Origin: Chloroflexota bacterium
GTDB lineage: Bacteria > Chloroflexota > Dormibacteria > Dormibacterales > Dormibacteraceae
DNA: 64,000 nucleotides
Direction of reading: 5' to 3'
NCBI GenBank assembly: GCA_005880795.1
Contig: VBGP01000022.1
Location: 17,347-81,346 of the forward strand
Positions 1-64,000 of this stretch are shown here, one piece after another (the stretch's first letter is position 1; the number at the start of each line of letters is the position of its first letter). The position numbers were made by a program, and so were the translations under genes. Below the pieces are notes generated by a model that worked only from the letters and a program-made list of their open reading frames with translations, ran no database searches and was not told the origin of the DNA.

Positions 1-1
1 C

Positions 2-391
2 ATCCAGCCGTGGCATTTCATCCTGGTCCGCGAGCGCGACGCGCTCCGCAAGCTTGGCTCGCTGATCCGGACCGGTCCCTACACAGCGAACGCAGCGGCG
101 GCCGTGATCGTCGCGTACGAGAAGGAGAAAGGCGAATTCGGCATCTCAGATGCAAGCCGCGCCATCCAGTCGATGATGCTGGCGGCGTGGGGGGACGGTG
201 TCGGTTCGAACTGGACCGGTTTCGCCGGCCGCCTCGAAAACGTGCGCGTGGAGTTCGGCCTCCCCGACGTCTACGACGTCCTGGCGGTGGTCCCATTGGG
301 CTACCCGAAGCAAAAGGTCATCGGCAAGAAGAAGCGCAAGCCCCTGGGCCAGGTGGTCTCAGCGGAGCGCTTCGGCACGCCCCTGTCTTGA
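2..391 (+). CDS. Nitroreductase family protein (5' end cut by window edge)
   Basis: The frame is open from base 2: IQPWHFILVRERDALRKL...AVVPLGYPKQKV. This matches the C-terminal part of the FMN nitroreductase fold. Stop TGA at 389-391. Confidence 0.8.
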   Translation: MQPWHFILVRERDALRKLGSLIRTGPYTANAAAAVIVAYEKEKGEFGISDASRAIQSMMLAAWGDGVGSNWTGFAGRLENVRVEFGLPDVYDVLAVVPLGYPKQKVIGKKKRKPLGQVVSAERFGTPLS

Positions 392-1060
392 GCGGACCGC
401 GCGCCCGATCCGGAACGGCGCGTCGAGGATCGCCAGGAGCACGATGCCGATGAGGCTTGCCGAAAGCAGATAGAGGGGCCACGGGCCAAGCTCATCCAGC
501 AGCGTCGGGCTGGATGGTTTGCTGCGCAGGTACATGTAGTCGCTGCCGGTCACTGCATCGACCAGCCCGACAAACCCGGTGTAGGCGACCGTCACCAACG
601 CCACCTGGGCCACCGCCCACGGCCGCGGGTGCAGGCGCATGCCGGCCACCAGCACCAGCGCCGCTGCCACCACGCCACCGTGCGCGATGTAGTACTGGAG
701 GTACGGGTAGCTCGGAAAGTGCTGCGCCAGGTCCGGCGTGAGCAGCGCCTGGAGGGTTCCGGCGAGCCCCCAGAAATACGTGATCTCTACGAGCAGCTGC
801 CGGCGGGTCCAGAGCGCAGCCGCCGCAACGAAGATGGCCACGTCGCACAGCTGCAGGGGCAGTGGCTGCGCTCGCTGGCCGGGCTCTCCTCCGCCTGCCG
901 CGAGGAAGACCCACCAGCTGACCTCATCCGCGACCAGGATCAGCGCCAGGCCTCGAAGCCACAGGCCAGGCCGCCTACGCGCGAGGACGACAAGGCCCGC
1001 GGTGGTGGCTGCGATGACGAGCAACGCGCCGGCGTGCTCGGCCGTTAAAAGCTCAGTCAT
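359..1060 (-). CDS. YwaF/TIGR02206-like integral membrane protein
   Basis: 233-aa ORF with multiple hydrophobic helices and motifs LQLCD, YFWGLAGTLQALLTPD and YLQYYIAHG. Its start overlaps the stop of the upstream DCC gene by 4 nt (ATGA). Confidence 0.7.
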   Translation of the reverse strand: MTELLTAEHAGALLVIAATTAGLVVLARRRPGLWLRGLALILVADEVSWWVFLAAGGGEPGQRAQPLPLQLCDVAIFVAAAALWTRRQLLVEITYFWGLAGTLQALLTPDLAQHFPSYPYLQYYIAHGGVVAAALVLVAGMRLHPRPWAVAQVALVTVAYTGFVGLVDAVTGSDYMYLRSKPSSPTLLDELGPWPLYLLSASLIGIVLLAILDAPFRIGRAVRSRQGRAEALR

Positions 1061-1455
1061 CCGCAGTCCGACCCTGGTTCATCGCACTCCGGCGTCACCC
1101 CCAGGCGACGGAAGCCGGATCGCCGGGACGCAAACCAGCGATAGAGGAGCTCCTCGAGGGCAGCCACCGGACGGAGTCGGTACGGCGCGGCAAACGCCGC
1201 CCAACCCGTTCCAAGCTCAGCCAGGACTCGGTTGAGCGCCGCTGCGCCCTCGCGCCGGCTCCCGTCTGGGTCGACGCTCCAGGCCGCCCGGTCCGCCTCC
1301 TCACGCGTGAGGCCGTAGCGCTCGAGCGCGCCTGGTTTCTGGTTGGCGATGACCTGCACACGGCCGGCCGGGTCGCGCCGGCGGATCCAGCGCGCCATGC
1401 GTGTTCAAACGCCTCAAGTCCCGTCGAAGAGCAAGACCAGCACCGGCTCGGTCAT
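1057..1455 (-). CDS. DCC1-like (DUF393) thiol-disulfide oxidoreductase with two in-frame TGA codons at the CxxC positions (candidate UxxU selenoprotein; alternative is a pseudogene)
   Basis: The track ORF 1057-1398 lacks the family's N-terminal motif. Extending upstream in frame gives MTEPVLVLLFDGT-TGA-GV-TGA-TRMARWIRRRDPAGRVQV. This aligns to the DCC consensus LFDGxCxLCxxxxxxxxxRD, with TGA (1414-1416 and 1405-1407) exactly at both Cys positions. The ATG at 1453-1455 overlaps the TGA stop of the upstream gene (ATGA). Confidence 0.6.
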
Positions 1456-2264
1456 GCCATCGCCCAACCCGCCAGCCCGAGCAGCGAATAGAGCACGGCG
1501 TTGAGGTCACCATGCACGATCGCCATCGTCCGGAGGTCAAGGGCGGGAACCGGCAGCACGCGCGCGAGGGCATAGTCGACCCCGAGGAGCATGGGTACGA
1601 CGACGGCTGCTGAGGAGATCGTGAGCAACCACCGGGCGCCCGCCACCCGCTGTCGCGGCGCGATGAGGAATCCGGTGAGAGCGGCGTTGGTCAGGATTCC
1701 GGCGGCCAGCAGAAACGGCCCGATCACGGTCAGCGCCGCAGTCCCGGTGGCGATGCCGGTCGCGGTCACAGGCGTGCCCAGCACGACGAGCATTCCCGCC
1801 GCCGCGCAGATCCCGCGAAGACGGCTCGAGCGATCGCGTAGGGCTTCAAACGCAAGGGCCGCCATCACGGTCGCCGCGAACCCGGCGTAGTGGAAATGCA
1901 CCGCCGTCAGCTCGACGATCGGGGCGCTGTATCCGAGGCTGATCCCGCCGCGCGCCGCGACGAGCCAGCCCGCCCCGACAGCCAGGAACCCGACCGCGGC
2001 GGCAGGCAGCAGGTGCCCCGGCGCGATGGACCGCGACTCGACCAGCTCGCTCGCGCCGGCGAGGCCGGCGATCGCGCACACCGCCAACCAGCCCGCGGCG
2101 AGGAGGGCGGCCCAGCGGCCGGCGGGGACCAGGAACGAGGCGATCACCAGGACGGCGCCGAAAGGCTGCAGCAGCCTCGCCGCGCGGAGCAGCTTTCTGG
2201 CTCGGCGGGCCGACAGCGGAACCAGGCGAAGGCCCAGGGGCGCGACCGCGACCGGCGCGAGCAT
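1452..2264 (-). CDS. YndJ-like polytopic membrane protein
   Basis: 270-aa hydrophobic ORF containing ELTAVHFHYAGFAATV, which resembles the YndJ family. Its stop overlaps the extended DCC start. Confidence 0.6.
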   Translation of the reverse strand: MLAPVAVAPLGLRLVPLSARRARKLLRAARLLQPFGAVLVIASFLVPAGRWAALLAAGWLAVCAIAGLAGASELVESRSIAPGHLLPAAAVGFLAVGAGWLVAARGGISLGYSAPIVELTAVHFHYAGFAATVMAALAFEALRDRSSRLRGICAAAGMLVVLGTPVTATGIATGTAALTVIGPFLLAAGILTNAALTGFLIAPRQRVAGARWLLTISSAAVVVPMLLGVDYALARVLPVPALDLRTMAIVHGDLNAVLYSLLGLAGWAMA

Positions 2265-2333
2265 GAGGAGAATGTCGACGAGGCTCAGCTGGCCGGCGAT
2301 TATCGGAAAGGGTTGGTCCGCTATGCGGACACT

Positions 2334-2525
2334 CTATCCAAGAATCGCTTGGTGCCTTCTGATTCGCAAGAAGCCCAGCAGGCCGAGAAGAACGGCGGTC
2401 AAACCGAGGATCCAGCGGACCTCGGAGCTGATCGGGTCGGCCCAGCCAACCGCGATCGTGTACTGGAGCCAACCCATGAACAGCACGATCCACAGGGAGA
2501 CGTTGACGATGGTGAGCGCCCGCAC
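2334..2525 (-). CDS. Small hypothetical membrane protein (2 predicted helices)
   Basis: 63-aa ORF with two hydrophobic stretches in an otherwise unassigned gap. No family recognised. Confidence 0.3.
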   Translation of the reverse strand: MRALTIVNVSLWIVLFMGWLQYTIAVGWADPISSEVRWILGLTAVLLGLLGFLRIRRHQAILG

Positions 2526-2567
2526 GGCTTCATACCGATAACGCGGGCGCTCCCCACAGAAACCGGA

Positions 2568-3998
2568 CTATCCGGGCACCGGCCGGCCGACCTTCCCGGT
2601 GGCGGCCGTCACCTCCTGCTCGTCGTATTCCTGCGTGTGGTCGTACGCCGAGCGGTCCTTCAAGAGCGCCACGGCGATGAAACCGACCACGCAGCACGCG
2701 AGGATGTAGAGGCTGATCATGTAGGGGTTCTTGGCGGGAAGCGGCGAGAGTACCTTCCAGGGTCCGATGAACAGGAACCCCGTCCAGATCCCGAGTGCGA
2801 TGCTCGGAGCCGGACCGCCCGCGATGATCGAGGCGAACTGGTAGCCAAGCGAGGCGCCGCTGTAGCGCAGGCGCCCGGTGAAGCTTTCGGCGATCAACGA
2901 TGCCTGCGGGCCGTACTGCATGTCGTGCGGAATCAAGGAGAGCGCGATCACGATGAAAACGACGATGGGTATCGCGGTCGCGTAGAGCCCGAAGTAGAGG
3001 AATCCCCAGATGGCCATGACCACGATGCCGGCCATGTAAATCGTCTTGCGACCAACTCTGTCAGACAGGTGCCCGAAGAGCGGGATGGAGATGAACGAGA
3101 CCAGGCCGGCGACGCTCACCGCCCAGGTCAAGAAAGGCTTGTCGAGCTTGGTGGCGGAGGCGCCAAATGTGAATACGAAGACGGTGAAGAGGTAGAACGG
3201 TGCTTGCTCAGGCAGCCGGAGAAGCGCGCTGAGGACGATCTCCCTCCAGTTGCGGCGAAATACCTCCCTGACGGGCGCCGGCTCGGTTCGTCGCTCCGCC
3301 AGGATCGCCTGGAAGACGGGTGTCTCCATGATCCCGAGCCGGATGTAGAGACCGACCGCGACAAGGATGATGCTGAGCAGAAACGGGATTCGCCAGGCCC
3401 AGGACTCAAACGTCGCCGAACCGGCAAGCGTCACAGTAGCCGCCGTAATACCGTTGGAAAGGACCAGTCCGATGGGTACGCCGAACTGCGGCCAGCTGCC
3501 GAGGTAGCCCTTCCGCTTCTGGCTTCCCCACTCCATAGACATCAATACCGAGCCGCCCCACTCGCCCCCGACGCCGATGCCTTGGCAGGCGCGGAGGACG
3601 ACCAGGATCACCGCCGCCCACAGGCCGATGTTGGTATACGTCGGCATGACGCCGATCAAGAACGTGGCGATCCCCATGAACAACAAGGTCACGATCAAGG
3701 TCGCCTTGCGGCCGATCCGGTCGCCGTAAGTGCCGAACAGCCAGGCGCCGACGGGCCGGGCCAGGAAGCCCACGAAGAAGATCGCGTAGCTGTTGAGCGT
3801 CCCCGCCAGGTGGTCGGACTTCGGAAAGAACAGGTGCGGGAACACGAGGCTCGCCATGGTGCCGAACAGGAAGTAGTCGTACCACTCGATCGAGGTGCCG
3901 ACGGTGCTGGCGACCACCGCGCGCACCATCTGTTTTCGCCGCTCCTCCGGCGCCATGGACGACAGAACAGCCGAACCCCCGGTATTCGCCATATTCAT
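2568..3998 (-). CDS. MFS transporter, metabolite:H+ symporter (MHS/ProP-like) family
   Basis: 476 aa, about 12 TM helices. Contains SIEWYDYFLFG and GTYGDRIGRK (the MFS loop 2-3 signature). Confidence 0.9.
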   Translation of the reverse strand: MNMANTGGSAVLSSMAPEERRKQMVRAVVASTVGTSIEWYDYFLFGTMASLVFPHLFFPKSDHLAGTLNSYAIFFVGFLARPVGAWLFGTYGDRIGRKATLIVTLLFMGIATFLIGVMPTYTNIGLWAAVILVVLRACQGIGVGGEWGGSVLMSMEWGSQKRKGYLGSWPQFGVPIGLVLSNGITAATVTLAGSATFESWAWRIPFLLSIILVAVGLYIRLGIMETPVFQAILAERRTEPAPVREVFRRNWREIVLSALLRLPEQAPFYLFTVFVFTFGASATKLDKPFLTWAVSVAGLVSFISIPLFGHLSDRVGRKTIYMAGIVVMAIWGFLYFGLYATAIPIVVFIVIALSLIPHDMQYGPQASLIAESFTGRLRYSGASLGYQFASIIAGGPAPSIALGIWTGFLFIGPWKVLSPLPAKNPYMISLYILACCVVGFIAVALLKDRSAYDHTQEYDEQEVTAATGKVGRPVPG

Positions 3999-4034
3999 CC
4001 CCCAGCAAGAAGCTTGAATTAAGCCTGCAGCTAC

Positions 4035-5435
4035 CTAATTCTTTACCACTTTTTGACCTTGTTTGCTGAGGGAATTCGCCTCCCAGCGTGCTTCGGCCTC
4101 GCCGATGGGAGTCGACGGCGGACCGTTGCGGAAGGGCCAGATCTCCTCCGCGATGCGCCGCCAGTTGGCGGTCGCGTTGAGGCTGCCAAGGACTGCATAG
4201 AGACCTAAGTTGATGCGCTGCATGATCACGTACGCCCGCGGCACGTCCGAATACGGCGCCAGCGGGCCGCGGGCGTCGAAGAAGCGCCGGACGATGGCCG
4301 ACGCATAGGCCGGCGTGATCGTCATCGGGGCGTCTCGCAGGACAGTGCCGTAGAACTGGCCGAAGCGATCGACGACGACCTGCGTCGGCACAGGAGCACC
4401 GGCCCGCAGGAATCCCGCCCGCTCGAGGGCGGCGCGAAACGCCTCAAAGTCCTTCTCGAAGACCAGAAACCTCACGGCGTCGATGAGCGGCGCGAGGTCA
4501 TCGTCGGTGAACTGCTTGGTCAGCCCAAAGTCAAGGAAGGTCACGCGGCCGCCGCCATGGAAGAGGTAGTTGCCGGGGTGTGGGTCGCCGTTGAAGGCAT
4601 GGAGACGGTAGAGGCTCCGGAAGACGAACCGGTGGATCGTCTCCGCGGCGAGGTCGCGCTCCTCTTGGTTCCATTCCAGGAGCTCGTCAAAGCTCGCCCC
4701 CGAGACCAGCTCACTGGTGAGCACCCGTGACGTGCTCATCTCGGCCAGGACATGCGGCACGCGGATGACAGGATGCCCCTCGTAGTAGCGGGCGAACATC
4801 TCCTGACTCTGCGCCTCCCGCACGTAATCGACCTCTTCCTGCAGACGCTCGCCGAGCTCGTCCACGAGCGATCGAACATCAAGACCGGGAAACGCAGCGC
4901 CGACGATGCGGCGCAGCAGTCCGACGTTGCGCAGGTCGGAGGTGATGCTGCGCGCGATGCCCGGGTACTGGACCTTGACGGCCACCGCGCGACCGTCGCG
5001 CGTGATGGCCCGGTGCACCTGGCCGATCGAAGCCGCCGCGAAGGGCAGCGGGTCCCATTGCGCGAAAATGCGCTCCGGCATGTCGCCCAGCTCATCGACG
5101 ATCACCGACGAAGCAAGCGCCGCCGTCATCGGTGGCGCCCTGTGCTGCAGCCGCGACATCGCGATACGGAACGTGAGCGGCATGTCCTCGTAGATGTAGC
5201 TCGCCATCTGGCCGAGCTTCATGAGCACGCCCTTCATCGAGCCGAGCTCCTCGGCGACCTCGTCAGCCGAGCGAAGGGCCAGGTCGTGGCGGAGCTCGCT
5301 CCGCCGCTCGACCGAGGCGAACAGGAGTCGCGGCGATCGGGCTACATAACGGCCGCCGATGCGCAGGGCAAGCCTGGCCAGGGCCGCGCCGCGACTGACG
5401 CGCGACTGCCTGAGCGCCTGTGTCGCAGCGGTCAA
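4035..5435 (-). CDS. ABC1/UbiB (AarF) family atypical protein kinase
   Basis: Contains KLGQMASYI, AAASIGQVHRA, AVKVQYPGI and DPHPGNYLF, all ABC1-kinase hallmarks. The track ORF runs to 5588, but a TTG at 5433-5435 overlaps the stop of the upstream MpaB gene (TTGA), so I prefer that start. Confidence 0.85.
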   Translation of the reverse strand: MTAATQALRQSRVSRGAALARLALRIGGRYVARSPRLLFASVERRSELRHDLALRSADEVAEELGSMKGVLMKLGQMASYIYEDMPLTFRIAMSRLQHRAPPMTAALASSVIVDELGDMPERIFAQWDPLPFAAASIGQVHRAITRDGRAVAVKVQYPGIARSITSDLRNVGLLRRIVGAAFPGLDVRSLVDELGERLQEEVDYVREAQSQEMFARYYEGHPVIRVPHVLAEMSTSRVLTSELVSGASFDELLEWNQEERDLAAETIHRFVFRSLYRLHAFNGDPHPGNYLFHGGGRVTFLDFGLTKQFTDDDLAPLIDAVRFLVFEKDFEAFRAALERAGFLRAGAPVPTQVVVDRFGQFYGTVLRDAPMTITPAYASAIVRRFFDARGPLAPYSDVPRAYVIMQRINLGLYAVLGSLNATANWRRIAEEIWPFRNGPPSTPIGEAEARWEANSLSKQGQKVVKN

Positions 5436-6283
5436 CCGCGCATGCGGAGCTCGATTCGCTGCCGGGCCTCCAGGACGCCGGGCAGCGACTCGAACGCCAG
5501 GTCGAGGGCGCCGAGCAGCTGGCGGACCGGCTCCCGCTCCATCAGATCCTCCGGTGGAGCGGCGAAACCGTACATGTCTCGCGCCCACGCAGGGAGCGTG
5601 CCGACGGCGACCTGACCGAGGTCATGCCACAGGTCGCGCATCTCGGCGTCGAGATCCGGTGGCTCAAGCACGACCGAGATGGCGTCCTTTGCGGCAGGAG
5701 TGGCCTGGCGAAGCTCCACAGACTCGAGATATGCCCGCAGTGAGGCCACGGTGGTGGGCACCTGGGTGGCCGGCACCCCAACGATCTCGGCGAAACGGAC
5801 CATCTCCGCGACGTAGCGGTCGGCGTCGAGCGCATCCAGCACGCGGCCGTAGCGCTGAACGACGTCGATCACAGAGTCGACCATGCCGGCGTGGACCCAC
5901 AGGAGCAGGGCCGGGTCCTCCGCGCTGTAAGCGAGGCCCGTTTCGGGGTCGACACCGCGGACGTGGACGTGGATCTTGCGCGCCGCAAGGGCCGCGGCGG
6001 TGTCGCCATAGGTCGTCGTCAGGAGGTAGCTGCTGGTCGCGGCGAGCCGCCCGAATGGATCCCGCCGCCACGTGCTGTGCTGGTCGACACCCGCCATGGC
6101 CAGCGGGTGCAGGGCCTGGATCATCAGGGACCGCATGCCCGCTAGGGGAAAGCAGCGATCGCGATTGACCCGCCAGACGATGCTTCGCGGCCCGAAAAGG
6201 CCGTCGTCCTGGGGGTCGACCGGCACCGCGCGCTCGTAGGCGTGGGCAAGCGGTTCCAGAGGACTCAGCCGGGCGGTGTCCAC
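5432..6283 (-). CDS. Oxygenase MpaB family protein (DUF2236)
   Basis: 283 aa. Contains GPRSIVWRVNRD, MIQALHPLAMAGV and LLLWVHA, typical of the MpaB/DUF2236 family. Confidence 0.8.
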   Translation of the reverse strand: MDTARLSPLEPLAHAYERAVPVDPQDDGLFGPRSIVWRVNRDRCFPLAGMRSLMIQALHPLAMAGVDQHSTWRRDPFGRLAATSSYLLTTTYGDTAAALAARKIHVHVRGVDPETGLAYSAEDPALLLWVHAGMVDSVIDVVQRYGRVLDALDADRYVAEMVRFAEIVGVPATQVPTTVASLRAYLESVELRQATPAAKDAISVVLEPPDLDAEMRDLWHDLGQVAVGTLPAWARDMYGFAAPPEDLMEREPVRQLLGALDLAFESLPGVLEARQRIELRMRG

Positions 6284-6352
6284 ACCGCCAAGATACGGAG
6301 AAGCGTTACCTGGAGCGGCAATTCCGCACTTCTGGCGGTGCGGAGCGAATCG

Positions 6353-8089
6353 TTACGCCAGGACTTCTTGCCGGTGCGAAAGGTGGTCGATGGCCTGGGA
6401 CCGGATCTCTTCGAAGCCTCCCGCCAGGCCCTTGCGCAGGATCCGGGCGCACGCGGCAGCAGAGTACAGGCGGGGGATGAACACGAAGTCCGCCCCCTCT
6501 TCGTAGAAGTGCAGGGCCTGCGGAATGTGCTCCGTGGTGAGGACCACACGGGCATTCGGGGCATGCATGTTCGCTATATGCATCAGGCGCAGGTTGCTCG
6601 TGCCTCGCAGCACGTCGTCCGTGATGCTCGACACGACGAGCTTGGCGTGCTCGACCCCTGCGTGCCGCAGCGTGTCTGAGTGGGCGATGTCGCCGTAAAC
6701 ACATTTGATGTTCTTCTTGCGCAGCTCACCCAGGACGGCCGGGTTGAAGTCGATGACCAGGATCTTTTCGACGAATGCCCTCGACTCTTCGGCGGTGCCC
6801 TCATGTTCGAACTCGTAGAGGATCGAGCTGGTATCCCGGAAGAAACCCAGAAAGATCACCGGCTGGTGCAGCACCTCGGCGTCTTCCGCGCTGGCCGCAC
6901 CGAGGTCCTTCAGGCCGAGGGTCTTGAAAACGGAAGTCAACAGCCTCTGGATCGGGTGACTGAAATTGATCATGTACGTGGAGACGACCGACGTGACGGC
7001 GAACGTGACGATGACGATCGTCAGGACGTCCTGCCTGATCTGGCCAAGTGTGACGCCAAGTGACGCGATCACGATCGAGAACTCGCTGACCTGGGCGAGG
7101 TTGATGGCGGGGATGATGCTGGTGCGCAGGCCCAGCCGAAGCGCGTAGAGGATCGGGACGACGACGAGGCGGCTGACGATGACGAACACCGATGCCGCAA
7201 GCGCGATCTCCAGCGCGTTCAGGCTGGGAATCTGTATCTGCATCCCGAGCGCGACGAAGAACAGCGTCACGAAAAAGTCGCGGATGCTGACCGCCTTTGC
7301 CACAACGTCGATGTTGTAGGGAAACGTGGACAGGCTCACCCCGGCGATCAACGCCCCCATCTCCCGGGAGAGCCCGATCAAACTCGCGGCGCCTGCCAGG
7401 AAGAAGCACCAGGCAAGGGCCGAGACGAGCACCAGCTCAGGGGCCTTCGCGACCATTCGGAACATGTGCGGCAGCACATATTTCGCGACGGCGAAACCAC
7501 CTACCACAAGCAGCGCGCCACGCCACAGCGAACCGAGGAGCGGGACGAGGTTGGGGTTGAGGAGGTTGGGCTGCACCGCGAGCATGCCGACCGCCCAAAG
7601 GTCCTGGATAACCAGCACGCCCAGCGTGATCCGGCCGGGCAGCGTGTCGAGCTCGAACTTGTCGTTCAGGATCTTGACGACTACCAGCGTGCTCGAGAGG
7701 CTCATGCACGCCGCGAGGTAGAGCAGCTCGTAGTTGTGCGGTGCGTTCTGCACCCCGAACAGGTAGAAGAACGCGAGCCCAAGCGCGACGCAGATCGGGA
7801 CCTGCAGTGCGCCTGTGAGCAGGACCGCGGCGCCGCCAGAGGCCATCTTGCGCAGGTCTATCTCGAGGCCGATGACGAAGAGCAACAGGATGAGGCCGAT
7901 CTCGGCCACGGTCGAGATGCTCTCCTGGTTGGTGATGAACCTCAGGCCGATGTTGGGGCCGATGATCACCCCGGTGGCGAGGTAGGCGATGATCAGCGGC
8001 TGGCGGAAGCGCCACGTCACCGCGGCGATCAACGCGGCGAAACCGACGCAGATGCCGATGCTGGACAGCAGGTCGGTGGGAACGTTCAC
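6353..8089 (-). CDS. Cation:proton antiporter (CPA2/Kef-type) with C-terminal RCK/TrkA-N domain
   Basis: 578 aa. About 12 TM helices in the N-terminal part, followed by a soluble Rossmann-like domain (VIFLGFFRD...VIDFNP). Confidence 0.9.
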   Translation of the reverse strand: MNVPTDLLSSIGICVGFAALIAAVTWRFRQPLIIAYLATGVIIGPNIGLRFITNQESISTVAEIGLILLLFVIGLEIDLRKMASGGAAVLLTGALQVPICVALGLAFFYLFGVQNAPHNYELLYLAACMSLSSTLVVVKILNDKFELDTLPGRITLGVLVIQDLWAVGMLAVQPNLLNPNLVPLLGSLWRGALLVVGGFAVAKYVLPHMFRMVAKAPELVLVSALAWCFFLAGAASLIGLSREMGALIAGVSLSTFPYNIDVVAKAVSIRDFFVTLFFVALGMQIQIPSLNALEIALAASVFVIVSRLVVVPILYALRLGLRTSIIPAINLAQVSEFSIVIASLGVTLGQIRQDVLTIVIVTFAVTSVVSTYMINFSHPIQRLLTSVFKTLGLKDLGAASAEDAEVLHQPVIFLGFFRDTSSILYEFEHEGTAEESRAFVEKILVIDFNPAVLGELRKKNIKCVYGDIAHSDTLRHAGVEHAKLVVSSITDDVLRGTSNLRLMHIANMHAPNARVVLTTEHIPQALHFYEEGADFVFIPRLYSAAACARILRKGLAGGFEEIRSQAIDHLSHRQEVLA

Positions 8090-8904
8090 CGCGCAGCGAC
8101 TCTTTGCGGCTCGCCCCAGCGATCTGGAACGGAGGTTGCATCAGCCGGGTCTGCGAACACCAGAAACCTCGGCTGATTCACCGCCTCGATCAGGCTGTCG
8201 ACCAGCTGCTCACTCCCTGGCGCCGCTTCTTCGAGCCCGTCGCTCGACCTCAGGAGCCGGCTCACGCCTCGGGTCCGAGTGTTCTGCCCGATGAGGGGCG
8301 CCTTCGAGCCGGTGACGTACATCGAGACGTGAACGCCTTGTCCGGCAGCGAGCATCGCGAGCCCATACGTGAACGTCGCCACCGCCGCGTAGCCGCTGTC
8401 GTACGGAACCTCGAGGGGGCTCGTCGTGACCAGGGATCCGAGCGGCACGGCGTTGACGATATGGCCGGAGCGGCGTTCGAGCATGTGGGGCAGCACCGCC
8501 ATGGTCGTGCGGACAGTGCCGAGTACGTTTGTCTCCAGCATCCACTTCCAGTCGCTCGGCTTGATGTGGTCGAGCGGGCCATGCAGGACCACCCCGGCCA
8601 TGTTGACCAGGATGTCGACCTGCCCCATCGCCTTGATCGCGTCTCCCACCAGCGATCGGACGGACGATTCGCTCCGCACGTCGGTCGGCAGAGCGAGCAC
8701 CGCGTCGGCGCTCCCAAGGCGGAGGAGCTCCTCCACGGTCCGTTCCATCCGCGCTGCATCGAAGTCGGCGACGACCACGCGCGCCCCCTGCTTCGCCAGG
8801 GCTCGAGCGACCATCCTCCCGATGCCGCTTGCGCCGCCGACAACGACCCCGACCTTGCCCGTGAGCGCACCGCGCGGCAGTTCGTCTGCTGTCACAGCGG
8901 GCAT
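8086..8904 (-). CDS. SDR family oxidoreductase
   Basis: Contains TGKVGVVVGGASGIGR (the TGxxxGxG dinucleotide motif) and NMAG. 4-nt overlap with the downstream antiporter gene. Confidence 0.9.
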   Translation of the reverse strand: MPAVTADELPRGALTGKVGVVVGGASGIGRMVARALAKQGARVVVADFDAARMERTVEELLRLGSADAVLALPTDVRSESSVRSLVGDAIKAMGQVDILVNMAGVVLHGPLDHIKPSDWKWMLETNVLGTVRTTMAVLPHMLERRSGHIVNAVPLGSLVTTSPLEVPYDSGYAAVATFTYGLAMLAAGQGVHVSMYVTGSKAPLIGQNTRTRGVSRLLRSSDGLEEAAPGSEQLVDSLIEAVNQPRFLVFADPADATSVPDRWGEPQRVAAR

Positions 8905-8934
8905 TCTATTCAGGCGGCCGGTGGCTTCAGACCG

Positions 8935-9588
8935 TTAGAAGCGGTGGAGGAAGGGGATCCGGGGCGCCAGGACGTAGTTGAGCTGGATCAGGAAGATCAG
9001 GGCAATGCTCACCCATGTTGGAAAGACCAAGGAGAGCAAGGTCGCTACGGCGTAGAGAGCCTGGGCGATCAAGATGCGCCCTCGCATGAGGTACGACATC
9101 TCGTGCTTGCCCTCCTCCTGAAAAAGGTTGGCGCGGAGGCCGTACAGGAGACCCGCAAACAGGGTTGCACCGAGCACCACGATGTTCAGCCAATACTCGA
9201 CGAGCGCGACTTTCAGCCAGTAGTAGTTGGCCAGGAGTGCGGTCGAGAAAGGGACAAGTGTCACCGAGAAGAGGAACACGAGGTGGATCCACATGAAGTT
9301 GCGGTCGCTGCGCGCCAGCCGGCTCAGCTGAGTCCCCTGTCCCAGCCAGAAGATGCCGAGGGTCATGAAGCTCATGGTGTAGACCAGCACGTGAGGGGCG
9401 AGTTTCTGCAGCACGTCCCAGAGCTGGGCTTCGGTGACACCCGTGTCTTGCGCCGCCGGCACCACCAGCCCGAGGACGAGCAGCGTCATACCGACCGCGA
9501 AGATGCCGTCGGAGATGCCCGACAGCCGGTCTGGGTTGGTGCCGGACAGATCGGCCAATCGGCGCTTCGCGCCCGACGTCTGATTCAC
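8935..9588 (-). CDS. TMEM175/DUF1211 family potassium channel-like membrane protein
   Basis: N-terminal RLSGISDGIFAVGMTLLVL (the TMEM175 RxxxFSD-like signature) and 6 TM helices. Confidence 0.8.
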   Translation of the reverse strand: MNQTSGAKRRLADLSGTNPDRLSGISDGIFAVGMTLLVLGLVVPAAQDTGVTEAQLWDVLQKLAPHVLVYTMSFMTLGIFWLGQGTQLSRLARSDRNFMWIHLVFLFSVTLVPFSTALLANYYWLKVALVEYWLNIVVLGATLFAGLLYGLRANLFQEEGKHEMSYLMRGRILIAQALYAVATLLSLVFPTWVSIALIFLIQLNYVLAPRIPFLHRF

Positions 9589-9624
9589 GCCGGTAAGGAT
9601 GGCGCACCGTTAGATTGGTTGGCC

Positions 9625-10200
9625 ATGCCGACGCCCGAAAACGTCATCTTCTTTGCCACCTCGGCGGAGCTCAGGGCATGGTTCGAGGCCAACCACGACA
9701 CCGCGACGCAGCTCTGGCTCGGCTATCACAACAAGCGGTCCGGCCGAGCCTCGGTCACCTGGCCCGAAGTCGTCGACCAGGAGCTGTGCTTCGGCTGGAT
9801 CGACAGCGTGCGCTACTCGCTGGGCGACGACAAGGGGGCTCAGCGCATCACTCCCCGGCGGATGCGAAGCGTCTGGAGTGCAGTGAACATCCGGCGCTTC
9901 GCCGAGCTCGAAAAGCTCGGACTTGTCCACGCCAGCGGCCGCGCCGCATTCGCGGCACGCGACGAGGCGAGGTCGCAGATCTACTCCTACGAGAACCGTT
10001 TGCGGGGACTGGACCCGGAGCAGGAGGCGGAATTTCGTAAGCACAGATCCGCGTGGAAGTTCTTCGAGTCGCAGGCACCCTCCTATCGGAAGACCGCCGC
10101 ATTCTGGGTGGTCAGCGCCAAGCGCGACGAGACCCGCGTACGGCGATTGCGCAAGCTGATCGACTTTTCAAAAGACGGCGCAAGGATTCCACCTTTCTAG
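9625..10200 (+). CDS. YdeI/OmpD-associated family protein
   Basis: ATG at 9625 inside the long artefactual track ORF 8104-10200. Contains FFATSAELRAWFEANH, WLGYHNK and CFGWIDS. Confidence 0.8.
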   Translation: MPTPENVIFFATSAELRAWFEANHDTATQLWLGYHNKRSGRASVTWPEVVDQELCFGWIDSVRYSLGDDKGAQRITPRRMRSVWSAVNIRRFAELEKLGLVHASGRAAFAARDEARSQIYSYENRLRGLDPEQEAEFRKHRSAWKFFESQAPSYRKTAAFWVVSAKRDETRVRRLRKLIDFSKDGARIPPF

Positions 10201-10622
10201 CGGGTTTTCTTGGCCTCGTTTTCCTTGACTCGGGCTTTCACCAGCTTTCCTATCAGCGCGACCGGTAGAGGCTCCCCCAGCGGAAATCGAAGGGTGCCGG
10301 CTCCGGCCATGTATCGCTTCATCTCGGGATACTTGTCGGCATACCCAGCGGGGTAGAGCCCGATGTGAGTCTTGAAGGCGGCGAAGTAAACCAGCCGCCC
10401 CTTGTGCTCGTAATGAGGCATGCCGTAGCTGATTCTCTCCACTGCGTCCGGCGCCGCGGCCTTGATCGTCTTGCGGAGCTGGCGCAGCAGCGGCTGCGCG
10501 TCTCTCGGGGCCGCCGCTATGTATGAGTCGACCGCCTGTTTGCCGGCTGGTTCGCTCAGTGCTTCCGATAGCTCAGGTCGAAGTCGACGTGCCATTGCTT
10601 TCCATCCTCCGACATCTCCCAC
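10197..10622 (-). CDS. DUF1801 (YdhG-like) domain protein
   Basis: Contains VDSYIAAAP...LLRQLRKTI...ISYGMPHY...FAAFKTHIGLYP. The start is uncertain (alternative M at 10595). Confidence 0.75.
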   Translation of the reverse strand: MGDVGGWKAMARRLRPELSEALSEPAGKQAVDSYIAAAPRDAQPLLRQLRKTIKAAAPDAVERISYGMPHYEHKGRLVYFAAFKTHIGLYPAGYADKYPEMKRYMAGAGTLRFPLGEPLPVALIGKLVKARVKENEAKKTR

Positions 10623-10748
10623 TGGCCGGTGATCGTCTTTCTGGCCTCGCTGATCTTGCCGACCCCCATCCCTCCGAATACCTCTTGCTCTCCGTGACCC
10701 AGGACCCGAGCAGCACGTGCAGCTGCTCGAGCCCTGACTTCGTCTTGG

Positions 10749-11231
10749 TCACTTGCCGGACTTCATGCCCTCGAGCAGCTCGGCCAGCCGCTCGACCGAT
10801 TCGTCAGCGCCCTCCTGCATTCCGGATGCGACCATGCCGTCACGGTCCATGACCGTCTCGAAAATGATGTGAGCCACCAACTTGGTCTTGTTGCCCAGCG
10901 GCTCGAAAGTGGCCGTCTGAAGCGCGACGTGGCCAGGGAACCCCAGGTACTCGAACGTCTGGCAGATCCGCTCGGGCGCGATTACGTCATGGTTCACGCC
11001 GCGGAACCCATGCTCAGCGCCGTCGGCTCCGACGTGCGCGACCCTCCATTCGCCGCCCGGCCGCGAGTCGAACTTGTCAATCTTGACCTCGTAGCGGCGG
11101 GGTCCCCACCACTGCGCGAAGAGCTTGGGGTCGGTGTACGCCTTGAACACGAGCTCGCGTGGCGCGTCGAGAATCGTCGTCGACATGATCTCCTGCTTGC
11201 CGGGTTCGATCACGTACTCAGTCTTGGGCAT
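10749..11231 (-). CDS. SRPBCC/Aha1-domain family protein
   Basis: Contains REFDAPRELVF-like ILDAPRELVFKAYTDPKLFAQWWGP. Forms the usual ArsR-SRPBCC gene pair. ATG chosen at 11231 (track start is 11255). Confidence 0.8.
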   Translation of the reverse strand: MPKTEYVIEPGKQEIMSTTILDAPRELVFKAYTDPKLFAQWWGPRRYEVKIDKFDSRPGGEWRVAHVGADGAEHGFRGVNHDVIAPERICQTFEYLGFPGHVALQTATFEPLGNKTKLVAHIIFETVMDRDGMVASGMQEGADESVERLAELLEGMKSGK

Positions 11232-11592
11232 CGTCTTGGCTCCCTTTTCCAACATTTTTCTTCTTCTCCTCCTGTATTAAATCCTGCAGAACGTCGTCCA
11301 GGCGCTGGAAGCTTTCGTCCCAGAAGCGCCGGTATTCCCCCACCCAATCGGAGGCCTCGTGGAGCCGCCCGGCCTCGAGCCGGCACGGCCTCCACTGTGC
11401 GTTGCGGCTCTGCGTCACGAGGCCGGCTTTTTGCAGCACTTTCAGGTGTTTGGAGATGCCCGGGAGGCTCAGGTCAAACGGCTTGGCCAGTTCCGTGACT
11501 GAGGCCTCGCCCTGTGCAAGACGGGCCAGGATCGCTCGCCGGGTGGGATCGGCGAGGGCTGCGAACGTGACGCTCAGCTGGTCGGATGCCAC
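11218..11592 (-). CDS. ArsR/SmtB family transcriptional regulator
   Basis: Contains FAALADPTRRAILARLAQGEASVTELA...LPGISKHLKVLQKAGLV (winged HTH). Confidence 0.9.
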   Translation of the reverse strand: MASDQLSVTFAALADPTRRAILARLAQGEASVTELAKPFDLSLPGISKHLKVLQKAGLVTQSRNAQWRPCRLEAGRLHEASDWVGEYRRFWDESFQRLDDVLQDLIQEEKKKNVGKGSQDDAQD

Positions 11593-11652
11593 TGTATTTT
11601 GCTCATTGGCTAATTAACTAATCGGTAGAATACCGGACCGTCGAAGCCTCTG

Positions 11653-13095
11653 TCAAGAGGTTCTTCGAGGAGCCTTGGCGGTGATCAGGAACCCCGATGT
11701 GAGTGCAGCCAGGAGCAGGATCGCCGCTCCCCAGGCAGTCGCCACCGAAAAGCCGTGCACCAGGGCGACCGAGCGCGCGCCGGCGAACCCCGCGGTTGCG
11801 CTCGTCGCGATGGTGTTGAGCACGGCGATCCCCAGCGACGCTCCCACCTGCTGGGCGGTGTTCACCATGGCCGAGGCCACGCCGGCCTCGCGTGGATCGA
11901 CCCCGTGCGTCGCGATGCTGAACGCGGGCACCATCAGGCTCGAGATGCCCAATCCGAGCAGGACCTCAGCCGGCAGCACGAGCGAGAGGTAGCCGGTGTC
12001 CACATGCAGCTGCGTCAGCAGCGCCATGCCGGCCACCGCGACCAGGGCGGCCGGGACCATGAACAACCTCGGCGCAATCCTCGGCATGAGCTGTCTCGCG
12101 ATAAGCCATGAGCCGGCCTGCGACGCAATCGTGATGGGCAGAAAGGCCAGCCCAGCTTGCAGCGGCGGGTAGAGAAGCACGACCTGGAGGTAGTAGGTAA
12201 GGAACAGAAACGCTCCAAACATGCCTGCCAGGCCCAACCCCACGGTGATATAGGCACCGCTCCGATTGCGGTCGGCGAGGATGCGCAGCGGCAAGAGTGG
12301 GGTCGCTGCACGCGACTCACGAACCACGAAGAGGACCAGCATCACGGCGCTGCCAACCAAGAACCCGGTCACGCTCAGGGATGACCAGCCGAACGCCACG
12401 ACGTTCGTGCACGCGTACACAAGCGCGGCCAGCCCCCCGGTAACGAGCAATGCGCCCAGCATGTCGAAGGTGGGTCGCGACCGAGACTTCGACGGAGCCA
12501 GCACCATCGAGCCACCGACCGCGGCGATGAGCGCGATGGGTAGGTTCACGTAGAGGCACCAGCGCCACGAGAGGTACTGGGTCAGCGCGCCGCCAAGCAG
12601 CATTCCGATCGCCGCGCCGCTGCCGGCGATCGAACCGTAGACCGCGAACGCTGTGGCCCGCTCTCGTGGTTCGGTGAAGGTGACGGCCAGGAGTGAGAGT
12701 GCTGTGGGAGCCAGCAACGCGGCGAATGCACCCTGCAGCGCGCGCGCAGCGACCAGGACGGCAAAGTCTGGAGCCGCCCCACCGATGATCGAGGCGAGCG
12801 AGAACCCGGCGAGACCGATGAGAAACGCGCGCTTGCGCCCGAGATAGTCGGCCACCCGTCCGCCGAGCAGCAGCAGTCCGCCGAAGGCCAGGGTGTACGC
12901 GGTCACGACCCACTGCCGGTCAGCATCCGAGGCGTGGAGCGCCGCCTGCGCCGTGGGCAGCGCAATGCTGACGATGGTGGCGTCGAGCGCGATCATGAGC
13001 TGCGCCACCGCGATGAAGGCGAGGGCGAGCCAGCGCCGCCGGCTTGCCTGGGGAACGTCGCCCGACTGCTGGTCCACCGCGGGAGCTGCGCTCAC
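11653..13095 (-). CDS. MFS transporter, DHA2 (EmrB/QacA, 14-TMS) family
   Basis: Contains LMIALDATIVSIALP and GGRVADYLGRKR. GTG at 13093-13095 overlaps the stop of the upstream gene (GTGA). The track N-terminal extension to 13365 is arginine-rich and overlaps that gene. Confidence 0.9.
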   Translation of the reverse strand: MSAAPAVDQQSGDVPQASRRRWLALAFIAVAQLMIALDATIVSIALPTAQAALHASDADRQWVVTAYTLAFGGLLLLGGRVADYLGRKRAFLIGLAGFSLASIIGGAAPDFAVLVAARALQGAFAALLAPTALSLLAVTFTEPRERATAFAVYGSIAGSGAAIGMLLGGALTQYLSWRWCLYVNLPIALIAAVGGSMVLAPSKSRSRPTFDMLGALLVTGGLAALVYACTNVVAFGWSSLSVTGFLVGSAVMLVLFVVRESRAATPLLPLRILADRNRSGAYITVGLGLAGMFGAFLFLTYYLQVVLLYPPLQAGLAFLPITIASQAGSWLIARQLMPRIAPRLFMVPAALVAVAGMALLTQLHVDTGYLSLVLPAEVLLGLGISSLMVPAFSIATHGVDPREAGVASAMVNTAQQVGASLGIAVLNTIATSATAGFAGARSVALVHGFSVATAWGAAILLLAALTSGFLITAKAPRRTS

Positions 13096-13556
13096 GTGCT
13101 CAGCACCCCGCGGCGCCCGGCCACGCTTACCGCACCCCCGATCGCAATCCCCGCGACGACTGCGCCCAGGGACACGAGCAGGCTGGGCTTGACCGTCATA
13201 TCGAAGACGACGCCCAACGCCATCCCGACCCTTATCAACCACGAAGCCGTCGCCGCCTGCCTGGTGATGCGTCCCCGCATGACGCCGATCCCGGTGCCGG
13301 CGCCAATGACGGCGATCAAGAACCACGCCGCGATTCCCACGACGACCCATCCGGTCCAGCCCCACTGTGCCTTCATCAAGTAGAGGCCAGGAAACAGGAT
13401 CGCGAGGGCTGAGATCGGCCCCAGGACTCGGTTCAGGGCTGCCGATGGGAACCCGGCCCTGAGGCCAACCCCTTCGACCGTCAGGAGCACGAAGAGGACA
13501 AGCGCACCCACGATGTGGACGAAAAGAACGATCGAATAGAGATCCATTGACGCCAC
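13092..13556 (-). CDS. Hypothetical integral membrane protein (4 TM, DUF2269-like)
   Basis: 154-aa hydrophobic ORF, translationally coupled to the DHA2 transporter. Confidence 0.6.
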   Translation of the reverse strand: MASMDLYSIVLFVHIVGALVLFVLLTVEGVGLRAGFPSAALNRVLGPISALAILFPGLYLMKAQWGWTGWVVVGIAAWFLIAVIGAGTGIGVMRGRITRQAATASWLIRVGMALGVVFDMTVKPSLLVSLGAVVAGIAIGGAVSVAGRRGVLST

Positions 13557-13622
13557 CTCCAGAATCCAGCCTTTGTGGCTAAGCTACCACAATCTTATGG
13601 TGACTTAAATATTATGGGCGCT

Positions 13623-13642
13623 AAGTCTATTCCGCTAGACTT
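13623..13642. promoter_or_regulatory. Candidate TetR operator (perfect 7-bp inverted repeat AAGTCTA-N6-TAGACTT)
   Basis: Read directly at 13623-13629 and 13636-13642. It lies in the divergent intergenic region between the membrane/DHA2 operon and the TetR gene. Confidence 0.4.
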
Positions 13643-13647
13643 GCCCG

Positions 13648-14286
13648 GTGGCTGCAGAAGCCGGACTCAGGGAGCGCAAGAAGCAGAAGACCAGGCAGGC
13701 CATCTTCGATACCGCGCGACGTCTGTTCGGCGAGCGCCGGTTCGAAGACGTAACAGTGGCGGAGATCGCCCGTGCGGCTGACGTTTCCGAGGTCACGGTC
13801 TTCAACTACTTCCCCACCAAAGAAGACCTGTTCTACGGCGGGATGCAGTTCTTCGAGGAGGACCTCCTCGAGGCGGTACGCAGCCGTCCCCGAGGCGAGT
13901 CTGCGATCAGGGCTTTCCGCCGCCGGCTGCTCCAGGGCACCGAAGCCCTGGGGAGCAAGGAACGGGTCGCGGCGATCACCCAGGCCGGCGACACGGTGGC
14001 CGCCAGCCCCTCCCTCGTCGCACGGGAGCGAGAGATCGTCGAGCGCTACACACAGCGCCTGGCCGAGCTGCTGGCGGCTGACACGAGATCCGAGCCAGGT
14101 GACGTGGAGCCGATGGCGGCGGCGGCCGCAATGATGGGAGCGCACCGCGCCATGGTCGACTACGTGCGCCGGCGCGTCAGCGCAGGGCGCAAAGGCCCGG
14201 CCCTCGTCGAAGACGCCAGAGCTCAGATTCGCCGCGGCTTCGCGCGCCTGGAACGAGGCCTGGACGACTACGCGGCGAAGCGGTGA
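13648..14286 (+). CDS. TetR/AcrR family transcriptional regulator
   Basis: Contains RERKKQKTRQAIFDTARRLFGERRFEDVTVAEIARAADVSEVTVFNYFPTKEDL (TetR HTH). Divergent from the efflux pump. Confidence 0.9.
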   Translation: MAAEAGLRERKKQKTRQAIFDTARRLFGERRFEDVTVAEIARAADVSEVTVFNYFPTKEDLFYGGMQFFEEDLLEAVRSRPRGESAIRAFRRRLLQGTEALGSKERVAAITQAGDTVAASPSLVAREREIVERYTQRLAELLAADTRSEPGDVEPMAAAAAMMGAHRAMVDYVRRRVSAGRKGPALVEDARAQIRRGFARLERGLDDYAAKR

Positions 14287-14676
14287 CTAGCGAGCGGCTT
14301 TCAGTGCGGCTTTGATGTCCGTGACGCCGAGGTACGCGTTCAGCTTGCGGGCGCTGCCCGCCGAGCCGGCATAGATGTACTCGATGTTTACGCCCGCCTT
14401 GCCCAGCTTCGAGGCCAGCTTGCCGAGCGAGCCGGGCGAGTCCGCAAGCGTGACCTGAACCACCTCTTCTTCGGTGGTCTGCCACCCGCGCGCCGCGAAC
14501 ACCTTCTTGGCCGTGGCCGGCTTGTCCACCACCATGCGCACCGCCCCACGTCCACCCTCGGTCGCGGCCATGATCGCAACGATGTTGGTCTTCTTTTCCC
14601 CCAGCGCGCTGGCGATCTCACCCAGCACCCCGGGCCGGTCCGCCAACCACAGTGACAGCTGCTTTGCCCTTGGCAT
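14287..14676 (-). CDS. ACT domain-containing protein
   Basis: Two ACT-like repeats (LADRPGVLGEIASALGEKKTNI and LADSPGSLGKLASKLGKAGVNI). ATG at 14676 is preceded by GGAGGAA. Confidence 0.75.
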   Translation of the reverse strand: MPRAKQLSLWLADRPGVLGEIASALGEKKTNIVAIMAATEGGRGAVRMVVDKPATAKKVFAARGWQTTEEEVVQVTLADSPGSLGKLASKLGKAGVNIEYIYAGSAGSARKLNAYLGVTDIKAALKAAR

Positions 14677-14755
14677 ACCCCAGTTCCTCCACGTCAATCA
14701 CCGCCGAACAGCACCGCAAATATATAGCCCGCTCACATAAGAAGACGAGAGCGGT

Positions 14756-15397
14756 TTACTGAGCGATCGCTTCCGCACCGACGCGTACCCCGAGCGCGAC
14801 CAGGACCGCGCCGAGCAGCCCATCGAGAGCCCGCCGAATCGAGCTGCGACGGAGCCAGCGGCCCAGTCGCTCGACGGCAAACGAATAGCCGATCAGCCAG
14901 ACCAGGGTGAGGAGGCTGAAGTTGAGTCCAAGCGCGAGAAGGGTCTGGAAGCTTGGGTGTGGTCCGGCGAACGGAGGCAGCAGGCTGATAAAGAAGGCAA
15001 CCATTTTCGCGTTCGAGAGGTTGCTGACGAATCCCTGGACGAACGCGCCGCGCGGAGTCAGGCGCGACCCAAGCGACGGCTCCTCAACCAGGGCCGCGCC
15101 ACGGTGTGCGATCGCCTTCAATATCGAGCGCACGCCGAGGTAGATCAGGTACGCGGCGCCGGCGATCCGGATCGTGAGGAACAGCGGCGCCGAAGCCATG
15201 AGGACCACCGCCAAACCGGCGCTGGTCGCAAGCGTCCACGCCGCCTGGCCGGCCGAAACGCCCAACGCGGTCGCCGAACCCGTATGCCGGTCGCCGAGCA
15301 GAGTGTTCCGGATCGTGAGAGCGGTGTCCTGGCCGGGCGTGCAGATAACGAGGACCGACACGCCTAGAAACGCCACGTACTGACCGAGCCCGATCAC
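14756..15397 (-). CDS. LysE/RhtB family amino-acid exporter
   Basis: Contains FLGVSVLVICTPGQDT and a hydrophobic profile. GTG at 15397 is preferred over the track start at 15424. Confidence 0.8.
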   Translation of the reverse strand: MIGLGQYVAFLGVSVLVICTPGQDTALTIRNTLLGDRHTGSATALGVSAGQAAWTLATSAGLAVVLMASAPLFLTIRIAGAAYLIYLGVRSILKAIAHRGAALVEEPSLGSRLTPRGAFVQGFVSNLSNAKMVAFFISLLPPFAGPHPSFQTLLALGLNFSLLTLVWLIGYSFAVERLGRWLRRSSIRRALDGLLGAVLVALGVRVGAEAIAQ

Positions 15398-15529
15398 GCG
15401 CGCTCCTCCCCATTCATGGGGCAATCAATAGGCGCGCGCCGCGTCCTCAACGGGCTTGGCCCGCAGGTGGCGCGGAGCGCCGGAGGGGCTGACCCGCGCG
15501 ATTAGGGCGGGGTTCAGCCCCATGGTTAG

Positions 15530-16516
15530 CTAGTTCGCGGCGTATGAGCGAAGCGCTTCGGCGCGACCGGTACGGCGCAGCTTGTCCAGCGCGTGCCGCT
15601 CCAGCTGCCGGACGGTTTCGCGGCTCGTGCCGAGCCGGCGCGCCACCTCGTCGAGCGCCCGCTGGTGCCCGTCGGTGAGGCCAAACCTCAGCTGGATCAC
15701 CCGCCGCTCGCGCGGCCGCAGGGTGCTCAGCACCTCGTCCACGTGGTCCTTCAGGTCAGCTTCCATAGCCGCTGACGCTGGGGACTCCGCGTTCGAGTCC
15801 TCGATCAGGTGGCCAAGCTCGGTGTCCCCGTCCTCTCCGATCGGCGTCTCGAGAGAGACAGCGTCGCGCGCGGTCCGGCGCAGTCCCTCGACCTCGATGG
15901 TGGTCAGCCCGAGCTCCTCGGCGATCTCCTCGTCGGTCGGCTGGCGCCCGAGCGAATCGCGGAGGCGGTCCGAGATGCGGACCAGCTTGTTGGTCTGGTC
16001 GCCGATATGGATCGGGAGGCGAATCGTTCGCGCCTGGTCCCCGATGGCGCGAAGAACCGCCTGGCGGATCCACCAGGTCGCGTAGGTCGAGAACTTGAAC
16101 CCGCGGCGGTGGTCGAACTTGGCGACCGCCCGCATCAGGCCGACGTTGCCCTCCTGGATCAGGTCGAGCAGAGGCATGCCTCGGCCCTGGTACTTCTTGG
16201 CGATGGAAACCACCAGGCGGAGATTCGCCTCGGTCATGTGGCGGCGCGCCGCATCTGACCCGGCCTCGATCTGCTTGGCGAGCTCGACCTCCTGCTCCTT
16301 GGTGAGCAGCGTTCCCTTACCGATCTCGCGGAGATAGGCGCCCAGGGCGTCGTCCGGGTCGGTTTGACCGGGTTCAGGAGCCGGCCGGGGCCGTTCCTCG
16401 TCTGTACCCATTCCGGAGAGCGCTTCCGCGAGATCGGGGTTCGCCTCGCGCGAAGTCGGCTGGTCTTCGTCGTCGGGCGAATCCAGCCACAGTGATACCG
16501 ATGACTGAGGTTGCAT
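15530..16516 (-). CDS. RNA polymerase sigma-70 factor, RpoD-like (group 1/2)
   Basis: Contains [44 protein letters not shown] and [12 protein letters not shown] (regions 1.2 to 4.2). Start taken at the ATG at 16516; the track ORF extends to 16591. Confidence 0.9.
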
Positions 16517-16608
16517 GCAGGTGTGATTTACCCAGCAAGCCCGGTGGGCAAACCCGGCCTGGAGCCTTGTATGGTGGATTTTGCCGGCCAATTTGAAGGA
16601 GGTTCCGT

Positions 16609-17133
16609 ATGAGAATTGCCTGCGTGCTCGGTCCGAAGTTCGAGGACTCGGAGTTCAAACAACCGTACGACAGCTTCAAACAAGCGGGCCACGAGATCAT
16701 GGTCGTGGGCCTGGAAGCGGGCGCCCAGCTCGAGGGCGACAAGGGCGCGGTGAAAGCCACCGTCGAGCAGTCCTTCAAGGATGCAAGGCCAGAGGATTTT
16801 GACGCCCTGTTCATCCCTGGTGGCGGGAGCCCGGACAAGCTGCGCGCCCACGAGGAAGCCGTGAAGTTCGTCAAGGCGTTCATGACCGCCGGCAAGCCTG
16901 TGCTGGCGATCTGCCACGGACCCCAGCTGCTGCTGACCGCCGATGAATTCAAGAGTCACAAGATGACCGCCTGGAAGACGATCCAGGGGGATCTCAAGAA
17001 GGCCGGAGCCAACGTCGTGGACCAGGAGGTGGTGGTCGACCGCAACCTGGTCACGTCCCGACAGCCGTCTGACATAGCGGCTTTCATCAAGGAATCGCTG
17101 AAGCTGCTGGAGCAAGTGCCCGCCCGGCGCTGA
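16609..17133 (+). CDS. DJ-1/PfpI family protein (type 1 glutamine amidotransferase-like)
   Basis: Contains DALFIPGG and [12 protein letters not shown] (nucleophile elbow Cys). Confidence 0.9.
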
Positions 17134-17141
17134 CGACGCGG

Positions 17142-17543
17142 TTGGGCTGGATCACCTTAGAAGTCCGCAGCCGGCGGCGCGCCGAGCTCGTCGACATCAC
17201 GGGACGCGTCGCCGAAGTGGTCGAGCGCTCAGGTGTGCGGGACGGGACCTGTCATGTCTTCGTCCCGCACACGACGGCCGGCGTGACGATCAACGAGGGC
17301 GCCGACCCTGATGTCGCGCGCGACATCGAGTCGCACCTTGGCGAGATGGTGCCCAAGGAGGCCGTCTTTCAGCATGCGGAGGGAAACTCCGACTCGCATA
17401 TCAAGACCGTGCTGATCGGGCCTTCGTGCGAAGCTCCGGTGCGCCAGGGCAAGCTGGCGCTTGGGCGGTGGCAGGCGATCTTCCTTTGCGAATGGGACGG
17501 GCCGCGGACGCGCCAGGTGGAGGTCGCCGTCTCCCCGGTCTAG
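17142..17543 (+). CDS. YjbQ family secondary thiamine-phosphate synthase-like protein
   Basis: Contains HTTAGVTINEGADPDV and NSDSHIKTVLIG. TTG start. Confidence 0.85.
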   Translation: MGWITLEVRSRRRAELVDITGRVAEVVERSGVRDGTCHVFVPHTTAGVTINEGADPDVARDIESHLGEMVPKEAVFQHAEGNSDSHIKTVLIGPSCEAPVRQGKLALGRWQAIFLCEWDGPRTRQVEVAVSPV

Positions 17544-17548
17544 TGCGC

Positions 17549-18235
17549 CTAGTTGACGATCTCGAGCGCGCGGGCGGTGACCACCGCGTTGACCATCGAC
17601 TTCGCTCCGAGCTTCGTGTTGATAGAACGTACATGCGTCCGCACCGTCGAGTAGCTGATGCCCAGCTGCTCAGCGATCTGTCGCGTGGAGGTCCCGTCGG
17701 CCATCAGCTGAAGGACATCCCGTTCACGGGGGCTCAGGCTGTCGCGCATATGCTCCCGGTCTTTGCCGCGGCTTACGAGGCCCGCGATCATCGACGGCGT
17801 GATCAGGCTGATTCCCTGTGCGACCTTGCGGACGGTGACGATGACCTCGGCGGCCGGGCTGGACTTGTGGAGGTACGCGCTGGCGCCGGCCTCGACCGCG
17901 GCGAGGCGGGCATCGTCACTTTCGTCGCGGCTCAGGAAGACGAACCTGACGTTGGGGAAAGTCGCTCGCATGGCCATGGCCGCGTCTCGACCGGTGCCGT
18001 CACCCAGGTGGTAATCCATTACCACCACGTCGGGCATCAAGGAGGCTGGCAGCTCGGAAGCCTCCGCCACAGAGCTCGCCTTGCCTACGACCTGCATGTC
18101 TTTCTGGCCGTCGAGGAGCAGGCCGAGACTCTCTGAGACGAGCTGATGGTTTTCAACGATGACGAGGCGGGTGAGACGTGCAATCCCAAGGACGCGGGTG
18201 CCGGGAAGCTGAGGGCGGGATTTGAGCTGGCTCAT
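17549..18235 (-). CDS. Response regulator, NarL/FixJ (LuxR HTH) family
   Basis: REC domain (LVIVENHQLV...DVVVMDYHLGDGTG) plus LuxR HTH (LSPRERDVLQLMADGTSTRQIAEQLGISYSTVRTHV). ATG at 18235; the track N-terminal extension is arginine/glycine junk. Confidence 0.9.
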   Translation of the reverse strand: MSQLKSRPQLPGTRVLGIARLTRLVIVENHQLVSESLGLLLDGQKDMQVVGKASSVAEASELPASLMPDVVVMDYHLGDGTGRDAAMAMRATFPNVRFVFLSRDESDDARLAAVEAGASAYLHKSSPAAEVIVTVRKVAQGISLITPSMIAGLVSRGKDREHMRDSLSPRERDVLQLMADGTSTRQIAEQLGISYSTVRTHVRSINTKLGAKSMVNAVVTARALEIVN

Positions 18236-18261
18236 CGGTGCGGTCGCTTGCGCCCAGCCCC

Positions 18262-18540
18262 TCAGGACAGCTCGGCCCGCCTGATCAGGTACCGGGCCTC
18301 CAGCTGCTGGACCACTGCCACGACAGTGTCTCGCTCCTCGACGTGCGCTATTCGAAGCCGCTCGCGGAACGTGCCAAGCCAGCCGCAGATCTCTTCCAGG
18401 CTGTCGATCCCCGGCACATAGGGCGCAAAAGATGGCAAAGGGGCCAGACCCTCCCTCCGGGCCGTGGCCCCCTGCCCCGTACGTGCCCCCCGGCGTGCTG
18501 ATTGGTTCCCGCTGCCCCTTGCAGCCATGCTGGCGCCCAC
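18262..18540 (-). CDS. Small hypothetical protein, short member of the local W..Y/F..L...RRD/RRAEL helical family (copy D)
   Basis: The C-terminal 55 aa (GIDSLEEICGWLGTFRERLRIAH...QQLEARYLIRRAELS) resemble the paralogs at 18603, 19139, 21962 and 26214. The true start is probably internal. Confidence 0.4.
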   Translation of the reverse strand: MGASMAARGSGNQSARRGARTGQGATARREGLAPLPSFAPYVPGIDSLEEICGWLGTFRERLRIAHVEERDTVVAVVQQLEARYLIRRAELS

Positions 18541-18602
18541 GATAGGCGGATAAGCGCAACATTCCGGGTCAAAATTCCTCCAGTAGGTGTAGATTCAGAG
18601 TC

Positions 18603-19142
18603 GTGGAGGCACCCGTGCTGCCTGCGACCGAGGACGCCTGGCGGGAGTTTCCTGGCGAGGATCTGACTACGTCCGCCCTGCCTGAGGTGGCGGGCTGGAT
18701 CTCGATCTACGAGGAGATGGCGTCGGTCCTGCGCTCAGTGATTGGGCGCGCGGATGGATCAAGCGAAGCCGAAGAGCTGCATCGCAACTTGAGCTGGATC
18801 GAGCAGCGCCTCGCCATCTGGCGCGACCGGCACGCCGAGCTGGCCGGGGTTGTCATCGACCACAAGAACCACACGCTCACTTACGCGGGGAAATCGCTGC
18901 CCCTCACCCGGCGAGAGGCGGACCTCCTGGACTTCCTGCTCCGCCATCCGCGGCGGCCATTCACCAGCAAGCAGCTGGCGACGCTGGCGTGGCAGAACTC
19001 GAGGCTGTCGGATGCGCAGGTTCGCACCTACATCATGCGATTGAGGAGCCGTTTGCGAGCGGTGGGCCTGGGAGAGGTCATCACCGTCGTCAGGAACCGC
19101 GGCTATGGCATCGCAAGTCTTGGCCGGGACGGCGAAGGATGA
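18603..19142 (+). CDS. Winged-helix (OmpR/PhoB Trans_reg_C type) DNA-binding protein with a novel N-terminal helical domain in place of a receiver (copy C)
   Basis: The C-terminus (LTRREADLLDFLLRHPRRPFTSKQL...VRTYIMRLRSRL...ITVVRNRGYGI) is a classical OmpR-type wHTH. The N-terminal roughly 85 aa lack REC motifs and match the local paralog family. Confidence 0.75.
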   Translation: MEAPVLPATEDAWREFPGEDLTTSALPEVAGWISIYEEMASVLRSVIGRADGSSEAEELHRNLSWIEQRLAIWRDRHAELAGVVIDHKNHTLTYAGKSLPLTRREADLLDFLLRHPRRPFTSKQLATLAWQNSRLSDAQVRTYIMRLRSRLRAVGLGEVITVVRNRGYGIASLGRDGEG

Positions 19143-19552
19143 CCGAAATCACGCCCGCCGCATCGATCGCTGAGACCCTGATTTCAGCGCGCCTGCTGAT
19201 GCTTCAGTCGAAGCGCCTCATCCTGGCCACCCTGGAGCGCCGAATGAGACAGCGGCCGCTTGACGAGCTTCGTGGCCGGGTTGAGGAAATGCGAATGGAG
19301 ACGGAGAGCGCTCAACACGGCTACTCAACGTCGATGTTGCGGTGGGGCTCGCCGGAGACTCCGGATTACTGGCCCGTGGCTTACAGGCGGCTGGTCGAGA
19401 TGGCCGAAAGGCTGTCGGCCAAGTTGCGCCGGTCGGCTCCTGACCTGCCTCCGGCGGAGAGATACCAGCTGGCCGCCGAGGTGGAGATGCTCGAGGTGCT
19501 CGTCGACGGCTGGCGCGACTCGATTCGAGCGTCGATGGCGTCCGTCGCCTAA
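19139..19552 (+). CDS. Hypothetical helical protein, divergent member of the same local family (copy E)
   Basis: ATG at 19139 overlaps the stop of the preceding gene (ATGA). Contains PDYWPVAYRRLVEMAERL...LEVLVDGWRDSI. Confidence 0.55.
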   Translation: MTEITPAASIAETLISARLLMLQSKRLILATLERRMRQRPLDELRGRVEEMRMETESAQHGYSTSMLRWGSPETPDYWPVAYRRLVEMAERLSAKLRRSAPDLPPAERYQLAAEVEMLEVLVDGWRDSIRASMASVA

Positions 19553-21369
19553 GGGTCCGAACCCTTCAGCTCCTCCATCACCAACACGACACCCGTCGGA
19601 AGGTCGCCGTCACCAAGGGTGTGCGCGATGACCCGGCAGCGGATCCGGCGGCCCCTTCTGGTCGTCGCGACGACGACGAGCTCGCGATGGCGCGGCGCTC
19701 CGCCGCTCCCGGCCTGAATCATGGCTTTCAACTGGTCCGCCGGAAGTCCGATATCGAGGTCGAAGAACGAGTTTCCCACCACCTCATCCGACCGCACGCC
19801 CCATAGGTCCGCCGCCCGCTCGTTCCACACCTGGACCTTGAATGCACCATCAAGGACCGCAGCCCCGACCTCGATGTTTCCCGTGATCGCGAGCAGCAAC
19901 GTGTTCAGCCGCTGCACCTCACCGGTCCGGAGGTTGAGGTCGGTGTTGATGCTCTCGAGCTCGGCGTTGGTCGATTCGAGCTCCTCGTTCAGCGTCTCCA
20001 GCTCCTCGTTCGTCGACTGAAGCTCCTCGTTGGTGGTTTCGAGCTCCTCCACGGTCGACTGGAGCTCCTCATTGGTGGTCTCGAGCTCCTCCTTACCCGA
20101 TTGCAGCTCCTGACTCAGGCGCTCAATATCTGAACGGAGGCGCGTCAGGTGGGTCACGTCAAAAAAGTTGACGGCGGTCCCGACCAGCGAGCCATCCTCG
20201 TCAACCAGGGGCGCGACGTGAACGTCAAAGATCCCCGTGGTCCCGTCGGCGTGCTTGAGCTCAACGCTCTGCATTGTTGCGGGTTGCCGGTCCCGGCTGA
20301 CCCGGTCGATCGGGGTCCGCAGGTCGATTGGTTTGTAAGAGAGCTGAAGGTCCTTGAGCGCGCGCCCGATGTCGGAAACCGGCACATCGAACGTGTCACG
20401 GGCCGGCTGGTTCGCGCTCACCAGGACCCCTGTGGCGTCGATGACGACCTGCGGGAACGGAGCTCCTTCCGTTGCCAGCTCTCGGACGCGCAGCTGACGG
20501 GCGACGTGGTTTGACGCCTCCGCGTTGCCCGACTGTGCGAGCAGCATCAAGCGTTCCCGTGGCTGGAGCTTCGCCACCTTGGTGAAAAGGCGTTCCTTCA
20601 ACTCAATGGGCGTGAACAGGGCCGTGTGCGTCAGCAGCATCTCCGCCCGGCCGAGAAAAAGATAGCCGTCATCGTTCAGCGCGTAATGAAACCGAGCCAG
20701 AATCCGTCCCTGCGCCTCCGCCGTGAAATAGATGAGGGTGTTTCGGCAGATCAAGAGGTCGAGCCGTGAGATGGGCGCGTCCTGCGTCAGGTCGTGCCGG
20801 CCGAAGATCATGGAGCGCCGCAGCGCGGAGCGAAAGACGAACCGCTCGCCCTGGTGATCGAAGTACCTTTCCTTGAGATCGTCGTGCAGCGACTCCAGCT
20901 CCTTGGCTGAGTAGCCGGCGCGGGCTTTGCTCAACGACTCCTCGTCGACGTCGGTGGCGTAGATCTTGACCCGGTCGAGGAAGGACGCTTCGCCGATGGC
21001 CTCACAGAAAAGCATCGCTGCGGAGAAGGCCTCCTCTCCCGACGACGTTCCTGCGCTCCAGACGCGGATATCGCCATCCCTGGCGACGATCCGCGGCACG
21101 AGGTGGTCACGCAGGTAATCCCATGCCGAGCTGTCCCGGAAGAACTCGGTCACGTTGATGAGGATCTTGTTGAAGAGGGTCACGAATTCATCGGGATGGA
21201 CTTCCAGGTAGTCGTGATACGCACGGAAGTTGTCGATCCCCAGCTCCGAGCACCGGTGAGCGACCCTGCGCATGAGGCTGGCCCTCTTGTAGCCGGTGAA
21301 GTCGAAGCCTCGAGAATCGCGCAGGAACTCGATCAGGCGCTCAAAATCGCTTCCCGCTTCGAGCGTCAA
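19549..21369 (-). CDS. CheR-type SAM-dependent methyltransferase with coiled coil and C-terminal PAS domain (CheB/CheR-fusion-family architecture, CheR half)
   Basis: Contains FDFTGYKRASLMRRV and RVWSAGTSSGEEAFS (CheR SAM motif). Heptad run EELETTNEELQSTVEELETTNEELQSTNEELETLNEELESTNAELE, then a PAS-like C-terminus. Confidence 0.9.
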   Translation of the reverse strand: MTLEAGSDFERLIEFLRDSRGFDFTGYKRASLMRRVAHRCSELGIDNFRAYHDYLEVHPDEFVTLFNKILINVTEFFRDSSAWDYLRDHLVPRIVARDGDIRVWSAGTSSGEEAFSAAMLFCEAIGEASFLDRVKIYATDVDEESLSKARAGYSAKELESLHDDLKERYFDHQGERFVFRSALRRSMIFGRHDLTQDAPISRLDLLICRNTLIYFTAEAQGRILARFHYALNDDGYLFLGRAEMLLTHTALFTPIELKERLFTKVAKLQPRERLMLLAQSGNAEASNHVARQLRVRELATEGAPFPQVVIDATGVLVSANQPARDTFDVPVSDIGRALKDLQLSYKPIDLRTPIDRVSRDRQPATMQSVELKHADGTTGIFDVHVAPLVDEDGSLVGTAVNFFDVTHLTRLRSDIERLSQELQSGKEELETTNEELQSTVEELETTNEELQSTNEELETLNEELESTNAELESINTDLNLRTGEVQRLNTLLLAITGNIEVGAAVLDGAFKVQVWNERAADLWGVRSDEVVGNSFFDLDIGLPADQLKAMIQAGSGGAPRHRELVVVATTRRGRRIRCRVIAHTLGDGDLPTGVVLVMEELKGSDP

Positions 21370-21965
21370 GTGAGCGCCTCAGCCGCGACGAGCGTTGCGA
21401 GCTTCGGCGCGATCTCGTCCAACGGCAGGATGAAGTCAACCGCGCCTGTTTTGATCGCCGCGGACGGCATTCCAAAAAATTCCGAAGTGGCTTCGTCCTG
21501 AGCCAGAACGGTGCCGCCTCGCTGCTTGATCGCGGTCACGCCCAGCGCTCCATCGTGGCCGCTACCGGTCAGTACGACCGCGATCGCACGTGGCCCGTAC
21601 GCGGCTGCCACGGATTCGAACATCAGGTCGGCGGAGGGTCTCACGAAGTTGACCAGCTCAGTGTCGGTGAGAGTTAGTGTGCCGCGTTTGACGAGGAGGT
21701 GGCGGTCGGGCGGTGCGAGGTAGATGTGGCCCCTCTCCAGCTGCGCTCCCTCTTCCGCATGGACCACCGGCAGCCGTGCATGGCGTCCGATCACCTGCGG
21801 CATCAGGCTTCGGTGGCGCGGATCGACGTGCTGCACGATGACGACGATCGCGCCGAGGGTTGCGGGTAGATGGCGGAGGACCTCGGTAAGGGCGCTGACG
21901 CCGCCGGCTGAGGCCGCGATGGCGATGATCTCGAAGGAGGTCGGCGATCCGCGAAACGGCTTCAG
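21366..21965 (-). CDS. CheB-type methylesterase catalytic domain protein (no receiver domain); start codon unresolved
   Basis: Contains IIAIAASAGGVSALTEVLRHLP...VVIVQHVDPRH...VVLTGSGHDG. The conserved N-terminal roughly 40 aa lie upstream of the first ATG (21836). No ATG, GTG or TTG exists in frame back to the stop at 22020-22022. The 5' end shown here is a CTG at 21965. Confidence 0.7.
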   Translation of the reverse strand: MKPFRGSPTSFEIIAIAASAGGVSALTEVLRHLPATLGAIVVIVQHVDPRHRSLMPQVIGRHARLPVVHAEEGAQLERGHIYLAPPDRHLLVKRGTLTLTDTELVNFVRPSADLMFESVAAAYGPRAIAVVLTGSGHDGALGVTAIKQRGGTVLAQDEATSEFFGMPSAAIKTGAVDFILPLDEIAPKLATLVAAEALT

Positions 21966-22348
21966 TCGGGGCCGCGGCTCCGGCCGCCCTTCATCTCGGC
22001 CGCCCGGATCTTCCAGAAATCACGCCGCAGCTCGAAACGCGAGGCCTGCGTCTCCAGAAGGACCACGTCGGTCTCGCGTATCGCTCGGGCCACCTCCGGC
22101 TCGGCGCGCTCGGCGTACTGGTGGGATAAATCGATCAGCTGGTGCTTGAAACGGATCAGCTCGTCGTACGTGGCGATCCAGCGGTGAGCCTGGTCCAGGG
22201 TGGCCGTAGCCGGGTTCTCCCCCTGGAGACGGTAGCCTGGATCGCCGAGTCGCTGGAGGAAGGCCGTCGTCATCTCACGCCGTTGCATTGTGCATTTTTC
22301 TTCCCATATCCCCATAACCGGATCGTCCAGATTTGTACCTGTCATCAT
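21962..22348 (-). CDS. Hypothetical helical protein of the local paralog family (copy A)
   Basis: Contains GENPATATLDQAHRWIATYDELIRFKHQL...ASRFELRRDFW, clearly similar to the ORF at 26214. The start is uncertain (M at 22348, 22315 or 22288). Confidence 0.6.
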   Translation of the reverse strand: MMTGTNLDDPVMGIWEEKCTMQRREMTTAFLQRLGDPGYRLQGENPATATLDQAHRWIATYDELIRFKHQLIDLSHQYAERAEPEVARAIRETDVVLLETQASRFELRRDFWKIRAAEMKGGRSRGPD

Positions 22349-22377
22349 GCTCTCGATCGGTTGGGAGGGGGCGAGCC

Positions 22378-23466
22378 ATGGGTCAGGATGTGAGGGCCGA
22401 GGTCGTGGGCAGCCTTCTGCGGCCAGACTTTTTGGTCGCGGCGCGCAAACGGCTCGAAGCGGGCGAGCTGGACCCTCCGCACTTCAAAGAGATCGAAGAC
22501 CGGGCCGTCGATGAGGCGATCGAGGTCCAGACCTCAGCCGGCATCGACGTGATCACCGACGGCGAGCAGCGCCGGTACGCGTTCTTCGGCCATCTCGTCG
22601 ATGCGATGGCGGGATTCGACAAATACGGCGGTTGGGCCATCCCGTTTCGCGACGAAAAGGGAGAGGAGCTCGTCTTCAAGCGACCGGTCGTCGTCGACAA
22701 GCTGAGGCCGCTGCGCAACATGGCCGCCGAGGAGTTCACCTACCTGCGGGCGAGCACCGGCGTGCCGGCGAAGGTGACGATGATCAGCGCCCAGCAGGCG
22801 GCGGCTTACTACGACCCCAACAAATCAAAAGGTGCGTACCCGACGCTTGACGCGTATCTCGCCGACGTGGTCGACCTGAGCCGGCGGGAGGTCGATGAGC
22901 TGATTCGCCTCGGATGCACCTACGTTCAGATCGACGCTCCCCAATACGCGGCGCTGCTCGACCCCGAGCTGCGCGAGGGATACCGAAAGCGCGGCAGCGA
23001 CCCGGAGACCTTGATCGATACATGCATCGAGATGGACAACGCGATCATCGCCGGCCACCCCGGCGTGACGTTCGCGATTCACATCTGCCGCGGCAACAAC
23101 CAGAGCAAGTTCTACGCGGCAGGCGACTATGGGCCGATCGCTCGAATCTTTGAAAGGACTGGTTTCAACCGGTTCCTCCTGGAGTACGACGACGAGCGCT
23201 CGGGTGGGTTCGAGCCGCTAAAGCATGTGCCGGAGGATCGGGTTGTCGTGCTTGGTCTGGTCACGAGCAAAAAGCCGGCGCTCGAGTCGGAAGAGGAGCT
23301 CAAGCGAAGGATCGTCGAAGCGGCGCGTTACTTGCCGCTGGATCGACTGGCAATCAGCCCTCAGTGCGGGTTCGCATCCACCATGGAGGGCAACCGGGTG
23401 ACCCGGGAGGACCAGCGCAAGAAGCTGGAGCTGGTCGGCAGCGTCGCGCGCTCGGTGTGGGGTTGA
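22378..23466 (+). CDS. Cobalamin-independent methionine synthase family protein (MetE C-terminal-like, Meth_synt_2)
   Basis: Contains VGSLLRP, DVITDGEQRR, IQIDAP, HICRGN and SPQCGF. ATG at 22378 preceded by GGGAGGGGG. Confidence 0.85.
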   Translation: MGQDVRAEVVGSLLRPDFLVAARKRLEAGELDPPHFKEIEDRAVDEAIEVQTSAGIDVITDGEQRRYAFFGHLVDAMAGFDKYGGWAIPFRDEKGEELVFKRPVVVDKLRPLRNMAAEEFTYLRASTGVPAKVTMISAQQAAAYYDPNKSKGAYPTLDAYLADVVDLSRREVDELIRLGCTYVQIDAPQYAALLDPELREGYRKRGSDPETLIDTCIEMDNAIIAGHPGVTFAIHICRGNNQSKFYAAGDYGPIARIFERTGFNRFLLEYDDERSGGFEPLKHVPEDRVVVLGLVTSKKPALESEEELKRRIVEAARYLPLDRLAISPQCGFASTMEGNRVTREDQRKKLELVGSVARSVWG

Positions 23467-23508
23467 ACGTTTGCGCCGGCCGGCGCCTCATGCTTAAGAT
23501 CGACAGAA

Positions 23509-24663
23509 GTGCTGCGGAAGTCGAATACGGCTGAGCCGAGGGATCTCGGCGATCAGTTCGCGCTCCTGGTCTCCAGTGTGGTCGATTACGGGATCTTCAT
23601 GCTTGATCCATCAGGTGTGGTCGTCACGTGGAACGAGGGCGCCCAGCGCATCAAGGGCTATGCAGCGACGGAGATCATCGGCCGGCACTTCTCGGTCTTC
23701 TACCCGGCGGAAGAAATCAGAAACCGCAAGCCCGACTGGGAGCTCGAGGTCGCCAGGCGCGAGGGCCGCTACGAAGAGGAAGGGTGGCGGATCCGCAAAG
23801 ACGGCACGCGCTTTTGGGCCAACGTGATCATCACCGCGCTCCGCGATGAGTCGGGCCGGCTGCGAGGCTTCGGCAAAGTGACGAGGGACCTCACTGAACC
23901 CCGGGCTCAGGAAATCCAGCGCAACCTGGACCGCGAGAAAGAGGCCCTGCAGCTTCGAGCGCATGCCGAGCGTATGGCGGAGCTGGAACGCACCAAGACG
24001 CATTTCCTCAACCTCGCGTCGCACGAACTGCGTGGACCCCTGACTGTGGTCCGTGGTTACAACTCGATGCTGGCCGACGGCTCGATCCCACCTGATCAGG
24101 TTCCCGCCGTATCGCGAATGCTGGAGATCAAACTGGCCCAGATGGAGCGGTTGATAGAGCAGATGCTCGACACGGCACGTCTCGAGGAGGAAAGCAACGA
24201 GCCGTCACGCGAGACGTTTGACCTGCGATTTGTCGCCCAGGAGCAGATCGACGTGTTCCGGCCGCTTTCGGGCGGTCATGTCCTCGTCCTGGATGGCGGT
24301 GACGGAAAGGTGCTGGTCAGCGGCGACCGGCTCCGGATAGCGATGATCGTCGCCAACCTCCTGGACAACGCGCTCAAGTACTCGCCGCAAGGGGGAGAGG
24401 TTCAATGCAGAGTCGGCGTGCGAGACGGACATGCCTTCATCAGCGTGCGCGACGTTGGGCTGGGCATTGCACCCGAGCACATATCGCGTCTGTTCATGCG
24501 GTTCGGTCGCCTGCCGACCGATGAGAACGTGACCATCCCGGGGACGGGCCTGGGCCTTTTCCTGTGCAAGGAGATCGCGGCCCGCCATGGCGGTGATATC
24601 ACCGTGGTTTCGGTCCCCGGCATGGGCAGCGAATTCACGCTGACTCTACCTTCGGCCGGATAG
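23509..24663 (+). CDS. Cytoplasmic PAS-domain sensor histidine kinase
   Basis: PAS domain (VVTWNEGAQRIKGYAATEIIGRHFSVFY), HisKA domain (FLNLASHELRGPLT) and HATPase_c domain (NLLDNALKYSP, GTGLGLFLCKEI). Confidence 0.9.
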   Translation: MLRKSNTAEPRDLGDQFALLVSSVVDYGIFMLDPSGVVVTWNEGAQRIKGYAATEIIGRHFSVFYPAEEIRNRKPDWELEVARREGRYEEEGWRIRKDGTRFWANVIITALRDESGRLRGFGKVTRDLTEPRAQEIQRNLDREKEALQLRAHAERMAELERTKTHFLNLASHELRGPLTVVRGYNSMLADGSIPPDQVPAVSRMLEIKLAQMERLIEQMLDTARLEEESNEPSRETFDLRFVAQEQIDVFRPLSGGHVLVLDGGDGKVLVSGDRLRIAMIVANLLDNALKYSPQGGEVQCRVGVRDGHAFISVRDVGLGIAPEHISRLFMRFGRLPTDENVTIPGTGLGLFLCKEIAARHGGDITVVSVPGMGSEFTLTLPSAG

Positions 24664-24671
24664 CCTTCCGC

Positions 24672-24845
24672 TTCACCTCCCCGCCCGCCGGGGAGGTCGG
24701 CCGCCGTGCGGCCGGGTGGGGAGTTGCGATTCACCTCCCCGCCCGCCGGGGAGGTCGGCCGCCGTCCGGCCGGGTGGGGGGTTGCGATTCACCTCCCCGC
24801 CCGCCGGGGAGGTCGGCCGGCGTCCGGCCGGGTGGGGGGTTGCGA
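24672..24845. repeat. Three tandem copies of a 58-bp GC-rich unit, each able to form two hairpins
   Basis: Units start at 24672, 24730 and 24788 (TTCACCTCCCCGCCCGCCGGGGAGGTCGGCCGCCGTNCGGCCGGGTGGGGNGTTGCGA). Stem 1 is CCTCCCCG/CGGGGAGG and stem 2 is CGGCCG/CGGCCG. Most differences between copies fall in the loop of stem 2. Confidence 0.9.
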
Positions 24846-24880
24846 GTCCCCTTGCCCGCATCATCAGAAGGTGCGAACAT

Positions 24881-26182
24881 TTGCTCGTTGTGAGCCAACC
24901 GTCGCCTGAAGCCATCGGGCTTGGCTTGAACACGGCCGACCCCACCACCCTCGTCATCGACCTCAACTGCGCCTTCGCCTCGATCGAGCAGCAGCAGGAC
25001 GCGGCACTTCGCGGCCGCCCGGTCGCGATCGCCGCCTACGCCACCGACGCCGCAACCATCGTCTCGTCGTCGCGCGAAGCGCGAGACCTCGGCATCAAGA
25101 CCGGCATGCGCGTTTTCGAGGCCAAAGCCATCTTCCCGGCCGTCATCGTCCGCGAGCCCGACCCGCCCCTCTACCGCTCCGTCTCGGACAAGCTCATGGA
25201 GATCATCGAGCGACACACGCCCGATGTGCGTCGAATGTCCATCGACGAGGCCTCGCTCAACCTGGCCGGCACGCCGGACTTGAAAAGGCTCGGCCCCGAA
25301 GGCGTTGGGCGCGTGGTCAAAGCGGCGATTCGTGAGGAGATCGGAGAGTGCGTGACCGCGTCGGTGGGCGTCTCGACCTCGATCTGGATGGCCAAGCAGG
25401 CGTCGAACGTGGACAAGCGCGACGGCCTGCAGCGGATCGACCACACCAACCTGGTATCGGTCTTCGAGCGGCTGCAGCTCACCGACCTGTCGGGGATCGC
25501 CGAGGCCACCGCGAGCCGGCTTGCCCGCGCCGGCATCCTCTCGCCCGTTCAGTTCCTGCGGGCGACCCCGCCGCGACTGCGCCTGGCCGGCATGCACTCC
25601 GAGGTCGCGCGCGGGTGGAGCATGCGCCTCCGCGGGTTCGAGGTCGGCGGTTTCGAGACCACCAAACGGAAGAGCTACAGCCATTCGCACGTGCTCGCTC
25701 GCGCCACCGCTTCGCAGGGCGAGCTGGAAGAGCTCCTGATGCGCCTGTCGGACATGGTCGGCCGGCGGCTGCGGGCCGCCGCGAGGCGGGGCCGCGTGGT
25801 CTCGGTGGGCGTCGTCTACCGGCCGGACGCGGGCCACTTCTCCAAGCAGGCGAAGCAGCCCAAACCGATCTCGACCGGGGACGAGATATACCTGGCGGCC
25901 CTGACGCTGCTCGCTGCTCGTGACCCCCGGCGGACCATCGGCACGCTCGGAGTGGGCCTCTCCGACCTGGTCGACGGCGCCGGGGGCCAGCTCGACCTTT
26001 TCGCCCAGGCTGTGCTCCCCCGAAAGGAGCGGCTCGAGGCGGCGGTCGACGCGCTGCGGGATCGGTTTGGCGAAGACGCCGTCCAGCGCTCGCGGCTCCT
26101 CGGCCGCGCTCCAGTGGTGCGCGACCGCATCGCGTTTGGTAATACCGGACATCCTGATGAGTCGAGGCCGAATAAGTCGTGA
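24881..26182 (+). CDS. dinB: Y-family DNA polymerase (DinB/Pol IV-like)
   Basis: Contains VIDLNCAFASIEQQQDAALRGRPVAIA and MSIDEASLNL (catalytic acidic motifs). TTG at 24881 lies 9 nt after AGAAGG. The track ORF start at 24716 lies inside the tandem repeat. Confidence 0.85.
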   Translation: MLVVSQPSPEAIGLGLNTADPTTLVIDLNCAFASIEQQQDAALRGRPVAIAAYATDAATIVSSSREARDLGIKTGMRVFEAKAIFPAVIVREPDPPLYRSVSDKLMEIIERHTPDVRRMSIDEASLNLAGTPDLKRLGPEGVGRVVKAAIREEIGECVTASVGVSTSIWMAKQASNVDKRDGLQRIDHTNLVSVFERLQLTDLSGIAEATASRLARAGILSPVQFLRATPPRLRLAGMHSEVARGWSMRLRGFEVGGFETTKRKSYSHSHVLARATASQGELEELLMRLSDMVGRRLRAAARRGRVVSVGVVYRPDAGHFSKQAKQPKPISTGDEIYLAALTLLAARDPRRTIGTLGVGLSDLVDGAGGQLDLFAQAVLPRKERLEAAVDALRDRFGEDAVQRSRLLGRAPVVRDRIAFGNTGHPDESRPNKS

Positions 26183-26213
26183 CTTCCCGCCTGATAAAGA
26201 ACAAGATGAACGC

Positions 26214-26525
26214 ATGGCCTCCAGGAAAGAGGAGGCCGCCGGAGCGGCCTGGGAGGGCGCCGACCTCGATCGACCGATTCTCGGAGAGAACCCCGAATCG
26301 GAGTCGCTGGAGGACGCCCGCCGCTGGGTGACCGTCTACAGCTACTTGGTCAAGCTCGAGGAAGAGCTGCTCGACATGCTCGCCGGCGCCATCCCGCAGA
26401 TGCCGGACGCGGCCCAGCGGGAAGCTGAGCAGACCAACCTGCCGGTGTTGGCCTCGCAGGTCGAGCGCTTCCGGCACCGGCGGGACTACTGGGCCCACCG
26501 CCGGACCGAGCTGGAGGGGCGCTAG
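26214..26525 (+). CDS. Hypothetical helical protein of the local paralog family (copy B)
   Basis: Contains GENPESESLEDARRWVTVYSYLVKLEEEL...QVERFRHRRDYW. Lies 31 nt downstream of dinB. Its 3' end overlaps the 3' end of the convergent hybrid kinase by 4 nt. Confidence 0.6.
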   Translation: MASRKEEAAGAAWEGADLDRPILGENPESESLEDARRWVTVYSYLVKLEEELLDMLAGAIPQMPDAAQREAEQTNLPVLASQVERFRHRRDYWAHRRTELEGR

Positions 26526-28684
26526 CCGGCTGCTCGCGCCCCGGGGGTGGTCTTGAGGACGATCCCCCTGAGCCACTCGATGAGCTCAGCGCCCGCGACT
26601 GAGTTGCGCTGGAAGATCGCTGCGACGTTGCCGTTCAGGGAACGTTTGTCATCAGCTGTGAGCGTTTTGGCGGTGAGGACCATGATCGGGATGGTTCGCG
26701 TCCGATCTTCGGCCCGGAGCTGCTCCACGACCTCAAAGCCGCTGACCCCTGGCATCATCAGGTCGAGGAGGATGAGATTTGGCAGGCGCGACTTTGCCAT
26801 GTCGATTCCTTCCTGTCCGCCGTTCGCCCGCAGCACGCTGAAGCCGGCGGGCTTGAGCAAGCCTTCGATCAGGTCGAGGTTTGACTGCTCGTCGTCGACC
26901 ACCAGCACCCGGACCTCTTCGCGCTTCACCTTCGTAGTGAACGTGAACTGCTCGAGGCGTGACAGCAAGCCCCTTCCATCGATTGGCTTGACGAAGTAGT
27001 CGATCGCACCAAGCGCCCGGCCGAGCGCCGGATTGTCGACCACCGAGACCACGACCACCGGGATGTTGCGCGTGGACTCGTCCTGCTTGAGCCGCGTCAG
27101 CACCTCCCAACCATCGATCTCGGGCAGGAGTATGTCCAGCGTCACGGCGACCGGCTTTAGCTCTCTGGCCATCCTCAGCGCGTCAGTGCCGTTGCGTGCG
27201 ATTTCCATTCGGAACCCACCCACCTCGAGATGCCGGCCAAGGATCTCGGCCGCCTGCGGGTTGTCCTCGACCACGAGGACGAGCGGACGGCCCGCCTCGA
27301 CCTGTCGGGCTTTTTCGGGCTTGCGAGCCGGCCATTCTTGGGGGGCCACGCTGTGCGCCGGCAATCGGACCGTGAAGGTCGTCCCCTTCCCAACCTGGCT
27401 TTCGACGCTGACGTCGCCACCGTGCAGAACGGCAAGGCGCTTCGTCAACGCCAGGCCGAGACCGGTGCCTTCCTGTCGGCGCCCCGGCCCGGGGTCGAGC
27501 TGTTGAAACTCACCGAAAAGACGAGGGAGATCCGCTTCCGCGATCCCGATCCCTGTGTCGATCACCGCTATTTCCACCGAGCTCGCCGTCCGGCGCGCGC
27601 GGATGGACACGTGGCCGCCGGCCGGCGTGAATTTGATGGCGTTCGAGGCGAGGTTCAGCAGCATCTGCCTCACCTTTGCGCCATCTGCGACAAGCTGCAT
27701 GCTGGGATCCGACTCGCTGTCGAAGGTGATCCCCTTGGCTCGTGCCAGCGGCTCCATGGTGGCTAAAACCTCACGCACGGTGTCGGCCACCAACATAAGT
27801 TGCGGATGAAGCTCCATCTGCCCCGCCTCGACCTTCGAGAGGTCAAGGATGTCATTGATGAGCTGCAGCAGGTGCTTGCCGCTGCTGTGAATCTGGTCGA
27901 GAAAACGGCGACGAGTCACGGGGTCAAAACGTTCTGACCCTTCGTCGCTGAGAAGCTCCGAAAACCCGATGATCGCGTTCAGCGGCGTTCGTAGCTCGTG
28001 GCTCATGCTCGCCAGGAAGCGGCTTTTCGCGCGGTTGGCTCGCTCGGCCTCGGCCTGCGCGTCGCTCAGCTGCTTTGTTCGCTCCTCCACCATGGCTTCC
28101 AGCTCGCTGGCGAGCAGCCTCTGATTGCGCAGTAGCTGCGCGGTGGCGATCGCGCGCGCGGCGCGTTCCGCCAGGCTGACCAAAAGGTCGAGGTCAGCCT
28201 GGTTGAAGGGCGTGCTTCCCTCCATCCGGTTGAGGTTCAGCCCACCCACGACGGTGTCCTGGGCGATCATCGGGATCAAAGCCGATTGACGCATCCGCCA
28301 CTTCTCGATGTGGCGTCTCTGGTGCGGCGCAAGGTCGGGCCGCAGGTGATCCGGATCGATTTCGATCACAACCGGTCGCCGCTCCTGGATAACGGATTTC
28401 CAGACCCCGGACGCGTCGATGTCCATCCGGACACCCAGCATGTGACGCGCGTCTTCCATGACGTTGGGGTCGGGATGATAGGCGGCCACGGGCTCGACGC
28501 TCCGGCCATCAGCCGAGAGGAGGACGACGGCGCAGAAGTCACCGGTCGCGCGGGAGATCTGCTCGGCGACGATTGCCAGGAGGGCTTCGATGTCCGGGAC
28601 GGCGTCGCTGAACGCGCCGGTCGCCTCGGCGATTGCGGCGAGGCGGCCGGCATGACCGCCGCCCAGGGCAGGGAGGTCAGACAT
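26522..28684 (-). CDS. Hybrid sensor histidine kinase (GAF - HisKA - HATPase_c - REC - REC)
   Basis: Contains SHELRTPLNAIIGFSELL, GTGLGLALTKRL and two receiver domains (LVLVVEDNPQ...TLDILLPEIDG and VLVVDDEQSN...LLDLMMPGVSG). Confidence 0.92.
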   Translation of the reverse strand: MSDLPALGGGHAGRLAAIAEATGAFSDAVPDIEALLAIVAEQISRATGDFCAVVLLSADGRSVEPVAAYHPDPNVMEDARHMLGVRMDIDASGVWKSVIQERRPVVIEIDPDHLRPDLAPHQRRHIEKWRMRQSALIPMIAQDTVVGGLNLNRMEGSTPFNQADLDLLVSLAERAARAIATAQLLRNQRLLASELEAMVEERTKQLSDAQAEAERANRAKSRFLASMSHELRTPLNAIIGFSELLSDEGSERFDPVTRRRFLDQIHSSGKHLLQLINDILDLSKVEAGQMELHPQLMLVADTVREVLATMEPLARAKGITFDSESDPSMQLVADGAKVRQMLLNLASNAIKFTPAGGHVSIRARRTASSVEIAVIDTGIGIAEADLPRLFGEFQQLDPGPGRRQEGTGLGLALTKRLAVLHGGDVSVESQVGKGTTFTVRLPAHSVAPQEWPARKPEKARQVEAGRPLVLVVEDNPQAAEILGRHLEVGGFRMEIARNGTDALRMARELKPVAVTLDILLPEIDGWEVLTRLKQDESTRNIPVVVVSVVDNPALGRALGAIDYFVKPIDGRGLLSRLEQFTFTTKVKREEVRVLVVDDEQSNLDLIEGLLKPAGFSVLRANGGQEGIDMAKSRLPNLILLDLMMPGVSGFEVVEQLRAEDRTRTIPIMVLTAKTLTADDKRSLNGNVAAIFQRNSVAGAELIEWLRGIVLKTTPGARAAG

Positions 28685-28723
28685 GCCGCAACTCTAGGCG
28701 ACTAAACGGCCGAAATCGATTGC

Positions 28724-30160
28724 TTAACGAGCGCCCCGCCGGTGCCTGGCTGGAGCTCCTAAGGCCTCCACAGCCGCCACGGCCGCGAGATCGTCGATTG
28801 CGGCCATGAAAGCAAGGCTGCCGTGGTTCCCCCCAGAGCTGGCGTGGGCGATCTCGTGCAGTACCACGCGGGCGAAATGTCGCGGCGAATCGAGCACGGA
28901 CCGTTTGACCACGATGTTCGGCGAGTCCCAAACCCCTTCGGTCTCGTATGCGCCCTCGTCAAGTCGCATCGTGGCCGAGATGCGCACCTCCTTGACGCGC
29001 TTCGCGTGCGCGCCGGCGAGCCGGATCAGCTCGGGCAAGATCGCCCATGCGATCCGTTCCGTCTTGTTCAGCTTTGCCAGATCGACGAAGTTGTAGGTGA
29101 ACGAGGCATTCCAGACCTGGACGAAGCCGGAGATGTCGAGGATTGGACGGCCTTCGAGGTCGCGCAGCTTGGAAAGCCGTCCCAGCAATCGGTCGGGCAC
29201 CACGATGACCTTGTAGCCGTCGGCCCTCGCCTCTTGAATCGTCGAGCCCATCGTGAACATCTGCTGTGAGCTGACGAAGACTGTCTTGCCTCTCGTGGCG
29301 AGGATCCTGACGGCCTGCTCCTGCACGTCGAGCCAGGTGATCTCGTCGTGGTTGGTGCCGAGCGGGATCCGTGTGAGGTCCTGCACCAGCTGCTCCGCGA
29401 CGGCCTCGGATTTGGCCTTCAGGAGGATCGCCTTGACTCGGTCCTGGTAGGCGCTCCGCCCCACGTTGCTGCGTTCACGGTTGAGCGCTCGCTGGAGCTG
29501 CGTGGTGGTCGATGTGACGTTGTAGGAGAACAGGAACTGATCCTCGAGCGCGACACGGACGCCCTTCACATAGATGCGCGCAGGCTGGTCAGGACGGCGT
29601 TCGAGGATGCTGCCGAGCTCCGTCCGCTCGAGCTCCTTGTCGCCCGCAAAGCGCAAGAAGTAATCCCGCGCGGCAGCCATGTCGGCGTCGGACAGGCCGC
29701 CCAGTGTGAAGTCGGTGCCGCGCCGCTTCGGTTCGGAAGCCGGCGTGATCGCCGCGTGAAGCGTCTTGACATCGGCGAAGTTGGTCTTCGCGGCTTGCTG
29801 CAACCTGATGTCGCCATGCGGACTGCGGATGCGCACCTCAACGCCGCGACGGTGAAATGTCGCCAGCGCGTCCTTGAGGCCGACGCCGAACTTGCCGACC
29901 ACGAGGTCGGAGCGACGCCTCTTCTCGGGATTCTCGTTCTGGGTGAGGTGCTGGTAGTGCAGGCCGCGCCCGAAATCTGTGATGTGCCATCCGTCGCGGC
30001 GCTTCACGATCTGCGGCTCGGCGCTGCCGCTCAGCGCCTGCTCATCGAGCGCGTTCGCGATCACCTCGCGTACGGCCTCAGGCACGCCCCAGTGGTCGAG
30101 GATCTTTTCGACGTTGAGGTCGAAAAGAGAAACCTGGCCCTTTGTTACTCGGCGAGCCAC
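28724..30160 (-). CDS. GHKL (HATPase_c_3/MutL-Hsp90-MORC type) ATPase fused to a C-terminal HExxH zincin-like domain
   Basis: Bergerat motifs are EAVREVIANALDE (ExxxNAxD), ITDFGRGL (DxGxG) and GKFGVGLKDA (GxxGxG). The C-terminus has VVLHEIAHASSGGNHGSLAF, resembling the HExxH...NH..F signature of SprT/YgjP(DUF45)-type metallopeptidases. GTG at 30158-30160 overlaps the upstream gene by 16 nt. The track extension to 30370 is not supported. Confidence 0.75.
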   Translation of the reverse strand: MARRVTKGQVSLFDLNVEKILDHWGVPEAVREVIANALDEQALSGSAEPQIVKRRDGWHITDFGRGLHYQHLTQNENPEKRRRSDLVVGKFGVGLKDALATFHRRGVEVRIRSPHGDIRLQQAAKTNFADVKTLHAAITPASEPKRRGTDFTLGGLSDADMAAARDYFLRFAGDKELERTELGSILERRPDQPARIYVKGVRVALEDQFLFSYNVTSTTTQLQRALNRERSNVGRSAYQDRVKAILLKAKSEAVAEQLVQDLTRIPLGTNHDEITWLDVQEQAVRILATRGKTVFVSSQQMFTMGSTIQEARADGYKVIVVPDRLLGRLSKLRDLEGRPILDISGFVQVWNASFTYNFVDLAKLNKTERIAWAILPELIRLAGAHAKRVKEVRISATMRLDEGAYETEGVWDSPNIVVKRSVLDSPRHFARVVLHEIAHASSGGNHGSLAFMAAIDDLAAVAAVEALGAPARHRRGAR

Positions 30161-30552
30161 TCCCTCGCCTCTTCGACCGAGGCGAAGTACGCGATCTGCA
30201 TCGCCGTTTGCGGCACCTTGTCGAGACGCTCGCGAAGATGACCCGCCGCGATCTCGCTTTCGGGCAGCACAATCGCGAACCGCTTCAGGCCCGCCTCGAG
30301 CACCCGTGGGACCCACTCGCGGTTCGCCCGCTCCTGGTCTGCCGGGTTCAGGATCCGCTGGCGGCGACAATCGGCCAGGAGGCGCGAGCAGGCACGCTCC
30401 CCGAGCGCCTTGACCTCGGCGTCGAGAAGAGCGCCGAATTCAGCGCTGTTGGCCCATCCGTCCCACTCCACGAAGACAGTCGAGTGGGGACCGTCCCACC
30501 TGACTGTTGCGACACCCGGGACCGAGAAGTAGACGTCGTCATCCTCGCCCAT
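30145..30552 (-). CDS. STAS/SEC14 (SpoIIAA-like, DUF3478-type) domain protein
   Basis: 135 aa. Pattern VRWDG...FVEWDGW...LLADCR...RFAIVLPES...IAYFASVEEAREWL matches the SpoIIAA-like family, ending with the typical A..WL. Confidence 0.6.
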   Translation of the reverse strand: MGEDDDVYFSVPGVATVRWDGPHSTVFVEWDGWANSAEFGALLDAEVKALGERACSRLLADCRRQRILNPADQERANREWVPRVLEAGLKRFAIVLPESEIAAGHLRERLDKVPQTAMQIAYFASVEEAREWLAE

Positions 30553-30614
30553 CGCTCTGTTCCATCAACGTAACCCAGGTCACCCACCGCGGCGCTGCCT
30601 TAGTCCGGAGGGGC

Positions 30615-31001
30615 TCAGGTCCGGCAGGCCCAGGCGTCGACTTCCACGCGGTACTCCGGAGCCGCCAGTGCAGCGACATAGACCAGCGTGGAGCAGGGAG
30701 CGTGGCCTTTCAGCCACGCTGAAGTGACCTCTCTGCGGCGGCGAACGTCGATCTCACCGACCAGGTACCAGGTCACCTTGACGAGGTCGGTGACCGCCAT
30801 CCCGGCGGCGTCGAGGTTTCGCCTCACGTTCTCGAGGGCGAGCTCGACCTGCTCGATCGGGTCGTCGGGCACGACCCCGTCCTGCGTGCGCCCCAACTGC
30901 CCCGCCATGACCAGCCACCGCGGAGAGCCCTGAACCTCGACCTGGTGGCTGTACGGCCCGACCGGTGGATGGATCGTTTCGGGATTGCGCCTTTCGTTCA
31001 C
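30615..31001 (-). CDS. RidA/YjgF family protein
   Basis: Contains PVGPYSHQV...LVMAGQLG...VKVTWYLV. 4-nt overlap with the upstream MFS gene. Confidence 0.85.
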   Translation of the reverse strand: MNERRNPETIHPPVGPYSHQVEVQGSPRWLVMAGQLGRTQDGVVPDDPIEQVELALENVRRNLDAAGMAVTDLVKVTWYLVGEIDVRRRREVTSAWLKGHAPCSTLVYVAALAAPEYRVEVDAWACRT

Positions 31002-32467
31002 GCCGCCGCCTCACACTCCGCCGGCGCCGACTCGGCCGGCGCCTCTGCCTGCGACCGGAGAAACGCCGCCGCCACCACGATCGTGACCGCGACGACACCT
31101 GCGCCGATCAGCCACGCGAAGTGGTATCCGCCCGCAAGCGCGGCCTGTCCATCGACTCCGGCCTGGGCGAGGTCCAGGGTTCGCGCGCCGGCCACGGTGG
31201 CCAGGACCGCGAGTCCGAAGGCACCGCCCACCTGTCCGGTCGTGTTGAGAAGACCCGAGGCAAGGCCGGCTTCGCTCGGCGAGACATCGGCCATTGCGAT
31301 CATCGTCAGCGCAGGGAACGCAAGCCCGCCGCCCAGCCCGAAGAGAACCATCGGCGTCAGCAGGTACACAAAGTAGTTGGCATTGGTCGGGCCGAGGCCG
31401 ACGATGAGCAGCGCGACGAGGGCGGTGGCAAGCCCGGCTCCCAGCATCGTGCCGGCGCCGAAGCGCGCGATCAGCTGAGCCGAGAACCGGATCGAGAACA
31501 GCGCCATCACGACTGCCACCGGCAGGAAGGCCAGCCCGATCGCCATCGGACCGTAGCCCAGCACACGCTCGAGGTCGAGCGAGCCGAGGAAAAAGAAGCC
31601 GATGAACGCTGTCGACATGAGCGCCTGCACGATGTTGGCTCCGGCGACCTTGCGCGAACGGAAGATGCGCAGTGGAAGGATCGGATTCCGCCCGCGCGCT
31701 TGTCGGACGACGAATCCGGCCAGCAGGGCGATCGCGACGGCGCCTAACGCGATGGTGCGGGGCGATGCAAGTCCGTAGTCCGATGTCTGAACGATGGCGT
31801 ACACGCCGAGCATCAGCGCGGCCGTGACCATGATCGCGCCAAGAACGTCGGCGCCCCGGCCAAGACCGATTCCCCGGTCGGTCTGGAGCAGACGCATCGC
31901 GAGCACGGCCGTGATGATCCCGATCGGAAGGTTGACAAAAAAGATCCAGTGCCAGCTGACCGCCGCGGTGATGAGACCGCCCGCGAGGAGGCCGACCGCG
32001 GCGCCGGCCGATGCGATGAAGCTGAATACACCGAATGCTTTTGCGCGCTCGAGCGGTTCGGGGAACAGCGTGACGACCATGGCCAGGATCACAGCCGAGC
32101 TCACTGCGCCGCCGATGCCCTGGATGAATCGCGCCGCGATCAGCATCGGCTGCGTGAACGAGAGTCCGCACAGCATCGACGCCGCGGTGAAGAGCAGAAG
32201 ACCCGCGAGGAAGACGCGCTTGCGCCCGACCAGGTCACCGACCCGGCCGGCAAGCAAGAGCAGCCCGCCGAATGCGATCAGGTACGCGTTGATGACCCAC
32301 GCCAGGCCCGACTGCGAGAAGCCCAGGTCCTTCTGGATCGACGGCAGCGCAACGTTCACGATCGTCATGTCGACGACGATCAATAGGAATCCGGTGCACA
32401 GAACCAGCAGCGAGAGCCAGCGTGAGTTCTTCATGCCATTCAGACGACCAACCTCCCCATGACTCAT
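30998..32467 (-). CDS. MFS transporter, DHA2 (14-TMS) family
   Basis: Contains IVDMTIVNVALPSIQKDL and GRVGDLVGRKR. 14 hydrophobic segments. Alternative start at 32434. Confidence 0.9.
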   Translation of the reverse strand: MSHGEVGRLNGMKNSRWLSLLVLCTGFLLIVVDMTIVNVALPSIQKDLGFSQSGLAWVINAYLIAFGGLLLLAGRVGDLVGRKRVFLAGLLLFTAASMLCGLSFTQPMLIAARFIQGIGGAVSSAVILAMVVTLFPEPLERAKAFGVFSFIASAGAAVGLLAGGLITAAVSWHWIFFVNLPIGIITAVLAMRLLQTDRGIGLGRGADVLGAIMVTAALMLGVYAIVQTSDYGLASPRTIALGAVAIALLAGFVVRQARGRNPILPLRIFRSRKVAGANIVQALMSTAFIGFFFLGSLDLERVLGYGPMAIGLAFLPVAVVMALFSIRFSAQLIARFGAGTMLGAGLATALVALLIVGLGPTNANYFVYLLTPMVLFGLGGGLAFPALTMIAMADVSPSEAGLASGLLNTTGQVGGAFGLAVLATVAGARTLDLAQAGVDGQAALAGGYHFAWLIGAGVVAVTIVVAAAFLRSQAEAPAESAPAECEAAA

Positions 32468-32514
32468 CGGTTCGCAACCGATGAGTTGAGCCCCGCTATT
32501 CCGTCTGAATATCG

Positions 32515-32961
32515 ATGGCGACCGGGACGGTCATCTTGAATTGCGCTCGGATGCAGGATCCCAGCGTGGCGGCGATCGAATACCTGGCCCGGCTCAAGCT
32601 TGGCCTTCGGCGAGGCGGCCGGGAACTGTGCCTGGCGAGCCCCAGCCCAGAGCTGGCGGAGCTGATCGACCTGGCCGGCTTGGCCGGGGTACTGGGGTGC
32701 GACCGAAAACCCTCGGCGAGAGATTCGGCGATCCAGGTGGCCCAGATTCGGGTGAAGCGCCGAGCAGCGGAACGAGCGCATCCGTCGATGCGTGAGCGAG
32801 CAGCGCAGAAGCTGAACCCGAAGATGGGCCGCATGGGCGCCGAAGATCCGCCGAGGGGCTTTCGGGCGCGCCCCCTACTCGAGGTGAAGAGGCAGCCCGA
32901 ACAGCGGGAAGAGCCTTGCCGTGTCGAGGAAGAAGGTGAACTCGCCGATCCGCCCCTCTGA
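32515..32961 (+). CDS. Hypothetical protein with a partial STAS (anti-sigma antagonist-like) segment
   Basis: The first roughly 60 aa (VILNCARMQDPSVAAIEYLARLKLGLRRGGRELCLASPSPELAELIDLAGLAGVL) look like the C-terminal half of a STAS domain. No N-terminal half is possible because a stop lies at 32506-32508. The tail is low-complexity and overlaps the convergent sigma gene. Confidence 0.3.
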   Translation: MATGTVILNCARMQDPSVAAIEYLARLKLGLRRGGRELCLASPSPELAELIDLAGLAGVLGCDRKPSARDSAIQVAQIRVKRRAAERAHPSMRERAAQKLNPKMGRMGAEDPPRGFRARPLLEVKRQPEQREEPCRVEEEGELADPPL

Positions 32962-33861
32962 GATCTCCAGCACCTGGAGCGCCCAGGGGTCGTGGCCTCC
33001 GTTCGGGCTGGGCTTGTACTGGCCGAAGGTGGGCATCCCGTTCGCGCTGAGCGTGGGAATCACGCGCGAGCCTTTGCAGCCGATACCTGGGCCAAACCAC
33101 CACGCCAGCACGTCGTCGCGTCCGCTCAGCCACATGTCGTAAGGCGGCATGGACTGCGTGGCGTCTTCGCGGATCAATGAGGTGAGCGCGTTGACGTCGT
33201 AGCGCTCGAAGGCGGAAACGTAGCGTTCGAGCATCGCCCGGTCGGCTGCGCTCAGCGCCTCCTCGCGCTGCTCCGAACCTGCGTTGATGTTCGCCTTCCC
33301 CATGGTCACGCGGGCGCGCTGAAGGGCGCTGTTGACCGACGCGACGGAGGTGTCGAGCAGCTCCGCCACCTCGGTGGCCTGCCAGTCGAGCACCTCGCGG
33401 AGGATGAGCACGGCACGCTGCCGCGAGGGCAGGTGCTGGAGCGCCGCCACGAAGGCGAGGCGGATCGACTCGTTGGCGATTGCCACCTCCGCGGGGTCGC
33501 GCTCCGGCGCGATGAGGTGGAGCGGAATCGGTTCCAGCCAGGTGATCTCGGCGGGCACATTGAGGTTCGCCTCGATCGGTTCGACTGCAGGTCCAAGGTC
33601 CATCGGCCTGGCCCGCCGCTCCTTGCCTTTGAGCATGTCGAGGCACACGTTGGTGGCGATCCGGTACAGCCACGAGCGCATCGCGGAGCGTCCTTCAAAA
33701 CGGTCCCGGCTGCGCCACGCCCGGACGAACGCGTCCTGCACCGCATCTTCGGCGTCGAACGGCGATCCGAGCATCCGGTAGCAGTAAGCGGTCAGCTCGC
33801 CCCGGTACTGTTCGAGCTCGCCGAAGGCGTGCGGAGTCGAGGCGGTCGCGGTCTGCATCAA
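32875..33861 (-). CDS. ECF sigma factor with fused C-terminal SnoaL/NTF2-like domain (TIGR02960/SigG-like)
   Basis: Contains DAEDAVQDAFVRAWR (region 2) and AVLILREVLDWQATEVAELLDTSVASVNSALQRAR (region 4), followed by a roughly 130-aa NTF2-like extension. Confidence 0.88.
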   Translation of the reverse strand: MMQTATASTPHAFGELEQYRGELTAYCYRMLGSPFDAEDAVQDAFVRAWRSRDRFEGRSAMRSWLYRIATNVCLDMLKGKERRARPMDLGPAVEPIEANLNVPAEITWLEPIPLHLIAPERDPAEVAIANESIRLAFVAALQHLPSRQRAVLILREVLDWQATEVAELLDTSVASVNSALQRARVTMGKANINAGSEQREEALSAADRAMLERYVSAFERYDVNALTSLIREDATQSMPPYDMWLSGRDDVLAWWFGPGIGCKGSRVIPTLSANGMPTFGQYKPSPNGGHDPWALQVLEISEGRIGEFTFFLDTARLFPLFGLPLHLE

Positions 33862-33884
33862 AGCGATTTTAGCGGCGGGATCGT

Positions 33885-34103
33885 TCAGGCCATCTGGACC
33901 GCGGTTCCGTCCGCCTGGTCATTGAGCCACGCCACCCCGCAGTTGAATGCATGCTCGACGCTTTCATGATCGTGTGCGCATCCCCACTTGCACTCACGAA
34001 ACCGGTCAGCCTCTTCGTAGGCCTCAGCGCGATAAACGAGGGGTGGCATGGGACCCCGGCGGAGTTGTCCATGAGAAGCCATGACGCGGATTTTCAAGGC
34101 CAC
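33885..34103 (-). CDS. Small Cys/His-rich hypothetical protein
   Basis: 72-aa ORF containing RECKWGCAHDHESVEHAFNC, located 23 nt upstream of the ECF sigma gene and co-directional with it. No family recognised. Confidence 0.3.
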   Translation of the reverse strand: MALKIRVMASHGQLRRGPMPPLVYRAEAYEEADRFRECKWGCAHDHESVEHAFNCGVAWLNDQADGTAVQMA

Positions 34104-34161
34104 GGCGGAACCCTAGTGCCGGCCGGTGTGGCCTGTCATCGTTCATTTGAGGTATGCGAAT

Positions 34162-34494
34162 TCAAGTGATTTGGCTCCCCAACTCGGCCGCCGTGTCAGG
34201 CTGGAGCAGGCGCAGTGTGCCGTCGGCCCCGGTCGCGGCCAGGACGAGCACTTGAGAGCTCACCCCGGCGACTCGACGAGGCGGTAGGTTGAACACGCAC
34301 ACGACCTGCCGGTTCAACAGGTCCGCACGCCGGTAGTCCGTCTTCGCGGCAGCCACTGAGCGACGGATACCGAGCCGCCCGAAGTCAATGGTCAGCCGAT
34401 AGGACGGCTTTCTCGCCTCGGGCAGGTCATCCACCTCGATGATCCTGCCGACTCGCATGTCGAGTCGCTGGAAATCGTCGATCGTGGCCTCCAT
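34162..34494 (-). CDS. csaA: tRNA-binding (EMAP/CsaA-type) domain protein
   Basis: Contains FQRLDMRVGRIIEV...KPSYRLTIDFG...VVCVFNLPPRRVAGVSSQVLVLA. Confidence 0.85.
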   Translation of the reverse strand: MEATIDDFQRLDMRVGRIIEVDDLPEARKPSYRLTIDFGRLGIRRSVAAAKTDYRRADLLNRQVVCVFNLPPRRVAGVSSQVLVLAATGADGTLRLLQPDTAAELGSQIT

Positions 34495-34528
34495 GGCGCC
34501 GCCTCCATATATAAGGACGTGTCTTCGC

Positions 34529-35071
34529 CTATTTCGCGGGTTCGAACTCCAGGACCACTATCCCTGTGGCGAACCGCTTGACTTCCTTCAGATCGAGCTT
34601 CCTCCGGGCTTCCTCGTCAGTGAAAAGGCGTGCGCCCTTGCCCAGGACGATCGGGTGCACCATCAGGCGATAGAGGTCGATCAGGTTCTCGCGCATCATG
34701 GCGTTGAAGAGCTGCCCGCTGCCCGAAAGCAGCAAGTCCTTTCCGGGCTGCCTCTTGAGCTTGCGGATCGCGTCTGCGACGTTGCCCTTGATCAGCTTCG
34801 AGCCCGGCCAATCCGCCCCCTCCAGTGTCGAGCTGACCACGTACTTCGGCATGCTGTTCATCTTTTCGCCGAACTCGCCGGTGCCCTTCATCGTGGGCCA
34901 CGCCGCGGCAAAGCCTTCGTACGTCTTGCGGCCGAGCAGGAGCCCATCGCTCGCTTGCAGCTCGGCCCACTTGAACTGGCCCGCTTCCTCGTTGAACATC
35001 GGGCCCGACCAGTGGCCGGGCTCCTCGAAAACACCATCGAGCGATAGGTACTCCGTTGCGACCAGTCTCAT
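34529..35071 (-). CDS. Dihydrofolate reductase family protein (RibD C-terminal domain)
   Basis: Contains YLSLDGV...LLGRKTYE...KYVVSSTL...LLLSGSGQLFN...IDLYRLMVHPIVLGKG. Confidence 0.85.
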   Translation of the reverse strand: MRLVATEYLSLDGVFEEPGHWSGPMFNEEAGQFKWAELQASDGLLLGRKTYEGFAAAWPTMKGTGEFGEKMNSMPKYVVSSTLEGADWPGSKLIKGNVADAIRKLKRQPGKDLLLSGSGQLFNAMMRENLIDLYRLMVHPIVLGKGARLFTDEEARRKLDLKEVKRFATGIVVLEFEPAK

Positions 35072-35143
35072 CTCAACCTCCCGCAGAGTTTCGTCGCCTG
35101 GTTAGACGACTGCGCGGCCCAGAACTCATCGACGCCGGGCGGC

Positions 35144-36031
35144 CTATTGCGTTAGGCCGCGGATCGAAGGGATGAAGTAAAACGCACCAGTCAACGGCGT
35201 CGCGAAGTACGTCAGCGTGTCGCGGACGCCATCGTTTACCCCGGCCATGCTTTCGAGCATCGCAACCAGCCGCCGCTGATCAGAGCTGAAGCCGACAAAC
35301 ATCGTGCCGTGGTCCGTGACGGTGCCGTACGGCATGTTGCGACGAAAGATCTTCCCGAACAGGTCCTGGTCGGTTCGCGCAACGTGCGAGTCGGCGGGCT
35401 TGTCCTCGATCTCCGCGCTGTCGAGCTTGTTGCGGCCGATCACGCTTTCCTGTCGCGCGGTGGGCTGCGCTTCCCAGCTCGCCGCGTCGTGCGCCCATTT
35501 CTGGAGCAAGAGGATGGAACCGCCTGCCCCGGGTCCCGATTCAGGGATCACCGCAAGGTCCGGCGCCTCGATCAGGGTCGGGTTCTCCGTCCCGTCGATG
35601 AAACCGGTGAGGTCCCTGTCATGGTGATATGGCCAGCTCGATGTCTCCTCGGCGATGCGGGCGACGTCGCGTAGCGCCGCGATCGCCTGACGAGCCACAT
35701 CGAACACGACGTCGTATGCGCTGCCCGAGATCCAGAGCACCGCGTCGTGTTGGGTGGCGGGCATCGTGAAGTCCGCGCCGACGATTGGCCGGTTGAAGCC
35801 TTCCAGGGTTGCCGGCGATTCGTGAGGAACGATGGCACGCCACAGCTCGGGCCGGAACCCCGCCACGAGGTTCACACCACCCATCGTCGTGCGCGGCTCG
35901 CGAAGGCTGGCCACGCCCGCGACGAGAGCCCGGCCTTCGGTGCCTTCCTGCATATCGAGCTCGAGATAGGCGTGGGACGCCGTGCCGAGCGCGAAGATGC
36001 CGGCTTGGGGAGTGCTCGCCACTGCCTGCAA
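35144..36031 (-). CDS. Dyp-type peroxidase
   Basis: Contains PQAGIF, DLTGFIDGTENP and FRRNMPYG (the GxxDG and distal Arg region). Confidence 0.88.
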   Translation of the reverse strand: MQAVASTPQAGIFALGTASHAYLELDMQEGTEGRALVAGVASLREPRTTMGGVNLVAGFRPELWRAIVPHESPATLEGFNRPIVGADFTMPATQHDAVLWISGSAYDVVFDVARQAIAALRDVARIAEETSSWPYHHDRDLTGFIDGTENPTLIEAPDLAVIPESGPGAGGSILLLQKWAHDAASWEAQPTARQESVIGRNKLDSAEIEDKPADSHVARTDQDLFGKIFRRNMPYGTVTDHGTMFVGFSSDQRRLVAMLESMAGVNDGVRDTLTYFATPLTGAFYFIPSIRGLTQ

Positions 36032-36078
36032 CGATAGCCCCGGCGGCCAACTCGTCCTGGGCCGCGTAGGATCAGGTC

Positions 36079-38025
36079 GTGGCCCAGAATCCGCCGCCGG
36101 CGAAGCCTGGGCAGGCGTCCCCCACCCCGCCCAAAACGCCTCCGAAGGGGCCCAGCATGCTCACGCCGATGCGATCGGCGCGCTTCTGGATCGTGCTCGC
36201 GATCCTGTTCGCGGCCAACCTGCTCATCACGCAGTTCCTTACATCTGCGGGTCAGCCGCCGACGGTCACCATCTCGTACAACGCCTTTCTCGACCAGGTC
36301 GACGCCAACAACGTCGTTAGCGTGACCAGCACCGCGGAGGCAATCAACGGTCTGACAAAGGCTCCGGTGGCGGATCAGTCGAGCGGGATCAAATCGACCA
36401 AGTTCCAGACTCAACGGCCCGCGTTCGCCACCGACGACCTCGAGACGCTGCTCCGGCAGCACAACGTGGTGATGAACGCCAAGGACCCGAATGCGGCGAC
36501 GCCGCTGTGGGTGACTCTGCTGCTCAGTTTTGGGCCGGCGATCCTGCTGGTACTGGGATTCCTCTATCTCTCCCGACGCGCGGCGTCCGCCGGGGCGGGC
36601 GGCATCCTGGGGAGCTTCGGCCAGAGCCGGGCCCGCCTCTACAACGCCGAACGTCCCGCGGTCACGTTTGACGACGTGGCCGGCATCGATGAGGTGAAGG
36701 CCGACCTCCAGGAGGTCGTCGATTTCCTGCGCGAGCCGCAGAAGTACCAACGCCTGGGTGGAACGATGCCCAAAGGTGTCCTGCTGATCGGCGCGCCGGG
36801 GACCGGCAAGACCCTGCTCGCGCGAGCGGTGGCGGGCGAAGCCAAGGTGCCGTTCTTCAGCATCGCCGCGTCCGAGTTCGTCGAGGCGATCGTCGGCGTC
36901 GGCGCATCCCGGGTGCGTGACCTCTTCGCCAAAGCGAAAGCTGCCGCGCCGTCGATCATCTTCATCGACGAGCTGGACGCAATCGGACGCAGCCGATCCG
37001 CGGTTGTCAGGATCGGCGGCAATGACGAGCAGGAACAGACGCTGAATCAGATCCTCACCGAGATGGACGGCTTCGACTCGCGTGAGGGTGTGATCGTGCT
37101 CGCGGCCACCAACCGCGCTGACGTGCTCGACCCCGCGCTGCTCCGACCCGGGCGGTTCGACCGCCGTGTCACGGTGCAGGCGCCGGATCGCCGGGGCCGC
37201 GCGGCCATCCTGCGCATCCACACACGAAACGTCCCACTCGCACCCGACGTGGACCTCGACCAGGTCGCGGGGCAGACCCCGGGCATGGTAGGCGCAGATC
37301 TCCGCAGCCTGGTGAACGAGGCGGCGCTGGGAGCTGCCCGCAAAGGCGAGTCAGCGGTCACGACGGCGGACTTCGCCGACGCCGTCGAGAGGACGTTGCT
37401 GGGCGCCGAACGCAAGATCATCCTCAGCGACCTGGACCGCGAGCGGATCGCCTACCACGAGTCAGGGCACGCTCTGCTCGGCCTGCTCGTACCGGGCGCC
37501 GACCCGGTCAAGAAGGTGACGATCGTGCCCCGCGGAATGGCCCTCGGTGTGACGCTGCAGAGCCCGGTCGATGACCGTTTCAACTACGGCGAGGATTACC
37601 TGCGCGCGCGGATGGTGGGTGCCCTCGGCGGGCGCGCGGCGGAGCGGCTGATCTACGGCGTCGTTACGACGGGGGCGGAAAACGACCTGCAGCAGGTGAC
37701 GCGAATCGCGCACGAGATGGTCGTGCGGTGGGGCATGAGCCCGAAGGTCGGGCCTTTGAACTTCAGCGACGGCGACGGCGGAATGCTTCAGCAGCGGCCC
37801 TACAGCGAAGCGACCGCGCAGCTGATCGACGACGAGATGAGGCGCATCGCGGAGGAGTGCCAGGTTCAGGCGGAGAAGCTGCTGGAGGAACATCGCCCTC
37901 AGCTCGACGCGCTCGCCAAGGCGCTACTGCGCAACGACTCGCTCGATGAGCAGGAGATCCTCAAAGTCACTGGGATCAAACAGCCTCCCGCCGAACCTAT
38001 CGCCGCCCCCGTCCTCACGCGCTGA
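36079..38025 (+). CDS. ftsH: ATP-dependent zinc metalloprotease FtsH
   Basis: Walker [18 protein letters not shown], Walker [13 protein letters not shown] region [19 protein letters not shown], and zinc site HESGHAL. Confidence 0.97.
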
Positions 38026-38851
38026 GCATCGAGCGCTTCCTGAATTCGATCACGCGCCGCATCGTTGCGTCGGCGCCTGCCATCTGGTTCATCGACCGTC
38101 CGAAGCTGGGGAACAGGTCCATGAGCGCTTTGATCAGGCGCCCCGGCCCCGGCATGACCACGATCTCGGCCTTGTCCTTTCGGATGGCCTTGACGACCGC
38201 TGCCCCAACTGCCTCGGCCGGGGCCGTGCTGTAGCGAGGCATCTTGAGCCCGAGCTCGTCACTGGTGCGCTGTCCCTGACCGGCGTCCCGAATCGCGCCG
38301 AGCACGATCACTGACGCGCTGACGCCGCGGCCTTTGAAATCGTTGCGGAGCACTCGCGTGAACCCGATCAGCCCGTCCTTCGCGGCTGCATACGCCTCCG
38401 TGTATGGAAACCCAATCCGGCCCGCAAGCGACGAGATGTTGACGATGTGTCCGCTGCCCTGCTCGAGCATTCCCGGCAAGAGGCGATGCGTGAGCTCCAT
38501 CGGGGCAAGCACGTTCAGTCGGAAGATTTTCTCGTTGTCGGCCCATGACATCTGATCGAACTCGCGCTGCGGGTCGCCGCCTGCATTGTTGACGAGCACG
38601 TCGACGTGCCCGAACTCGGCTTCGGCGACGCTGACGAGGCGCTCGAGGTCGGTCGAGTCGGTGATGTCGGCGGGAACAGCGACCGCCGCCGCGCCCGACG
38701 TTCTCAACTCTTCGGCCAGGGCCTCGACCTCCCGAGCCGAGCGGCTCGTGAGGACCACGTTGTAGCCGGCTCTTGCCATAGCCCGCGCAATGTGAGGCCC
38801 GATGCCCCTCGAGGTTCCGGTGATCAGGGCGGTCTGATTTGTGGCGGCCAT
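38015..38851 (-). CDS. SDR family oxidoreductase
   Basis: Contains ALITGTSRGIGPHIA, NNAG and YAAAK. ATG at 38851 preceded by AAGGAGGG. The track extension to 39034 is rejected. Confidence 0.9.
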   Translation of the reverse strand: MAATNQTALITGTSRGIGPHIARAMARAGYNVVLTSRSAREVEALAEELRTSGAAAVAVPADITDSTDLERLVSVAEAEFGHVDVLVNNAGGDPQREFDQMSWADNEKIFRLNVLAPMELTHRLLPGMLEQGSGHIVNISSLAGRIGFPYTEAYAAAKDGLIGFTRVLRNDFKGRGVSASVIVLGAIRDAGQGQRTSDELGLKMPRYSTAPAEAVGAAVVKAIRKDKAEIVVMPGPGRLIKALMDLFPSFGRSMNQMAGADATMRRVIEFRKRSMLSA

Positions 38852-38891
38852 TGCCTTAGGCCCTCCTTGCTGCCGACGCTCTACACGCCGT

Positions 38892-38942
38892 TGCCTAGAT
38901 AATAGGCATCGCCAATGGTTTATTTCACTAATGATTGGCGAT
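38892..38942. promoter_or_regulatory. Candidate MarR operator region (inverted repeats TGCCTA-N5-TAGGCA and ATCGCCAAT-N17-ATTGGCGAT)
   Basis: Both palindromes were read directly in the SDR/MarR divergent intergenic region. The 9-bp arms lie at 38908-38916 and 38934-38942. Confidence 0.4.
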
Positions 38943-39447
38943 GGTAAGATTTGCCCTCGTGGAGAACGACGATTATCCAAAGGCCCTTGCCGCCAGGATC
39001 GGCTTCCTGCTCGCGCGCGCCCACCTGGTCGCAAGGGAGAAGGCGGACCATGCCCTGGCGGAGGTTGGCCTTTCGATGAAGGGCTTCGCGGCGCTCGCCA
39101 CCCTGGTGAGCGACGGCGCGATCTCTCAACAAAGGCTAAGCCGGCGCATCCGGATGGACCCCGCCACGATGGTCGACGTCATCGACTCCCTCGAGCGGGC
39201 AGGGCACATCGTGCGCCGGCGGAACCCGAAGGACCGGCGCGAGTACGCGCTGCAAACCACAGCCAAAGGAAGGGCTCTTCTCGCCCGGGCCCAGCGGGCA
39301 ATAGTCGGAGCCGAGCGGGACACCGTTCGAGGGCTTGACCCGAAGGAGGAGAGGGTTCTCCTCGAGCTGCTCGGCCGCATCGCCGATCCTGGGCGGTCGG
39401 AAAGTCTTGCCACGGACGAGGCGGTCACCGCGGCGCTCGGCCGCTAG
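38935..39447 (+). CDS. MarR family transcriptional regulator
   Basis: Contains LSMKGFAALATLVSDGAISQQRLSRRIRMDPATMVDVIDSLERAGHIVRRRNPKDRR (winged HTH). Alternative ATG at 38941. Confidence 0.9.
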   Translation: MAMVRFALVENDDYPKALAARIGFLLARAHLVAREKADHALAEVGLSMKGFAALATLVSDGAISQQRLSRRIRMDPATMVDVIDSLERAGHIVRRRNPKDRREYALQTTAKGRALLARAQRAIVGAERDTVRGLDPKEERVLLELLGRIADPGRSESLATDEAVTAALGR

Positions 39448-39731
39448 GCACGGGCCCGTTTCAGGTCAACCCGCTCACCGCGCATCGCCACGCCCTCGCT
39501 GAGCAGCAGCTCGCGCTGCCGCCTCCCCTTCGGGACGCTGCCATCCGCGCGCACGACGCGATGCCACGGGAGGTCCTGGTCGGTGGTCGCCAGGACACGT
39601 CCAACGAGACGTGGCGCTGGAGGATAGATGCCACCGTAGGTCTGGACCGAGCCCTTGGGAATCTGCCGAATCCGATCGATGATGGCTGCAATGCGGAAGT
39701 CGGAATAGCTGCCGCTCACTGTAGGAGTCAT
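39444..39731 (-). CDS. Alkyltransferase-like (ATL) protein, MGMT DNA-binding domain lacking the acceptor cysteine
   Basis: Has the MGMT-fold C-terminal domain, but the motif reads LPWHRVV where active methyltransferases have PCHRV. Confidence 0.8.
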   Translation of the reverse strand: MTPTVSGSYSDFRIAAIIDRIRQIPKGSVQTYGGIYPPAPRLVGRVLATTDQDLPWHRVVRADGSVPKGRRQRELLLSEGVAMRGERVDLKRARA

Positions 39732-39772
39732 ACCAGTCGGGAGCGCCCCATGGACTACGCTCGCATCTGGGC

Positions 39773-40699
39773 GTGTCGAAACAAGCAGCCGAAACCGGGC
39801 TTCTCCTTCCCTCTCGCGAGGTCCTGCTCTGGGCGAACAGCGACCTCGCCTTGCTCATCGAGGCGGCGGTGCGGGCCGAAAAGGCCGGCTACGACTCCGT
39901 ATGGGTCGGCGACTCTTTGCTTGCGCGCCCGCGCGGCGAACCCCTCACCCTCCTCGGCGCTGTTGCCGGTGCGACAAGTCGCGTCAGGCTCGGCACGGCG
40001 GTCCTGCTGCCGCTCCTCCGCCATCCCCTGTCGCTGGCGCACGGCCTGGCCACCCTGGACCGGATCGCCCACGGCCGCCTCGTGGTAGGAGTCGGTCCCG
40101 GCGCCGAGCTCCCCGGCACCCACGCGGAGCTGAAGGCGCTTGGCCTTCCGAGCGATCGCCGGGTCGGCGCGATGTTGAGCGCCATCGAGCGCATGCGGCG
40201 CCTGTGGCGAAACGAGGAGACGGGTATCGAGCTTCAGCCGCGACCGCTGCAACCGGGTGGTCCTCCGATCTGGTTGGGAGGAAGCGGCCCTCGGATGCTT
40301 CGGCTGGCCGGCACGACGTTCGACGGCTGGCTGCCGTTCAGCCCCACCCCGTCCGACTATGCGTCCGGGTTTCGCGCGGTGCGCGAGGCAGCCGAGGGTG
40401 CGGGCAGAGATCCCGATGGGATCGCGACGGGCGCCTACCTCACGGTCGCCGTCGGCGATGACTCCCGCGAGGCCACGGGCATGCTCGACGCATACATGCG
40501 CGCTTACTACGGCGTGCCGGCCGAGGTGATGGCCAAGGCACAGGCGTGCCATGCCGGCACGATCGAATCGGCGTCCGAATGGTTCGCGGCCTATCGGGAC
40601 GCGGGTGCGCGCCATCTCGTGGTGCGGTTGGCTCGGCCCGACCTCAGCGACTACAACGACACGGTGCGCCAGCTCTTGGGCGCGGCTCGCCATGCATGA
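39773..40699 (+). CDS. LLM-class flavin/F420-dependent oxidoreductase (luciferase-like)
   Basis: Contains AEKAGYDSVWVGDSLL, LDRIAHGRLVVGVGPG and WLGGSGPRMLRLAG. Confidence 0.88.
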   Translation: MSKQAAETGLLLPSREVLLWANSDLALLIEAAVRAEKAGYDSVWVGDSLLARPRGEPLTLLGAVAGATSRVRLGTAVLLPLLRHPLSLAHGLATLDRIAHGRLVVGVGPGAELPGTHAELKALGLPSDRRVGAMLSAIERMRRLWRNEETGIELQPRPLQPGGPPIWLGGSGPRMLRLAGTTFDGWLPFSPTPSDYASGFRAVREAAEGAGRDPDGIATGAYLTVAVGDDSREATGMLDAYMRAYYGVPAEVMAKAQACHAGTIESASEWFAAYRDAGARHLVVRLARPDLSDYNDTVRQLLGAARHA

Positions 40700-41714
40700 C
40701 CTGCGAACACCGATCTGCAGCGAGCTGGGCATCCAGTACCCGATCTTCTCCGCGGGCATCGGGTCCGCCGCGGGCCCTGAGCTTGCCGCCGCTGTGTCCA
40801 ACGCCGGCGGGTTTGGCGTGCTTGGGATGAGCGGAATGAAGCCGGCGGAGCTGTCGAGCCGAATCGGCAGCACCCGCAAGCTGACGGACCGACCGATCGG
40901 GATCAACATCATCATTGCCGAGACCGAAGAAGGAGACCGGAAATTCTTTACCGATCAGATCGAGGCGGCTGGCAAAGCGGGGGCTGCAGCGGTCGTGATG
41001 TTCTGGGGGGACCCGGCGCCGTACATCGATACGGCTCACCGCAACGGGATCAAGGTCTTCATCCAGGTGGGGTCCGTCGAAGAGGCACTGAGCGCCGCAC
41101 GGGCCGGCGTTGACGCGGTGATCGCTCAGGGACTCGAGGCGGGCGGTCACGTCCGCGGAACCACGTCAATCTGGGAACTTTTGCCCGCAACCGTCGACGC
41201 GGTCAAGCCGCTGCCCGTGTTGGCGTCGGGCGGCATCGGCGATGGGGCCGGTCTCGCCAGAGCGCTCCGGATGGGTGCGCAGGGCGTCTCGCTCGGAACG
41301 CGGTTTGTCGCGTCCGACGAGGCCTGGCTGCACCCGGCTTACAAGCAACGGATCGTCGAGAGCACGGCCGATGACACCGTTTACAACACCCTGTATGACG
41401 TGTGGTGGCCCGACGCGCCCCACCGCACTCTCCGCAACAAGACTTTCGCCGAATGGGAAGCGGCCGGTCGCCCGCCCTCCGGATCTCGACCTGGCGAAGG
41501 CACGTCGATCGGAAGGCGCCGGATGCCCAACGGGGAGTGGACCGACTGGCCGCGCTACGCGGTTGGGTCAGTGCCTCCGGAATTTGATGGCGACATCGAG
41601 TACGCGCCGCTCTGGGCAGGTGAGTCTTGCAGCGTCGTCAACGACATCAAGCCTGCCGCGGAGATCATTCGCGACCTCGTAGGTGAAGCCGGGAGAGTCG
41701 ACTCTCCCGGCTAG
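40692..41714 (+). CDS. Nitronate monooxygenase (NMO/2-nitropropane dioxygenase) family protein
   Basis: Contains ELGIQYPIFSAGIG, AQGLEAGGHVRG and LASGGIGDG. ATG at 40692 overlaps the LLM gene by 8 nt. Confidence 0.88.
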   Translation: MHDLRTPICSELGIQYPIFSAGIGSAAGPELAAAVSNAGGFGVLGMSGMKPAELSSRIGSTRKLTDRPIGINIIIAETEEGDRKFFTDQIEAAGKAGAAAVVMFWGDPAPYIDTAHRNGIKVFIQVGSVEEALSAARAGVDAVIAQGLEAGGHVRGTTSIWELLPATVDAVKPLPVLASGGIGDGAGLARALRMGAQGVSLGTRFVASDEAWLHPAYKQRIVESTADDTVYNTLYDVWWPDAPHRTLRNKTFAEWEAAGRPPSGSRPGEGTSIGRRRMPNGEWTDWPRYAVGSVPPEFDGDIEYAPLWAGESCSVVNDIKPAAEIIRDLVGEAGRVDSPG

Positions 41715-41721
41715 TCGGTTT

Positions 41722-42339
41722 CTAGGCGACCGGCGTCCCCGCCAGGTACGCATGCTCGGATACGACTGAGCAAACGAAGGTGATTCCAGTGTCCACCTCG
41801 TCCAGCGAGTTGGCAGACCACGCCGCCTTGAGCTGGGCGAGCGTGGTTATGTGGGTCACCGTTACGCCAGGTTTGAACAGCTCAACGAATACGCGCCAGG
41901 CCACGTTGAAGTCGCCGGTGCGAGGCATGCCGACAAGGTGGTCGTGTCCCGGAACGGCTGAGGCATCGGTGTAGACCAAGGGCTCCTTGGAGTTCGCAAG
42001 GCCCGCGATCACACCGGCGTGGTCAGGGCAGTTGCCGGGGACACCCATGCAGTTGAAGGTGCCTGCGGTTCCCGGCGGGTAGACGATCAAATAGAGAGGC
42101 GCCACCGCGTGCGGATTCACGTTGTTGATCGGGTTGTTTGGCCCAAGCGGCGCCAGCCGGTTGGGGGTCAGCAGGTACACGACCGAGCCGTCGTAGTCGT
42201 TGTAGGCAGGCTCGATGGTTGCGTTGCCGAGAGCCCGCTCGCCGGTGGGTAGGCCGGCGGCGAATGCATTGACCTGGAAAAGCAGCGCCGACATCGCCAG
42301 CACGAGCAGCGCCCGGTTCAATCTAAAGGCGTTCTTCAT
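41722..42339 (-). CDS. Secreted hypothetical protein
   Basis: ATG at 42339. Signal peptide MKNAFRLNRALLVLAMSALLFQVNAFA. No family recognised. Lies 10 nt downstream of a DUF4242 gene. Confidence 0.65.
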   Translation of the reverse strand: MKNAFRLNRALLVLAMSALLFQVNAFAAGLPTGERALGNATIEPAYNDYDGSVVYLLTPNRLAPLGPNNPINNVNPHAVAPLYLIVYPPGTAGTFNCMGVPGNCPDHAGVIAGLANSKEPLVYTDASAVPGHDHLVGMPRTGDFNVAWRVFVELFKPGVTVTHITTLAQLKAAWSANSLDEVDTGITFVCSVVSEHAYLAGTPVA

Positions 42340-42349
42340 ATTCAGCACC

Positions 42350-42622
42350 TCACCGATAGAAGTAAGGATCGAGGACGCGAACCGGCGTGATCTTGTCAGC
42401 GGGCAGCTGGTTGAGCTTGGCCGCCTTGCGGATTGCCTCGGGGGTTGGTGCGTCGTAGATGCAGAAGGTTTTCCTGTGGTCCTCAGTGACATACGAGTGC
42501 ACCCATGTGACGCCGAGCTCCGCGTTCGTGCCGACCACCGACATGCAGGCCTGCGCTCCTTGCTCCGTCAACGGAATCTCAAGTCCGTCGGGGAACGAGC
42601 GCTCCACCATGAACCTCGCCAT
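42350..42622 (-). CDS. DUF4242 domain protein
   Basis: MARFMVERSFP...VTWVHSYVTEDHRKTFCIYDAPTPEAIRKAA, typical of DUF4242. Confidence 0.75.
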   Translation of the reverse strand: MARFMVERSFPDGLEIPLTEQGAQACMSVVGTNAELGVTWVHSYVTEDHRKTFCIYDAPTPEAIRKAAKLNQLPADKITPVRVLDPYFYR

Positions 42623-42728
42623 ACGAACCCTCCTTGCGATTTGTTGAGCGACCCGGGTGGATCGCCTCTTGACGCGAGGCTAGGTCCGTCTGGCGAATCG
42701 GCCAACCGGGAGAAGGCTCAGGCGGTGC

Positions 42729-44294
42729 TCAGCTCAGGTGCTCATTTCTGGCGATCCACGCTGCCACCTGGACGCGGGAATCAAAACCGAGCTTGTCCAG
42801 GATGTGGTGGACGTGGTTGTCGATCGTCCGTTCTGAGAGATAAAGCCGCTCGCCGATCGCACGATTGCTTAGGCCCTGAGCCAGCAGCTGCGCCACGTCG
42901 CGCTCACGGCGGCTGAGATCGACAGCACTTGTCGCGCGCGCCGCCTGGGTGGTGGTCTGAGCCTTTTCTAGAGGCCCCGCTGCGAAAAGACTCCACGAGC
43001 CGGGGACACCCTCGAACACCCGCGCTCCCCGGTCGGCAAACTCCAGGCCCGAGCCCGCCACCAGGTCCTTGACGGTGCCTGAAACAAGCACCTCGCCCGG
43101 CGGGGCTGCCTTCATGACGCTCATGGCGACGTGCAGCGGCACGCCCCGGGGCCGGCCGTCACCCACCTCGCACTCGCCCGCGTGCAGGCCGGCCCGGACG
43201 CGCAGGCCTAGACGCAGGAGCTGGTCGCGGACGTCGAGCGCGCAGCGGATGGCGCGGGCCGTGCCGTCGAACACGGCCGTCATCCCTTGCTCGCCGGCTT
43301 CAATTTCCCGACCCGAGTAGCGCGCGAGCGCCTTGCGAACCACAGAGTGATGGCGGTCGACGAGCTGATTCCAACGCTTGTCTCCGAGCCAGATCGCGTG
43401 CGCGCCCGCCTGCGCGACGTTGGTGCAGAGGACCGTGGCGAGCATGGTGTCGGGCGCCGGCTCGGTGCGCACGCCGGTCAGGAATTCCTGTATCTCGCCC
43501 AGCACCTGATCTGCGTCTCCGAAGTACGGCCAATGGTCCTTGGAGTCCAGCTCAAGGAGCCTGGCGTTCGGGATGTGTTCGGCCAGGTAGCGTCCTGCCT
43601 CGATCGGTGCGATGCGATCACCGCGCGCATGGATGATGAGGGTGGGAACCCGGATCGCGGGGAGGATGTCACGGATGTCGATCAACATGTTCATCCGCAT
43701 CAGGTCCTCAGCGTCGCCGGGACTGGCGCTCATCTGCATGAAGGTCGTCCACCAGCCGGCGACTTCAGCGTTGTCGACCTGGCTGGGGGCGTAGCGATCC
43801 ATGCCGGCGACCTTGCCCCAGATGTCCCTGACGCGGCCCATGCGCTCCTCGAACTGCTCATCGGTGATTCCCCACGGATAGCCAGGGCGCCTCAGAGCGG
43901 ACGGATAGCTGCCGTCGATGATCAGACCCGCGGCGCGTTCGGGATAGGTCGCGGCGAAAAGCGCCGACATGACTCCGCCCTCCGAGATCCCTATCACCGC
44001 CGCCCTCCGCGAGCCGACCGCGTCCATCACGGCGCGAACATCGTCCATCCGCTGCTCCAGGGTCGGGAGTGGGTGCACGCGATCCGACATCCCGCAGCCA
44101 CGCTTGTCAAAAAGGATGAGCCGCGAAAACGAGGCCAGTCGATTGAGGAAGGCCGACATGGCCGGCAGCTCCCACACGTATGCCAGGTGCGAGACCCAAC
44201 CCAACACGAGGACGATGTCTATCGCACCGTCGCCGACGACTTGATAGGCGATGTTGACATCGCCGCTGCGAGCGTATTTGGCCCCGGTGAACAT
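42729..44294 (-). CDS. Three-domain regulator: alpha/beta hydrolase - degenerate class III cyclase-homology domain - LuxR HTH
   Basis: N-terminus has LFDKRGCGMSD and GISEGG (nucleophile elbow). The middle has ATVLCTNVAQAG...EAGEQGMTAVF...RVRAGLHAGECEV...LHVAMSVM, a cyclase fold with the metal-binding Asp and the Asn/Arg positions substituted. C-terminus has LSRRERDVAQLLAQGLSNRAIGERLYLSERTIDNHVHHI. Confidence 0.85.
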   Translation of the reverse strand: MFTGAKYARSGDVNIAYQVVGDGAIDIVLVLGWVSHLAYVWELPAMSAFLNRLASFSRLILFDKRGCGMSDRVHPLPTLEQRMDDVRAVMDAVGSRRAAVIGISEGGVMSALFAATYPERAAGLIIDGSYPSALRRPGYPWGITDEQFEERMGRVRDIWGKVAGMDRYAPSQVDNAEVAGWWTTFMQMSASPGDAEDLMRMNMLIDIRDILPAIRVPTLIIHARGDRIAPIEAGRYLAEHIPNARLLELDSKDHWPYFGDADQVLGEIQEFLTGVRTEPAPDTMLATVLCTNVAQAGAHAIWLGDKRWNQLVDRHHSVVRKALARYSGREIEAGEQGMTAVFDGTARAIRCALDVRDQLLRLGLRVRAGLHAGECEVGDGRPRGVPLHVAMSVMKAAPPGEVLVSGTVKDLVAGSGLEFADRGARVFEGVPGSWSLFAAGPLEKAQTTTQAARATSAVDLSRRERDVAQLLAQGLSNRAIGERLYLSERTIDNHVHHILDKLGFDSRVQVAAWIARNEHLS

Positions 44295-44363
44295 CTCGGT
44301 CAGGCCAGTTTAGAGGCGGTTTTGGCGGCAAGGACGAGGGCGGTTACCTGATCCCTGGTTGGA

Positions 44364-44825
44364 TCAGCTCCGGACGACCAGCGTCTTCGCGATCTTGTCG
44401 TGCCAGCCCTGGTGCCGCGGGTCGAATGCGACCCAGATGACACCGAGGAAGCACAACGCAAAAGACACCCAGAGGCCAATCCAGCGAAGCAGCGCGGACA
44501 TCACACCCGGCGGCGCAAGGTCTTGTTCCGTGACGACCCTGAGGCCAAAAAGACGCATCCCTAGCGTGCGCCCCCCGCCGATCGTGGACCAGAACACCAC
44601 GAAGTAAATGAGTGACACGAGGATCGAGCCAGTGCCGCTGGTTGCGGCGTGCTGGCCCGGGCCGGCCGTCGATGACGCATTGATCACCAGATATGGAAAG
44701 GCACCGCCGACCAGACTGAGGAGAGAGGCGTCGACGAGATAAGCCAGGACGCGGATCCCGAACCCCGCGGGCACGGGGGTTTGGGCCCTCGCCGACCCGG
44801 CAGTAGAAGCGCTCAATCCGAACAA
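44364..44825 (-). CDS. RDD family membrane protein
   Basis: Contains GIRVLAYLVDASLL...GRTLGMRLFGLRVV...GWHDKIAKTLVV. Confidence 0.85.
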   Translation of the reverse strand: MFGLSASTAGSARAQTPVPAGFGIRVLAYLVDASLLSLVGGAFPYLVINASSTAGPGQHAATSGTGSILVSLIYFVVFWSTIGGGRTLGMRLFGLRVVTEQDLAPPGVMSALLRWIGLWVSFALCFLGVIWVAFDPRHQGWHDKIAKTLVVRS

Positions 44826-45079
44826 TCAGAGGCCGACACGGGCCAGCTCGGCGGAGAAGTGCCGTGAAGAGTGGGGCGCGCGGGGCGGCAGCTTGTGCGT
44901 CGCCACTTTCGGGGATAGTTTGAGGCCCCCCGGTTCAAACGGAGATCCCACGCCTCGGTGCCTTAGGTAAATTCTCGGCGCGTTCGACAAGCGGTTGAGC
45001 GATGAGTCAGCGGCCCATCTGCAGTCATCACTTGTGACCGAGCCCGAGTCCGGATGGAGTTTTGACAAGGAGGCACCAG

Positions 45080-46447
45080 ATGGCGAGCGTAACCAGGATC
45101 CCCAAATTCGGTGGCGAGCTCATCCTCCCCGGCGACGACGCGTACGACCGGAGCCGAGCCGTGTGGAACGGCGTGGTCGACCGGCGCCCAGCCGCGATTC
45201 TTCGCTGTGCCTCCACCGAGGACGTAGTCGCAGCGGTGCGTTTCGCCCGCGAATCCAACCTCGAGATCGCCGTGAAATGCGGCGGTCACAGCGTGCTCGG
45301 CCTTTCCGTGCCCAACGGCGGGATCATGATCGACCTTTCCCCCATGAGCGACGTTCGTGTCGACCCGGCGGAGCGCAAGGCATGGGTGGGCGGCGGCTCG
45401 CTCCTGCGCAACCTTGACGTGGCCGCCGAGAGGCACGGACTCGCCACGACGGCAGGCAACGTCTCGCACACAGGCGTCGGCGGGCTGACCCTTGGCGGCG
45501 GAATGGGCTGGCTTGCCCGACAGTTCGGGCTCTCCTGCGACAACGTCGACGCTTACACCGTCGTGACCGCCGATGGGCGCATCGCGCGCGCATCTGAATC
45601 GGAAAACCCGGACCTCTTCTGGGGCCTGCGCGGCGGAGGCGGCAACTTCGGCATTGTGACCGAGTTCGAGTTCCGCCTCCACCCGGTCAGCGGGCGTGCG
45701 CTCCAGGTGGACCTCGTCTTCGATCCCGCCAACGCACGCGACGCGCTGCGCGGCTGGCGTGAGCTGCTCCCTCACGCACCCCGGGCGGCGACCCTGACCG
45801 CGACCGCGACGACGGCTGGGGATCTACCTGTCCTCAGCCTCGGCTACATCTGGGTCGGCGACATCGAGGAAGGGCTCGGGTATCTATCGACGATCCGCGA
45901 GCTCGGCACGCCGACGAGCGAGCGCGTCAAGGAGATGAGCTACGTTGAGCTCCAGTCCATGAGCGACGACCCGAATGGCCATGGCCGCCGCCGCTACTCC
46001 AAAGGGCACTACCTGACCGAGCTCAGCGACGGCGCGATCGATGCGTTCTTGGCGCGCGGTCTACGCGCGAACGCTAGTGATCCCGACTGGTCGCGCCTAC
46101 CGAACGGCGGGTTCCAGGCCTACGGTGGCGCGATCGCCGACGTAAGGGACGACGATGCCGCCTTCAGCCACCGCCGAACGCTAGTCGAGTTTGGTTGTGC
46201 GATAAGTTGGACGGATCCCGAGGAGGATGACTCACGCATCTCGTCTGCTCGGGCCTATGGCGCGGCGCTCGAGCCGTTCGCGACGGGTGTCTATGTCAAC
46301 GCCCTCGGCGATGAGGGCCAGGAGGGTGTGCGCCGGGCCTACTCGGAGGGCAAGCTCGCAAGGCTGGCGGACCTCAAGCGCACGTACGACCCGGACAACG
46401 CGTTCCACCTGAACCAGAACATCCAACCGGCTGTCTCGTCGACGTAA
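45080..46447 (+). CDS. FAD-binding oxidoreductase (PCMH-type FAD_binding_4 with BBE-like C-terminus)
   Basis: Contains AVKCGGHS, LTLGGGMGWL, WGLRGGGGNFGIVTEFEF and a C-terminal YDPDNAFHLNQNI. ATG at 45080 lies 7 nt after AAGGAGG. Confidence 0.9.
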   Translation: MASVTRIPKFGGELILPGDDAYDRSRAVWNGVVDRRPAAILRCASTEDVVAAVRFARESNLEIAVKCGGHSVLGLSVPNGGIMIDLSPMSDVRVDPAERKAWVGGGSLLRNLDVAAERHGLATTAGNVSHTGVGGLTLGGGMGWLARQFGLSCDNVDAYTVVTADGRIARASESENPDLFWGLRGGGGNFGIVTEFEFRLHPVSGRALQVDLVFDPANARDALRGWRELLPHAPRAATLTATATTAGDLPVLSLGYIWVGDIEEGLGYLSTIRELGTPTSERVKEMSYVELQSMSDDPNGHGRRRYSKGHYLTELSDGAIDAFLARGLRANASDPDWSRLPNGGFQAYGGAIADVRDDDAAFSHRRTLVEFGCAISWTDPEEDDSRISSARAYGAALEPFATGVYVNALGDEGQEGVRRAYSEGKLARLADLKRTYDPDNAFHLNQNIQPAVSST

Positions 46448-46514
46448 GACGCGATTGGTGGGCCGGGAGGGGTCTCGGCCAACTCCCAACAAGCCCCGAA
46501 TTCGAGTTTGACCT

Positions 46515-49394
46515 ATGCCCCGGGGCGTAGAGGGGACCGCTTACCGACTGGATGGCTTGGCGCGGTGTAAGGTTCGTCGGCAGGCGTTTGACCAAGTGAG
46601 CGTGGCCGAAGAGATCTTCGGGAGGGACCATGAGCTCGCGCGAGTGCGAAGCTTCATCGGTGCCATAGCAGGCGGTCCGCGAACCCTGTTGTTCGAGGGC
46701 GAGGCCGGCATCGGCAAGAGCACCATCTTGACCTGGGCGATTGCGGAGGCGACTGCGCAATCCTGCCAGGTGCTCGAGTGCCGTCCGGGCGAGTGGGAGC
46801 GCGGGCTCTCGTTCGCCGCACTGGGGGATCTGTTGCGGGGGGACCTGGAAGTCCTGCTCACGACGCTTCCTCAGCCCCAGCGACGAGCTCTTGAAGTCGC
46901 CCTCCTGCGTGAGGAGGCCACGGGTCCGGCCATCGATGCGCGTGCCGTCGCCTACTCGCTGATCAGCATCCTCAAGCGGATTGCGCTGTCAGGACCGGTC
47001 TTGATCGCGATCGATGACGCTCATTGGGTCGACGTCGCATCGAGCCGGGCGCTGGCATTTGCCCTGCGCCGTTTGCGAACCGAGGCGATCGGGATCCTCG
47101 CAACGATGAGAACACCCGATAGCGGCAGAGTCCCGCTGACGCTGGATTTGAACCTAGCTGCCGACCGCTACGAGCGCCTGCGCTTACAGCCTCTCAGCCT
47201 CGGCTCGCTGCACCACGTCTTGCGATCGAGATTGGGGACAAGCCTCCCGTTTTCTCTGACACGCCGGCTGCATGACGCGTCGGGTGGCAATCCGCTGTTC
47301 GCACTCGAGATCGCCCGTGGTCTCATTGCCGACGACGTCGCCGACGGGCAGGGCACGAGCCTGACGATCCCGTCCAGTCTCAAGGTGACTATCGAGGCAC
47401 GGCTGGCTCGACTGCCCCGACGCGCCCGCGATGTCCTCTTGGCGGTCGCTGCGTTGTCACAACCAACGATTCCATTGGTGACCGCGGCTGCTGACCGCCC
47501 GGAGCTCGTCGACCAAGACCTCGACCGAGCTGCGACCGCGGGGATAATCCAAATGGATTCCGAGCGCATCCGTTTCTCGCATCCGCTTCTCGGCGCAGTC
47601 CACTACGCCGCGGCGCCGGCAGGTCAGCGGCGACGTTTGCATCGGCGGCTCGCTGGTCTGGTCACCGACATTGAAGAGCGCGCCTGGCATCTTGCCCACG
47701 GGACTACCGGTAAGGACCGCGAGGTTACGAGCGCGCTGGAGCAAGCCGCCGGCAGCGCTCGGACCCGGGGAGCTCCTTCGTCGGCCGCGGAGCTCTGGGA
47801 GGAGGCGTCCCGCCATGCACCAGCTGACCGGCGCGAAGACCTCTGGCAAGACCGTGGCGAGGCCGCAATGTGCCATTACCTCGCCGGCAACGTCGACCGG
47901 GCTCGGGAACTGTGGGAGAGCGTCGTAGTGGAGGCACCGGCGGGGCCGCTCCGCGCGGCGGCGCGCTGGCGCCTCGTCGAATTTCGTCACTCCAACCTGG
48001 ACACTGCCCAGCAGGTCGAGGCCGCAGCTCAAGCACTTACGGAGGCGGGGCCGGACGAAGGATTGCAGGCCATAATCCACCACACACTCGCCAACACGCT
48101 GGCGTGGGGCGGGGAGGTCAACAGGGCTCAGCCGCACGCCGCGATCGCCCTCGAGATTGCCGAGCGCCACGGCGACCCGCTGGTACTCGCGATGGCGCTC
48201 GTGGCCGTCGCCTGGGTTGAATTCTTCAGTGGACGTGGGATCCCAAGAGAAATCGCGGCGCGAGCCGTGGCTCTTGAGGCGGCGACGAGCGTGCTGCCCC
48301 TGGAGAACAGTCCCCGCTACCTGCTTGTTTTGATGGCCACTCTGATTGGCGAAGACCCGGATGCTTGCCGGCGTGAACTCGCAGACCTCGGGCGCCTCGC
48401 CGATCAATCGGGCTACGACGTGTCCCTCCCTTTGCTGCTGTATGCGATGAGCGGAGTGGAGCTGAGGGCAGGGCAGTGGGATGCTGCCGCACGCTACGCG
48501 GAGATGTGCCAGGAAGCCGCGGCGACAACAGAGCAGGACTTTCGGGTGCCGCTAGGGCTCTGTGCGTCGGCGATGGTTGCCGCGCGTCGCGGGCTGCTCG
48601 GTCCTGCGCGCGCCAAGGCGAAGGAGGCGCTCTTGCTGGCGACTCGCTCCGGACCCTGGTACGTCGAGGCCTGCATTCGTGCCGTCCTGGGTTTCATCGA
48701 GGTCTCGGCCGATGACCCTCACGCCGCATACGGCTGGCTCGCCCCCATCATTGAGCGTGAGGAGGCGGGCGGATACGCCGAGCCGACCGCGGTACACCAC
48801 CTGCCCGACGCGATCGAGGCACTCATCATCACCGGCGATTTAGATCGCGCCGCTGTGCTCGTCGGGCGGCTGGAGCAGCGGGGTCGAGCGCTCGATCGCG
48901 CGTGGGCGCTGGCCACCGGAGCTCGCTGCCGGGGGCTCCTGGCAGCGGCTGCGGGCGACCTCGAGACATCCCAGGCAGCCCTGAGGCTTGCCCTCGCCGA
49001 GCACCAACGCCTCCCCGACCCATTCGAGCTCGCTCGAACGTTTCTCGCCCTGGGCGGCGTTCAGCGGCGAGCGCGCCAGAAGCGACCCGCGGCGCACTCG
49101 CTGGAGCGAGCCGCCTCACTCTTCGAGGCGTTGGGCGCCGCAGTTTGGACGGCCAGGGCGCGAGCTGAGCTCGACCGCACCGGCGTGCACAGACCGGGTC
49201 GCCACATGCTCACGCCGACCGAGGAGCGAGTAGCCGAGCTGGTCGGATCTGGCCTGACCAACAAGGAGATTGCGGGCAATCTCTTCGTAAGCGTCAAGAC
49301 CGTCGAAGCCTGTCTCACCAGGATCTACGCGAAACTCGCTGTCCGCTCGCGTACCGAGCTGGCGCTGAAGATGACCTCGACCCCGCCGGCCTGA
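46515..49394 (+). CDS. Large ATP-binding LuxR-family regulator (LAL/AAA_16 - TPR-like - LuxR HTH)
   Basis: Contains FGRDHELARVRSF and Walker A GEAGIGKST, followed by a long helical repeat region. C-terminus has LTPTEERVAELVGSGLTNKEIAGNLFVSVKTVEACLTRIY. The exact start is uncertain. Confidence 0.9.
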   Translation: MPRGVEGTAYRLDGLARCKVRRQAFDQVSVAEEIFGRDHELARVRSFIGAIAGGPRTLLFEGEAGIGKSTILTWAIAEATAQSCQVLECRPGEWERGLSFAALGDLLRGDLEVLLTTLPQPQRRALEVALLREEATGPAIDARAVAYSLISILKRIALSGPVLIAIDDAHWVDVASSRALAFALRRLRTEAIGILATMRTPDSGRVPLTLDLNLAADRYERLRLQPLSLGSLHHVLRSRLGTSLPFSLTRRLHDASGGNPLFALEIARGLIADDVADGQGTSLTIPSSLKVTIEARLARLPRRARDVLLAVAALSQPTIPLVTAAADRPELVDQDLDRAATAGIIQMDSERIRFSHPLLGAVHYAAAPAGQRRRLHRRLAGLVTDIEERAWHLAHGTTGKDREVTSALEQAAGSARTRGAPSSAAELWEEASRHAPADRREDLWQDRGEAAMCHYLAGNVDRARELWESVVVEAPAGPLRAAARWRLVEFRHSNLDTAQQVEAAAQALTEAGPDEGLQAIIHHTLANTLAWGGEVNRAQPHAAIALEIAERHGDPLVLAMALVAVAWVEFFSGRGIPREIAARAVALEAATSVLPLENSPRYLLVLMATLIGEDPDACRRELADLGRLADQSGYDVSLPLLLYAMSGVELRAGQWDAAARYAEMCQEAAATTEQDFRVPLGLCASAMVAARRGLLGPARAKAKEALLLATRSGPWYVEACIRAVLGFIEVSADDPHAAYGWLAPIIEREEAGGYAEPTAVHHLPDAIEALIITGDLDRAAVLVGRLEQRGRALDRAWALATGARCRGLLAAAAGDLETSQAALRLALAEHQRLPDPFELARTFLALGGVQRRARQKRPAAHSLERAASLFEALGAAVWTARARAELDRTGVHRPGRHMLTPTEERVAELVGSGLTNKEIAGNLFVSVKTVEACLTRIYAKLAVRSRTELALKMTSTPPA

Positions 49395-49457
49395 CCGGCA
49401 GAGATATAGGGATTCCTCGCTTTCGTGCTGGAGCCCTGACGCTCAAGCTCACCTCCG

Positions 49458-49745
49458 ATGGCCAGGTTCATGTGCGAGAGCTATCCGATCGGCATCGAAC
49501 GGAACCAGCTGGCGGCGACAGTCGACAACGCGCGAGAGATCGCCGCCGAGATGCGGGCTGCGGGAGTTCTAGTGAACTTGTTGAGCTCTACCTTCGTCCC
49601 CGCGGATGACGCCTTGTTCTGCGTCGTCGAAGCACCGTCGGATGCGGAGGTCATCTCGCTCGGCAAGCGGTCGGGCCTGCAGTTCGCGCACGTAGTCGAG
49701 GCCTTCGATGTGAGCACGGAGGCTCAGACGTCAAGAAGGGAGTGA
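49458..49745 (+). CDS. DUF4242-like small protein (paralog of 42350-42622)
   Basis: MARFMCES...LFCVVEAPSDAEVISLGK aligns with MARFMVER...TFCIYDAPTPEAIRKAAK. Confidence 0.6.
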   Translation: MARFMCESYPIGIERNQLAATVDNAREIAAEMRAAGVLVNLLSSTFVPADDALFCVVEAPSDAEVISLGKRSGLQFAHVVEAFDVSTEAQTSRRE

Positions 49746-51190
49746 AAGGAAAAATGGAGAGGTCCAGTCGTTTTGTGTTTAGGCGTAGGTTTGGCCGATT
49801 GGCCGCAGCCGTGCTGCCGGCCCTGGTCCTGCTTCCGACGGCGATCACGCAAGTACGAGCGGACCTACCTCCGCCGGGTCCCGGTTGTAGCGTGCAGTCG
49901 TCGTGTCCGACGATTATCGCCGCCATACAACGGCGTGACTTCGGCCATCCGATCGGCGGCGGCCTTGACGACGCTGTGTCAGCAACCACCGTCCTGCGCG
50001 GCTCGCGTGAGTGGACGCTCTCGATGCGAGCCCAGAACCCCCCCAGCGGTGGCTTCACCGGCGCGCAAATTACGGTGGCGAGCAGTGGGCCGAACCTCGC
50101 TGCACTCGGTGTGTCCGGCGACCTCGATGGATCCCCGGCCACATGTACGGCTACCGCAAGCACTGCCGGCTGTATGTCGCCAGGCCCTCTGGCCGACCAG
50201 TCGACGCTGGAGATGGGGACTCTAAGCGACGTCAGCTTCCCCGGGTACACGACCGGTTTCGATTCGTCCCGGCACATGACGGGCCTCGCGGACGGGACCG
50301 ACCGACTTGATGTAACGGTAAACCTCGACGATCCGCGTTACGCGAATGGCGGTCTCGTCCAGGTCTTCATCGCCGGCTTCGGAGATGGAGGGCGGATGAT
50401 CGCCGACGCGGGCCACCCGCAGACAGTCCGGGACGGCGGGAGCTCGGTTCCAGGCTGCCCGCAGGGACCGCAAGCGACCTGCTTCAACTCCGGGATCGAC
50501 ACAGGCATCCCGTGCCCGGGCGACGGCTTCGGCCTCCGCAACGCGCAGCCCGGCCACATCTACACCTTCACCACCTACCTGAGCCCCACACCCGTCTGCA
50601 ACGGCCTCGTCAAGCCACGGATCCTGATCGCCGTAACCCCGCACACCTTGGCGTCGCCCCCAGATCCGTCATCGACGCCCACGACTTCGACTTCCATCTC
50701 CGACCCCACGCTGGGCACTGTGACCTTCTCGACCAATGAGCCGGCTCAGTACCTGCAGCGGCCCGGCGTGCTTTACCTGCTCGCCTACCCGCCCCTGATC
50801 GCGGCCTTTCCGGCTTCCGGCGCCTTCGTCGTCGGCGACGGCAGCTCGTCTCTGAATTCCCAGGTGACATTCTGGAGCAGCCAGTGGAGTGCGCCAAACA
50901 GTCTCAGCTCAGGGCCAGCGCCTGCAGCGTTCAAGGGCTTCGCAAACGGCTTCACCCCCAACTGCGGAACGACTTTTTCGGCGGGCCCAGGCAACAGCAG
51001 CTCGCCGCCCGCCGCCCTCCCCGCGGATGCTGCAACGCTCGTCACAAACTCTTTGACAGAGACTGCTGGAGGCTCGTTTTCAGGGACGGTCACCAGCATT
51101 GTCGTGGTCCGCACCGATGCCGGCTATGGGCCTGACCCAGGTCATCCCGGAACCGGCGAGGTAGTGGGCGTGATCTGCACGAGCGGCTGA
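49742..51190 (+). CDS. Secreted hypothetical protein (Cys-, Gly-, Pro- and Ser-rich)
   Basis: The start overlaps the preceding stop (GTGA). Signal-like segment RLAAAVLPALVLLPTAITQVRA. No family recognised. Confidence 0.65.
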   Translation: MKGKMERSSRFVFRRRFGRLAAAVLPALVLLPTAITQVRADLPPPGPGCSVQSSCPTIIAAIQRRDFGHPIGGGLDDAVSATTVLRGSREWTLSMRAQNPPSGGFTGAQITVASSGPNLAALGVSGDLDGSPATCTATASTAGCMSPGPLADQSTLEMGTLSDVSFPGYTTGFDSSRHMTGLADGTDRLDVTVNLDDPRYANGGLVQVFIAGFGDGGRMIADAGHPQTVRDGGSSVPGCPQGPQATCFNSGIDTGIPCPGDGFGLRNAQPGHIYTFTTYLSPTPVCNGLVKPRILIAVTPHTLASPPDPSSTPTTSTSISDPTLGTVTFSTNEPAQYLQRPGVLYLLAYPPLIAAFPASGAFVVGDGSSSLNSQVTFWSSQWSAPNSLSSGPAPAAFKGFANGFTPNCGTTFSAGPGNSSSPPAALPADAATLVTNSLTETAGGSFSGTVTSIVVVRTDAGYGPDPGHPGTGEVVGVICTSG

Positions 51191-51206
51191 CGCCATTGGG
51201 CGTCAG
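51187..51206 (+). terminator. Hairpin at the stop of the secreted-protein gene (CTGACGCC-ATTG-GGCGTCAG)
   Basis: Perfect 8-bp stem with a 4-nt loop, read directly. There is no U-tract, so terminator function is tentative. Confidence 0.4.
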
Positions 51207-51368
51207 CAGACCGGCGGGCGCGCCGTTGCCGTCGCGGCGCGTCCGCCATAGATGCCATGAGGGACCGCCCGGCATTTATCCGCTCGCAGTCGGCGCGGCC
51301 GCCTGCAACTGAAAACACGAAAGAAAACCCGGTCCCACCCGACCCAGGGCTCGAAAACACGTTGCATC

Positions 51369-51391
51369 TAAAAGGCCTCTCCAAAAGAGGC
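51369..51391 (-). terminator. Rho-independent terminator downstream of tRNA-Tyr
   Basis: On the minus strand: GCCTCT-TTTGG-AGAGGC followed by CTTTTA. Confidence 0.6.
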
Positions 51392-51397
51392 TACGTA

Positions 51398-51431
51398 GTG
51401 GTGGGCCGGGAGGAGTGGTGGGCCGGGAGGG
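51398..51431. repeat. Tandem 17-bp duplication of the tRNA-Tyr 3' end
   Basis: GTGGTGGGCCGGGAGGA (51398-51414) is immediately followed by GTGGTGGGCCGGGAGGG (51415-51431). The second copy is the acceptor/T-stem 3' strand of the tRNA. Confidence 0.85.
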
Positions 51432-51498
51432 ATTTGAACCCCCACAGCTTTCGCGGGTGGTTTACAGCCACTTGAGCTCGCCAATGCCCAGCCGACCC
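51416..51498 (-). tRNA. tRNA-Tyr: tRNA-Tyr (anticodon GTA), class II with long variable arm, CCA encoded
   Basis: Hand fold: acceptor GGGTCGG/CCGGCCC, D stem GGGC/GCTC, anticodon loop CTGTAAA, 12-nt variable arm, T arm GGGGG-TTCAAAT-CCCTC, discriminator A, then CCA. There is one A:C mismatch at the top of the anticodon stem. Confidence 0.85.
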
Positions 51499-51579
51499 AC
51501 AGAAGAGCAGTAATCGTACGCAATCAGGTCCGGGCACCTCGCGACTGGCTCCCCGCAGGCCAACCTCATAATTCGACCC

Positions 51580-52896
51580 GTGACGCGAAGCCCGCGAGGC
51601 TATGCCCGGTACGTCCTCGTCGTCATGGTCGGCATCAACTTCCTCAACTACATGGACCGCTGGGTCGCATCCTCGGCCGCGACCCCTATCGAGAAGGAGT
51701 TCCACCTCAACGATGCACAGTTCGGCCTGATCGGCACCGCCTTTCTCCTCGTCTACGCCGTGGCCGCACTCCCCTTCGGGTATTGGGGCGACCGCGGCGT
51801 GCGCAAGACCGTCATCGGGGTCGGCGTCACGATCTGGAGTCTTGCCACCCTCTTCACGGGCTTTGCGCGCAGCTATTTCCACTTATTCCTCAGCCGCGCG
51901 ATCGTGGGCGTCGGCGAGGCGAGCTACTACCCCGCCGGCACCTCGCTCATGTCCGACTTCTTCCCCAAAGAACAGCGAGGGCGTGTCATGGCGATCTGGA
52001 ACGGCGGCAGCACGATTGGAATCGCGGTCGGTTTTGCGGGGGGCGCGTACATCGCTGAGAAGTTCGGCTGGCGGACCGCCTTTTACTTCGCCGCGATCCC
52101 AGGTCTCCTCTTCGCGGTGCTCGCCTTTGCGTTCAGAGAGCCGCTCAGGGGTAGCGCCGAAAAGCAGGGGCCGGCTGTGCGCAAGACGAACGACATCAAC
52201 CTGCGGAAGTTCGTCGACCTCATTCGGATCCCGACGCTTCGCGCCACGATCATCGCCCAGACACTCCTCTTCTTCGTGCTCGCCTCCAACGCGTTCTGGC
52301 TGCCGACGGTCCTGCAGCGGCACTTCGGGTTGACCCAGAGCAAGGCCGGAGTGCTCGCCGGCGGCGTGATCGTTGCCGGCGGTTTGATCGGCACGCTGGC
52401 CGGTGGCTGGCTCGCCGACCGCCGCGCCCTCACGCGCCCCACCGCTCCGCTCGAGGTCGGGATCGCCGGCTTTCTGCTGGGCGCAGTCCTCATCACAATC
52501 GCGCTGGTGAGCCCCATGAACATCGGGCCGATCCCGGTCTTCGTTCCAGTCTTCCTGTTGACGGTGATCTGCCTTTACCTCTACGCCGGCCCGTTCACCG
52601 CCCTCTCCCAGAACGTCGTGTCACCCGGATTGCGCGCCAGCGCGGTCACCATGACCCTGCTCGTCGCCCACGTCCTGGGCGATTCGCACTCCACGTTTGA
52701 CGTCGGCAAGATCTCCGACCTGTTGGGCGGCAACCTCCAGGGCGCGCTGCTGATCACCAGCCCGACGCTGCTCGTCCTCGCTGCCATCGCTGCCGCGACG
52801 GGCCTGCCCACGGTCAAGCGCGACACGCAGGCGATGGAGTCGGAGTGGGCGGCGAGGTCGGCGGAACCGCAGCCGGAGCCAGCGCTTAGTAGATAA
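51580..52896 (+). CDS. MFS transporter (Spinster-like)
   Basis: Contains INFLNYMDRWV and GYWGDRGVRK. 12 TM helices. GTG start. Confidence 0.88.
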   Translation: MTRSPRGYARYVLVVMVGINFLNYMDRWVASSAATPIEKEFHLNDAQFGLIGTAFLLVYAVAALPFGYWGDRGVRKTVIGVGVTIWSLATLFTGFARSYFHLFLSRAIVGVGEASYYPAGTSLMSDFFPKEQRGRVMAIWNGGSTIGIAVGFAGGAYIAEKFGWRTAFYFAAIPGLLFAVLAFAFREPLRGSAEKQGPAVRKTNDINLRKFVDLIRIPTLRATIIAQTLLFFVLASNAFWLPTVLQRHFGLTQSKAGVLAGGVIVAGGLIGTLAGGWLADRRALTRPTAPLEVGIAGFLLGAVLITIALVSPMNIGPIPVFVPVFLLTVICLYLYAGPFTALSQNVVSPGLRASAVTMTLLVAHVLGDSHSTFDVGKISDLLGGNLQGALLITSPTLLVLAAIAAATGLPTVKRDTQAMESEWAARSAEPQPEPALSR

Positions 52897-53839
52897 AGCC
52901 GACCAGTCTGGTCCCGAGCTGGCCCGGCTTGATCGTGCGCTGGTCGATCACACCGAACGCAACCCAGTTCATCTCAGAGACCATCCACGAGCCGTCTGGA
53001 TTTACCGCCTCCACGTACGCGACGTGTCCGGCCCAGCTCTCCCACGTGACCATGATCGAGCCGACCTTCGGCGTCGACCCGACGGCGTAGCCCTGGGCGG
53101 CCGCGTTGGCGTACCAGTAGCCGGCGTCGCCGTTCCAGGTCACGTTGCGCCAGGTCGCCACGTAGTAGGTGCACCACCCGCCTGGGAACTTGTTGTTCAC
53201 GTATGGGCCCAGGCAGCACCCGACCACGTGGTACTGGTAGCCCGACGGCGATCCGCTGTGCACGATCTGGTACAGCGGTGGAGGAGGCGGGAACGCGCCA
53301 CCGACACCACCGGGGATGACGATGGTCATTCCGGAGCTCAGCTGCGAGGTGCGCAGGCGGTTGAAGTCGATGATGGCCTGCGGATCCACCTTATACGTGG
53401 AGCCCAGGGCATCGACGGTATCGCTCGCCTTTGCGGTGATGACGATCCCATGGACCGGCGGGACGACGATCTGATCGCCCGTCGCCACGGAGTCGTTCGA
53501 GATCAAGTTGCTGTTCGACCACCGGATCTCGGCCACCGTCACGTGGTACCTGGTCGCGATCGTGGTCAGGTTCTCGCCCGCCGCCACTGTGTACACAACT
53601 GGTGTGTGGCTGATTGGCGCGGACGTGGGGATCGACACCGGCTTGATGATCGTGCTGTAGCGGCCCAGCGTCACGTCGCCGTACTCGCCGCCCTCCGCGA
53701 CCATCACCGCTTCCGCGTTCACCGGGCCCAACCGTGCCGTCAGCGCTGTCGAGTAATGGCGGTCAATGGCCGCATAGCTCGACATCGCTACCGCTATTCC
53801 GAGTACGACGGCATGGGTCAGGTAACGATTAACTCGCAA
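52886..53839 (-). CDS. Peptidoglycan hydrolase with two LysM domains and a C-terminal CHAP domain
   Basis: LysM 1 is YTVAAGENLTTIATRYHVTVAEIRWSN. LysM 2 is ITAKASDTVDALGSTYKVDPQAIIDFN. CHAP domain has GGWCTYYVATW...AGHVAYVEAV. N-terminal membrane anchor. Confidence 0.88.
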   Translation of the reverse strand: MRVNRYLTHAVVLGIAVAMSSYAAIDRHYSTALTARLGPVNAEAVMVAEGGEYGDVTLGRYSTIIKPVSIPTSAPISHTPVVYTVAAGENLTTIATRYHVTVAEIRWSNSNLISNDSVATGDQIVVPPVHGIVITAKASDTVDALGSTYKVDPQAIIDFNRLRTSQLSSGMTIVIPGGVGGAFPPPPPLYQIVHSGSPSGYQYHVVGCCLGPYVNNKFPGGWCTYYVATWRNVTWNGDAGYWYANAAAQGYAVGSTPKVGSIMVTWESWAGHVAYVEAVNPDGSWMVSEMNWVAFGVIDQRTIKPGQLGTRLVGFIY

Positions 53840-54140
53840 TGCCTACCCCTAAATTAGTGAACTCGGCCGGCGGTGGACGAGTCCCCCAGAAGACCCAGCC
53901 ACCCTAACAGACCTTTGTCGGGCCGGTCAACCCCGAACGGCTACTTATCGGAAGCGGGACCGGCGCCATCCAGCCACCCGACCCGAACTCAATCCGAAGC
54001 AGAGGGCTTGGCCGCCAAAGGCCCCGACGCCGAACACTAGTTCGCCCGCCGAAGCGTCGCCTGACCTGCCCGAGTAGCCGGTTCATTAACAACGCTCAAC
54101 GCGGTTCGAGCCCGCTCCTTGCTGGCCCGTGCTTGGACGG

Positions 54141-54878
54141 CTAAGGCCCTCCCCGGACGTAGATCGTCTGGCCGGAGATGAAGCTCGACTCGTCGCTGCA
54201 GAGGAACGCGATCACGCTCGCGATGTCCTCCGGCTGGCCAATCCGCCCCAGCGGGATCTGGGAGGCGGCGCCGATCTTGAAAGCGTCGAAATCGACACCC
54301 ATCCGCTCCGCTGTGGCGCGGGTCATCCGAGTCTCCACAAAGCCAGGCGCGACGGTGTTGACGTTGACGTTGAAGGGCCCCAGCTCGATGGCCAGCGTCC
54401 TGGCCATACCCTGCAAGCCGGCCTTGGCGGTCGAGTAGTTGGTCTGGCCGCGATTGCCGAGGGCCGAGGTCGAGGAGAGAAAGACCATCTTGCCGTACTT
54501 CTGCTCGACCATCGGTCTCTGCGCGGCGCGCGCGCAGAGGAAAGTCCCCTTCAGGTGGGTGTCGATGACCGAGTCCCAGTCGTCGTCGGTCATCTTGAAC
54601 AACATGTTGTCCCGGATGATGCCGGCGCAGCACACCAGCACGTCGAGCCGTCCCAGCTCTTTCACCGCCCGCACCACCATTGAGTCGACCTGCTCGCGAT
54701 CAGTGACGTCGCAGGCGATGGCCAGGCCCTTGAGCGGCCGCGCCACCTCTTCCGCCGGCCCGACGTCCATGTCCGAGATCACGACCCGAGCGCCTTCCTG
54801 GGCGAAACGTTCAGCGGTCGCCGCACCGATGCCCCTTCCCCCGCCGGTGACCAGGACGACGCGGTCCTTGAATCTCAT
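54141..54878 (-). CDS. fabG: 3-oxoacyl-ACP reductase-like SDR (FabG family)
   Basis: Contains VLVTGGGRGIGAA, CAGI, YSTAKAG and APGFVETRMT. Confidence 0.88.
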   Translation of the reverse strand: MRFKDRVVLVTGGGRGIGAATAERFAQEGARVVISDMDVGPAEEVARPLKGLAIACDVTDREQVDSMVVRAVKELGRLDVLVCCAGIIRDNMLFKMTDDDWDSVIDTHLKGTFLCARAAQRPMVEQKYGKMVFLSSTSALGNRGQTNYSTAKAGLQGMARTLAIELGPFNVNVNTVAPGFVETRMTRATAERMGVDFDAFKIGAASQIPLGRIGQPEDIASVIAFLCSDESSFISGQTIYVRGGP

Positions 54879-56467
54879 GTCGTCTCTGTGTCGTACGCGG
54901 CGCCGCCGTCCTTACGCGGATCTGAAGCGCCGGACAGAAAGCCGTCCTTCTCGGCCACGATCACCTGCGGCCGCGCGAAGTAGGAGTCGTAGTTGAGCGT
55001 GCGCCGGTTGACGGTGTAGCCAAGCCTCTCGAGCCCGTCGCAGACGGTCCGCGGGATTCGAGCCTCCGCCTGTACGACCTCGCCCTGGAAGTCCACGCGT
55101 GGCGCGCTCACCGCTTCGACCGGCGACATCTGATGGTCTAGCACGTTGACCAGGACCTGGAGGACCGAGCTCACGATCTTCGTCCCGCCCGGTGCACCTA
55201 CGCACACGCGCAGCTTCTGCGCGTCGAAGACCATCGTCGGCGTCATCATCGTCACGCGCGTCTTTCCCGGGTGCAGTGAGTTGGGCCGGCCGGGTCGCGG
55301 ATCGAAGCAATTCATGTAGTCGTTGTAGCCGAAGCCCAGGCCAGGCGTGACCACTCCGCTCGCCGAGCCCAGCGTATGCGAGAGCGATACCGCGTTGCCG
55401 CCGTCGTCGACGACGCAGACGTGGGTCGTGTCGGCGCGGTCGTGCGCCCTGGCGCCGTTCGCCACCACCTGGCGCGCCTTGGCGGCGTACTTCTTGTCGG
55501 CGAGCGCACCCGTCGGAATCTCCACAAACCGCGGGTCGGCGATGTGCAGCTCCCGGTCGGCCACGGCCCAGGCCATCGACTCGACAAGGAGGCGCGCCGC
55601 CTCTGTGCTCGGCCATCCGTGCGCGCCGAGGTCGTAACCCTCGAGGAAGTTCAGCATCTGGAGCAGCGTCAGGCCGCCAGCCGGCGGGCCGGCCGCCGCA
55701 ACCTCCAGCCCTCGGTATGTTCCGCGAATCGGCTCGGTCACGTTTACCTTGTAGGACTCGAGGTCCTCCATGGTGATGAAGCCATGGTTGACGGTGAAGT
55801 CCGCAGCGATGGCGCGGGCGACGTCGCCTCTGTAAAAAACGTCCGGTCCCTCGCTCGCCAGCCGCTCGAGAGTGCGGGCCAGATCCGTCTGAACCATGAC
55901 CTCACCGATCGCGTAGAGCGCGCCGTCGTGCGTGTAGATCGACTTCGCGGCCGGCGTGATCTGGATGCGCTGGGTATTGGGCACGACATCCGGCCCATAG
56001 TCGGTCGTCCAGTAGCCGTGCATGAAACCGGCAACCGGGAAGCCTTGCCGCGCCAGCGGAATCGCCGGCTCGATCGCCTCCTCCCAGGAGATCGATCCGA
56101 AGCGCGTGAGCGCTTCGTACAGCCCTGCCACAGTGCCCGGGACCGCGACCGATTGGTACCCCACGTCGTTGACCCATCCCTGGAGGACGTATCCATAACG
56201 ATCGGCCGCCTCGCGGATGAAGAGCCGTTCCCACTGGTCCTCCCGGACACGCGAGCCCGCGGTGCCGTAGAACTCGATCAGCGCGTCACCGGCCTGCGGG
56301 CTGTGCACCAGCATCGCGCCGCAGCCGCCGATGCCGCACATCTGCGGGTCGATGACGCCCTGCACGAACGCGCAGGTGACGGCCGCGTCCACCGCGTTGC
56401 CCCCTCTCCTCATGACATCGAGCCCGATCTCCGCAGCCTGGGGTTGCGGGCAGACGATGATCGCCAC
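54875..56467 (-). CDS. ggt: Gamma-glutamyltransferase family protein
   Basis: Contains GGNAVDAAV, GIGGCGAMLVH, ADTTHVCVVD (autoprocessing Thr) and GAPGGTKI. Confidence 0.9.
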   Translation of the reverse strand: MAIIVCPQPQAAEIGLDVMRRGGNAVDAAVTCAFVQGVIDPQMCGIGGCGAMLVHSPQAGDALIEFYGTAGSRVREDQWERLFIREAADRYGYVLQGWVNDVGYQSVAVPGTVAGLYEALTRFGSISWEEAIEPAIPLARQGFPVAGFMHGYWTTDYGPDVVPNTQRIQITPAAKSIYTHDGALYAIGEVMVQTDLARTLERLASEGPDVFYRGDVARAIAADFTVNHGFITMEDLESYKVNVTEPIRGTYRGLEVAAAGPPAGGLTLLQMLNFLEGYDLGAHGWPSTEAARLLVESMAWAVADRELHIADPRFVEIPTGALADKKYAAKARQVVANGARAHDRADTTHVCVVDDGGNAVSLSHTLGSASGVVTPGLGFGYNDYMNCFDPRPGRPNSLHPGKTRVTMMTPTMVFDAQKLRVCVGAPGGTKIVSSVLQVLVNVLDHQMSPVEAVSAPRVDFQGEVVQAEARIPRTVCDGLERLGYTVNRRTLNYDSYFARPQVIVAEKDGFLSGASDPRKDGGAAYDTETT

Positions 56468-56602
56468 GCCACGTAAGTTAGATCAAATTCGACACAGGTC
56501 ACTTCTTAAGCCTGCGCACGCGGACTCTCTTAAGGCTCCGGCGGTTTGGCAAGAGCCCAGATTTCACGCCGTTCTAAGTCCCACATGCAAGATGGGACCG
56601 CG

Positions 56603-57139
56603 ATGAAAAAGTCACGCGGCCAGTCGCTTGTCGAAGCGGCGATCACGCTGCCGATCGTGCTGCTCCTTGCATTGGGAGTGACCGACCTCGGCCGCTCCTT
56701 CTACTACCGCGAGGCCGTGACCAACTCCGCGCGCCAGGCGCTGCGCATCGCGGTGTCTTCGTATCAGCAGAGCACCGCGAACAATGTGTGCGCGAGCACC
56801 AGCGGGGGCCCGGTCGCGGTCACCGTGACCTCGGCGATACCGCCATCGGGCGGATCGATCGTGACCATCGCGAACCAGGCGGCGCTCGAAAGCTCGAAGG
56901 ACGGCACACCGGCTGGTTCGGTGATCGCCGGCGCGACGCTCAGCGTCACCTTCCACTGCTTGAACGGCGCGGCTGTCACCAACGCAACCACCAACGGCAA
57001 TGGACCCGCCGATCCCGGCTCCGATTCCATCACCGCAACGATCACCCAATCGATGTCGGTGATCACGCCGCTGTTGTGGCCGATCACGGGCGGGTCGTTT
57101 CCGATCCGGGTGACGTCCTCCCAGAGGTCGGAGTATTGA
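56603..57139 (+). CDS. TadE-like pseudopilin family protein
   Basis: ATG at 56603. N-terminus has RGQSLVEAAITLPIVLLLALGVTDLGR (TadE signature). Confidence 0.8.
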   Translation: MKKSRGQSLVEAAITLPIVLLLALGVTDLGRSFYYREAVTNSARQALRIAVSSYQQSTANNVCASTSGGPVAVTVTSAIPPSGGSIVTIANQAALESSKDGTPAGSVIAGATLSVTFHCLNGAAVTNATTNGNGPADPGSDSITATITQSMSVITPLLWPITGGSFPIRVTSSQRSEY

Positions 57140-57765
57140 GGCGCAAAAGTACCGGCCAGGCGCTCGTCGAGTTCGCGCTTGTATTTCCGATCCTGTTCTT
57201 CATCCTTGCCCTGTCCCTCGACGCGTTCCGCGTCGACTGGGTGACATCGACGGTGGCCGAGGCTGCACGTCAGGCTGCGCGCCAGGCGGTGGCCAACGAG
57301 GTGGCGACGGACAACGCTTTCGGTGCGCCGACGGGCAGCTGCTCCGGCGTCGCGCTCACTCCGTCGGCCAACGGGTCGGGGTGCCTGACTGACAGCCGGA
57401 TCGACGAAACGGTCGACACGGTGATGGGAATCTTCAGCCGCAGCTCCTCGATGGTCGAGGCCTCCCCCTCCGCCTGCCCCACGCCGGTCGCCGGTACGAC
57501 CGAGGTGTGCATCTGGCCGTCTGAGACGGGCGCCCCGGGGAACTACGCGAGCTGCAGCACGGCGAGGAGCGCGCTCGGCCGGGACCCGATGCCCGGTGAT
57601 CTTGGATCGCGCGGAGCCGAATACTCGAGTCCGCATTACAAGGGCTGCTTCGAGGTCGTCGTGACGGTCATCTATCGGTACGACAGCCTTGTGCCGTTCC
57701 TCGGCAGCGCCGCACCCAACCTGCTGCGCATTGCCTCGTCCACCACGATGCTCGCGGAGTACTGA
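57136..57765 (+). CDS. TadE-like pseudopilin family protein
   Basis: TTG at 57136 overlaps the preceding stop (TTGA). Contains TGQALVEFALVFPILFFILALSLDAFR. Confidence 0.75.
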   Translation: MRRKSTGQALVEFALVFPILFFILALSLDAFRVDWVTSTVAEAARQAARQAVANEVATDNAFGAPTGSCSGVALTPSANGSGCLTDSRIDETVDTVMGIFSRSSSMVEASPSACPTPVAGTTEVCIWPSETGAPGNYASCSTARSALGRDPMPGDLGSRGAEYSSPHYKGCFEVVVTVIYRYDSLVPFLGSAAPNLLRIASSTTMLAEY

Positions 57766-57766
57766 G

Positions 57767-59146
57767 ATGGCTGAGCGCCGCCACAAATCGCAGAGCGGCC
57801 AGGCCGTCGTCATCGTGGTCGCGATCATCGTCGCGCTCACAGTGCTTGGAACTATGGTGTTCGACGCGGGCCTCGCGATGTCAGATCGCAGGAACCTGCA
57901 GGCCTACGCCGACGCCTCTGCGCTGGCCGGCGCGCGGTCATACGGTCCCGGCGGGAGCAAAGCGCACTGGGTCGCGATGCAATACCTCGGAACTGCCCTG
58001 GGCTTCGGCACCCCAGTCGGACCGTGCTCGAGCGCGAGCAGCTGCCCCGCGGGCGCGTACACGGTCGCCAATTACAACATCACGCTCAGCGATTCATGGC
58101 GCGTCAACGGGATCCTGAACTACCCAAGCGTGCTCGACGTCGTGATCTCGCACCGGCTGCCGAGCATCTTCGCCCGCATGCTCGGGTACTCAACTGTCAC
58201 CGCCGCCGCCTCAGCACGCGCGACGGTTCCAGGTCCGCAGTTCAACGGTGCCAACTATGCGGTGGCAGCAGTAAATGGCGACGCTTTGATCAACGGTGGT
58301 GGCGCGGCCTATCAGACGGTGACCGGGCCTGTCTACGCGTACGGATCGTTCGGCGCCAACAACAGTCCTCACTCGACTGGCGTGCCCTCGGTGCAGACCA
58401 ACTTCGACGGCACCACGTGTCCCGGCAATCCGGCCAACCACCTGGACAACGGTGGCATCAACAACAGCCTCGACTACCACACAACCGATAGCAATCCGAT
58501 GCCGCAGAACCCCAACATCGCCCCGCCGACCGTCTACGAGAACGCCGCGCCAGTGCCGCCCAGCGTCGTCTACACGTCTGCCGCGGCGGCAAAGGACGCG
58601 TCGGGCCACTGGAACCCCGGCATCTACAGCGGGTTCGCACCAAGCGGCGGGACCATGAATGGCGGCGTCTACAAGATCATCAACGCGTCGAGCGTCTCAC
58701 TCGGCAGCATCACAAACACCATCCACACTCCTTCGGGCATCTCGGATCCGACGGGGGCGGTGGCGATCGTCATGGACGGGTCGGATGGCGGGCTGGACAT
58801 CAGCCAGGCGGTCCTCAACGGGCTCGATGACCTCAACCCTCCGACGACCAACGGCCAGCGCGACCCGATGGGCACGCACAACTTCGTGATCTGGGGCGGA
58901 GGCGCCAATCCGTACACCGCCGGCGTCACGATCGGTCCCCACGCCGGGACCGACATGAGCGGAATCATCTACCTGCCGAAGAGTCCCTACGTGAGCGACG
59001 GAAACTCGAGCCCATCGTTCACCGGTTCAGTGATCGTCGACAGCATGACCGTGCACGGCGGCGGCAATGGCCAGCAGGTCTTCAAGTGGGTCTGCGGGCT
59101 CAACGCCGTCGCCGGGCAACCCTACGACGGAGGCCTCGTCAGATAG
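57767..59146 (+). CDS. TadG-like (Tad N-terminal domain) putative pilus-assembly protein
   Basis: ATG at 57767. Contains SGQAVVIVVAIIVALTVLGTMVFDAGLAMSDRRNLQAYADASALAGA, followed by a Gly/Asn/Pro-rich beta-type region. Confidence 0.75.
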   Translation: MAERRHKSQSGQAVVIVVAIIVALTVLGTMVFDAGLAMSDRRNLQAYADASALAGARSYGPGGSKAHWVAMQYLGTALGFGTPVGPCSSASSCPAGAYTVANYNITLSDSWRVNGILNYPSVLDVVISHRLPSIFARMLGYSTVTAAASARATVPGPQFNGANYAVAAVNGDALINGGGAAYQTVTGPVYAYGSFGANNSPHSTGVPSVQTNFDGTTCPGNPANHLDNGGINNSLDYHTTDSNPMPQNPNIAPPTVYENAAPVPPSVVYTSAAAAKDASGHWNPGIYSGFAPSGGTMNGGVYKIINASSVSLGSITNTIHTPSGISDPTGAVAIVMDGSDGGLDISQAVLNGLDDLNPPTTNGQRDPMGTHNFVIWGGGANPYTAGVTIGPHAGTDMSGIIYLPKSPYVSDGNSSPSFTGSVIVDSMTVHGGGNGQQVFKWVCGLNAVAGQPYDGGLVR

Positions 59147-59192
59147 ATAAATGAGTCTTCTCCCCATTCATGGGGGCCAGACCCGAACACCC

Positions 59193-60476
59193 CTACCCCG
59201 GTAATTCGATGGTAAAGGTACTGCCCGCACCCGGCTCGGTCTTGACCCGGATCGTCCCGCCGTGACGCTCCACCACCCGCCTCGCGATGGCCAAGCCCAG
59301 CCCGGTTCCGGCATCGCTGCGCTGAAACCGCTCGAAGAGCTTGGGGAGGCGCTCCTCCTCGATGCCAGGGCCGTCGTCGGCGACCGCGATCTGAGGCCCA
59401 ACCGAACCGCGGTCCACTCGCAGCCTCACCTGCGCGCCGCGCGGGCTCACACGGACGGCGTTGTCGACGAGGTTGGCGACCGCCTCCCGGAGCAGGTCCT
59501 TGTCGGCGTTGATGCTCGAGTGCGCGCCCACCTCCGTGACCAGCCCCACGCCAGAGGTGGCCGCCTGAGCGGTGTAGGCGCGCACGACGTCCGCGGTGAG
59601 CTCGGCCAGGTCCACCAGCTCGCGGCGAAGCGGCACGTCCTCATCCGCGTGCGCCAGGGAACGAAGTCGACCCAGCATCCGCTTCATGCGCTCGGCCTCC
59701 GCCACGCTGTCGGCGATCGCCTCGCCGGCCGGCCCGCTCCGCTGAGCGCGGTGGAGGATGGCGAGGTTGGTCATGATGGTCGCCAGCGGAGTCGCCACCT
59801 GGTGCGAAACGTCGGTCAGGAAACGCCGCTGGGCAGCCAGCACGCCGGCGATTTGCGCGTTCGCTCTGCTTTGCGCCTCGATCGCGCGATTCATGCGGTA
59901 GATCATCGGCAGCACGACCAGGGGCAGCGGCGCGACGACCGGGGCCTCGACCGCCAGCACCGCGATGCTCACCCCGCACGCGCCCAATGTCAGCAAAGCG
60001 GGCCATGTTGCCTGGGCGGCCTGCCTGAGCACACCCAGGTACGGCCGGCCACTGTGCAGGGCGGCAGGAAGCACCGCGACGCACAGGTTGACCACCAGGT
60101 AAAGGAAAGCCGCCGCTGACGCCCGGAGCGCCAGGGTCGCATCGACATCCTGCCCCACAGGTCCGACGAGGGCCGCCAGCGCGGCGGCCGACAGCGTGTT
60201 GCCCGAGTTCAGCGCGGTCTCGGCCCAGCTTCGGCCTACGATGCGGTTGCCGGCGAGCACGCTGAGGCCAACTGTGGCGGGCCCGACTCCGGGGGGCAGG
60301 AGCAGGGCGGCGACGAGGCATGGCAGGGCCCCCAGGTTGACCTTCTGCTCCGGACCAATCTTCACCGGGAACTTCTCGGCGAGCACCACCCCGACCAGGC
60401 AGGCCGGGACCAGCGCCCAGCGCCACGGCTGGACGGCCGCAAAACCACCCGCGGCCGCGGCGATCGCGGCCAGCAC
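59193..60476 (-). CDS. Membrane sensor histidine kinase (polytopic N-terminus, HisKA, HATPase_c)
   Basis: About 6 TM helices, then FLTDVSHQVATPLA, NLVDNAVRVSP and GTGLGLAIARRVVERHGG. Confidence 0.9.
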   Translation of the reverse strand: MLAAIAAAAGGFAAVQPWRWALVPACLVGVVLAEKFPVKIGPEQKVNLGALPCLVAALLLPPGVGPATVGLSVLAGNRIVGRSWAETALNSGNTLSAAALAALVGPVGQDVDATLALRASAAAFLYLVVNLCVAVLPAALHSGRPYLGVLRQAAQATWPALLTLGACGVSIAVLAVEAPVVAPLPLVVLPMIYRMNRAIEAQSRANAQIAGVLAAQRRFLTDVSHQVATPLATIMTNLAILHRAQRSGPAGEAIADSVAEAERMKRMLGRLRSLAHADEDVPLRRELVDLAELTADVVRAYTAQAATSGVGLVTEVGAHSSINADKDLLREAVANLVDNAVRVSPRGAQVRLRVDRGSVGPQIAVADDGPGIEEERLPKLFERFQRSDAGTGLGLAIARRVVERHGGTIRVKTEPGAGSTFTIELPG

Positions 60477-60547
60477 CAGGCCGGCCGCTGGAACCCCGAT
60501 GACAACCGCCTTCAGCGGCCCGGTAAAGGTCGCGAAGGCCTGGGGCT

Positions 60548-60916
60548 TCAGTTGATTGGGACGTCCAGGTAAAGGGTGATCAGCTCACTACCGTCTCGGG
60601 CAGTCGTGACGCGGTAACGATTGTCCGAGGAGACGACGTGTGAGTGCGCCGGCACATGCACGTAGACGGTGATCAACGTACCGCCCCTCCCGTCGGGCTC
60701 CGCCTTCGCATCGTCCGTGACCTGGCCCTTGAGGTGCATCGCGTACGGCGGAAGGTAGACCAGGTTGTTGACCAGCAGGTTGTGCCCACCGGGGGTGACC
60801 ACCTGGATCGGAGGGTCAGTGACGCACCACGCCATGTTCGCCGACGCCCCCCCGCCACCCGCGAACAACATCGCCCCCGCCCCAACCGCTCCGACCACCA
60901 CGCTCTTCGCTTTCAT
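60548..60916 (-). CDS. Small secreted hypothetical protein located between the response regulator and the kinase
   Basis: Signal-like N-terminus MKAKSVVVGAVGAGAMLFAGGGGASA. 122 aa. No family recognised. Confidence 0.55.
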   Translation of the reverse strand: MKAKSVVVGAVGAGAMLFAGGGGASANMAWCVTDPPIQVVTPGGHNLLVNNLVYLPPYAMHLKGQVTDDAKAEPDGRGGTLITVYVHVPAHSHVVSSDNRYRVTTARDGSELITLYLDVPIN

Positions 60917-60927
60917 GTCCTCCGCTC

Positions 60928-61608
60928 CTATTCCGGGCTGAACCGATAACCGAGACCGCGAACCGTATGGATCAACCTCGAGCCTCCCTCCTGCTCGAGC
61001 TTCTGCCGAATCCGAGAGATATGGACCTCGAGCGAGTTCGACTCGGGGCCTGTCGTGACGGCCCAGACGGCCTCCGCCAGCTGCGCGTAGGTGACGAGCT
61101 GTCCGCTGCTCCGCATAAGGGCTGCCAGAACGCGGAACTCAATCCCGGTCAGGCTCAGCTGCCTGTCGTCGCGCCTTGCCCTTCCCTCGCTGAGGTCGAC
61201 GACCACGTCGCCCGACGTGAGCTTCGAGCCGCCCTTGCCGCGATGCCGGCGGATGACGGCCTCGACGCGAGCCATCAGCTCTTCGAGGGCGAATGGCTTG
61301 GTCAAGTAGTCGTCCGCGCCCATCTTCAGGCCGGCGATCCGGTCGCTGACCGACGAGCGGGCGCTGATTCCTACCAGAGCGGCGTCCGTCTCCGCGCGGA
61401 AGGCTTCGAAGAGCTCAGGACCTTCGTTGTCTGGGAGCATGAGGTCGAGCAGCACGACGTCCGGGTTCCACTGCCGGACAAGGTCGAGCCCGCGGCCAGC
61501 CGACTCAACCGCCCGGACGGTGTAGCCTTCCTCTCCCAGCCCGGTGGCGACCGCCCGCGCCAGGCGCCGGTCGTCCTCCACCAAAGCGATTTTCCACTTG
61601 ATGGTCAT
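60928..61608 (-). CDS. Response regulator, OmpR/PhoB family
   Basis: REC domain (IALVEDDRRLA...VLLDLMLPDNEG) plus winged helix (LTGIEFRVLAALM...IHTVRGLGYRF). Confidence 0.93.
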   Translation of the reverse strand: MTIKWKIALVEDDRRLARAVATGLGEEGYTVRAVESAGRGLDLVRQWNPDVVLLDLMLPDNEGPELFEAFRAETDAALVGISARSSVSDRIAGLKMGADDYLTKPFALEELMARVEAVIRRHRGKGGSKLTSGDVVVDLSEGRARRDDRQLSLTGIEFRVLAALMRSSGQLVTYAQLAEAVWAVTTGPESNSLEVHISRIRQKLEQEGGSRLIHTVRGLGYRFSPE

Positions 61609-61706
61609 GCGGACGGAATTCTCCCATGGAACTTGCGAAGTTCATGTCGCTACGCCGTAACCGCTGAATTTCGCTCAGCGTTCGTAACCAGCGTGGGCGG
61701 AACGCT

Positions 61707-62441
61707 TTGAGGCGGCCGCCGGCGTTCGTTCGTCGGCTGGGCGTAGCGGTCGCCGTCGTCGCCACTCTGCTCGCGCCAAGTGCTGCGACGCTGTGGATCT
61801 GGACTCCTGACGCTTCGGACGTGCAGGATCGCGTCCACGCGCTCACCGACTCTTACGGCGTCCCCATGCTGGGCGAGAACGACGTGCCACAGCTGATGGC
61901 TGATGCGGTCGTGGCCGTCGAAGACGAGCATTTCTATTCCCACCACGGGATTGATTCGATCGGCCTCGGACGGGCTCTTCTCTACGACTTGGTCAACGTC
62001 TGCCTCTGCGAGGGCGGTTCGACGATCACTGAGCAGCTGGCCAAGGATGTCTACCTGGGCGGGTCCGATCGCGGCTACAACAAGCTGGCGAGCCTGGCCC
62101 TCGCCCTGAAGATCGAGCGGCTGCTCACCAAGCGCCAGATCATGGCCGACTACCTCAGCGAGATCACGACAGGTCTCGGGCGATATGGCGTGACGGCCGC
62201 CGCCTGCGCCTATTTCCGCGCTCCGCTCCATGGCCTGACGCTGGGCCAGTACGCACTCCTCGCCGGGGTGACGCAGGCGCCGTCGCTCTACGACCCGACA
62301 GTCAACCCGGAAGCCGCTGCGGCGCGCCGCTCGCACGTTCTGGCAGCGATGGTTTCCGAGCGCTTCATCACGGCCGACCAGGCCCGGAGCGCCGAGGCTG
62401 AGCCGGTGCTGGACAGGGGGCCGGGCCGCCCCGGCTGCTAG
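61707..62441 (+). CDS. Monofunctional peptidoglycan glycosyltransferase (GT51)
   Basis: Contains AVEDEHFYSHHGID, GGSTITEQLAKD and KIERLLTKRQIMADYL. N-terminal membrane anchor. Confidence 0.88.
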   Translation: MRRPPAFVRRLGVAVAVVATLLAPSAATLWIWTPDASDVQDRVHALTDSYGVPMLGENDVPQLMADAVVAVEDEHFYSHHGIDSIGLGRALLYDLVNVCLCEGGSTITEQLAKDVYLGGSDRGYNKLASLALALKIERLLTKRQIMADYLSEITTGLGRYGVTAAACAYFRAPLHGLTLGQYALLAGVTQAPSLYDPTVNPEAAAARRSHVLAAMVSERFITADQARSAEAEPVLDRGPGRPGC

Positions 62442-62446
62442 GAGCT

Positions 62447-63571
62447 CTATCCGAGCCAGGCCATCGGGGAGGTCGCATCGAAGCCGTTGTTCGTCGTCAG
62501 CTGGACCGGCTTAACAGGAGGTACGGGCGGAGGGGGCGACTGACTGGGTAGCGGCCCGTTGTGCGGACCGCCAGGCGTCGGGCTGGGTGGAGGGCTGGGG
62601 GGCGGCGGCAAATATGCCGCCTTGGGCAGCAACCACAGCTGGAACAGGCCGTCTCCGGCGCCCGGCGCGAGGTAAGCGATGCCCGATCCGTCGGGCGCCC
62701 ATGTTGGCTGAGCAACCAGCTGGTTCGTGACAAGATTCCTGCGAGCGCCCAGGCTGGAACCATTCCAGGTCGCGATCGTGAGGTACGAAACCTGCTTCTC
62801 ATACGTGCACACCATCGCAATCTGCGCCCCATCAGCTGAAAGGGATGGCGTACGGCAGTCCTCCCCGGGGTTGGTGAGCGCCCGTCCATAGGTTCCGGCG
62901 CGGCTGGTGAACCAGAGTTGTCCCACCAGCTTGGTATCGGGCCCAAAACTGTATTTCGTATAAATGACGCCGCCGGAAACGGGGATCGGTTGCTGATCGC
63001 CGCCTGAGTAGTTGCCGCCATCCGTCCAGGCGCGGGCCTGCCGAATGGTGCCGCCAAATGGCATCGCGTAAACGGCAGGGCTGACGTCGTAGCAGCCGTC
63101 GCATTTCAATCCGTCGTACGTCATCCAGAGTGTTTGCCCGTCCGGGCTCAATCGTGGGTAGAAGGACCAGTGGTTCAAGCTGGGATCACTTATCCCGTAG
63201 CGCGATTGGTTATTCGTCAGCTGGCGCTGGGGAGTACCGAACAGGTTCAGGACGAACACGTCCGACCAGTAGGCGCCGTTTTTGATGGCGATCAGGTTGC
63301 TGCCGTTTGGAGACAGCGAAGGTTGGCTCCAACCAGCCTCGGGGGTTAGCTGGTGAAAGCGACCACTGCTCAGGCTGTAAATCGCGCCGGACTGCGTGAG
63401 ATACAGCGTGCCCGGCAGCACAAGGGCCTGCGGCCTCGGAGCCGACGCGGTTGGCTTTTGGGCAGGCACCGCGACCCTGGATTGGCGGGAGCCAAGATAG
63501 ATGTACGTCGACATGCCGACAAAGATCATCACCACTGCCAGGCCGAACGCAAGCAGGAAGCGCGGGATCAA
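62447..63571 (-). CDS. Membrane-anchored TolB-like beta-propeller (PD40/WD40-like repeats) protein with Pro-rich C-terminal tail
   Basis: Repeated SPNGS, SPDGQ, SADGA and APDGS motifs. The tail is PPPPSPPPSPTPGGP...PPPPVPPVKP. TTG at 63571 overlaps the LCP stop (TTGA). The track start is 63643. Confidence 0.7.
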   Translation of the reverse strand: MIPRFLLAFGLAVVMIFVGMSTYIYLGSRQSRVAVPAQKPTASAPRPQALVLPGTLYLTQSGAIYSLSSGRFHQLTPEAGWSQPSLSPNGSNLIAIKNGAYWSDVFVLNLFGTPQRQLTNNQSRYGISDPSLNHWSFYPRLSPDGQTLWMTYDGLKCDGCYDVSPAVYAMPFGGTIRQARAWTDGGNYSGGDQQPIPVSGGVIYTKYSFGPDTKLVGQLWFTSRAGTYGRALTNPGEDCRTPSLSADGAQIAMVCTYEKQVSYLTIATWNGSSLGARRNLVTNQLVAQPTWAPDGSGIAYLAPGAGDGLFQLWLLPKAAYLPPPPSPPPSPTPGGPHNGPLPSQSPPPPVPPVKPVQLTTNNGFDATSPMAWLG

Positions 63572-64000
63572 GGGAAGTACTGGTGAACGAGGGGCAGGAT
63601 CAGTCCCCAGTTCGCTGTGAGATAGCTCTCCGAGCACCCGCATCCGTGCGTGTATGGGTTGGCCAGGACGACCTGGTTGATGGTGTCCGGATTGTCGAAG
63701 CTGGCTGCGAGCGGCAGGAGTTGCGCGACTTTGGACAGGGGCATGCTGGTCTTCAACTCGCCGCCCAAAGCCTGAGATATCGCAGGAAGGTCCTCAGGTG
63801 AGAGCTGTTTGGCCTTCTGACGGATCGCGATCAAGACCTGTTGCTGGCGCTGCGACCGGCCAATGTCGCTCTGCAGGTCTCCATGGCGAGACCGAACGTA
63901 CTGCATCGCGTGGACGCCGTCGAGATGTTGCGGACCGGCCAAAACCGCTACGCGTTCGTAGTCGTAAGGCCAGGTGGTGTTGAGGTCGGCCGGATAGTAG
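63568..64000 (-). CDS. LytR-CpsA-Psr (LCP) family protein (5' end beyond window)
   Basis: Contains GPQHLDGVHAMQYVRSRHGDLQSDIGRSQRQQQVL (the LCP core motif). The reading frame stays open to the window edge. Confidence 0.85.
   Translation of the reverse strand, partial: YYPADLNTTWPYDYERVAVLAGPQHLDGVHAMQYVRSRHGDLQSDIGRSQRQQQVLIAIRQKAKQLSPEDLPAISQALGGELKTSMPLSKVAQLLPLAASFDNPDTINQVVLANPYTHGCGCSESYLTANWGLILPLVHQYFP

Follow-up and report, generated by a model that had tools for sequence, protein, structure and literature searches.

Three minus-strand genes overlap at the locus studied here, which belongs to a 64-kb stretch of DNA that was analysed as a whole and is referred to as the window. The central gene is a full-length DCC1-like gene at 1057..1455 (-), comprising 132 codons plus a stop and running from an ATG at 1455-1453 to a TGA at 1059-1057. 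Its start overlaps the stop of an upstream YndJ-like gene (1452..2264 (-); Pfam YndJ, E=1.9e-42) as ATGA, an overlap that a preliminary description of this DNA had cited in support of the long form and that we confirmed. Its own stop overlaps, again as ATGA, the ATG (1060-1058) of a gene for a TMEM164-related integral membrane acyltransferase (359..1060 (-); Pfam TMEM164, E=1.3e-46; TIGR02206, E=3e-41). A TMEM164-related homologue is found downstream of the DCC gene in 75 related loci, and a YndJ-like gene upstream in only 33.

The open reading frame called at this position covers 1057-1398 and encodes 113 amino acids without the redox motif of the family. The long reading, window 1455..1057 (-), is MTEPVLVLLFDGT-TGA-GV-TGA-TRMARW... 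or, with stops written as asterisks, MTEPVLVLLFDGT*GV*TRMARWIRRRDPAGRVQV... UGA-1 (codon 14; 1414..1416 (-)) occupies the first, attacking cysteine position of the DxxCxxC motif and UGA-2 (codon 17; 1405..1407 (-)) the second, resolving one. Window positions 1416-1405 therefore read TGA-GGC-GTT-TGA, two UGA codons with two codons between them inside the redox motif. All of these coordinates agree with the preliminary description. Its claim that the two stops fall exactly on the DCC redox cysteines also held up: full-length homologues carry CGVC or CGPC (DGTCGVC or DGTCGPC) exactly at both stop positions, and with C put at both TGAs the product matches the Pfam DCC1-like profile PF04134 at 65.0 bits (cut-off 27.8), from position 1 to position 108 of the 113-position profile. 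By itself, the short ORF reaches 39.2 bits (positions 14-108), so that including the N-terminal extension adds 26 bits. PF04134 is the sole Pfam match of the gene product, which does not belong to the Prx-like family PF00578. Its motif reads D11-G-T-[TGA]-G-V-[TGA], that is, DxxCxxC with selenocysteine (Sec) replacing Cys. Outside the Pfam domain lies a C-terminal tail, PE-C124-DEPGSD-C131 (1063..1086 (-)), whose CX6C pair occupies (nearly) invariant columns in alignments of both Sec and Cys forms and for which model confidence is low.

For comparison, 89 related loci were collected from soil metagenome-assembled genomes (MAGs) and metagenomes that carry the label Dormibacterota or "Chloroflexi CF_". 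They comprise 70 unique nucleotide versions with 61-100% protein identity, and the reading frame of the long gene is kept in 88 loci other than the window. Thirty-seven loci have no canonical start codon, and AUA or AUC may serve as the start there. The codons at sites 1 and 2 were TGA/TGA in 74 loci, TGA/TGC in 14 and TGC/TGC in one, corresponding to TGA in 88/89 and TGC in 1/89 at the UGA-1 site and to 74 TGA and 15 TGC at the UGA-2 site. TAA or TAG occurred at neither site in any of the 89 loci. On a neighbour-joining tree, site 1 changed once, with no reversion inside the clade, and site 2 switched at least eight times. Aligning orthologues in this way had been proposed in the preliminary description, which had also named further N-terminal disruptions in relatives as the mark of a decaying gene; across the 89 loci, the upstream segment contained no frameshift, additional stop or other break. 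The same TGA codons were recovered from independent NCBI MAG, JGI, ENA and Logan assemblies, which leaves no room for a sequencing or assembly artefact at 1405-1416. As they recur in 74 of 89 loci from many assemblies, the two TGAs are far beyond chance, bearing out what had been argued from the window. Two features by which bacterial selenoproteins are recognized were thus found, namely an in-frame UGA paired with Cys in homologues and, in several organisms, UGA-containing orthologues whose coding sequence is conserved before and after the UGA (88 main-clade loci and three distant forms).

Gene callers and public databases annotate this gene and most of its relatives as a shorter protein, and the window does contain an ATG three codons after the second TGA. 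Read in this way, the gene would be either a pseudogene in decay or one for a truly short protein, translated from ATG 1398 into a 113-residue product devoid of the redox motif, an account to which we attach almost no credibility. The Met20 position, at which such re-initiation would take place, is Leu, Val or Cys in many relatives (for example RCARW), and since TGC cannot initiate, an internal start is impossible in some loci. Moreover, the first 13 codons show synonymous change while the amino acids they encode are conserved, and the breaks and the TAA or TAG codons that decay would bring are missing from every locus. The eight codons LVLLFDGT preceding UGA-1 (1417..1440 (-)) behave as a translated segment under purifying selection: the Leu and Val codons change synonymously only, F, D, G and T are invariant, and mean entropies of 0.33, 0.00 and 0.94 bits at codon positions 1, 2 and 3 reveal period-3 conservation.

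Codon choice next to the UGAs is constrained as well. The rare codon ACT directly precedes UGA-1 in 63 of the 70 unique sequences. A third-position T is found in the codon before site 2 in 54/57 sequences with TGA at that site and in 4/13 with TGC (Fisher p=2e-6); the rare U-ending codon thus gives way to the common one when site 2 is TGC. The rare codons place a U before each UGA, and the context of site 2 is itself under selection when that site is TGA.

Downstream of the UGAs, synonymous variation is suppressed from codon +7 to codon +20 after UGA-1 (1354..1395 (-)), with an entropy of 0-0.38 bits inside this zone versus typically 0.5-1.8 outside (Mann-Whitney p=2.3e-6). The zone spans two hairpins, and its sole free position, the third base of codon +10, is a variable loop base. 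Hairpin 1 (1371..1396 (-)), a candidate SECIS element, folds as a 10-bp stem, from which the A at 1373 bulges, capped by a 5-nt loop (1386-1382). Its positions are paired in 97% of cells across the 70 unique sequences versus 29-41% when the partner strand is slid, and its energy on its own is -16.9 kcal/mol in the window, with a median of -17.8. The distance to the start of the loop is 27 nt from UGA-1 and 18 nt from UGA-2. Published criteria for bacterial SECIS elements specify a loop of 3-9 nt, a stem of 4-16 bp, a distance of 16-37 nt from the UGA, a minimum free energy (MFE) of at most -7.5 and a G within the first two loop positions (PMC13188914). Hairpin 1 agrees with this consensus, and its spacing fits both UGAs. 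The loop is AUCCG in the window and GUNCG in most relatives, starting with G-U in 59/70 unique sequences; as the window's loop starts with A-U, the G rule applies there only when the closing G-C pair is assigned to the loop.

Hairpin 2 (1351..1369 (-)) consists of a 7-bp stem, with one G.A mismatch in the window, and the pentaloop CGUGU (1362-1358). It is paired in 96.5% of cells, and the loop, identical in 70/70 sequences, is built on the rare Arg codon CGT, which makes up 7% of Arg codons in the neighbouring genes. This best-conserved loop lies 51 and 42 nt from the two UGAs, outside the usual range. The hairpin stems are almost invariant and consequently offer little true compensatory covariation. 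Folding energy was dropped as evidence, because single-sequence folding gave z=-0.83, which is not significant in GC-rich DNA, and because the MFE of nt 13-50 or 13-70 did not separate Sec from Cys forms.

These hairpins only partly match the stem-loops of the preliminary description, whose inner stems turned out to be real conserved hairpins and whose outer helix did not survive. ACACG (1404-1400) and CGTGT (1362-1358) are present in the window as first described, and a helix between them is 90% pairable; however, we rejected this helix because its variable positions change freely and uncompensated and because the invariant hairpin-2 loop makes up its 3' arm. A single long hairpin fared no better, with only 84% of cells paired and breaks in the commonest variants. 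Rfam searches returned nothing relevant, either for the whole window at the gathering threshold or for 1300-1470 at a permissive threshold. A scan of all DNA examined for a TGA followed by a CGUGY-loop hairpin returned DCC genes only.

The arrangement extends beyond the main clade. Three more distant DCC subfamilies (39-44% identity) also contain UxxU or UxxC, with UxxU in L106 and L107. Of the distant Sec forms, L105 and L106 have the CGUGU hairpin, which Cys forms lack, while the third distant subfamily has a CGUGC hairpin at the hairpin-1 position instead of hairpin 2. In one distant UGA subfamily, 12/12 relatives are called as truncated proteins. Such an annotation alone is no proof of Sec, as three of six distant 'truncated' representatives (L108-L110) proved to be ordinary CxxC genes with mis-called starts. 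In public databases, the DCC Sec family is systematically mis-annotated, as fragments of 99-113 residues without their active site.

Judged by the comparative sequence data, translation is shown to run through both UGAs, and the UGAs, their 5' context and the 42-nt downstream RNA segment to be under selection. Downstream structures can stimulate stop-codon read-through, so hairpin-aided, SECIS-independent decoding by a near-cognate tRNA (Trp, Cys or Arg), without any selenocysteine, might be considered. We regard it as highly improbable: the UGAs sit exactly on the two catalytic cysteines and alternate only with TGC, which is the Sec/Cys signature, Trp or Arg would destroy the redox motif, and two low-efficiency events in succession would give very little product, yet the arrangement has been kept in 74 loci.

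Another alternative accepts SECIS-dependent recoding and differs in the amino acid inserted. Here, one UGA, most plausibly the second, or both would be read as Cys through a SelB-delivered SelC*-type tRNA (tRNA-ReC), and the mature protein would be UxxC or CxxC rather than UxxU. Genes resembling tRNA-ReC occur in ~56% of genomes with UXXU-type hydrogenases versus 2.3% of other Sec-type genomes, an association that lends this account some weight, and either or both UGAs might be read as Cys where the tRNA is present (PMC13582414). The repeated toggling of site 2 between TGA and TGC, at least eight times, is likewise what one would expect of nearly equivalent codons. In contrast, all 88 clade members and the three distant Sec forms have TGA at site 1, which means that UGA and UGC are not equivalent at that site; the selection on the site-2 context when it is TGA also speaks against this account. 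On balance, we think decoding as Cys unlikely.

The 113-residue annotation is therefore most likely truncated, and the real product a 132-residue selenoprotein in which both catalytic cysteines are replaced by UGA-encoded selenocysteine. The gene at 1455..1057 (-) very probably encodes a thioredoxin-fold DCC1-like thiol-disulfide oxidoreductase with the motif D11-G-T-U14-G-V-U17. The preliminary description had nominated it as a selenoprotein candidate, and the comparative tests, namely the TGA/Cys alignment, purifying selection upstream and constrained stem-loops downstream, support this. A DCC-type family is absent from a 2026 list of 119 prokaryotic selenoprotein families, from BSepDB and from NCBIfam. 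Searches for DCC, DUF393 or Dormibacter* with selenocysteine or selenoprotein returned no relevant literature; a mention in the groundwater MAG survey of Deng et al. is possible. Our verdict is that the DCC1-like selenoprotein family is real and new.

Regarding the mechanism, SelB carrying Sec-tRNA(Sec) would dock on the stem-loop region directly 3' of the UGAs, where hairpin 1 has the distance from both codons that is canonical for a bacterial SECIS and is followed by hairpin 2 with its invariant CGUGU loop. Sec would be inserted at codon 14 first and, nine nucleotides later, at codon 17. Sec14, predicted to lie at the N-terminus of helix alpha-1, would serve as the attacking nucleophile, and Sec17 (Cys in 16% of lineages) would resolve the intermediate, giving a diselenide or selenylsulfide. 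Likely clients or partners of the enzyme are the membrane proteins that the adjoining, overlapping genes encode, the TMEM164-related acyltransferase foremost among them.

More tentatively, both UGAs might be served by a bipartite SECIS of two tandem hairpins, with hairpin 2 as the actual SelB-binding element. We think this rather doubtful, but it is suggested by the CGUGU loop, which is invariant, held on a rare codon and common to subfamilies of ~40% identity. Each hairpin would then contribute a G-U-containing pentaloop, and hairpin 2, at a non-canonical 42-51 nt, would be brought within range by the folded hairpin 1. If true, a bipartite SECIS would allow both Sec residues to be inserted efficiently and would give Dormibacterota, an aerobic soil phylum not known to use Sec, a diselenide enzyme; expression of the overlapping membrane acyltransferase gene would then depend on selenium.

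The machinery for Sec insertion was sought in the DNA at hand. ARAGORN detected no tRNA-Sec in the 64-kb window or in loci L001-L090, and tblastn with E. coli SelA, SelB and SelD queries gave no match in 537 kb (the 64-kb window plus 473 kb of loci). As sel genes need not be linked to their targets, these results are uninformative rather than negative. A 98-nt 'tRNA-Gly' reported by ARAGORN in L087 was discarded as a false positive, since Rfam does not support it and the sequence in which it lies looks coding. When the window was scanned by GC3 for further in-frame TGAs flanked on either side by coding signal, two candidates emerged, at 5741 (+) and 23081 (-), both unconvincing.

Structural comparisons weakly suggest a thioredoxin-like domain in which helix alpha-1 begins with the motif. 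An AF2 model of the Cys-form P0004 (pLDDT 75, pTM 0.71) shows the order beta1, CxxC at the start of alpha1, beta2, alpha, beta3, beta4, alpha. Foldseek against the PDB returned nothing at E<=0.001, its weak matches being almost all proteins of the thioredoxin superfamily, and phmmer gave a weak match to thioredoxin 1v98 (E=0.096) with the active sites aligned.

DCC1-like/DUF393 would join the bacterial selenoprotein families, as about the fifth with a two-selenocysteine UxxU motif. It also implies selenocysteine decoding in Dormibacterota-type soil bacteria, of which we found no report; nor did we find a paper tying Dormibacterota to selenocysteine. Bacteria of this type are considered aerobic. 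Among aerobes, retention of selenoproteins is described as rare (PMC13188914). With ~70 variants and repeated U/C toggling confined to one site, the data set serves as a natural experiment in exchanging Sec for Cys at the resolving residue. It also contains a codon next to the UGA whose identity co-varies with it, as well as two constrained hairpins, and it bears on how one RNA region could serve two UGAs nine nucleotides apart.

Among known systems, the Prx-like SelL (PF00578) UxxU selenoproteins (Shchedrina et al. 2007, cited in PMC2398784; listed in PMC13188914, Table 1) share with the predicted DCC selenoprotein a thioredoxin fold, replacement of both CxxC cysteines by Sec, UGAs 9 nt apart, an RNA structure inside the coding region just 3' of the UGAs, and the coexistence of UxxC and UxxU forms. 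The DCC protein would work like SelL without being a member of its family, PF00578 as opposed to the DCC1-like PF04134. SelL is aquatic or marine and has one described SECIS, whereas the DCC sequences come from soil Dormibacterota-type MAGs and have two constrained tandem hairpins. The SelL diselenide was reportedly demonstrated experimentally; that of the DCC form is a prediction. UXXU-type Group 4 [NiFeSe] hydrogenases (PMC13582414, 2026) also have two UGAs in CxxC, mosaic motif types and a single downstream SECIS region proposed for both UGAs; there, however, the paired residues bind metal in a large enzyme of mostly anaerobic phyla, rather than forming a small redox motif. Cys-type DCC1-like proteins (Arabidopsis DCC1, Bacillus YuxK-type, DUF393) share the Pfam family, the position of DxxCxxC and the domain length, and Arabidopsis DCC1 is a thiol-disulfide reductase acting on CA2, a membrane-complex subunit of complex I (PMC7598583). 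They carry Cys where the Sec clade carries Sec, and the Sec clade additionally has the conserved CX6C tail and the coupling to a TMEM164-related gene. Sec-containing thioredoxin, glutaredoxin and DsbA-like proteins (UxxC) resemble the predicted DCC selenoprotein in having Sec at the first, nucleophilic position at the N-terminus of alpha-1, widespread Cys homologues and a SECIS within the ORF directly downstream; they normally contain a single Sec, whereas the second position is UGA in 84% of the DCC clade. Finally, the E. coli fdhF SECIS likewise directly follows its UGA and folds as a stem-loop whose apical loop contains G-U (G23/U24), and the G-U of hairpin 1 falls at +22/+23 counted from UGA-2. 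The two elements have no sequence similarity, and the DCC genes have a bulged A and a second hairpin where fdhF has a bulged U.

Minus-strand translation of window 1455..1057 gives MTEPVLVLLFDGT, a stop, GV, a second stop and TRMARWIRRRDPAGRVQV, terminating at TGA 1059-1057, and both internal stops are TGA (UGA-1, codon 14, at 1416-1414; UGA-2, codon 17, at 1407-1405). The preliminary description had observed that the mechanically called DCC ORF (1057-1398, 113 aa) lacks the N-terminal redox motif and that its frame continues upstream through two TGAs; these coordinates were reproduced. With Cys placed at both stops, Pfam DCC1-like (PF04134) matched at 65.0 bits over profile positions 1-108, compared to 39.2 bits, from profile position 14 onward, for the short ORF; homology therefore crosses both stops, as had been claimed. 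The ATG at 1455-1453 indeed shares an ATGA with the TGA stop of the upstream YndJ-like ORF (1452-2264), the overlap previously taken to favor the long form. The DCC stop likewise overlaps the ATG of a gene encoding a TMEM164-related integral membrane acyltransferase (TIGR02206; 359-1060, minus strand), which was found downstream of the DCC gene in 75 related loci. Undecoded UGAs at codons 14 and 17 would probably lower translation of this downstream gene, and its expression could become selenium-dependent.

A protein search yielded 187 homologues, the closest of which (65-86% identity) are mostly called as 113-aa proteins too, matching the public annotation of the DCC protein as DUF393 or DCC1-like, 113 aa. 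A minority, 128-167 aa long, carry CGVC or CGPC, with Cys at both positions. DNA was compared for 80 metagenome loci and 10 genome loci, the latter from MAGs labelled 'Chloroflexi bacterium CF_', 'Candidatus Dormiibacterota' and, once, 'Candidatus Acidoferrum'. Among the 89 loci with sufficient upstream sequence, window included, sites 1 and 2 read TGA/TGA in 74, TGA/TGC in 14 and TGC/TGC in one; TAA or TAG occurred at neither site. Further stops or frameshifts in the N-terminal segment, which the preliminary description had regarded as a sign of decay, were absent from all 89 loci. Re-initiation at the annotated start, Met20, was ruled out as a conserved mode of expression, since many relatives have Leu, Val or Cys at this codon (L007, L065, L083 and L089, for instance, read RCARW).

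Across 70 unique nucleotide versions, entropy in the eight codons 5' of UGA-1 (LVLLFDGT) averaged 0.33 bits at first, 0.00 at second and 0.94 at third codon positions, with F, D, G and T invariant before UGA-1 and synonymous Leu and Val codons interchanging freely. Judged by this substitution pattern, the segment upstream of UGA-1 is translated in the DCC frame, which would be possible in no other way than by decoding of the UGAs.

The start position itself varies. In 37 of 84 loci with TGA at the redox motif (Sec forms), the stretch from the upstream in-frame stop to codon -5 contains no ATG, GTG or TTG. Instead, ATA (mostly) or ATC stands exactly where the others have ATG, GTG or TTG (window 1453-1455, minus strand), 9-12 nt past the stop of the upstream gene, which ends in VLG; this suggests AUA/AUC initiation or termination-reinitiation coupling. 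The homologous start position is of note in L004-L009, L031-L033, L036, L038, L041-L042, L044, L047, L049, L052, L056, L060, L064-L068, L075-L077, L079 and L085.

Each UGA is directly preceded by a U that derives from a rare codon. ACT, accounting for 8% of nearby Thr codons, precedes UGA-1 in 63 of 70 sequences, and T is the third base of the codon ahead of site 2 in 54 of 57 sequences with TGA there versus 4 of 13 with TGC (Fisher p = 2e-6). Where site 2 is TGC, the usual GTC is back in the preceding codon, GTT representing 6% of Val codons. Such co-variation between a codon and its successor would be hard to explain unless UGA is decoded under selection for efficiency. A neighbor-joining (NJ) tree places one change at site 1, at the clade base, and requires at least eight changes at site 2; from this distribution, Sec is fixed at the attacking position, whereas the resolving one tolerates Sec and Cys almost interchangeably. 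The second UGA might be read partly as Cys via tRNA-ReC, which inserts Cys at SECIS-associated UGA codons and is reported to be enriched in genomes with UXXU motifs (2026 study, PMC13582414); the strict fixation of TGA at site 1 argues that UGA is not equivalent to a Cys codon at least at that site.

Downstream of the UGAs, synonymous sites are almost frozen in codons +7 to +20 after UGA-1 (window 1395-1354), with Ala GCG, Gly GGC, Arg CGT and Val GTG each present in 70 of 70 sequences and Leu CTG in 63 of 63, whereas comparable codons on either side mostly show synonymous entropies of 0.5-1.8 bits (Mann-Whitney p = 2.3e-6). Only codon +10 has a free third base in this zone. Two tandem hairpins emerged both from RNAalifold and from direct counting. 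Hairpin 1, the candidate SECIS (nt 21-46, numbered from the U of UGA-1; window 1396-1371, minus strand), comprises a 10-bp stem with a bulged A and a G/A-U-N-C-G loop, N being the free third base, and is paired in 97% of cells versus 29-41% with the 3' partner slid. Hairpin 2 (nt 48-66, window 1369-1351, minus strand) has a 7-bp stem, paired in 96.5% of cells, and a CGUGU loop that is identical in 70 of 70 sequences and maintained by CGT, a rare codon that makes up 7% of those for Arg in four neighboring genes. The outer helix suggested earlier, pairing ACACG (1404-1400) with CGUGU (1362-1358), was not supported.

In the published bacterial SECIS model, the loop measures 3-9 nt with a G within its first two positions, the upper stem 4-16 bp and the UGA-to-loop distance 16-37 nt, and the MFE is <= -7.5 kcal/mol (PMC13188914). 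Relative to either UGA, hairpin 1 agrees with this model: its loop lies 27 nt from UGA-1 and 18 nt from UGA-2, and its median energy is -17.8 kcal/mol; the window's own loop, AUCCG, satisfies the G rule only with the closing G-C pair opened. Hairpin 2 lies 51 and 42 nt from the UGAs, beyond the usual distance. Numbered from UGA-2, the G-U of hairpin 1 corresponds approximately in position to G23/U24 of E. coli fdhF. The folding energy of the single sequence (z-score -0.83) is no evidence by itself in 65.5% GC DNA, and MFE did not separate Sec from Cys forms. Together, the TGA/TGC-only census, the upstream selection, the frozen hairpin zone and the UGA-linked codon support the selenoprotein interpretation of the preliminary description. 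We consider a genuine recoded DCC gene with Sec at codon 14 highly probable, and Sec at both codon 14 and codon 17 likely, with somewhat less assurance.

In distant CGPC forms, the gene neighborhood differs, with DCC lying between Tad-type T2SSF and PAP2. The region matching hairpin 1 reaches only -2.8 to -10.2 kcal/mol in these forms, and their AGR(V/I) segment is encoded with CGC or CGG, never CGT-GTG. Around the CGPC-type paralogues or orthologues in L091-L100, the order was response regulator/ParA-like, RcpC, T2SSF (Tad pilus), DCC and PAP2 phosphatase. The Cys forms nearest the Sec clade (L101, L102 and L010), basal to it in the NJ tree, although the protein is too short to settle their origin, keep most or all of hairpin 1 and lack the hairpin-2 loop; hairpin 1 of L101 is identical to the Sec-clade consensus, but hairpin 2's CGUGU loop is missing. 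Hairpin 1 may predate Sec, as a coding-sequence hairpin co-opted as SECIS, or these three loci may have reverted from Sec to Cys and retain a fossil SECIS.

When the Cys-form protein P0004 was searched exhaustively against 1.84 billion representatives (E <= 1e-3), 1367 family members were recovered. About 27 of the best 150 were N-terminally truncated, and six of these were read at the DNA level. L105 (44% identity) carries FDGW-TGA-GV-TGC (UxxC), L106 (41%) FDGT-TGA-GF-TGA (UxxU) and L107 (39%) FDGG-TGA-DF-TGA (UxxU); L108-L110 proved to be ordinary CxxC forms with a mis-called start. Hairpin 2 with the identical CGUGU loop is retained in L105 and L106, and in L106 two stem positions are altered yet paired (G-C to G-U, G-U to G-C). 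L107 has no hairpin 2; where hairpin 1 would be, it bears a 6-bp hairpin whose loop reads CGUGC. Because L105-L107 combine UxxC or UxxU with CGUGU or CGUGC hairpins, Sec forms, as read from these loci, extend beyond one clade, and a CGUGY pentaloop recurs among them. All 12 detectable L106-type relatives are annotated as 98-113 aa; the selenoprotein reading corrects a widespread mis-annotation.

Neither tRNA-Sec (window and loci L001-L090) nor SelA, SelB or SelD homologues (537 kb of window and related loci) were found; such genes need not be linked. A 98-nt ARAGORN 'tRNA-Gly(ccc)' in L087 (4768-4865, minus strand; anticodon at position 37) was rejected as a false positive: neither the tRNA nor the tRNA-Sec model of Rfam matched it at E<=1, and its sequence looks coding. 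In the window, ARAGORN called a tRNA-Glu(ttc) at 9868-9942 (minus strand) that is absent from the gathering-threshold Rfam scan, which gave tRNA-Tyr only (51416/51419-51498).

The 119 prokaryotic selenoprotein families and subfamilies catalogued in May 2026 include no DCC1-like, DUF393 or PF04134 entry, and the catalogue's UxxU proteins are only Prx-like, putative mercuric-reductase-type metal-binding and FmdB-family proteins (PMC13188914). Neither BSepDB nor the deep-Sep paper mentions the DCC family, the protein has no matching NCBIfam model, and a literature search, with one large MAG survey outside its reach, found no paper linking Dormibacterota to selenocysteine. The DCC selenoprotein is apparently undescribed so far. 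We rate it as a thioredoxin-fold Cys-to-Sec selenoprotein with an in-ORF SECIS and a mechanism of familiar type; it is predicted to work like UxxU Prx-like/SelL proteins, although it is no member of that family. Unusual and testable are the tandem constrained hairpins, the UGA-co-varying context codon and the site-specific Sec/Cys toggling.

The Cys form, as modelled by AlphaFold (pLDDT 75, pTM 0.71), runs beta1, CxxC at the alpha1 N-terminus, beta2, alpha, beta3, beta4, alpha and C-terminal helices. A PDB sequence search aligned LVLLFDGTCGVC with the thioredoxin active site LVDFFAPWCGPC in a weak match (E = 0.096), and Foldseek gave no significant hit, its weak hits being nearly all thioredoxin-superfamily proteins. 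Another member of this family, Arabidopsis DCC1, reportedly reduces a subunit of complex I through direct interaction (PMC7598583). Model, alignment, weak Foldseek hits and the role of Arabidopsis DCC1 point to thioredoxin-type dithiol/diselenol exchange, in which Sec14 would attack and residue 17 would resolve. The C-terminal tail, PE-C-DEPGSD-C (window 1063-1086, minus strand; CX6C, Cys124 and Cys131), is invariant or nearly so in Sec and Cys forms, lies beyond the Pfam DCC1-like domain in a low-confidence part of the model and might form another redox pair or bind a metal. This tail and the translational coupling to the TMEM164-related acyltransferase gene suggest a putative membrane-associated client. 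Downstream of its distant Cys-form DCC gene, L108 (759-2161) encodes a pyridine nucleotide-disulfide oxidoreductase (Pyr_redox_2 / Pyr_redox_dim), and in L109 the DCC gene overlaps an FMN_red family gene; both neighbors are possible electron donors for DCC proteins.

Follow-up and report, generated by a model that had tools for sequence, protein, structure and literature searches.

A large, previously undescribed domain family, here designated X and absent by profile search from the protein-family databases, is represented by four certain members (copies A, B, C, and E) and one possible shortened member (copy D) in the window, which is the whole 64,000-nt stretch of Chloroflexota DNA that was analysed. 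We favour, on balance, a role for X as a protein-protein association or docking module of two-component-type signalling, and from its fusions and gene neighbourhoods we infer pairing, docking, and a regulatory effect. The features of the locus are, in order of coordinate:

17549-18238, minus strand: LuxR/NarL-type response regulator (REC + GerE), downstream of copy D (Pfam Response_reg 4e-16, GerE 5.5e-20)
18262-18540, minus strand: copy D, conserved 92-aa protein with a possible shortened X hairpin at the C-terminus (~18265-18414)
18541-18602, no strand assigned: divergent intergenic region of 62 nt between the D-response regulator and C-E operons
18603-19142, plus strand: copy C, X-wHTH transcription factor of 179 aa, with X at ~18648-18848 and the winged helix at ~18888-19106
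19139-19552, plus strand: copy E, 137 aa, in which a divergent X domain forms the C-terminal half (~19346-19525)
19549-21369, minus strand: CheR methyltransferase with a coiled coil and two PAS domains (Pfam CheR 1e-48, CheR_N, PAS)
21366-21965, minus strand: CheB methylesterase without a receiver domain, ~199 aa (CheB_methylest 4e-51; CTG start, revised)
21962-22288, minus strand: copy A, stand-alone family-X protein of 108 aa, with the X domain at ~21986-22255 (orthologues, family HMM)
23509-24663, plus strand: PAS-HisKA-HATPase histidine kinase (Pfam)
24716-26182, plus strand: DinB/Y-family polymerase, upstream of copy B (IMS 7.6e-35, IMS_C 1e-18)
26214-26525, plus strand: copy B, stand-alone family-X protein of 103 aa (family HMM)
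26522-28684, minus strand: hybrid histidine kinase GAF-HisKA-HATPase-REC-REC, convergent with copy B (Pfam)

All five ORFs (A-E) are conserved protein-coding genes. The coding GC1/GC2/GC3 pattern was present in each of them, third-position substitutions were in excess when they were compared with orthologues from 4-14 related loci, and their gene order was the same in more than 10 related Dormibacterota-type MAGs. The ORFs and peptides quoted in the first-pass annotation were found where it had placed them, except that the start of copy A, given there as 22348, is most likely 22288, which yields a protein of 108 aa, the length of most of its 71 orthologues.

Family X comprised 862 clusters (50% identity) at E<=1e-3 and 312 at <=1e-10, with 194 homologues of copy B at E<=1e-3, and all named matches were described as 'hypothetical protein' without a Pfam domain. 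The domain had been called unrecognised, and searches bore this out: Pfam, NCBIfam, PADLOC, and PHROGs returned nothing for the five window copies, 108 family-X members had no consistent Pfam match, and the family-X profiles matched no PDB sequence. The motif first drawn from the five copies agreed with the near-invariant family columns, which are G24, E25, P27, W38, Y42, L45, R85, R89, W93, and R96. All ten of these residues are kept in A and B; copy C retains G-E-D, W-x3-Y, and W-R-D-R, copy E retains W-x3-Y and W-R-D, and copy D retains W-x3-F and R-R-A-E-L. X was found as a stand-alone protein, in tandem (X-X), and in X-wHTH and REC-X fusions. X-wHTH proteins made up 5 of the 10 longest among the top 150 representative clusters, the REC-X fusion was found in 1 representative cluster (P0272), and both halves of the natural tandem X-X proteins were significant (3e-29 and 5e-18).

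A family-X HMM based on 148 diverse representatives was used to search the window's full set of 930 six-frame ORFs, and the membership of A, B, C, and E was judged against a family profile built without the copy being tested. The four top-scoring ORFs were B (1e-31), A (2e-29), C (3.4e-10, full length), and E (3e-3); the other ORFs of the 930 had no score, and copy D was absent among the matches. In pairwise BLASTP, A and B aligned as clear paralogues (3e-16), with values of 1e-4 for A-C and 2e-3 for B-C. Comparison with the family by hhalign gave copy C a probability of 98% (E 1.8e-13), its alignment lacking 14 columns at the hairpin tip, and gave copy E, across 60 aligned columns, a probability of 95.5% (E 1.6e-8). 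Searched the other way, the copy E HMM matched family proteins (best 3.7e-9), and copy E orthologues matched the family HMM down to 1.7e-7. Orthologues of copy D were 63-88% identical across 10 non-redundant loci, and hhalign gave this copy 6.7% against the family and 9% against copy C (P about 0.004-0.005), in the expected register. Its score was above that of all 150 column shuffles, and its HMM found 229 of 413 real family proteins at E<10, compared with 35 reversed and 47 shuffled decoys. Copy D is therefore weakly similar to family X, above shuffled controls, and possibly a member. The proposal of five paralogous copies stands for A, B, C (full-length), and E (divergent), with HMM-HMM comparison significant for C and E; D, for which the similarity is weak (7-9%), is a possible fifth.

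The X domain is ~85-95 residues long, with a tip of varying length, and consists of an extended D-P-x-R-L-L-x-G-E-[DN]-P cap followed by a long antiparallel two-helix hairpin. Of the five copies, copy A was modelled with AlphaFold2 (pLDDT 85.4); the model has helices at residues 31-61 and 64-100 and a confidently modelled G-E-x-P segment, and copy A is predicted to form two long antiparallel helices in a hairpin, capped by the conserved G-E-x-P. The hairpin base carries the invariant W-x3-Y-x2-L of helix 1 and R-x3-R-x3-W-x2-R of helix 2, the conserved residues of which lie opposite one another in the model, and many of the conserved charged residues may simply stabilise the hairpin instead of making up a binding site. 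On helix 1 the hydrophobic face is wide (~4 of 7 positions), which is expected if the helix is buried on more than one side. The structural check that had been suggested for the domain returned a confident hairpin for copy A; Foldseek matched generic coiled-coil hairpins only, and against the PDB it gave no hit at E<=1e-3. A single-sequence AlphaFold2 model of the tandem X-X protein P0195 was of low confidence (pLDDT 61, pTM 0.47), and its fold matches were uninformative.

In copy C, residues 96-168 matched Trans_reg_C (PF00486, E 1.2e-14), residues 75-170 aligned, in the NCBIfam PhoB and CreB models, with the C-terminal half of PhoB-type regulators, and residues 1-85, which correspond to the X domain, completed a protein with no Response_reg match. 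Copy C shares with the OmpR/PhoB-family response regulators a Trans_reg_C winged helix, which aligns with PhoB, CreB, and MtrA, but the N-terminal receiver and its phospho-acceptor Asp are absent, and the X hairpin is there instead. The reported fusion, in which X takes the receiver position of an OmpR-type regulator, was accordingly upheld by the Trans_reg_C match and by the recurrence of X-wHTH proteins. The copy E start overlaps the copy C stop by 4 nt (ATGA), an overlap conserved in L001 and L028, and the two genes are read as translationally coupled. The region 18541-18602, on the other side of C, is a candidate promoter/operator, with the blocks CGCAACATT..GGTCAAAAT and GTGTAGATTCAG conserved across 10 aligned loci. 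Copy D lies 1-23 nt upstream of the LuxR response regulator across loci (23 nt in the window).

The TGA stop of copy A shares bases with a CTG that is conserved in the CheB frame, and CTGA is kept in 7 loci. No canonical start codon was found before the CheB Ser motif, and the in-frame sequence upstream of the mechanically called CheB ORF (...IIAIAASAGG...) was 76% identical to the full-length L025 CheB; in that mechanical ORF (21366-21836) the Ser motif is lost by truncation. The CheR-PAS start in turn overlaps the CheB stop, and copy A, as judged from this gene arrangement, is the first gene of an A-CheB-CheR(PAS) operon and translationally coupled to the receiver-less CheB and CheR-PAS. In relatives, a PAS-HisKA-HATPase kinase is directly divergent from copy A, and in the window a MetE-like gene (22333-23466) intervenes; a kinase was located within 300 nt in 8 of 21 members of the copy A cluster (163 nt in L009). 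The C-E, A-CheB, and X-kinase pairs are small soluble proteins. Copy B begins 31 nt downstream of DinB, the true start of which is probably near 24890 since the N-terminus of the ORF runs through tandem repeats (DinB orthologues have 413-434 aa). The DinB-X gene pair recurs in L022, L025/26, L028, and L029, and the stops of copy B and the convergent hybrid kinase overlap. The statement that each copy abuts a signalling gene needs qualifying for B, whose conserved neighbour is the non-signalling DinB.

Co-occurrence with two-component genes, which had been put forward as a check, was found across the family. A histidine-kinase ORF was located within 300 nt in 10 of 25 assessable family-X clusters and for 2 of 104 control genes (Fisher P 7e-7), the set being motif-selected metagenome contigs on which genes were called crudely and whose clusters lack phylogenetic independence. 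The adjoining kinases were often 233-299 aa long and without a sensor domain, and most were convergent or divergent with X rather than co-operonic. In L045 and L074 an X gene has a stand-alone DHp-only gene beside it; in L104 the overlap between a stand-alone REC gene and an X-wHTH gene is 13 nt, and in L101 a stand-alone X gene precedes an X-wHTH gene. Several family members adjoin metabolic or DNA-repair genes with no kinase nearby, and the non-signalling contexts of some include a UvrD-type helicase, Macro/glycosyltransferase, and a carboxyltransferase.

If X is an association or docking module, two of its hairpins would come together as a four-helix bundle (X:X), and/or a hairpin would dock on kinase or receiver partners. 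Pairing is supported by the tandem X-X proteins and by the placement of a stand-alone X beside an X-wHTH protein in two independent arrangements (C-E and L101). The link to two-component signalling is drawn from the X-wHTH and REC-X fusions, the REC overlap, the kinase adjacency, the A-CheB-CheR coupling, and the position of D upstream of LuxR. DinB as the neighbour of B, the kinase-free members, the mostly non-co-operonic kinases, the limits of the adjacency statistic, the uncertain membership of D, the possible structural role of the charged residues, and the low-confidence P0195 model were counted against the proposal. Under this proposal, X would be the pairing or regulatory module of copy C, an OmpR-type DNA-binding protein that lacks a receiver, and the partner or modulator of copy C would be the coupled stand-alone copy E. 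Copy A would be a regulatory subunit of the co-translated receiver-less CheB and CheR-PAS; copy D lies before the LuxR-type response regulator, and copy B between DinB and the hybrid kinase.

A bolder version, which we advance tentatively and regard as rather doubtful, is that X is a receiver-replacing control module, part of a lineage-expanded two-component wiring in Dormibacterota in which receiver-less outputs are switched by stoichiometric pairing. The outputs, here the wHTH of copy C and the CheB esterase to which copy A is coupled, would be paired through the docking hairpin directly with free X paralogues, kinases, or REC-X proteins, and pairing would operate instead of aspartate phosphorylation of the output protein itself. 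X does not, to judge from gene content, simply replace REC, because it co-occurs with receivers in the REC-X protein P0272 and in L104, where a REC gene overlaps X-wHTH. In haloarchaea, HalX (PF08663) is joined to receivers as a helical output domain; it resembles X in being a short helical domain C-terminal to REC, as in P0272. HalX was not among the Pfam families matched by the 108 family-X members, and copy E, considered as a HalX domain, was rejected (E 0.21; 12.4 bits, far below the Pfam threshold of 23.2).

Helical hairpins that pair into four-helix bundles occur within phosphorelay signalling as DHp (HisKA), Spo0E-family, and CheZ proteins, of which Spo0E and CheZ dephosphorylate receivers. 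X differs from DHp in having no H-box and no HisKA Pfam match (5 copies, 108 members), and from Spo0E/CheZ in that its consensus contains neither the SQELD nor the D-x3-Q catalytic motif; the PDB entries of DHp, Spo0E, and CheZ proteins gave no match to the family-X profiles. Sda, the Bacillus subtilis sporulation kinase inhibitor, is a small cytosolic helical hairpin that docks on the DHp domain of KinA/KinB (PMC10730256). It is like X in being a helical hairpin, and X is strongly linked to histidine kinases by gene neighbourhood. X is, however, twice as long, has the G-E-x-P cap and the W/Y/R signature, also occurs in tandem and fused to wHTH and REC, and comes from Dormibacterota-type soil bacteria, whereas Sda is from Firmicutes. 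When family profiles (A1, A3) were compared with all PDB sequences for a relationship with Sda, nothing relevant was found at E<=10. That X is a dedicated two-component inhibitor or phosphatase, like Sda or Spo0E/CheZ, and not a general pairing module, is consistent with its small helical hairpin, the binding of KinA by Sda, the strong tendency of histidine kinases, above all short ones without a sensor, to adjoin it, and the conserved acidic/amide residues E70, D/N75, and E/Q82 of helix 2. We nevertheless consider it unlikely, given that the family profiles match no PDB chain, Sda, Spo0E, and CheZ entries included, that Foldseek yields generic hairpins only, that those catalytic motifs are missing, and that a pure anti-kinase role leaves the tandem X-X proteins, X-wHTH, and the CheB and DinB coupling unexplained.

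It is less probable still that X is a lineage-specific structural coiled coil with no particular signalling role, which would owe its place to synteny inherited within one phylum and to a high density of signalling genes. The generic fold, the unrelated genes beside some members, and an A-E cluster that amounts to conserved synteny among related MAGs would fit such an origin, but kinase adjacency occurs in many arrangements and orientations at ~20-fold over control genes in the same contigs, X is fused with wHTH and REC, its genes share start/stop overlaps with CheB, E, and REC genes, and its polar signature is strongly conserved, unlike that of a plain coiled coil. Binding of nucleic acid or a small ligand through an Arg/Trp face, with copy B for example as a DinB accessory protein, is very improbable: invariant R85, R89, R96, W38, W93, and Y42 lie on one face, the DinB-B pair is conserved with ~31-nt spacing, and one member adjoins a UvrD/PD-(D/E)XK helicase-nuclease, but the conserved residues, which pair across the hairpin, may have a purely structural role, the contexts are mostly kinases and regulators rather than nucleic-acid enzymes, and copy C already has a dedicated DNA-binding domain.

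Two-component signalling is usually described by a closed set of domains, which comprises HisKA, HATPase, REC, Hpt, and output domains. The present finding adds to this set a domain family that is large (~860 clusters at 50% identity), unannotated, and fused or coupled to OmpR-type DNA-binding domains, receivers, a receiver-less CheB, and short sensor-less kinases, in a soil phylum that is uncultured and whose regulation has hardly been described. If pairing or docking by X is true, it would provide a new family model for annotation pipelines and would account for the control of the receiver-less regulators and sensor-less kinases of these bacteria.

The five small open reading frames (ORFs) that the first-pass annotation had read as paralogous copies of one unrecognised helical domain, here called family X, lie in the window as follows:

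18262-18540, minus strand: copy D
18603-19142, plus strand: copy C
19139-19552, plus strand: copy E
21962-22288, minus strand: copy A
26214-26525, plus strand: copy B

Coordinates and quoted peptides were borne out for all five, copy A having first been given as 21962-22348. The start of copy A is most probably at 22288, which gives a protein of 108 aa, the length of most of its 71 database relatives. Within a window of about 65% G+C, each ORF had the GC1 > GC2 << GC3 pattern of this genome's real genes and an excess of third-codon-position substitutions relative to orthologous DNA from 4-14 related loci. The gene order of the A, C, D, and E orthologues was kept in more than 10 related MAG contigs, and public gene calls on a 474-kb contig listed them as separate genes of 108, 175, 94, and 139 aa, respectively. 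Judged on these sequence features together, A-E are genes of the expressed type rather than chance ORFs.

Homology among the copies was assessed by pairwise BLASTP, which was significant for A-B (3e-16), A-C (1e-4), and B-C (2e-3) and not significant for the remaining pairs, and by profile methods. When all 930 six-frame ORFs of the window were searched with an HMM built from A and B orthologues only, copy C ranked third (5.7e-5) and the copy E ORF fourth (0.15). An HMM of 148 diverse representatives recovered B (1e-31), A (2e-29), C (3.4e-10, across the full domain), and E (3e-3), and no other ORF in the 64 kb scored with it. In profile-profile alignment against the family, the C orthologues reached 98% (E 1.8e-13), lacking 14 columns at the tip of the hairpin, and the E orthologues 95.5% (E 1.6e-8) over 60 columns spanning both helices. 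Copy E was confirmed in both directions, since its orthologues from other loci matched the family HMM (down to 1.7e-7) and the E HMM matched family proteins (down to 3.7e-9). Copy D was never picked up by the family HMM, and its hhalign values were low, 6.7% for the family and 9% for C (P 0.004-0.005). The D alignments were nevertheless in the expected register (LEEICGWLGTFRE vs LPEVAGWISIYEE; RRAEL vs RHAEL) and scored above 150 of 150 column-shuffled controls, and a D HMM weakly matched 229 of 413 real family proteins, compared with 35 reversed and 47 shuffled decoys. Paralogy thus holds for A, B, C, and E, whereas D is a plausible, shortened, and unproven member. Two weak genome matches, from Thermaceae (locus L020) and Lachnospiraceae (locus L021), were ruled out by HMM.

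Searched with a family profile, 1.84 billion representative proteins yielded 862 clusters (50% identity, E<=1e-3), 312 of them with E<=1e-10; the bulk were stand-alone proteins of 95-130 aa. All source names were 'hypothetical protein', and no source-named X protein carried a Pfam domain. Copies A-E had no domain match in Pfam-A, NCBIfam, PADLOC, or PHROGs, 108 members gave no consistent Pfam-A match beyond scattered sub-threshold coiled-coil noise, and two family profiles found nothing among PDB sequences, so that the domain was rightly called unrecognised. The JGI name 'cob(I)alamin adenosyltransferase' on two copy-A orthologues (P0022 and P0037) had no Pfam or NCBIfam support and was probably transferred in error from some helical-bundle family. 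The X consensus was unmatched by tblastn in plasmid and phage collections, leaving no sign of a mobile-element origin.

The signature derived from 148 sequences begins with D-P-x-R-L-L-x-G-E-[DN]-P and D-A-x-x-W-x-x-V-Y-x-E-L-x3-K and continues with E-x4-[DN] and [EQ]-x2-R-x3-R-x3-W-x2-R-x3-L; hardly any variation is seen at E25, W38, Y42, or W93. The domain is a conserved hairpin: in the AlphaFold2 model of copy A (22-sequence alignment, pLDDT 85.4), an extended N-terminal segment leads into a pair of long antiparallel helices (residues 31-61 and 64-100). At the open end of this hairpin the signature residues lie opposite one another; the tip is variable in length. The hydrophobic face of helix 1 is wide, suggesting burial on at least two sides.

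Architectures were surveyed in the ten longest of the top 150 representatives. Five had the arrangement of copy C, X followed by an OmpR-type winged helix (Trans_reg_C; wHTH), two were tandem X-X proteins in which each half was significant, and one (P0272) carried a receiver domain (REC) ahead of X. The domain is therefore found by itself, as a tandem pair, on the N-terminal side of a wHTH, and on the C-terminal side of REC. A split-regulator arrangement was found in locus L104 (1010-1992), where a stand-alone REC gene and an X-wHTH gene share a 13-nt overlap, and in locus L101 (4572-5591) a stand-alone X gene is followed, after 132 nt, by an X-wHTH gene, with kdpA/kdpB just downstream. Copy C was said to hold X in the receiver position; because the receiver is absent, it is not, strictly taken, a response regulator. 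A literature search on Dormibacterota regulators and receiver-less OmpR proteins with a helical hairpin returned nothing relevant.

The CheB encoded downstream of copy A likewise lacks the usual N-terminal receiver domain. Its start under the standard ORF rule was wrong, the missing stretch being window positions 21837-21965 (minus strand). Upstream of that start the frame stays open and conserved as far as the catalytic-Ser motif IIAIAASAGG and across it, with 76% identity to a full-length CheB, and a conserved N-terminal segment of 43 aa containing AASAGG precedes the first ATG, GTG, or TTG. None of these codons occurs ahead of the Ser motif in the window or in six related loci, all of which share a CTG that overlaps copy A's TGA stop (CTGA); more distant relatives have a GTG overlapping the end of A in another frame. 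Public gene calls for locus L001 shorten CheB in the same way, to 146 aa. These overlaps point to translational coupling of A and CheB. A programmed frameshift fusing the two was considered, but no slippery heptamer was seen in the 57-nt overlap; with the GTG of the relatives in a different frame, coupling is the simpler reading. Copies C and E overlap by 4 nt, a feature conserved in relatives, and the translational coupling of X genes extends both to output proteins without a receiver and to further X genes.

In the A-CheB-CheR order, copy A comes first. By eye, the CheR-PAS protein (19549-21369, minus strand) has EELxxTNEEL-type heptad repeats between its PAS domains (residues ~407-480) that look like the Glu-rich methylation segments found in chemoreceptors; in the region examined, no gene for an MCP was noticed. 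In the window and in relatives, copy D ends 1-23 nt upstream of a LuxR-type response regulator (RR). Copy B starts about 31 nt downstream of DinB, a pairing present in at least five distinct loci. Other features recorded in the window were:

18541-18602: D/C divergent intergenic region of 62 nt, with conserved blocks across 10 loci
24666-24852: tandem repeats, three copies of a 58-nt unit, 90-100% identical, in the PAS kinase-DinB gap
28724-30370, minus strand: 548-aa ORF with no Pfam match at E<=1e-3
51419-51498, minus strand: tRNA

The conserved blocks of the D/C region are CGCAACATT..GGTCAAAAT and GTGTAGATTCAG. TAGATT lies about 7 nt ahead of the GTG of copy C, which hints at a leaderless or short-leader transcript, together with a putative operator site. 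Across the high-GC DNA of the locus, a promoter and terminator scan gave nothing useful. The 58-nt unit, each copy of which contains the palindrome ACCTCCCCGCCCGCCGGGGAGGT, is absent from the rest of the window. It is traversed by the long DinB ORF, for which a true start close to 24890 is therefore probable. The 548-aa ORF shows, by eye, GHKL-ATPase-like motifs (NALDE, GxGL). The tRNA, far from A-E, was the sole Rfam match in the whole window.

A motif-based scan of metagenome contigs added 71 further loci. Among about a dozen distinct arrangements, with neighbours assigned by Pfam, most had a histidine kinase directly adjacent, often of just 233-299 aa and comprising HisKA and HATPase without a sensor domain; stand-alone HisKA-only genes or OmpR-type regulators were also present at some loci. 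Two of the HisKA-only (DHp-only) genes, of 93-97 aa, are:

L045, 5141-5434: stand-alone HisKA gene
L074, 5131-5412: stand-alone HisKA gene

Such genes adjoin short sensor-less kinases (233-250 aa) and X genes, and recur in dozens of metagenome contigs. With X domains clustered at 70% identity and kinases identified by a HisKA+HATPase core HMM, a kinase ORF lay within 300 nt of 10 of 25 assessable X clusters, compared with 2 of 104 control genes taken from the same sequences at least 2.5 kb from any X (Fisher P 7e-7), a comparison affected by crude gene calling, motif-selected loci, and non-independent clusters. X genes are thus enriched next to kinases. Of 21 relatives, 8 have the PAS kinase as the direct divergent neighbour of copy A; in the window the two are separated by a MetE-like gene. 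The view that every copy abuts a signalling gene stands in part: kinase enrichment, CheB coupling, and the RR beside D favour it, whereas B is paired with DinB and some members adjoin a UvrD/PD-(D/E)XK helicase, a Macro domain with glycosyltransferases, or a carboxyltransferase.

As a hypothesis, X may act as an association module. X:X pairing, probably into four-helix bundles, is suggested by the tandem fusions and by the pairs of an X gene with an X-wHTH gene, although AlphaFold2 modelling of hairpin-hairpin packing in the natural tandem protein P0195 was of low confidence (pLDDT 61). The REC and kinase links suggest that pairing or docking would tie outputs to two-component partners. Two complexes are predicted for the window: C:E, which would control the divergent promoters of D-RR and C-E, and A:CheB(:CheR-PAS).

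Phosphorelays employ several small helical hairpins, among them Spo0E, CheZ, and the DHp domain. Sda is another (PMC10730256). These four are the nearest functional analogues of X, and receiver-fused helical domains of the HalX type invite comparison as well. An inhibitor or phosphatase of the Sda, Spo0E, or CheZ type is the leading rival explanation; X had, however, none of the defining sequence features of Sda, Spo0E, CheZ, DHp, or HalX that were examined here. A generic structural coiled coil is the second rival: Foldseek comparison of the copy A model with PDB and viral structures returned generic coiled-coil hairpins alone, including the hantavirus N coiled coil and the SerRS arm, none significant (all E>0.1); the strong conservation of the polar signature speaks against it. 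A nucleic-acid or ligand binder is the weakest rival; kinases or regulators make up most of the gene contexts.

X is accordingly filed as a new domain family inside an already known type of system. The observation is real and had no earlier annotation, its link to signalling is supported statistically, and its interest to those who study bacterial signalling and to the curators of family databases is moderate to good.

Follow-up and report, generated by a model that had tools for sequence, protein, structure and literature searches.

The locus described here raises the question of whether three neighbouring genes form a signalling module or whether one of them works alone. An earlier note on the window (i.e., the whole stretch of 64,000 nucleotides that was analysed) had proposed that a STAS-like protein, a GHKL ATPase fused to a zincin and a hybrid kinase constitute a possible non-canonical partner-switching or proteolytic module. 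The three minus-strand open reading frames (ORFs) on which this proposal was built, the overlap between the first two and the gap before the third are all present, and a Pfam search agrees with the domain order given for the kinase. The features of the locus are as follows.

24716..26182, plus strand: DinB/UmuC-type Y-family DNA polymerase, convergent with the GHKL gene (IMS and IMS_C domains)
26522..28684, minus strand: hybrid histidine kinase, 720 aa, GAF-HisKA-HATPase_c-REC-REC (Pfam domains)
28724..30160, minus strand: 478-aa GHKL-zincin gene, the core of the finding (ORF list; PF25856 homologs)
29516..30160, minus strand: N-terminal Bergerat-fold ATPase, aa 1-215 (E32xxxN36AxD39, D62xGxG, G89xxGxG, T149)
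29096..29515, minus strand: middle region, aa 216-355, mostly helical and then alpha/beta (secondary structure of the AF2 model)
28751..29095, minus strand: minimal zincin domain, SprT/Wss1/selecase-like, aa 356-470 (profile and Foldseek matches)
28823..28858, minus strand: metal-site motif H435-E436-I-A-H439-x6-H446, HEIAHASSGGNH (translation)
30145..30552, minus strand: STAS-like protein, 135 aa, PF11964 SpoIIAA-like, a lineage-specific upstream neighbour (ORF and Pfam)
30615..31001, minus strand: RidA/L-PSP family protein, the usual left-hand neighbour (PF01042, E = 3.4e-21)

The 478-aa ORF begins with a GTG at 30160, the only in-frame start near the onset of homology, and the TAA stop of the STAS-like gene (30145-30147) lies inside the 16-nt overlap with it. 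The kinase ORF starts 39 nt past the stop of the 478-aa ORF.

Domains of the 478-aa protein

The N-terminal domain carries all three Bergerat motifs, as the earlier note had claimed. Motif I, EVIANALD (E32-V-I-A-N36-A-L-D39), lies at 30044-30067, with the translation checked, motif II (DFGRG) spans aa 62-66 and motif III (GKFGVG) spans aa 89-94. In GHKL ATPases, the E-x-x-x-N-[AS]-x-D of motif I supplies the general base and the Mg ligand. An alignment of 74 sequences, with identity down to 28%, shows E32, N36, D39, E40, D62, K80, G89, R228, H435, E436 and H439 to be invariant and G64, G66, G92 and G94 to be conserved at ≥90%. Because residues of both the ATPase and the HExxH motifs are invariant over such distances, these motifs are not a product of chance. 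The domain was also said to be of the MutL/Hsp90/MORC class and not the SpoIIAB/RsbW class, which is borne out by Pfam, where HATPase_c_3 matches 66 of the 74 members (best E = 7e-8) and the SpoIIAB-type HATPase_c_2 just 3 (best E = 0.029). Profile searches of the PDB match the N-domains of Grp94, GyrB and TRAP1 at E ~1e-3, and there is a weak match to the Hsp90-like ATP-binding domain of sacsin. At the level of sequence, an intact, predicted ATP site of the Hsp90/GyrB/MutL kind can be regarded as confirmed.

The resemblance extends past the ATPase. The middle region holds a near-invariant N227-R228-E229-R230, and a second domain with an invariant basic residue (here R228) following the ATPase is a feature in common with the Hsp90/GHL proteins; phrog_6077 of the PHROG collection covers aa 21-323 (E = 2.3e-23). 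This region may complete the ATP site as a module akin to an Hsp90 M-domain or transducer. An AF2 model of the protein (pLDDT 93, pTM 0.84) was used for structural searches, in which Foldseek placed full-length Hsp90s on top (Hsc82, E = 7.6e-10), with further matches to TRAP1, Grp94 N+M, Topo IV (3.8e-4), Topo II and MORC4 (3.6e-3). The alignments with Hsp90 N+M(+C) and with the ATPase-plus-transducer structures of Topo II/IV exceed 600 columns in length, but TM-scores are low (~0.3), and the relative arrangement of the domains therefore differs from that in solved GHL structures. The motifs shared with HtpG, Grp94, TRAP1, MutL, GyrB/ParE and MORC are the Bergerat E-x3-N-A-x-D, DxGxG, GxxGxG and GT. 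In contrast to these proteins, the 478-aa protein is much shorter, is only 10-13% identical and has neither the C-terminal dimerisation domain of Hsp90, the endonuclease/dimerisation domain of MutL nor the Toprim domain of topoisomerases; instead, it ends in a metalloprotease domain.

The earlier note had likened this C-terminus to SprT-type zincins on account of its HExxH, a motif that sits in a predicted helix (426-442 in the AF2 model) and whose H435, E436 and H439 are the residues invariant in the alignment. A profile of the C-terminal domain alone has its best PDB match in Wss1p (5xbn), across the domain and at E = 7.5e-4, and all 13 of its PDB matches are small zincins, Spartan among them. 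The SprT-like model is the commonest zincin match of the family in Pfam (31 of 74 members, best E = 3.6e-4), yet it never reaches its gathering score, nor does any other Pfam zincin model for this domain. Foldseek searches of BFVD find, as the best matches with an annotation, SprT-like phage proteins with a probability of 0.89-0.97 and TMt of 0.48-0.60 (rmsd 3.5 A over 101 columns), yet with E values of 0.065-0.11. A PDB Foldseek search with the C-terminal fragment gave no significant match and did not recover a zincin.

As in SprT, Wss1 and Spartan (WLM) and in the minimal zincins selecase, projannalysin and proabylysin, the domain has a small beta-sheet, an HExxH helix and a following helix, together with a further potential metal ligand 11 residues past the first His. 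This position aligns in the C-terminal profile with the His at +11 of selecase, which we take to be the third zinc ligand of that enzyme. One difference from these zincins is the identity of this putative ligand, Asp in 72 of 84 representatives of PF25856 and His446 in all 120 proteins of the Dormibacterota clade; another is that the domain is joined to an ATPase and not to DNA- or ubiquitin-binding modules. A Glu at +17 is likewise conserved in the family but is Met in the 478-aa protein. The C-terminus is best read as a small SprT/Wss1-like zincin domain with the pattern HExxH-x6-[D/H], and is a putative peptidase. The HExxH is retained in 70 of the 84 representatives; 14 lack it, some of them fragments, and proteolysis may therefore not be family-wide.

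Conservation of the STAS-like gene and the kinase

Classical partner-switching pairs a STAS protein with a GHKL protein, and the window shares with SpoIIAA/SpoIIAB and RsbV/RsbW the order in which a STAS-superfamily gene overlaps the next gene, which encodes a GHKL-fold protein. A non-canonical version could be envisaged in which the STAS-like protein is bound, phosphorylated or cleaved by the GHKL-zincin, with the GAF kinase as input or output. Wherever the two genes occur together, the STAS-like gene overlaps the GHKL gene or lies directly against it, and no minus-strand terminator-like site was found between the RidA, STAS-like, GHKL and kinase genes. PF11964 (SpoIIAA-like) matches the 135-aa protein and each of the 27 homologs aligned with it, 28 sequences in total, over the whole profile, with a best E of 1.1e-6; the window protein itself scores below the Pfam cut-off (E = 1.3e-3).

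Against this, the pair is not conserved. The STAS-like gene lies upstream of the GHKL gene in only 15 of 29 informative orthologous Dormibacterota loci, and in none of the 28 loci fetched from outside this clade, while one locus (L066) has it without any GHKL gene. In a neighbour-joining tree of the GHKL proteins, loci with and without the STAS-like gene are interspersed, a pattern that looks like late acquisition and several subsequent losses. Only in the two closest relatives, L001 and L027, does the kinase follow the GHKL gene. The proteins themselves differ from SpoIIAA/SpoIIAB as well: the GHKL domain falls in the Hsp90/MutL class and not in HATPase_c_2, and the STAS-like protein belongs to PF11964 and not to canonical STAS. 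By eye, judging from the motif layout of the STAS-like alignment, the stretch that should hold the SpoIIAA phospho-site, where helix 2 begins, is an invariant LLADCRRQRxLNxxDQ and has no conserved Ser/Thr. The conserved locus holds no PP2C phosphatase, and the nearby ECF sigma gene is parted from the STAS-GHKL pair by MFS and RidA genes. Membership of a partner-switching system was rejected on three grounds, namely the kind of GHKL domain, the want of a conserved phospho-acceptor and the want of conserved co-occurrence, and a partner-switching role now seems very improbable. The STAS-like gene and the hybrid kinase are best described as recent, dispensable insertions and not as components of a conserved system, and the analysis does not support a three-gene module.

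Genomic context in Dormibacterota and beyond

What remains at this site is the GHKL gene, which is vertically inherited in Dormibacterota, the lineage of the window, and is the best-conserved gene of the neighbourhood. The Dormibacterota proteins form a tight, strongly conserved chromosomal lineage near DinB; their gene occupies a plastic slot, bounded by an ECF-sigma/MFS/RidA block on one side and by DinB on the other. The latter is the conserved right-hand flank, syntenic in most Dormibacterota loci, while in loci that lack the STAS-like gene RidA abuts the GHKL gene directly. In this clade the metal site has been remodelled by three fixed changes, D446H, R449L/I and E452M. In two related loci, L019 and L029, a protein with an MGMT DNA-binding domain is encoded directly upstream on the same strand and carries the PWHRV motif typical of alkyltransferase-like (ATL) proteins.

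One alternative reading is a factor for DNA damage in Dormibacterota, in which a MutL/GyrB-like clamp would bring a protease of the SprT/Wss1 type to stalled complexes or DNA-protein crosslinks, alongside DinB and alkyltransferase-like proteins. Most GHL ATPases act on DNA, and among solved proteins the protease domain is best matched by Wss1, itself a DNA-protein crosslink protease, as is consistent with the Spartan and SprT-like matches; SbcCD-like or UmuDC genes are also found near some of the mobile homologs described below. However, no DNA-binding domain was identified in the 478-aa protein, the net charge of its domains is unremarkable, and the nearest structures of the whole protein are Hsp90 chaperones and not DNA enzymes. 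The alkyltransferase-like neighbour is confined to the two related loci, and the linkage to DinB may be mere synteny, since DinB is convergent and another gene lies between. We consider this role unlikely.

Its close homologs place the 478-aa protein in Pfam family PF25856 (MPN635_N). Precomputed matches to PF25856.2 are found in proteins 99% identical to the query and in all 120 homologs listed, and at least 4,650 homologs carry this domain; the family bears no annotation beyond "ATP-binding protein". The combination, which the earlier note did not recognise as a described system, is therefore already recognised at the database level. The family comprises 1,451 clusters at 50% identity, 293 of these at E < 1e-30. 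Plasmids, prophages and integrative islands of both bacteria and archaea carry members of it; full-length examples with 39-47% identity, all plasmid-borne, come from Alphaproteobacteria, Actinomycetota, Bacillus, Salinibacter and haloarchaea. Some members have C-terminal TPR, Sel1 or LRR extensions that resemble sensors.

Context outside the clade was surveyed in about a dozen loci and 10 IMG/VR loci, which serve as examples and not as statistics. A Salinibacter plasmid homolog lies inside a Type I R-M operon, between hsdS and hsdR (hsdM, hsdS, homolog, hsdR). Other homologs adjoin BREX and Mrr, follow a SNF2/Metallophos/SMC block, accompany GmrSD, Eco57I and an OLD-family nuclease, or lie within an integrase island, and some adjoin loci that, on our reading of their Pfam content, resemble Gabija and Wadjet. 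Neighbours in IMG/VR include integrases, Xre-type HTH proteins, XamI and GmrSD. In these sampled loci, the family appears widespread and patchy, and is mostly cargo of plasmids, prophages, and integrative and defence islands. The defence role that the earlier note had mentioned in passing fits these contexts. Neither the 478-aa nor the 135-aa protein matches any family in PADLOC-DB v2.0.0 at E up to 1.

Two known systems offer a parallel. The anticodon nuclease PrrC is an accessory defence gene located between the hsd genes of Type I R-M operons, and the Salinibacter homolog is embedded likewise; however, there is no sequence relationship to PrrC, and the putative effector is a zincin and not a nuclease. 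Phage T4 rIIA is a conflict protein with a GHKL domain and a variable C-terminus, and the family shares with rIIA-like proteins an N-terminal GHKL ATPase followed by an effector-like C-terminus. One family member (P0311) has a weak PHROG match to rIIA.

The same distribution bears on a further reading, in which an Hsp90-like clamp would hand misfolded or specific clients to the zincin for quality control, as an analogue of AAA+ proteases on a GHKL engine. The structural similarity to full-length Hsp90 chaperones, the strongest found, and the weak sacsin match agree with this, as does the strong conservation and chromosomal stability of the gene in Dormibacterota. Beyond Dormibacterota, however, the patchy occurrence on mobile elements and in defence islands is unlike that of a housekeeping factor, and neither the Hsp90 dimerisation domain nor co-chaperone motifs were detected, making quality control a highly doubtful role.

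Proposed mechanism and its meaning

With moderate confidence, we hold that the 478-aa gene probably encodes a stand-alone, ATP-regulated metalloprotease of a conflict-derived family; the identities of the domains, the conserved residues, the distribution and the gene-context counts are observations, whereas we infer both enzymatic activities, the gating and the link to defence. ATP binding would close or dimerise the N domains, as in other GHL clamps, and the conformational cycle of the clamp would gate access to the C-terminal protease or activate it. The ancestral design of the family would then pair an ATPase as sensor with a protease as effector, and because the family is mostly mobile and defence-island cargo, its ancestral role was most likely in genetic conflict or defence. 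The gene may have a different role in Dormibacterota than in its mobile relatives, as it behaves there as a conserved chromosomal gene and not as a patchy defence gene. A bolder version, which we offer only tentatively, is that PF25856 may represent a new class of protease whose ATP gate is an Hsp90/MutL-type GHKL clamp in place of an AAA+ ring, and that its members may be widespread single-gene effectors of immunity or conflict, encoded by plasmids, prophages and defence islands. One copy may have been domesticated in Dormibacterota, where an imidazole replaced the carboxylate at the metal site, for a chromosomal role that perhaps involves processing DNA-bound proteins near the DinB and alkyltransferase-like genes.

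The main result is a corrective one: the STAS-GHKL-kinase arrangement reflects local chance in a plastic slot and is not a signalling module. If the proposed mechanism is true, the engines that control proteases would include GHKL ATPases alongside AAA+ and STAND NTPases, and a bacterial and archaeal family of ~1,450 clusters would gain a testable function. Its Type I R-M, BREX, and Gabija- and Wadjet-resembling contexts would make it a candidate for a new single-gene defence system, and the Dormibacterota copy would be a natural example of such a gene turned conserved chromosomal resident.

Domain architecture of the 478-aa protein

The three minus-strand ORFs described in the earlier note are present in the window with the spacing claimed for them. 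The start of the 478-aa ORF overlaps the end of the upstream 135-aa ORF by 16 nt, and the kinase ATG lies 39 nt beyond the stop of the 478-aa ORF. Translation agrees with the quoted motifs of the 478-aa protein, and a domain scan of the kinase returns the domain order given for it.

30145-30552, minus strand: 135-aa ORF, STAS-like protein; stop TAA at 30145-30147
28724-30160, minus strand: 478-aa ORF; GTG start at 30160 (the sole in-frame start codon near the onset of homology), end at 28724
30044-30067, minus strand: EVIANALD motif of the 478-aa protein, from translation
28823-28858, minus strand: HEIAHASSGGNH motif of the 478-aa protein, from translation
26522-28684, minus strand: 720-aa hybrid kinase ORF, GAF-HisKA-HATPase_c plus two receiver domains
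32875-33861, minus strand: ECF sigma factor of the conserved left flank, Sigma70_r2, r4_2 and a C-terminal SnoaL_2

The 478-aa protein has more than 4,650 homologs in a word-indexed search, and an exhaustive search of 50%-identity representatives returned 1,451 clusters, 293 of them at E < 1e-30. Most cluster representatives have 450-490 aa and can be aligned over their full length, with identities of 28-48%. A precomputed match to Pfam PF25856 is attached to every homolog listed; this Pfam family takes its name, MPN635_N, from a Mycoplasma pneumoniae protein that is itself uncharacterised, and the NCBI pipeline labels family members "ATP-binding protein". A PHROGs phage family with a function-less annotation, phrog_6077, covers aa 21-323 (E = 2.3e-23). 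No family in PADLOC-DB v2 matches the protein, and searches of the literature in full text turned up no account of a GHKL plus zincin/SprT architecture. The finding is one within a catalogued but uncharacterised family, and GHKL-effector fusions and NTPase-controlled defence proteases are known kinds.

With the query alone, Pfam and NCBIfam scans gave sub-threshold matches to HATPase_c_3 (E = 0.015), to the sacsin Hsp90-like ATP-binding domain (E = 2.6e-3) and to SprT-like (E = 0.13). Since these were the only matches and no PADLOC family was hit, family-level scans were needed. A phmmer search of the query against the PDB matched only a cytochrome, which was discarded as spurious.

In a 74-sequence family alignment (A1), E32, N36, D39, E40, D62, K80, G89, T149, F168, G200 and R228 are invariant, and conservation of the other DxGxG and GxxGxG glycines is 90% or higher. 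HATPase_c_3 is matched by 66 of the 74 members (best E = 7e-8) and the SpoIIAB-type HATPase_c_2 by just 3. The family profile finds the N-domains of Grp94, GyrB and TRAP1 in the PDB at E ~1e-3. An AlphaFold2 model built from A1 (pLDDT 93, pTM 0.84) matches full-length Hsp90s best in Foldseek (Hsc82 at E = 7.6e-10, TRAP1, and Hsp90 in client complexes), followed by Grp94 N+M, then Topo IV/II ATPase-plus-transducer structures and MORC4. Because the domain counts, PDB profile matches and structural matches agree, the earlier assignment of the ATPase to the MutL/Hsp90/MORC kind is correct. The middle region of the protein behaves like the second domain of a GHL clamp, and the invariant Arg228, found in an NRER motif, may serve as the gamma-phosphate sensor.

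For the C-terminus, the SprT-type zincin call is also supported. H435, E436 and H439 of the HExxH motif are invariant in A1 and lie in a predicted helix (aa 426-442); across 84 representatives, a C-terminal HExxH is kept in 70. A profile built from just the final ~115 residues (A3), searched against PDB sequences at E < 10, gave 13 matches, all small zincins. The best is Wss1 (E = 7.5e-4), in an alignment spanning almost the whole domain, and the others include projannalysin, selecase, Spartan, IrrE, proabylysin, NleC and a WLM protease. Pfam SprT-like is matched by 31 of the 74 members, with others matching DUF6782, MPTase-PolyVal, M76, M78 or M48. When aa 286-478 were modelled separately (pLDDT 92.5), Foldseek against the PDB gave nothing significant, the alpha/beta subdomain yielding no more than Rossmann/CheY-like noise, so the call rests on sequence profiles and on predicted viral structures (BFVD). 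There, three family homologs came first, followed by SprT-like phage proteins (probability 0.89-0.97, TMt 0.48-0.60, rmsd 3.5 A across 101 columns), and a WLM protein and a polyvalent-protein peptidase were also returned. The SprT/Wss1-like assignment is well supported, and structurally putative.

The metal site differs between the close relatives and the wider family. The family consensus is HExxH-A-x-[ST]-G-x-x-D-x-[TS]-R-x-F-E, whereas all 120 of 120 close relatives of the window protein read HE[IVMF]AHASSxx[NS]HG..FM, with Asp replaced by His at +11, Arg by Leu or Ile at +14 and Glu by Met at +17. In the profile alignment, selecase also has His at +11, the residue that acts as the third ligand of its zinc. 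The concerted exchange of a carboxylate for an imidazole where a ligand is predicted suggests that the HExxH site of the 478-aa protein probably binds metal.

The STAS-like gene and the hybrid kinase as neighbours

It had been proposed that the STAS-like protein, the GHKL-zincin and the kinase form a non-canonical partner-switching or proteolytic module. Synteny was examined in 34 loci of GTDB species representatives that encode close relatives of the protein (72-93% identity) and whose records are mostly Dormibacterota or 'Chloroflexi CF_' soil MAGs, with a few under other bin names. The usual order is ECF sigma, MFS transporter, RidA, the STAS-like gene where present, and GHKL-zincin, with a small ORF and DinB on the opposite strand.

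The STAS-like gene lies immediately upstream in 15 of the 29 loci with a visible upstream region and is missing in 14. In three loci (L013, L014, L022) RidA directly adjoins the GHKL gene, the STAS position is taken by two BNR-like genes in L003 and L004, and L018-L021, L023, L025 and L029 have other upstream contexts. One further locus, L066, has the slot with a STAS-like gene and without the GHKL gene, and none of the 28 loci encoding more distant family members has a STAS-like gene. The pair is therefore not conserved across genomes. A neighbour-joining tree built from the GHKL proteins shows a compact clade at the end of a long stem; STAS is missing from the basal branches of this clade, and loci with and without it are mixed in the crown, which points to a late gain followed by repeated losses. 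The kinase is found 3' of the GHKL gene in no more than two loci, those of the closest relatives L001 and L027, and on this synteny it was rejected as a system component.

The STAS-like family has ~450 detectable members. All 28 aligned sequences match the whole PF11964 profile, by which measure the 135-aa protein is a genuine member; the family profile has no match among PDB sequences. Judged by eye from the motif layout, a conserved Ser/Thr is absent at the SpoIIAA phospho-site equivalent, in an invariant LLADCRRQRxLNxxDQ. Given a GHKL domain of a non-kinase class, no conserved Ser/Thr and the synteny, the partner-switching reading loses its basis, and the proposed three-gene module is not supported. 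The two overlapping genes, STAS-like and GHKL-zincin, may still make a lineage-specific regulatory contact.

Other features of the neighbourhood were observed. In L063 (5423-6756) a frameshift near residue 124 breaks the GHKL-zincin gene into two called genes, of 130 and of 309 aa. It is a pseudogene, or else the assembly is in error there; the upstream STAS-like gene is intact. The tandem paralogs in the STAS slot (L003 3044-5430, L004 3567-5990; ~384-408 aa) have an N-terminal membrane anchor and, by eye, BNR/Ycf48-like repeats. A small conserved ORF at 32515-32961 (plus), opposite the ECF sigma and MFS genes, has a match to canonical STAS (PF01740) that is restricted to the C-terminal half of the domain (E = 4e-6, positions 42-96 of 106) and overlaps the sigma gene 3' end convergently by 87 nt. 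Its copies (L005 3539-3805, L013 3205-3471, L014 3307-3561, L022 918-1136) belong to versions of 72-88 aa, and the window copy has an in-frame insertion of ~60 aa. An ECF sigma with SnoaL_2 is the architecture of ECF sigmas controlled by their own C-terminal extension. Small proteins of ~100-130 aa with the motif GENP...RW..Y..L......L are encoded at 26214-26525 (plus) and 21962-22348 (minus), without a match in the Pfam scan. Between the GHKL gene and DinB there is always one copy, which overlaps the dinB 3' end in another frame (paralogs: L003 9882-10124, L006 10099-10335, L022 6325-6567); the second window paralog is 4 kb off.

Genomic contexts of the wider family

Outside the clade, roughly a dozen loci were inspected and 10 IMG/VR loci scanned. 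On Salinibacter ruber plasmid pSR56, the gene sits between hsdS and hsdR in a Type I R-M operon. After hsdR, a separate gene is annotated 'SprT family zinc-dependent metalloprotease' (L062, 4943-13198), so this operon has two different SprT-like protease genes. One distant member adjoins BREX genes and an Mrr nuclease, and another is directly 3' of an SNF2 helicase/Metallophos/SMC-like block. A UvrD-helicase/AAA_15 pair and DUF2397/DUF2398/SbcC_Walker_B genes are also found alongside the gene, and from their Pfam content we read them as Gabija-like and Wadjet-like, respectively. In an organism with 28% GC and genetic code 4, features that mark it as Mollicutes-like, the gene stands beside DUF4145, GmrSD, Eco57I and OLD-family genes. 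At these loci (L036-L038) it always has a DUF4145 gene before it and a 270-aa ORF after it; in the L036 homolog (8001-9371) three in-frame TGA codons encode Trp, and its table-4 translation equals the database protein exactly. DUF4145, a 246-aa ORF and an M50B-like gene were each confined to one closely related locus set and were rejected as general partners.

Other members include a TPR fusion in an integrase/DUF927 island, a gene among transposases and an MTase-HNH gene, and, on a conjugative plasmid of Croceicoccus, one with IS110 and SbcCD-like genes nearby. Plasmids of Alphaproteobacteria, Actinomycetota, Bacillus/Priestia, Salinibacter and three haloarchaea carry full-length homologs that are 39-47% identical. 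The gene is on 17 IMG/VR contigs, and the neighbours in the 10 scanned loci are Xre regulators, integrases, recombinases, XamI, GmrSD, RadC and UmuDC. Some members have extra C-terminal TPR, Sel1, LRR or FGE-sulfatase domains. In this sample, the contexts are those typical of a gene that moves horizontally and probably acts in conflict or defence. The earlier aside on a defence role fits them.

The Dormibacterota copy and a proposed mechanism

In the neighbourhood comparison the GHKL gene is as conserved as the flanking core genes, or more so. For instance, identities with L007 are 83% for GHKL, 80% for sigma, 81% for MFS, 81% for DinB, 70% for RidA and 67% for STAS. The slot between MFS and DinB is plastic, with RidA, RibD_C, pyridoxamine-oxidase-like, BNR, STAS, kinase and GHKL genes gained or lost. 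The Dormibacterota GHKL clade is monophyletic with its metal-site remodelling fixed, and the gene looks domesticated.

For this clade, DNA-protein-crosslink processing is a serious rival reading, on circumstantial grounds: the nearest protease relatives are Wss1 and Spartan, DinB is a conserved convergent neighbour, and a gene for an MGMT DNA-binding-domain protein (PF01035) lies directly upstream on the same strand in two loci (L019 5715-5981, L029 4216-4623). Both loci lack the usual synteny, and their MGMT-domain protein reads PWHRV where the active site would have PCHRV, a change typical of alkyltransferase-like proteins.

The best-supported prediction for the 478-aa protein is an ATP-gated protease, in which nucleotide would drive an Hsp90/MutL-type GHKL clamp to close and so control the C-terminal SprT/Wss1-like zincin. 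The mobile forms of the family most likely act as effectors in conflict or defence, and the Dormibacterota form is a conserved chromosomal derivative.
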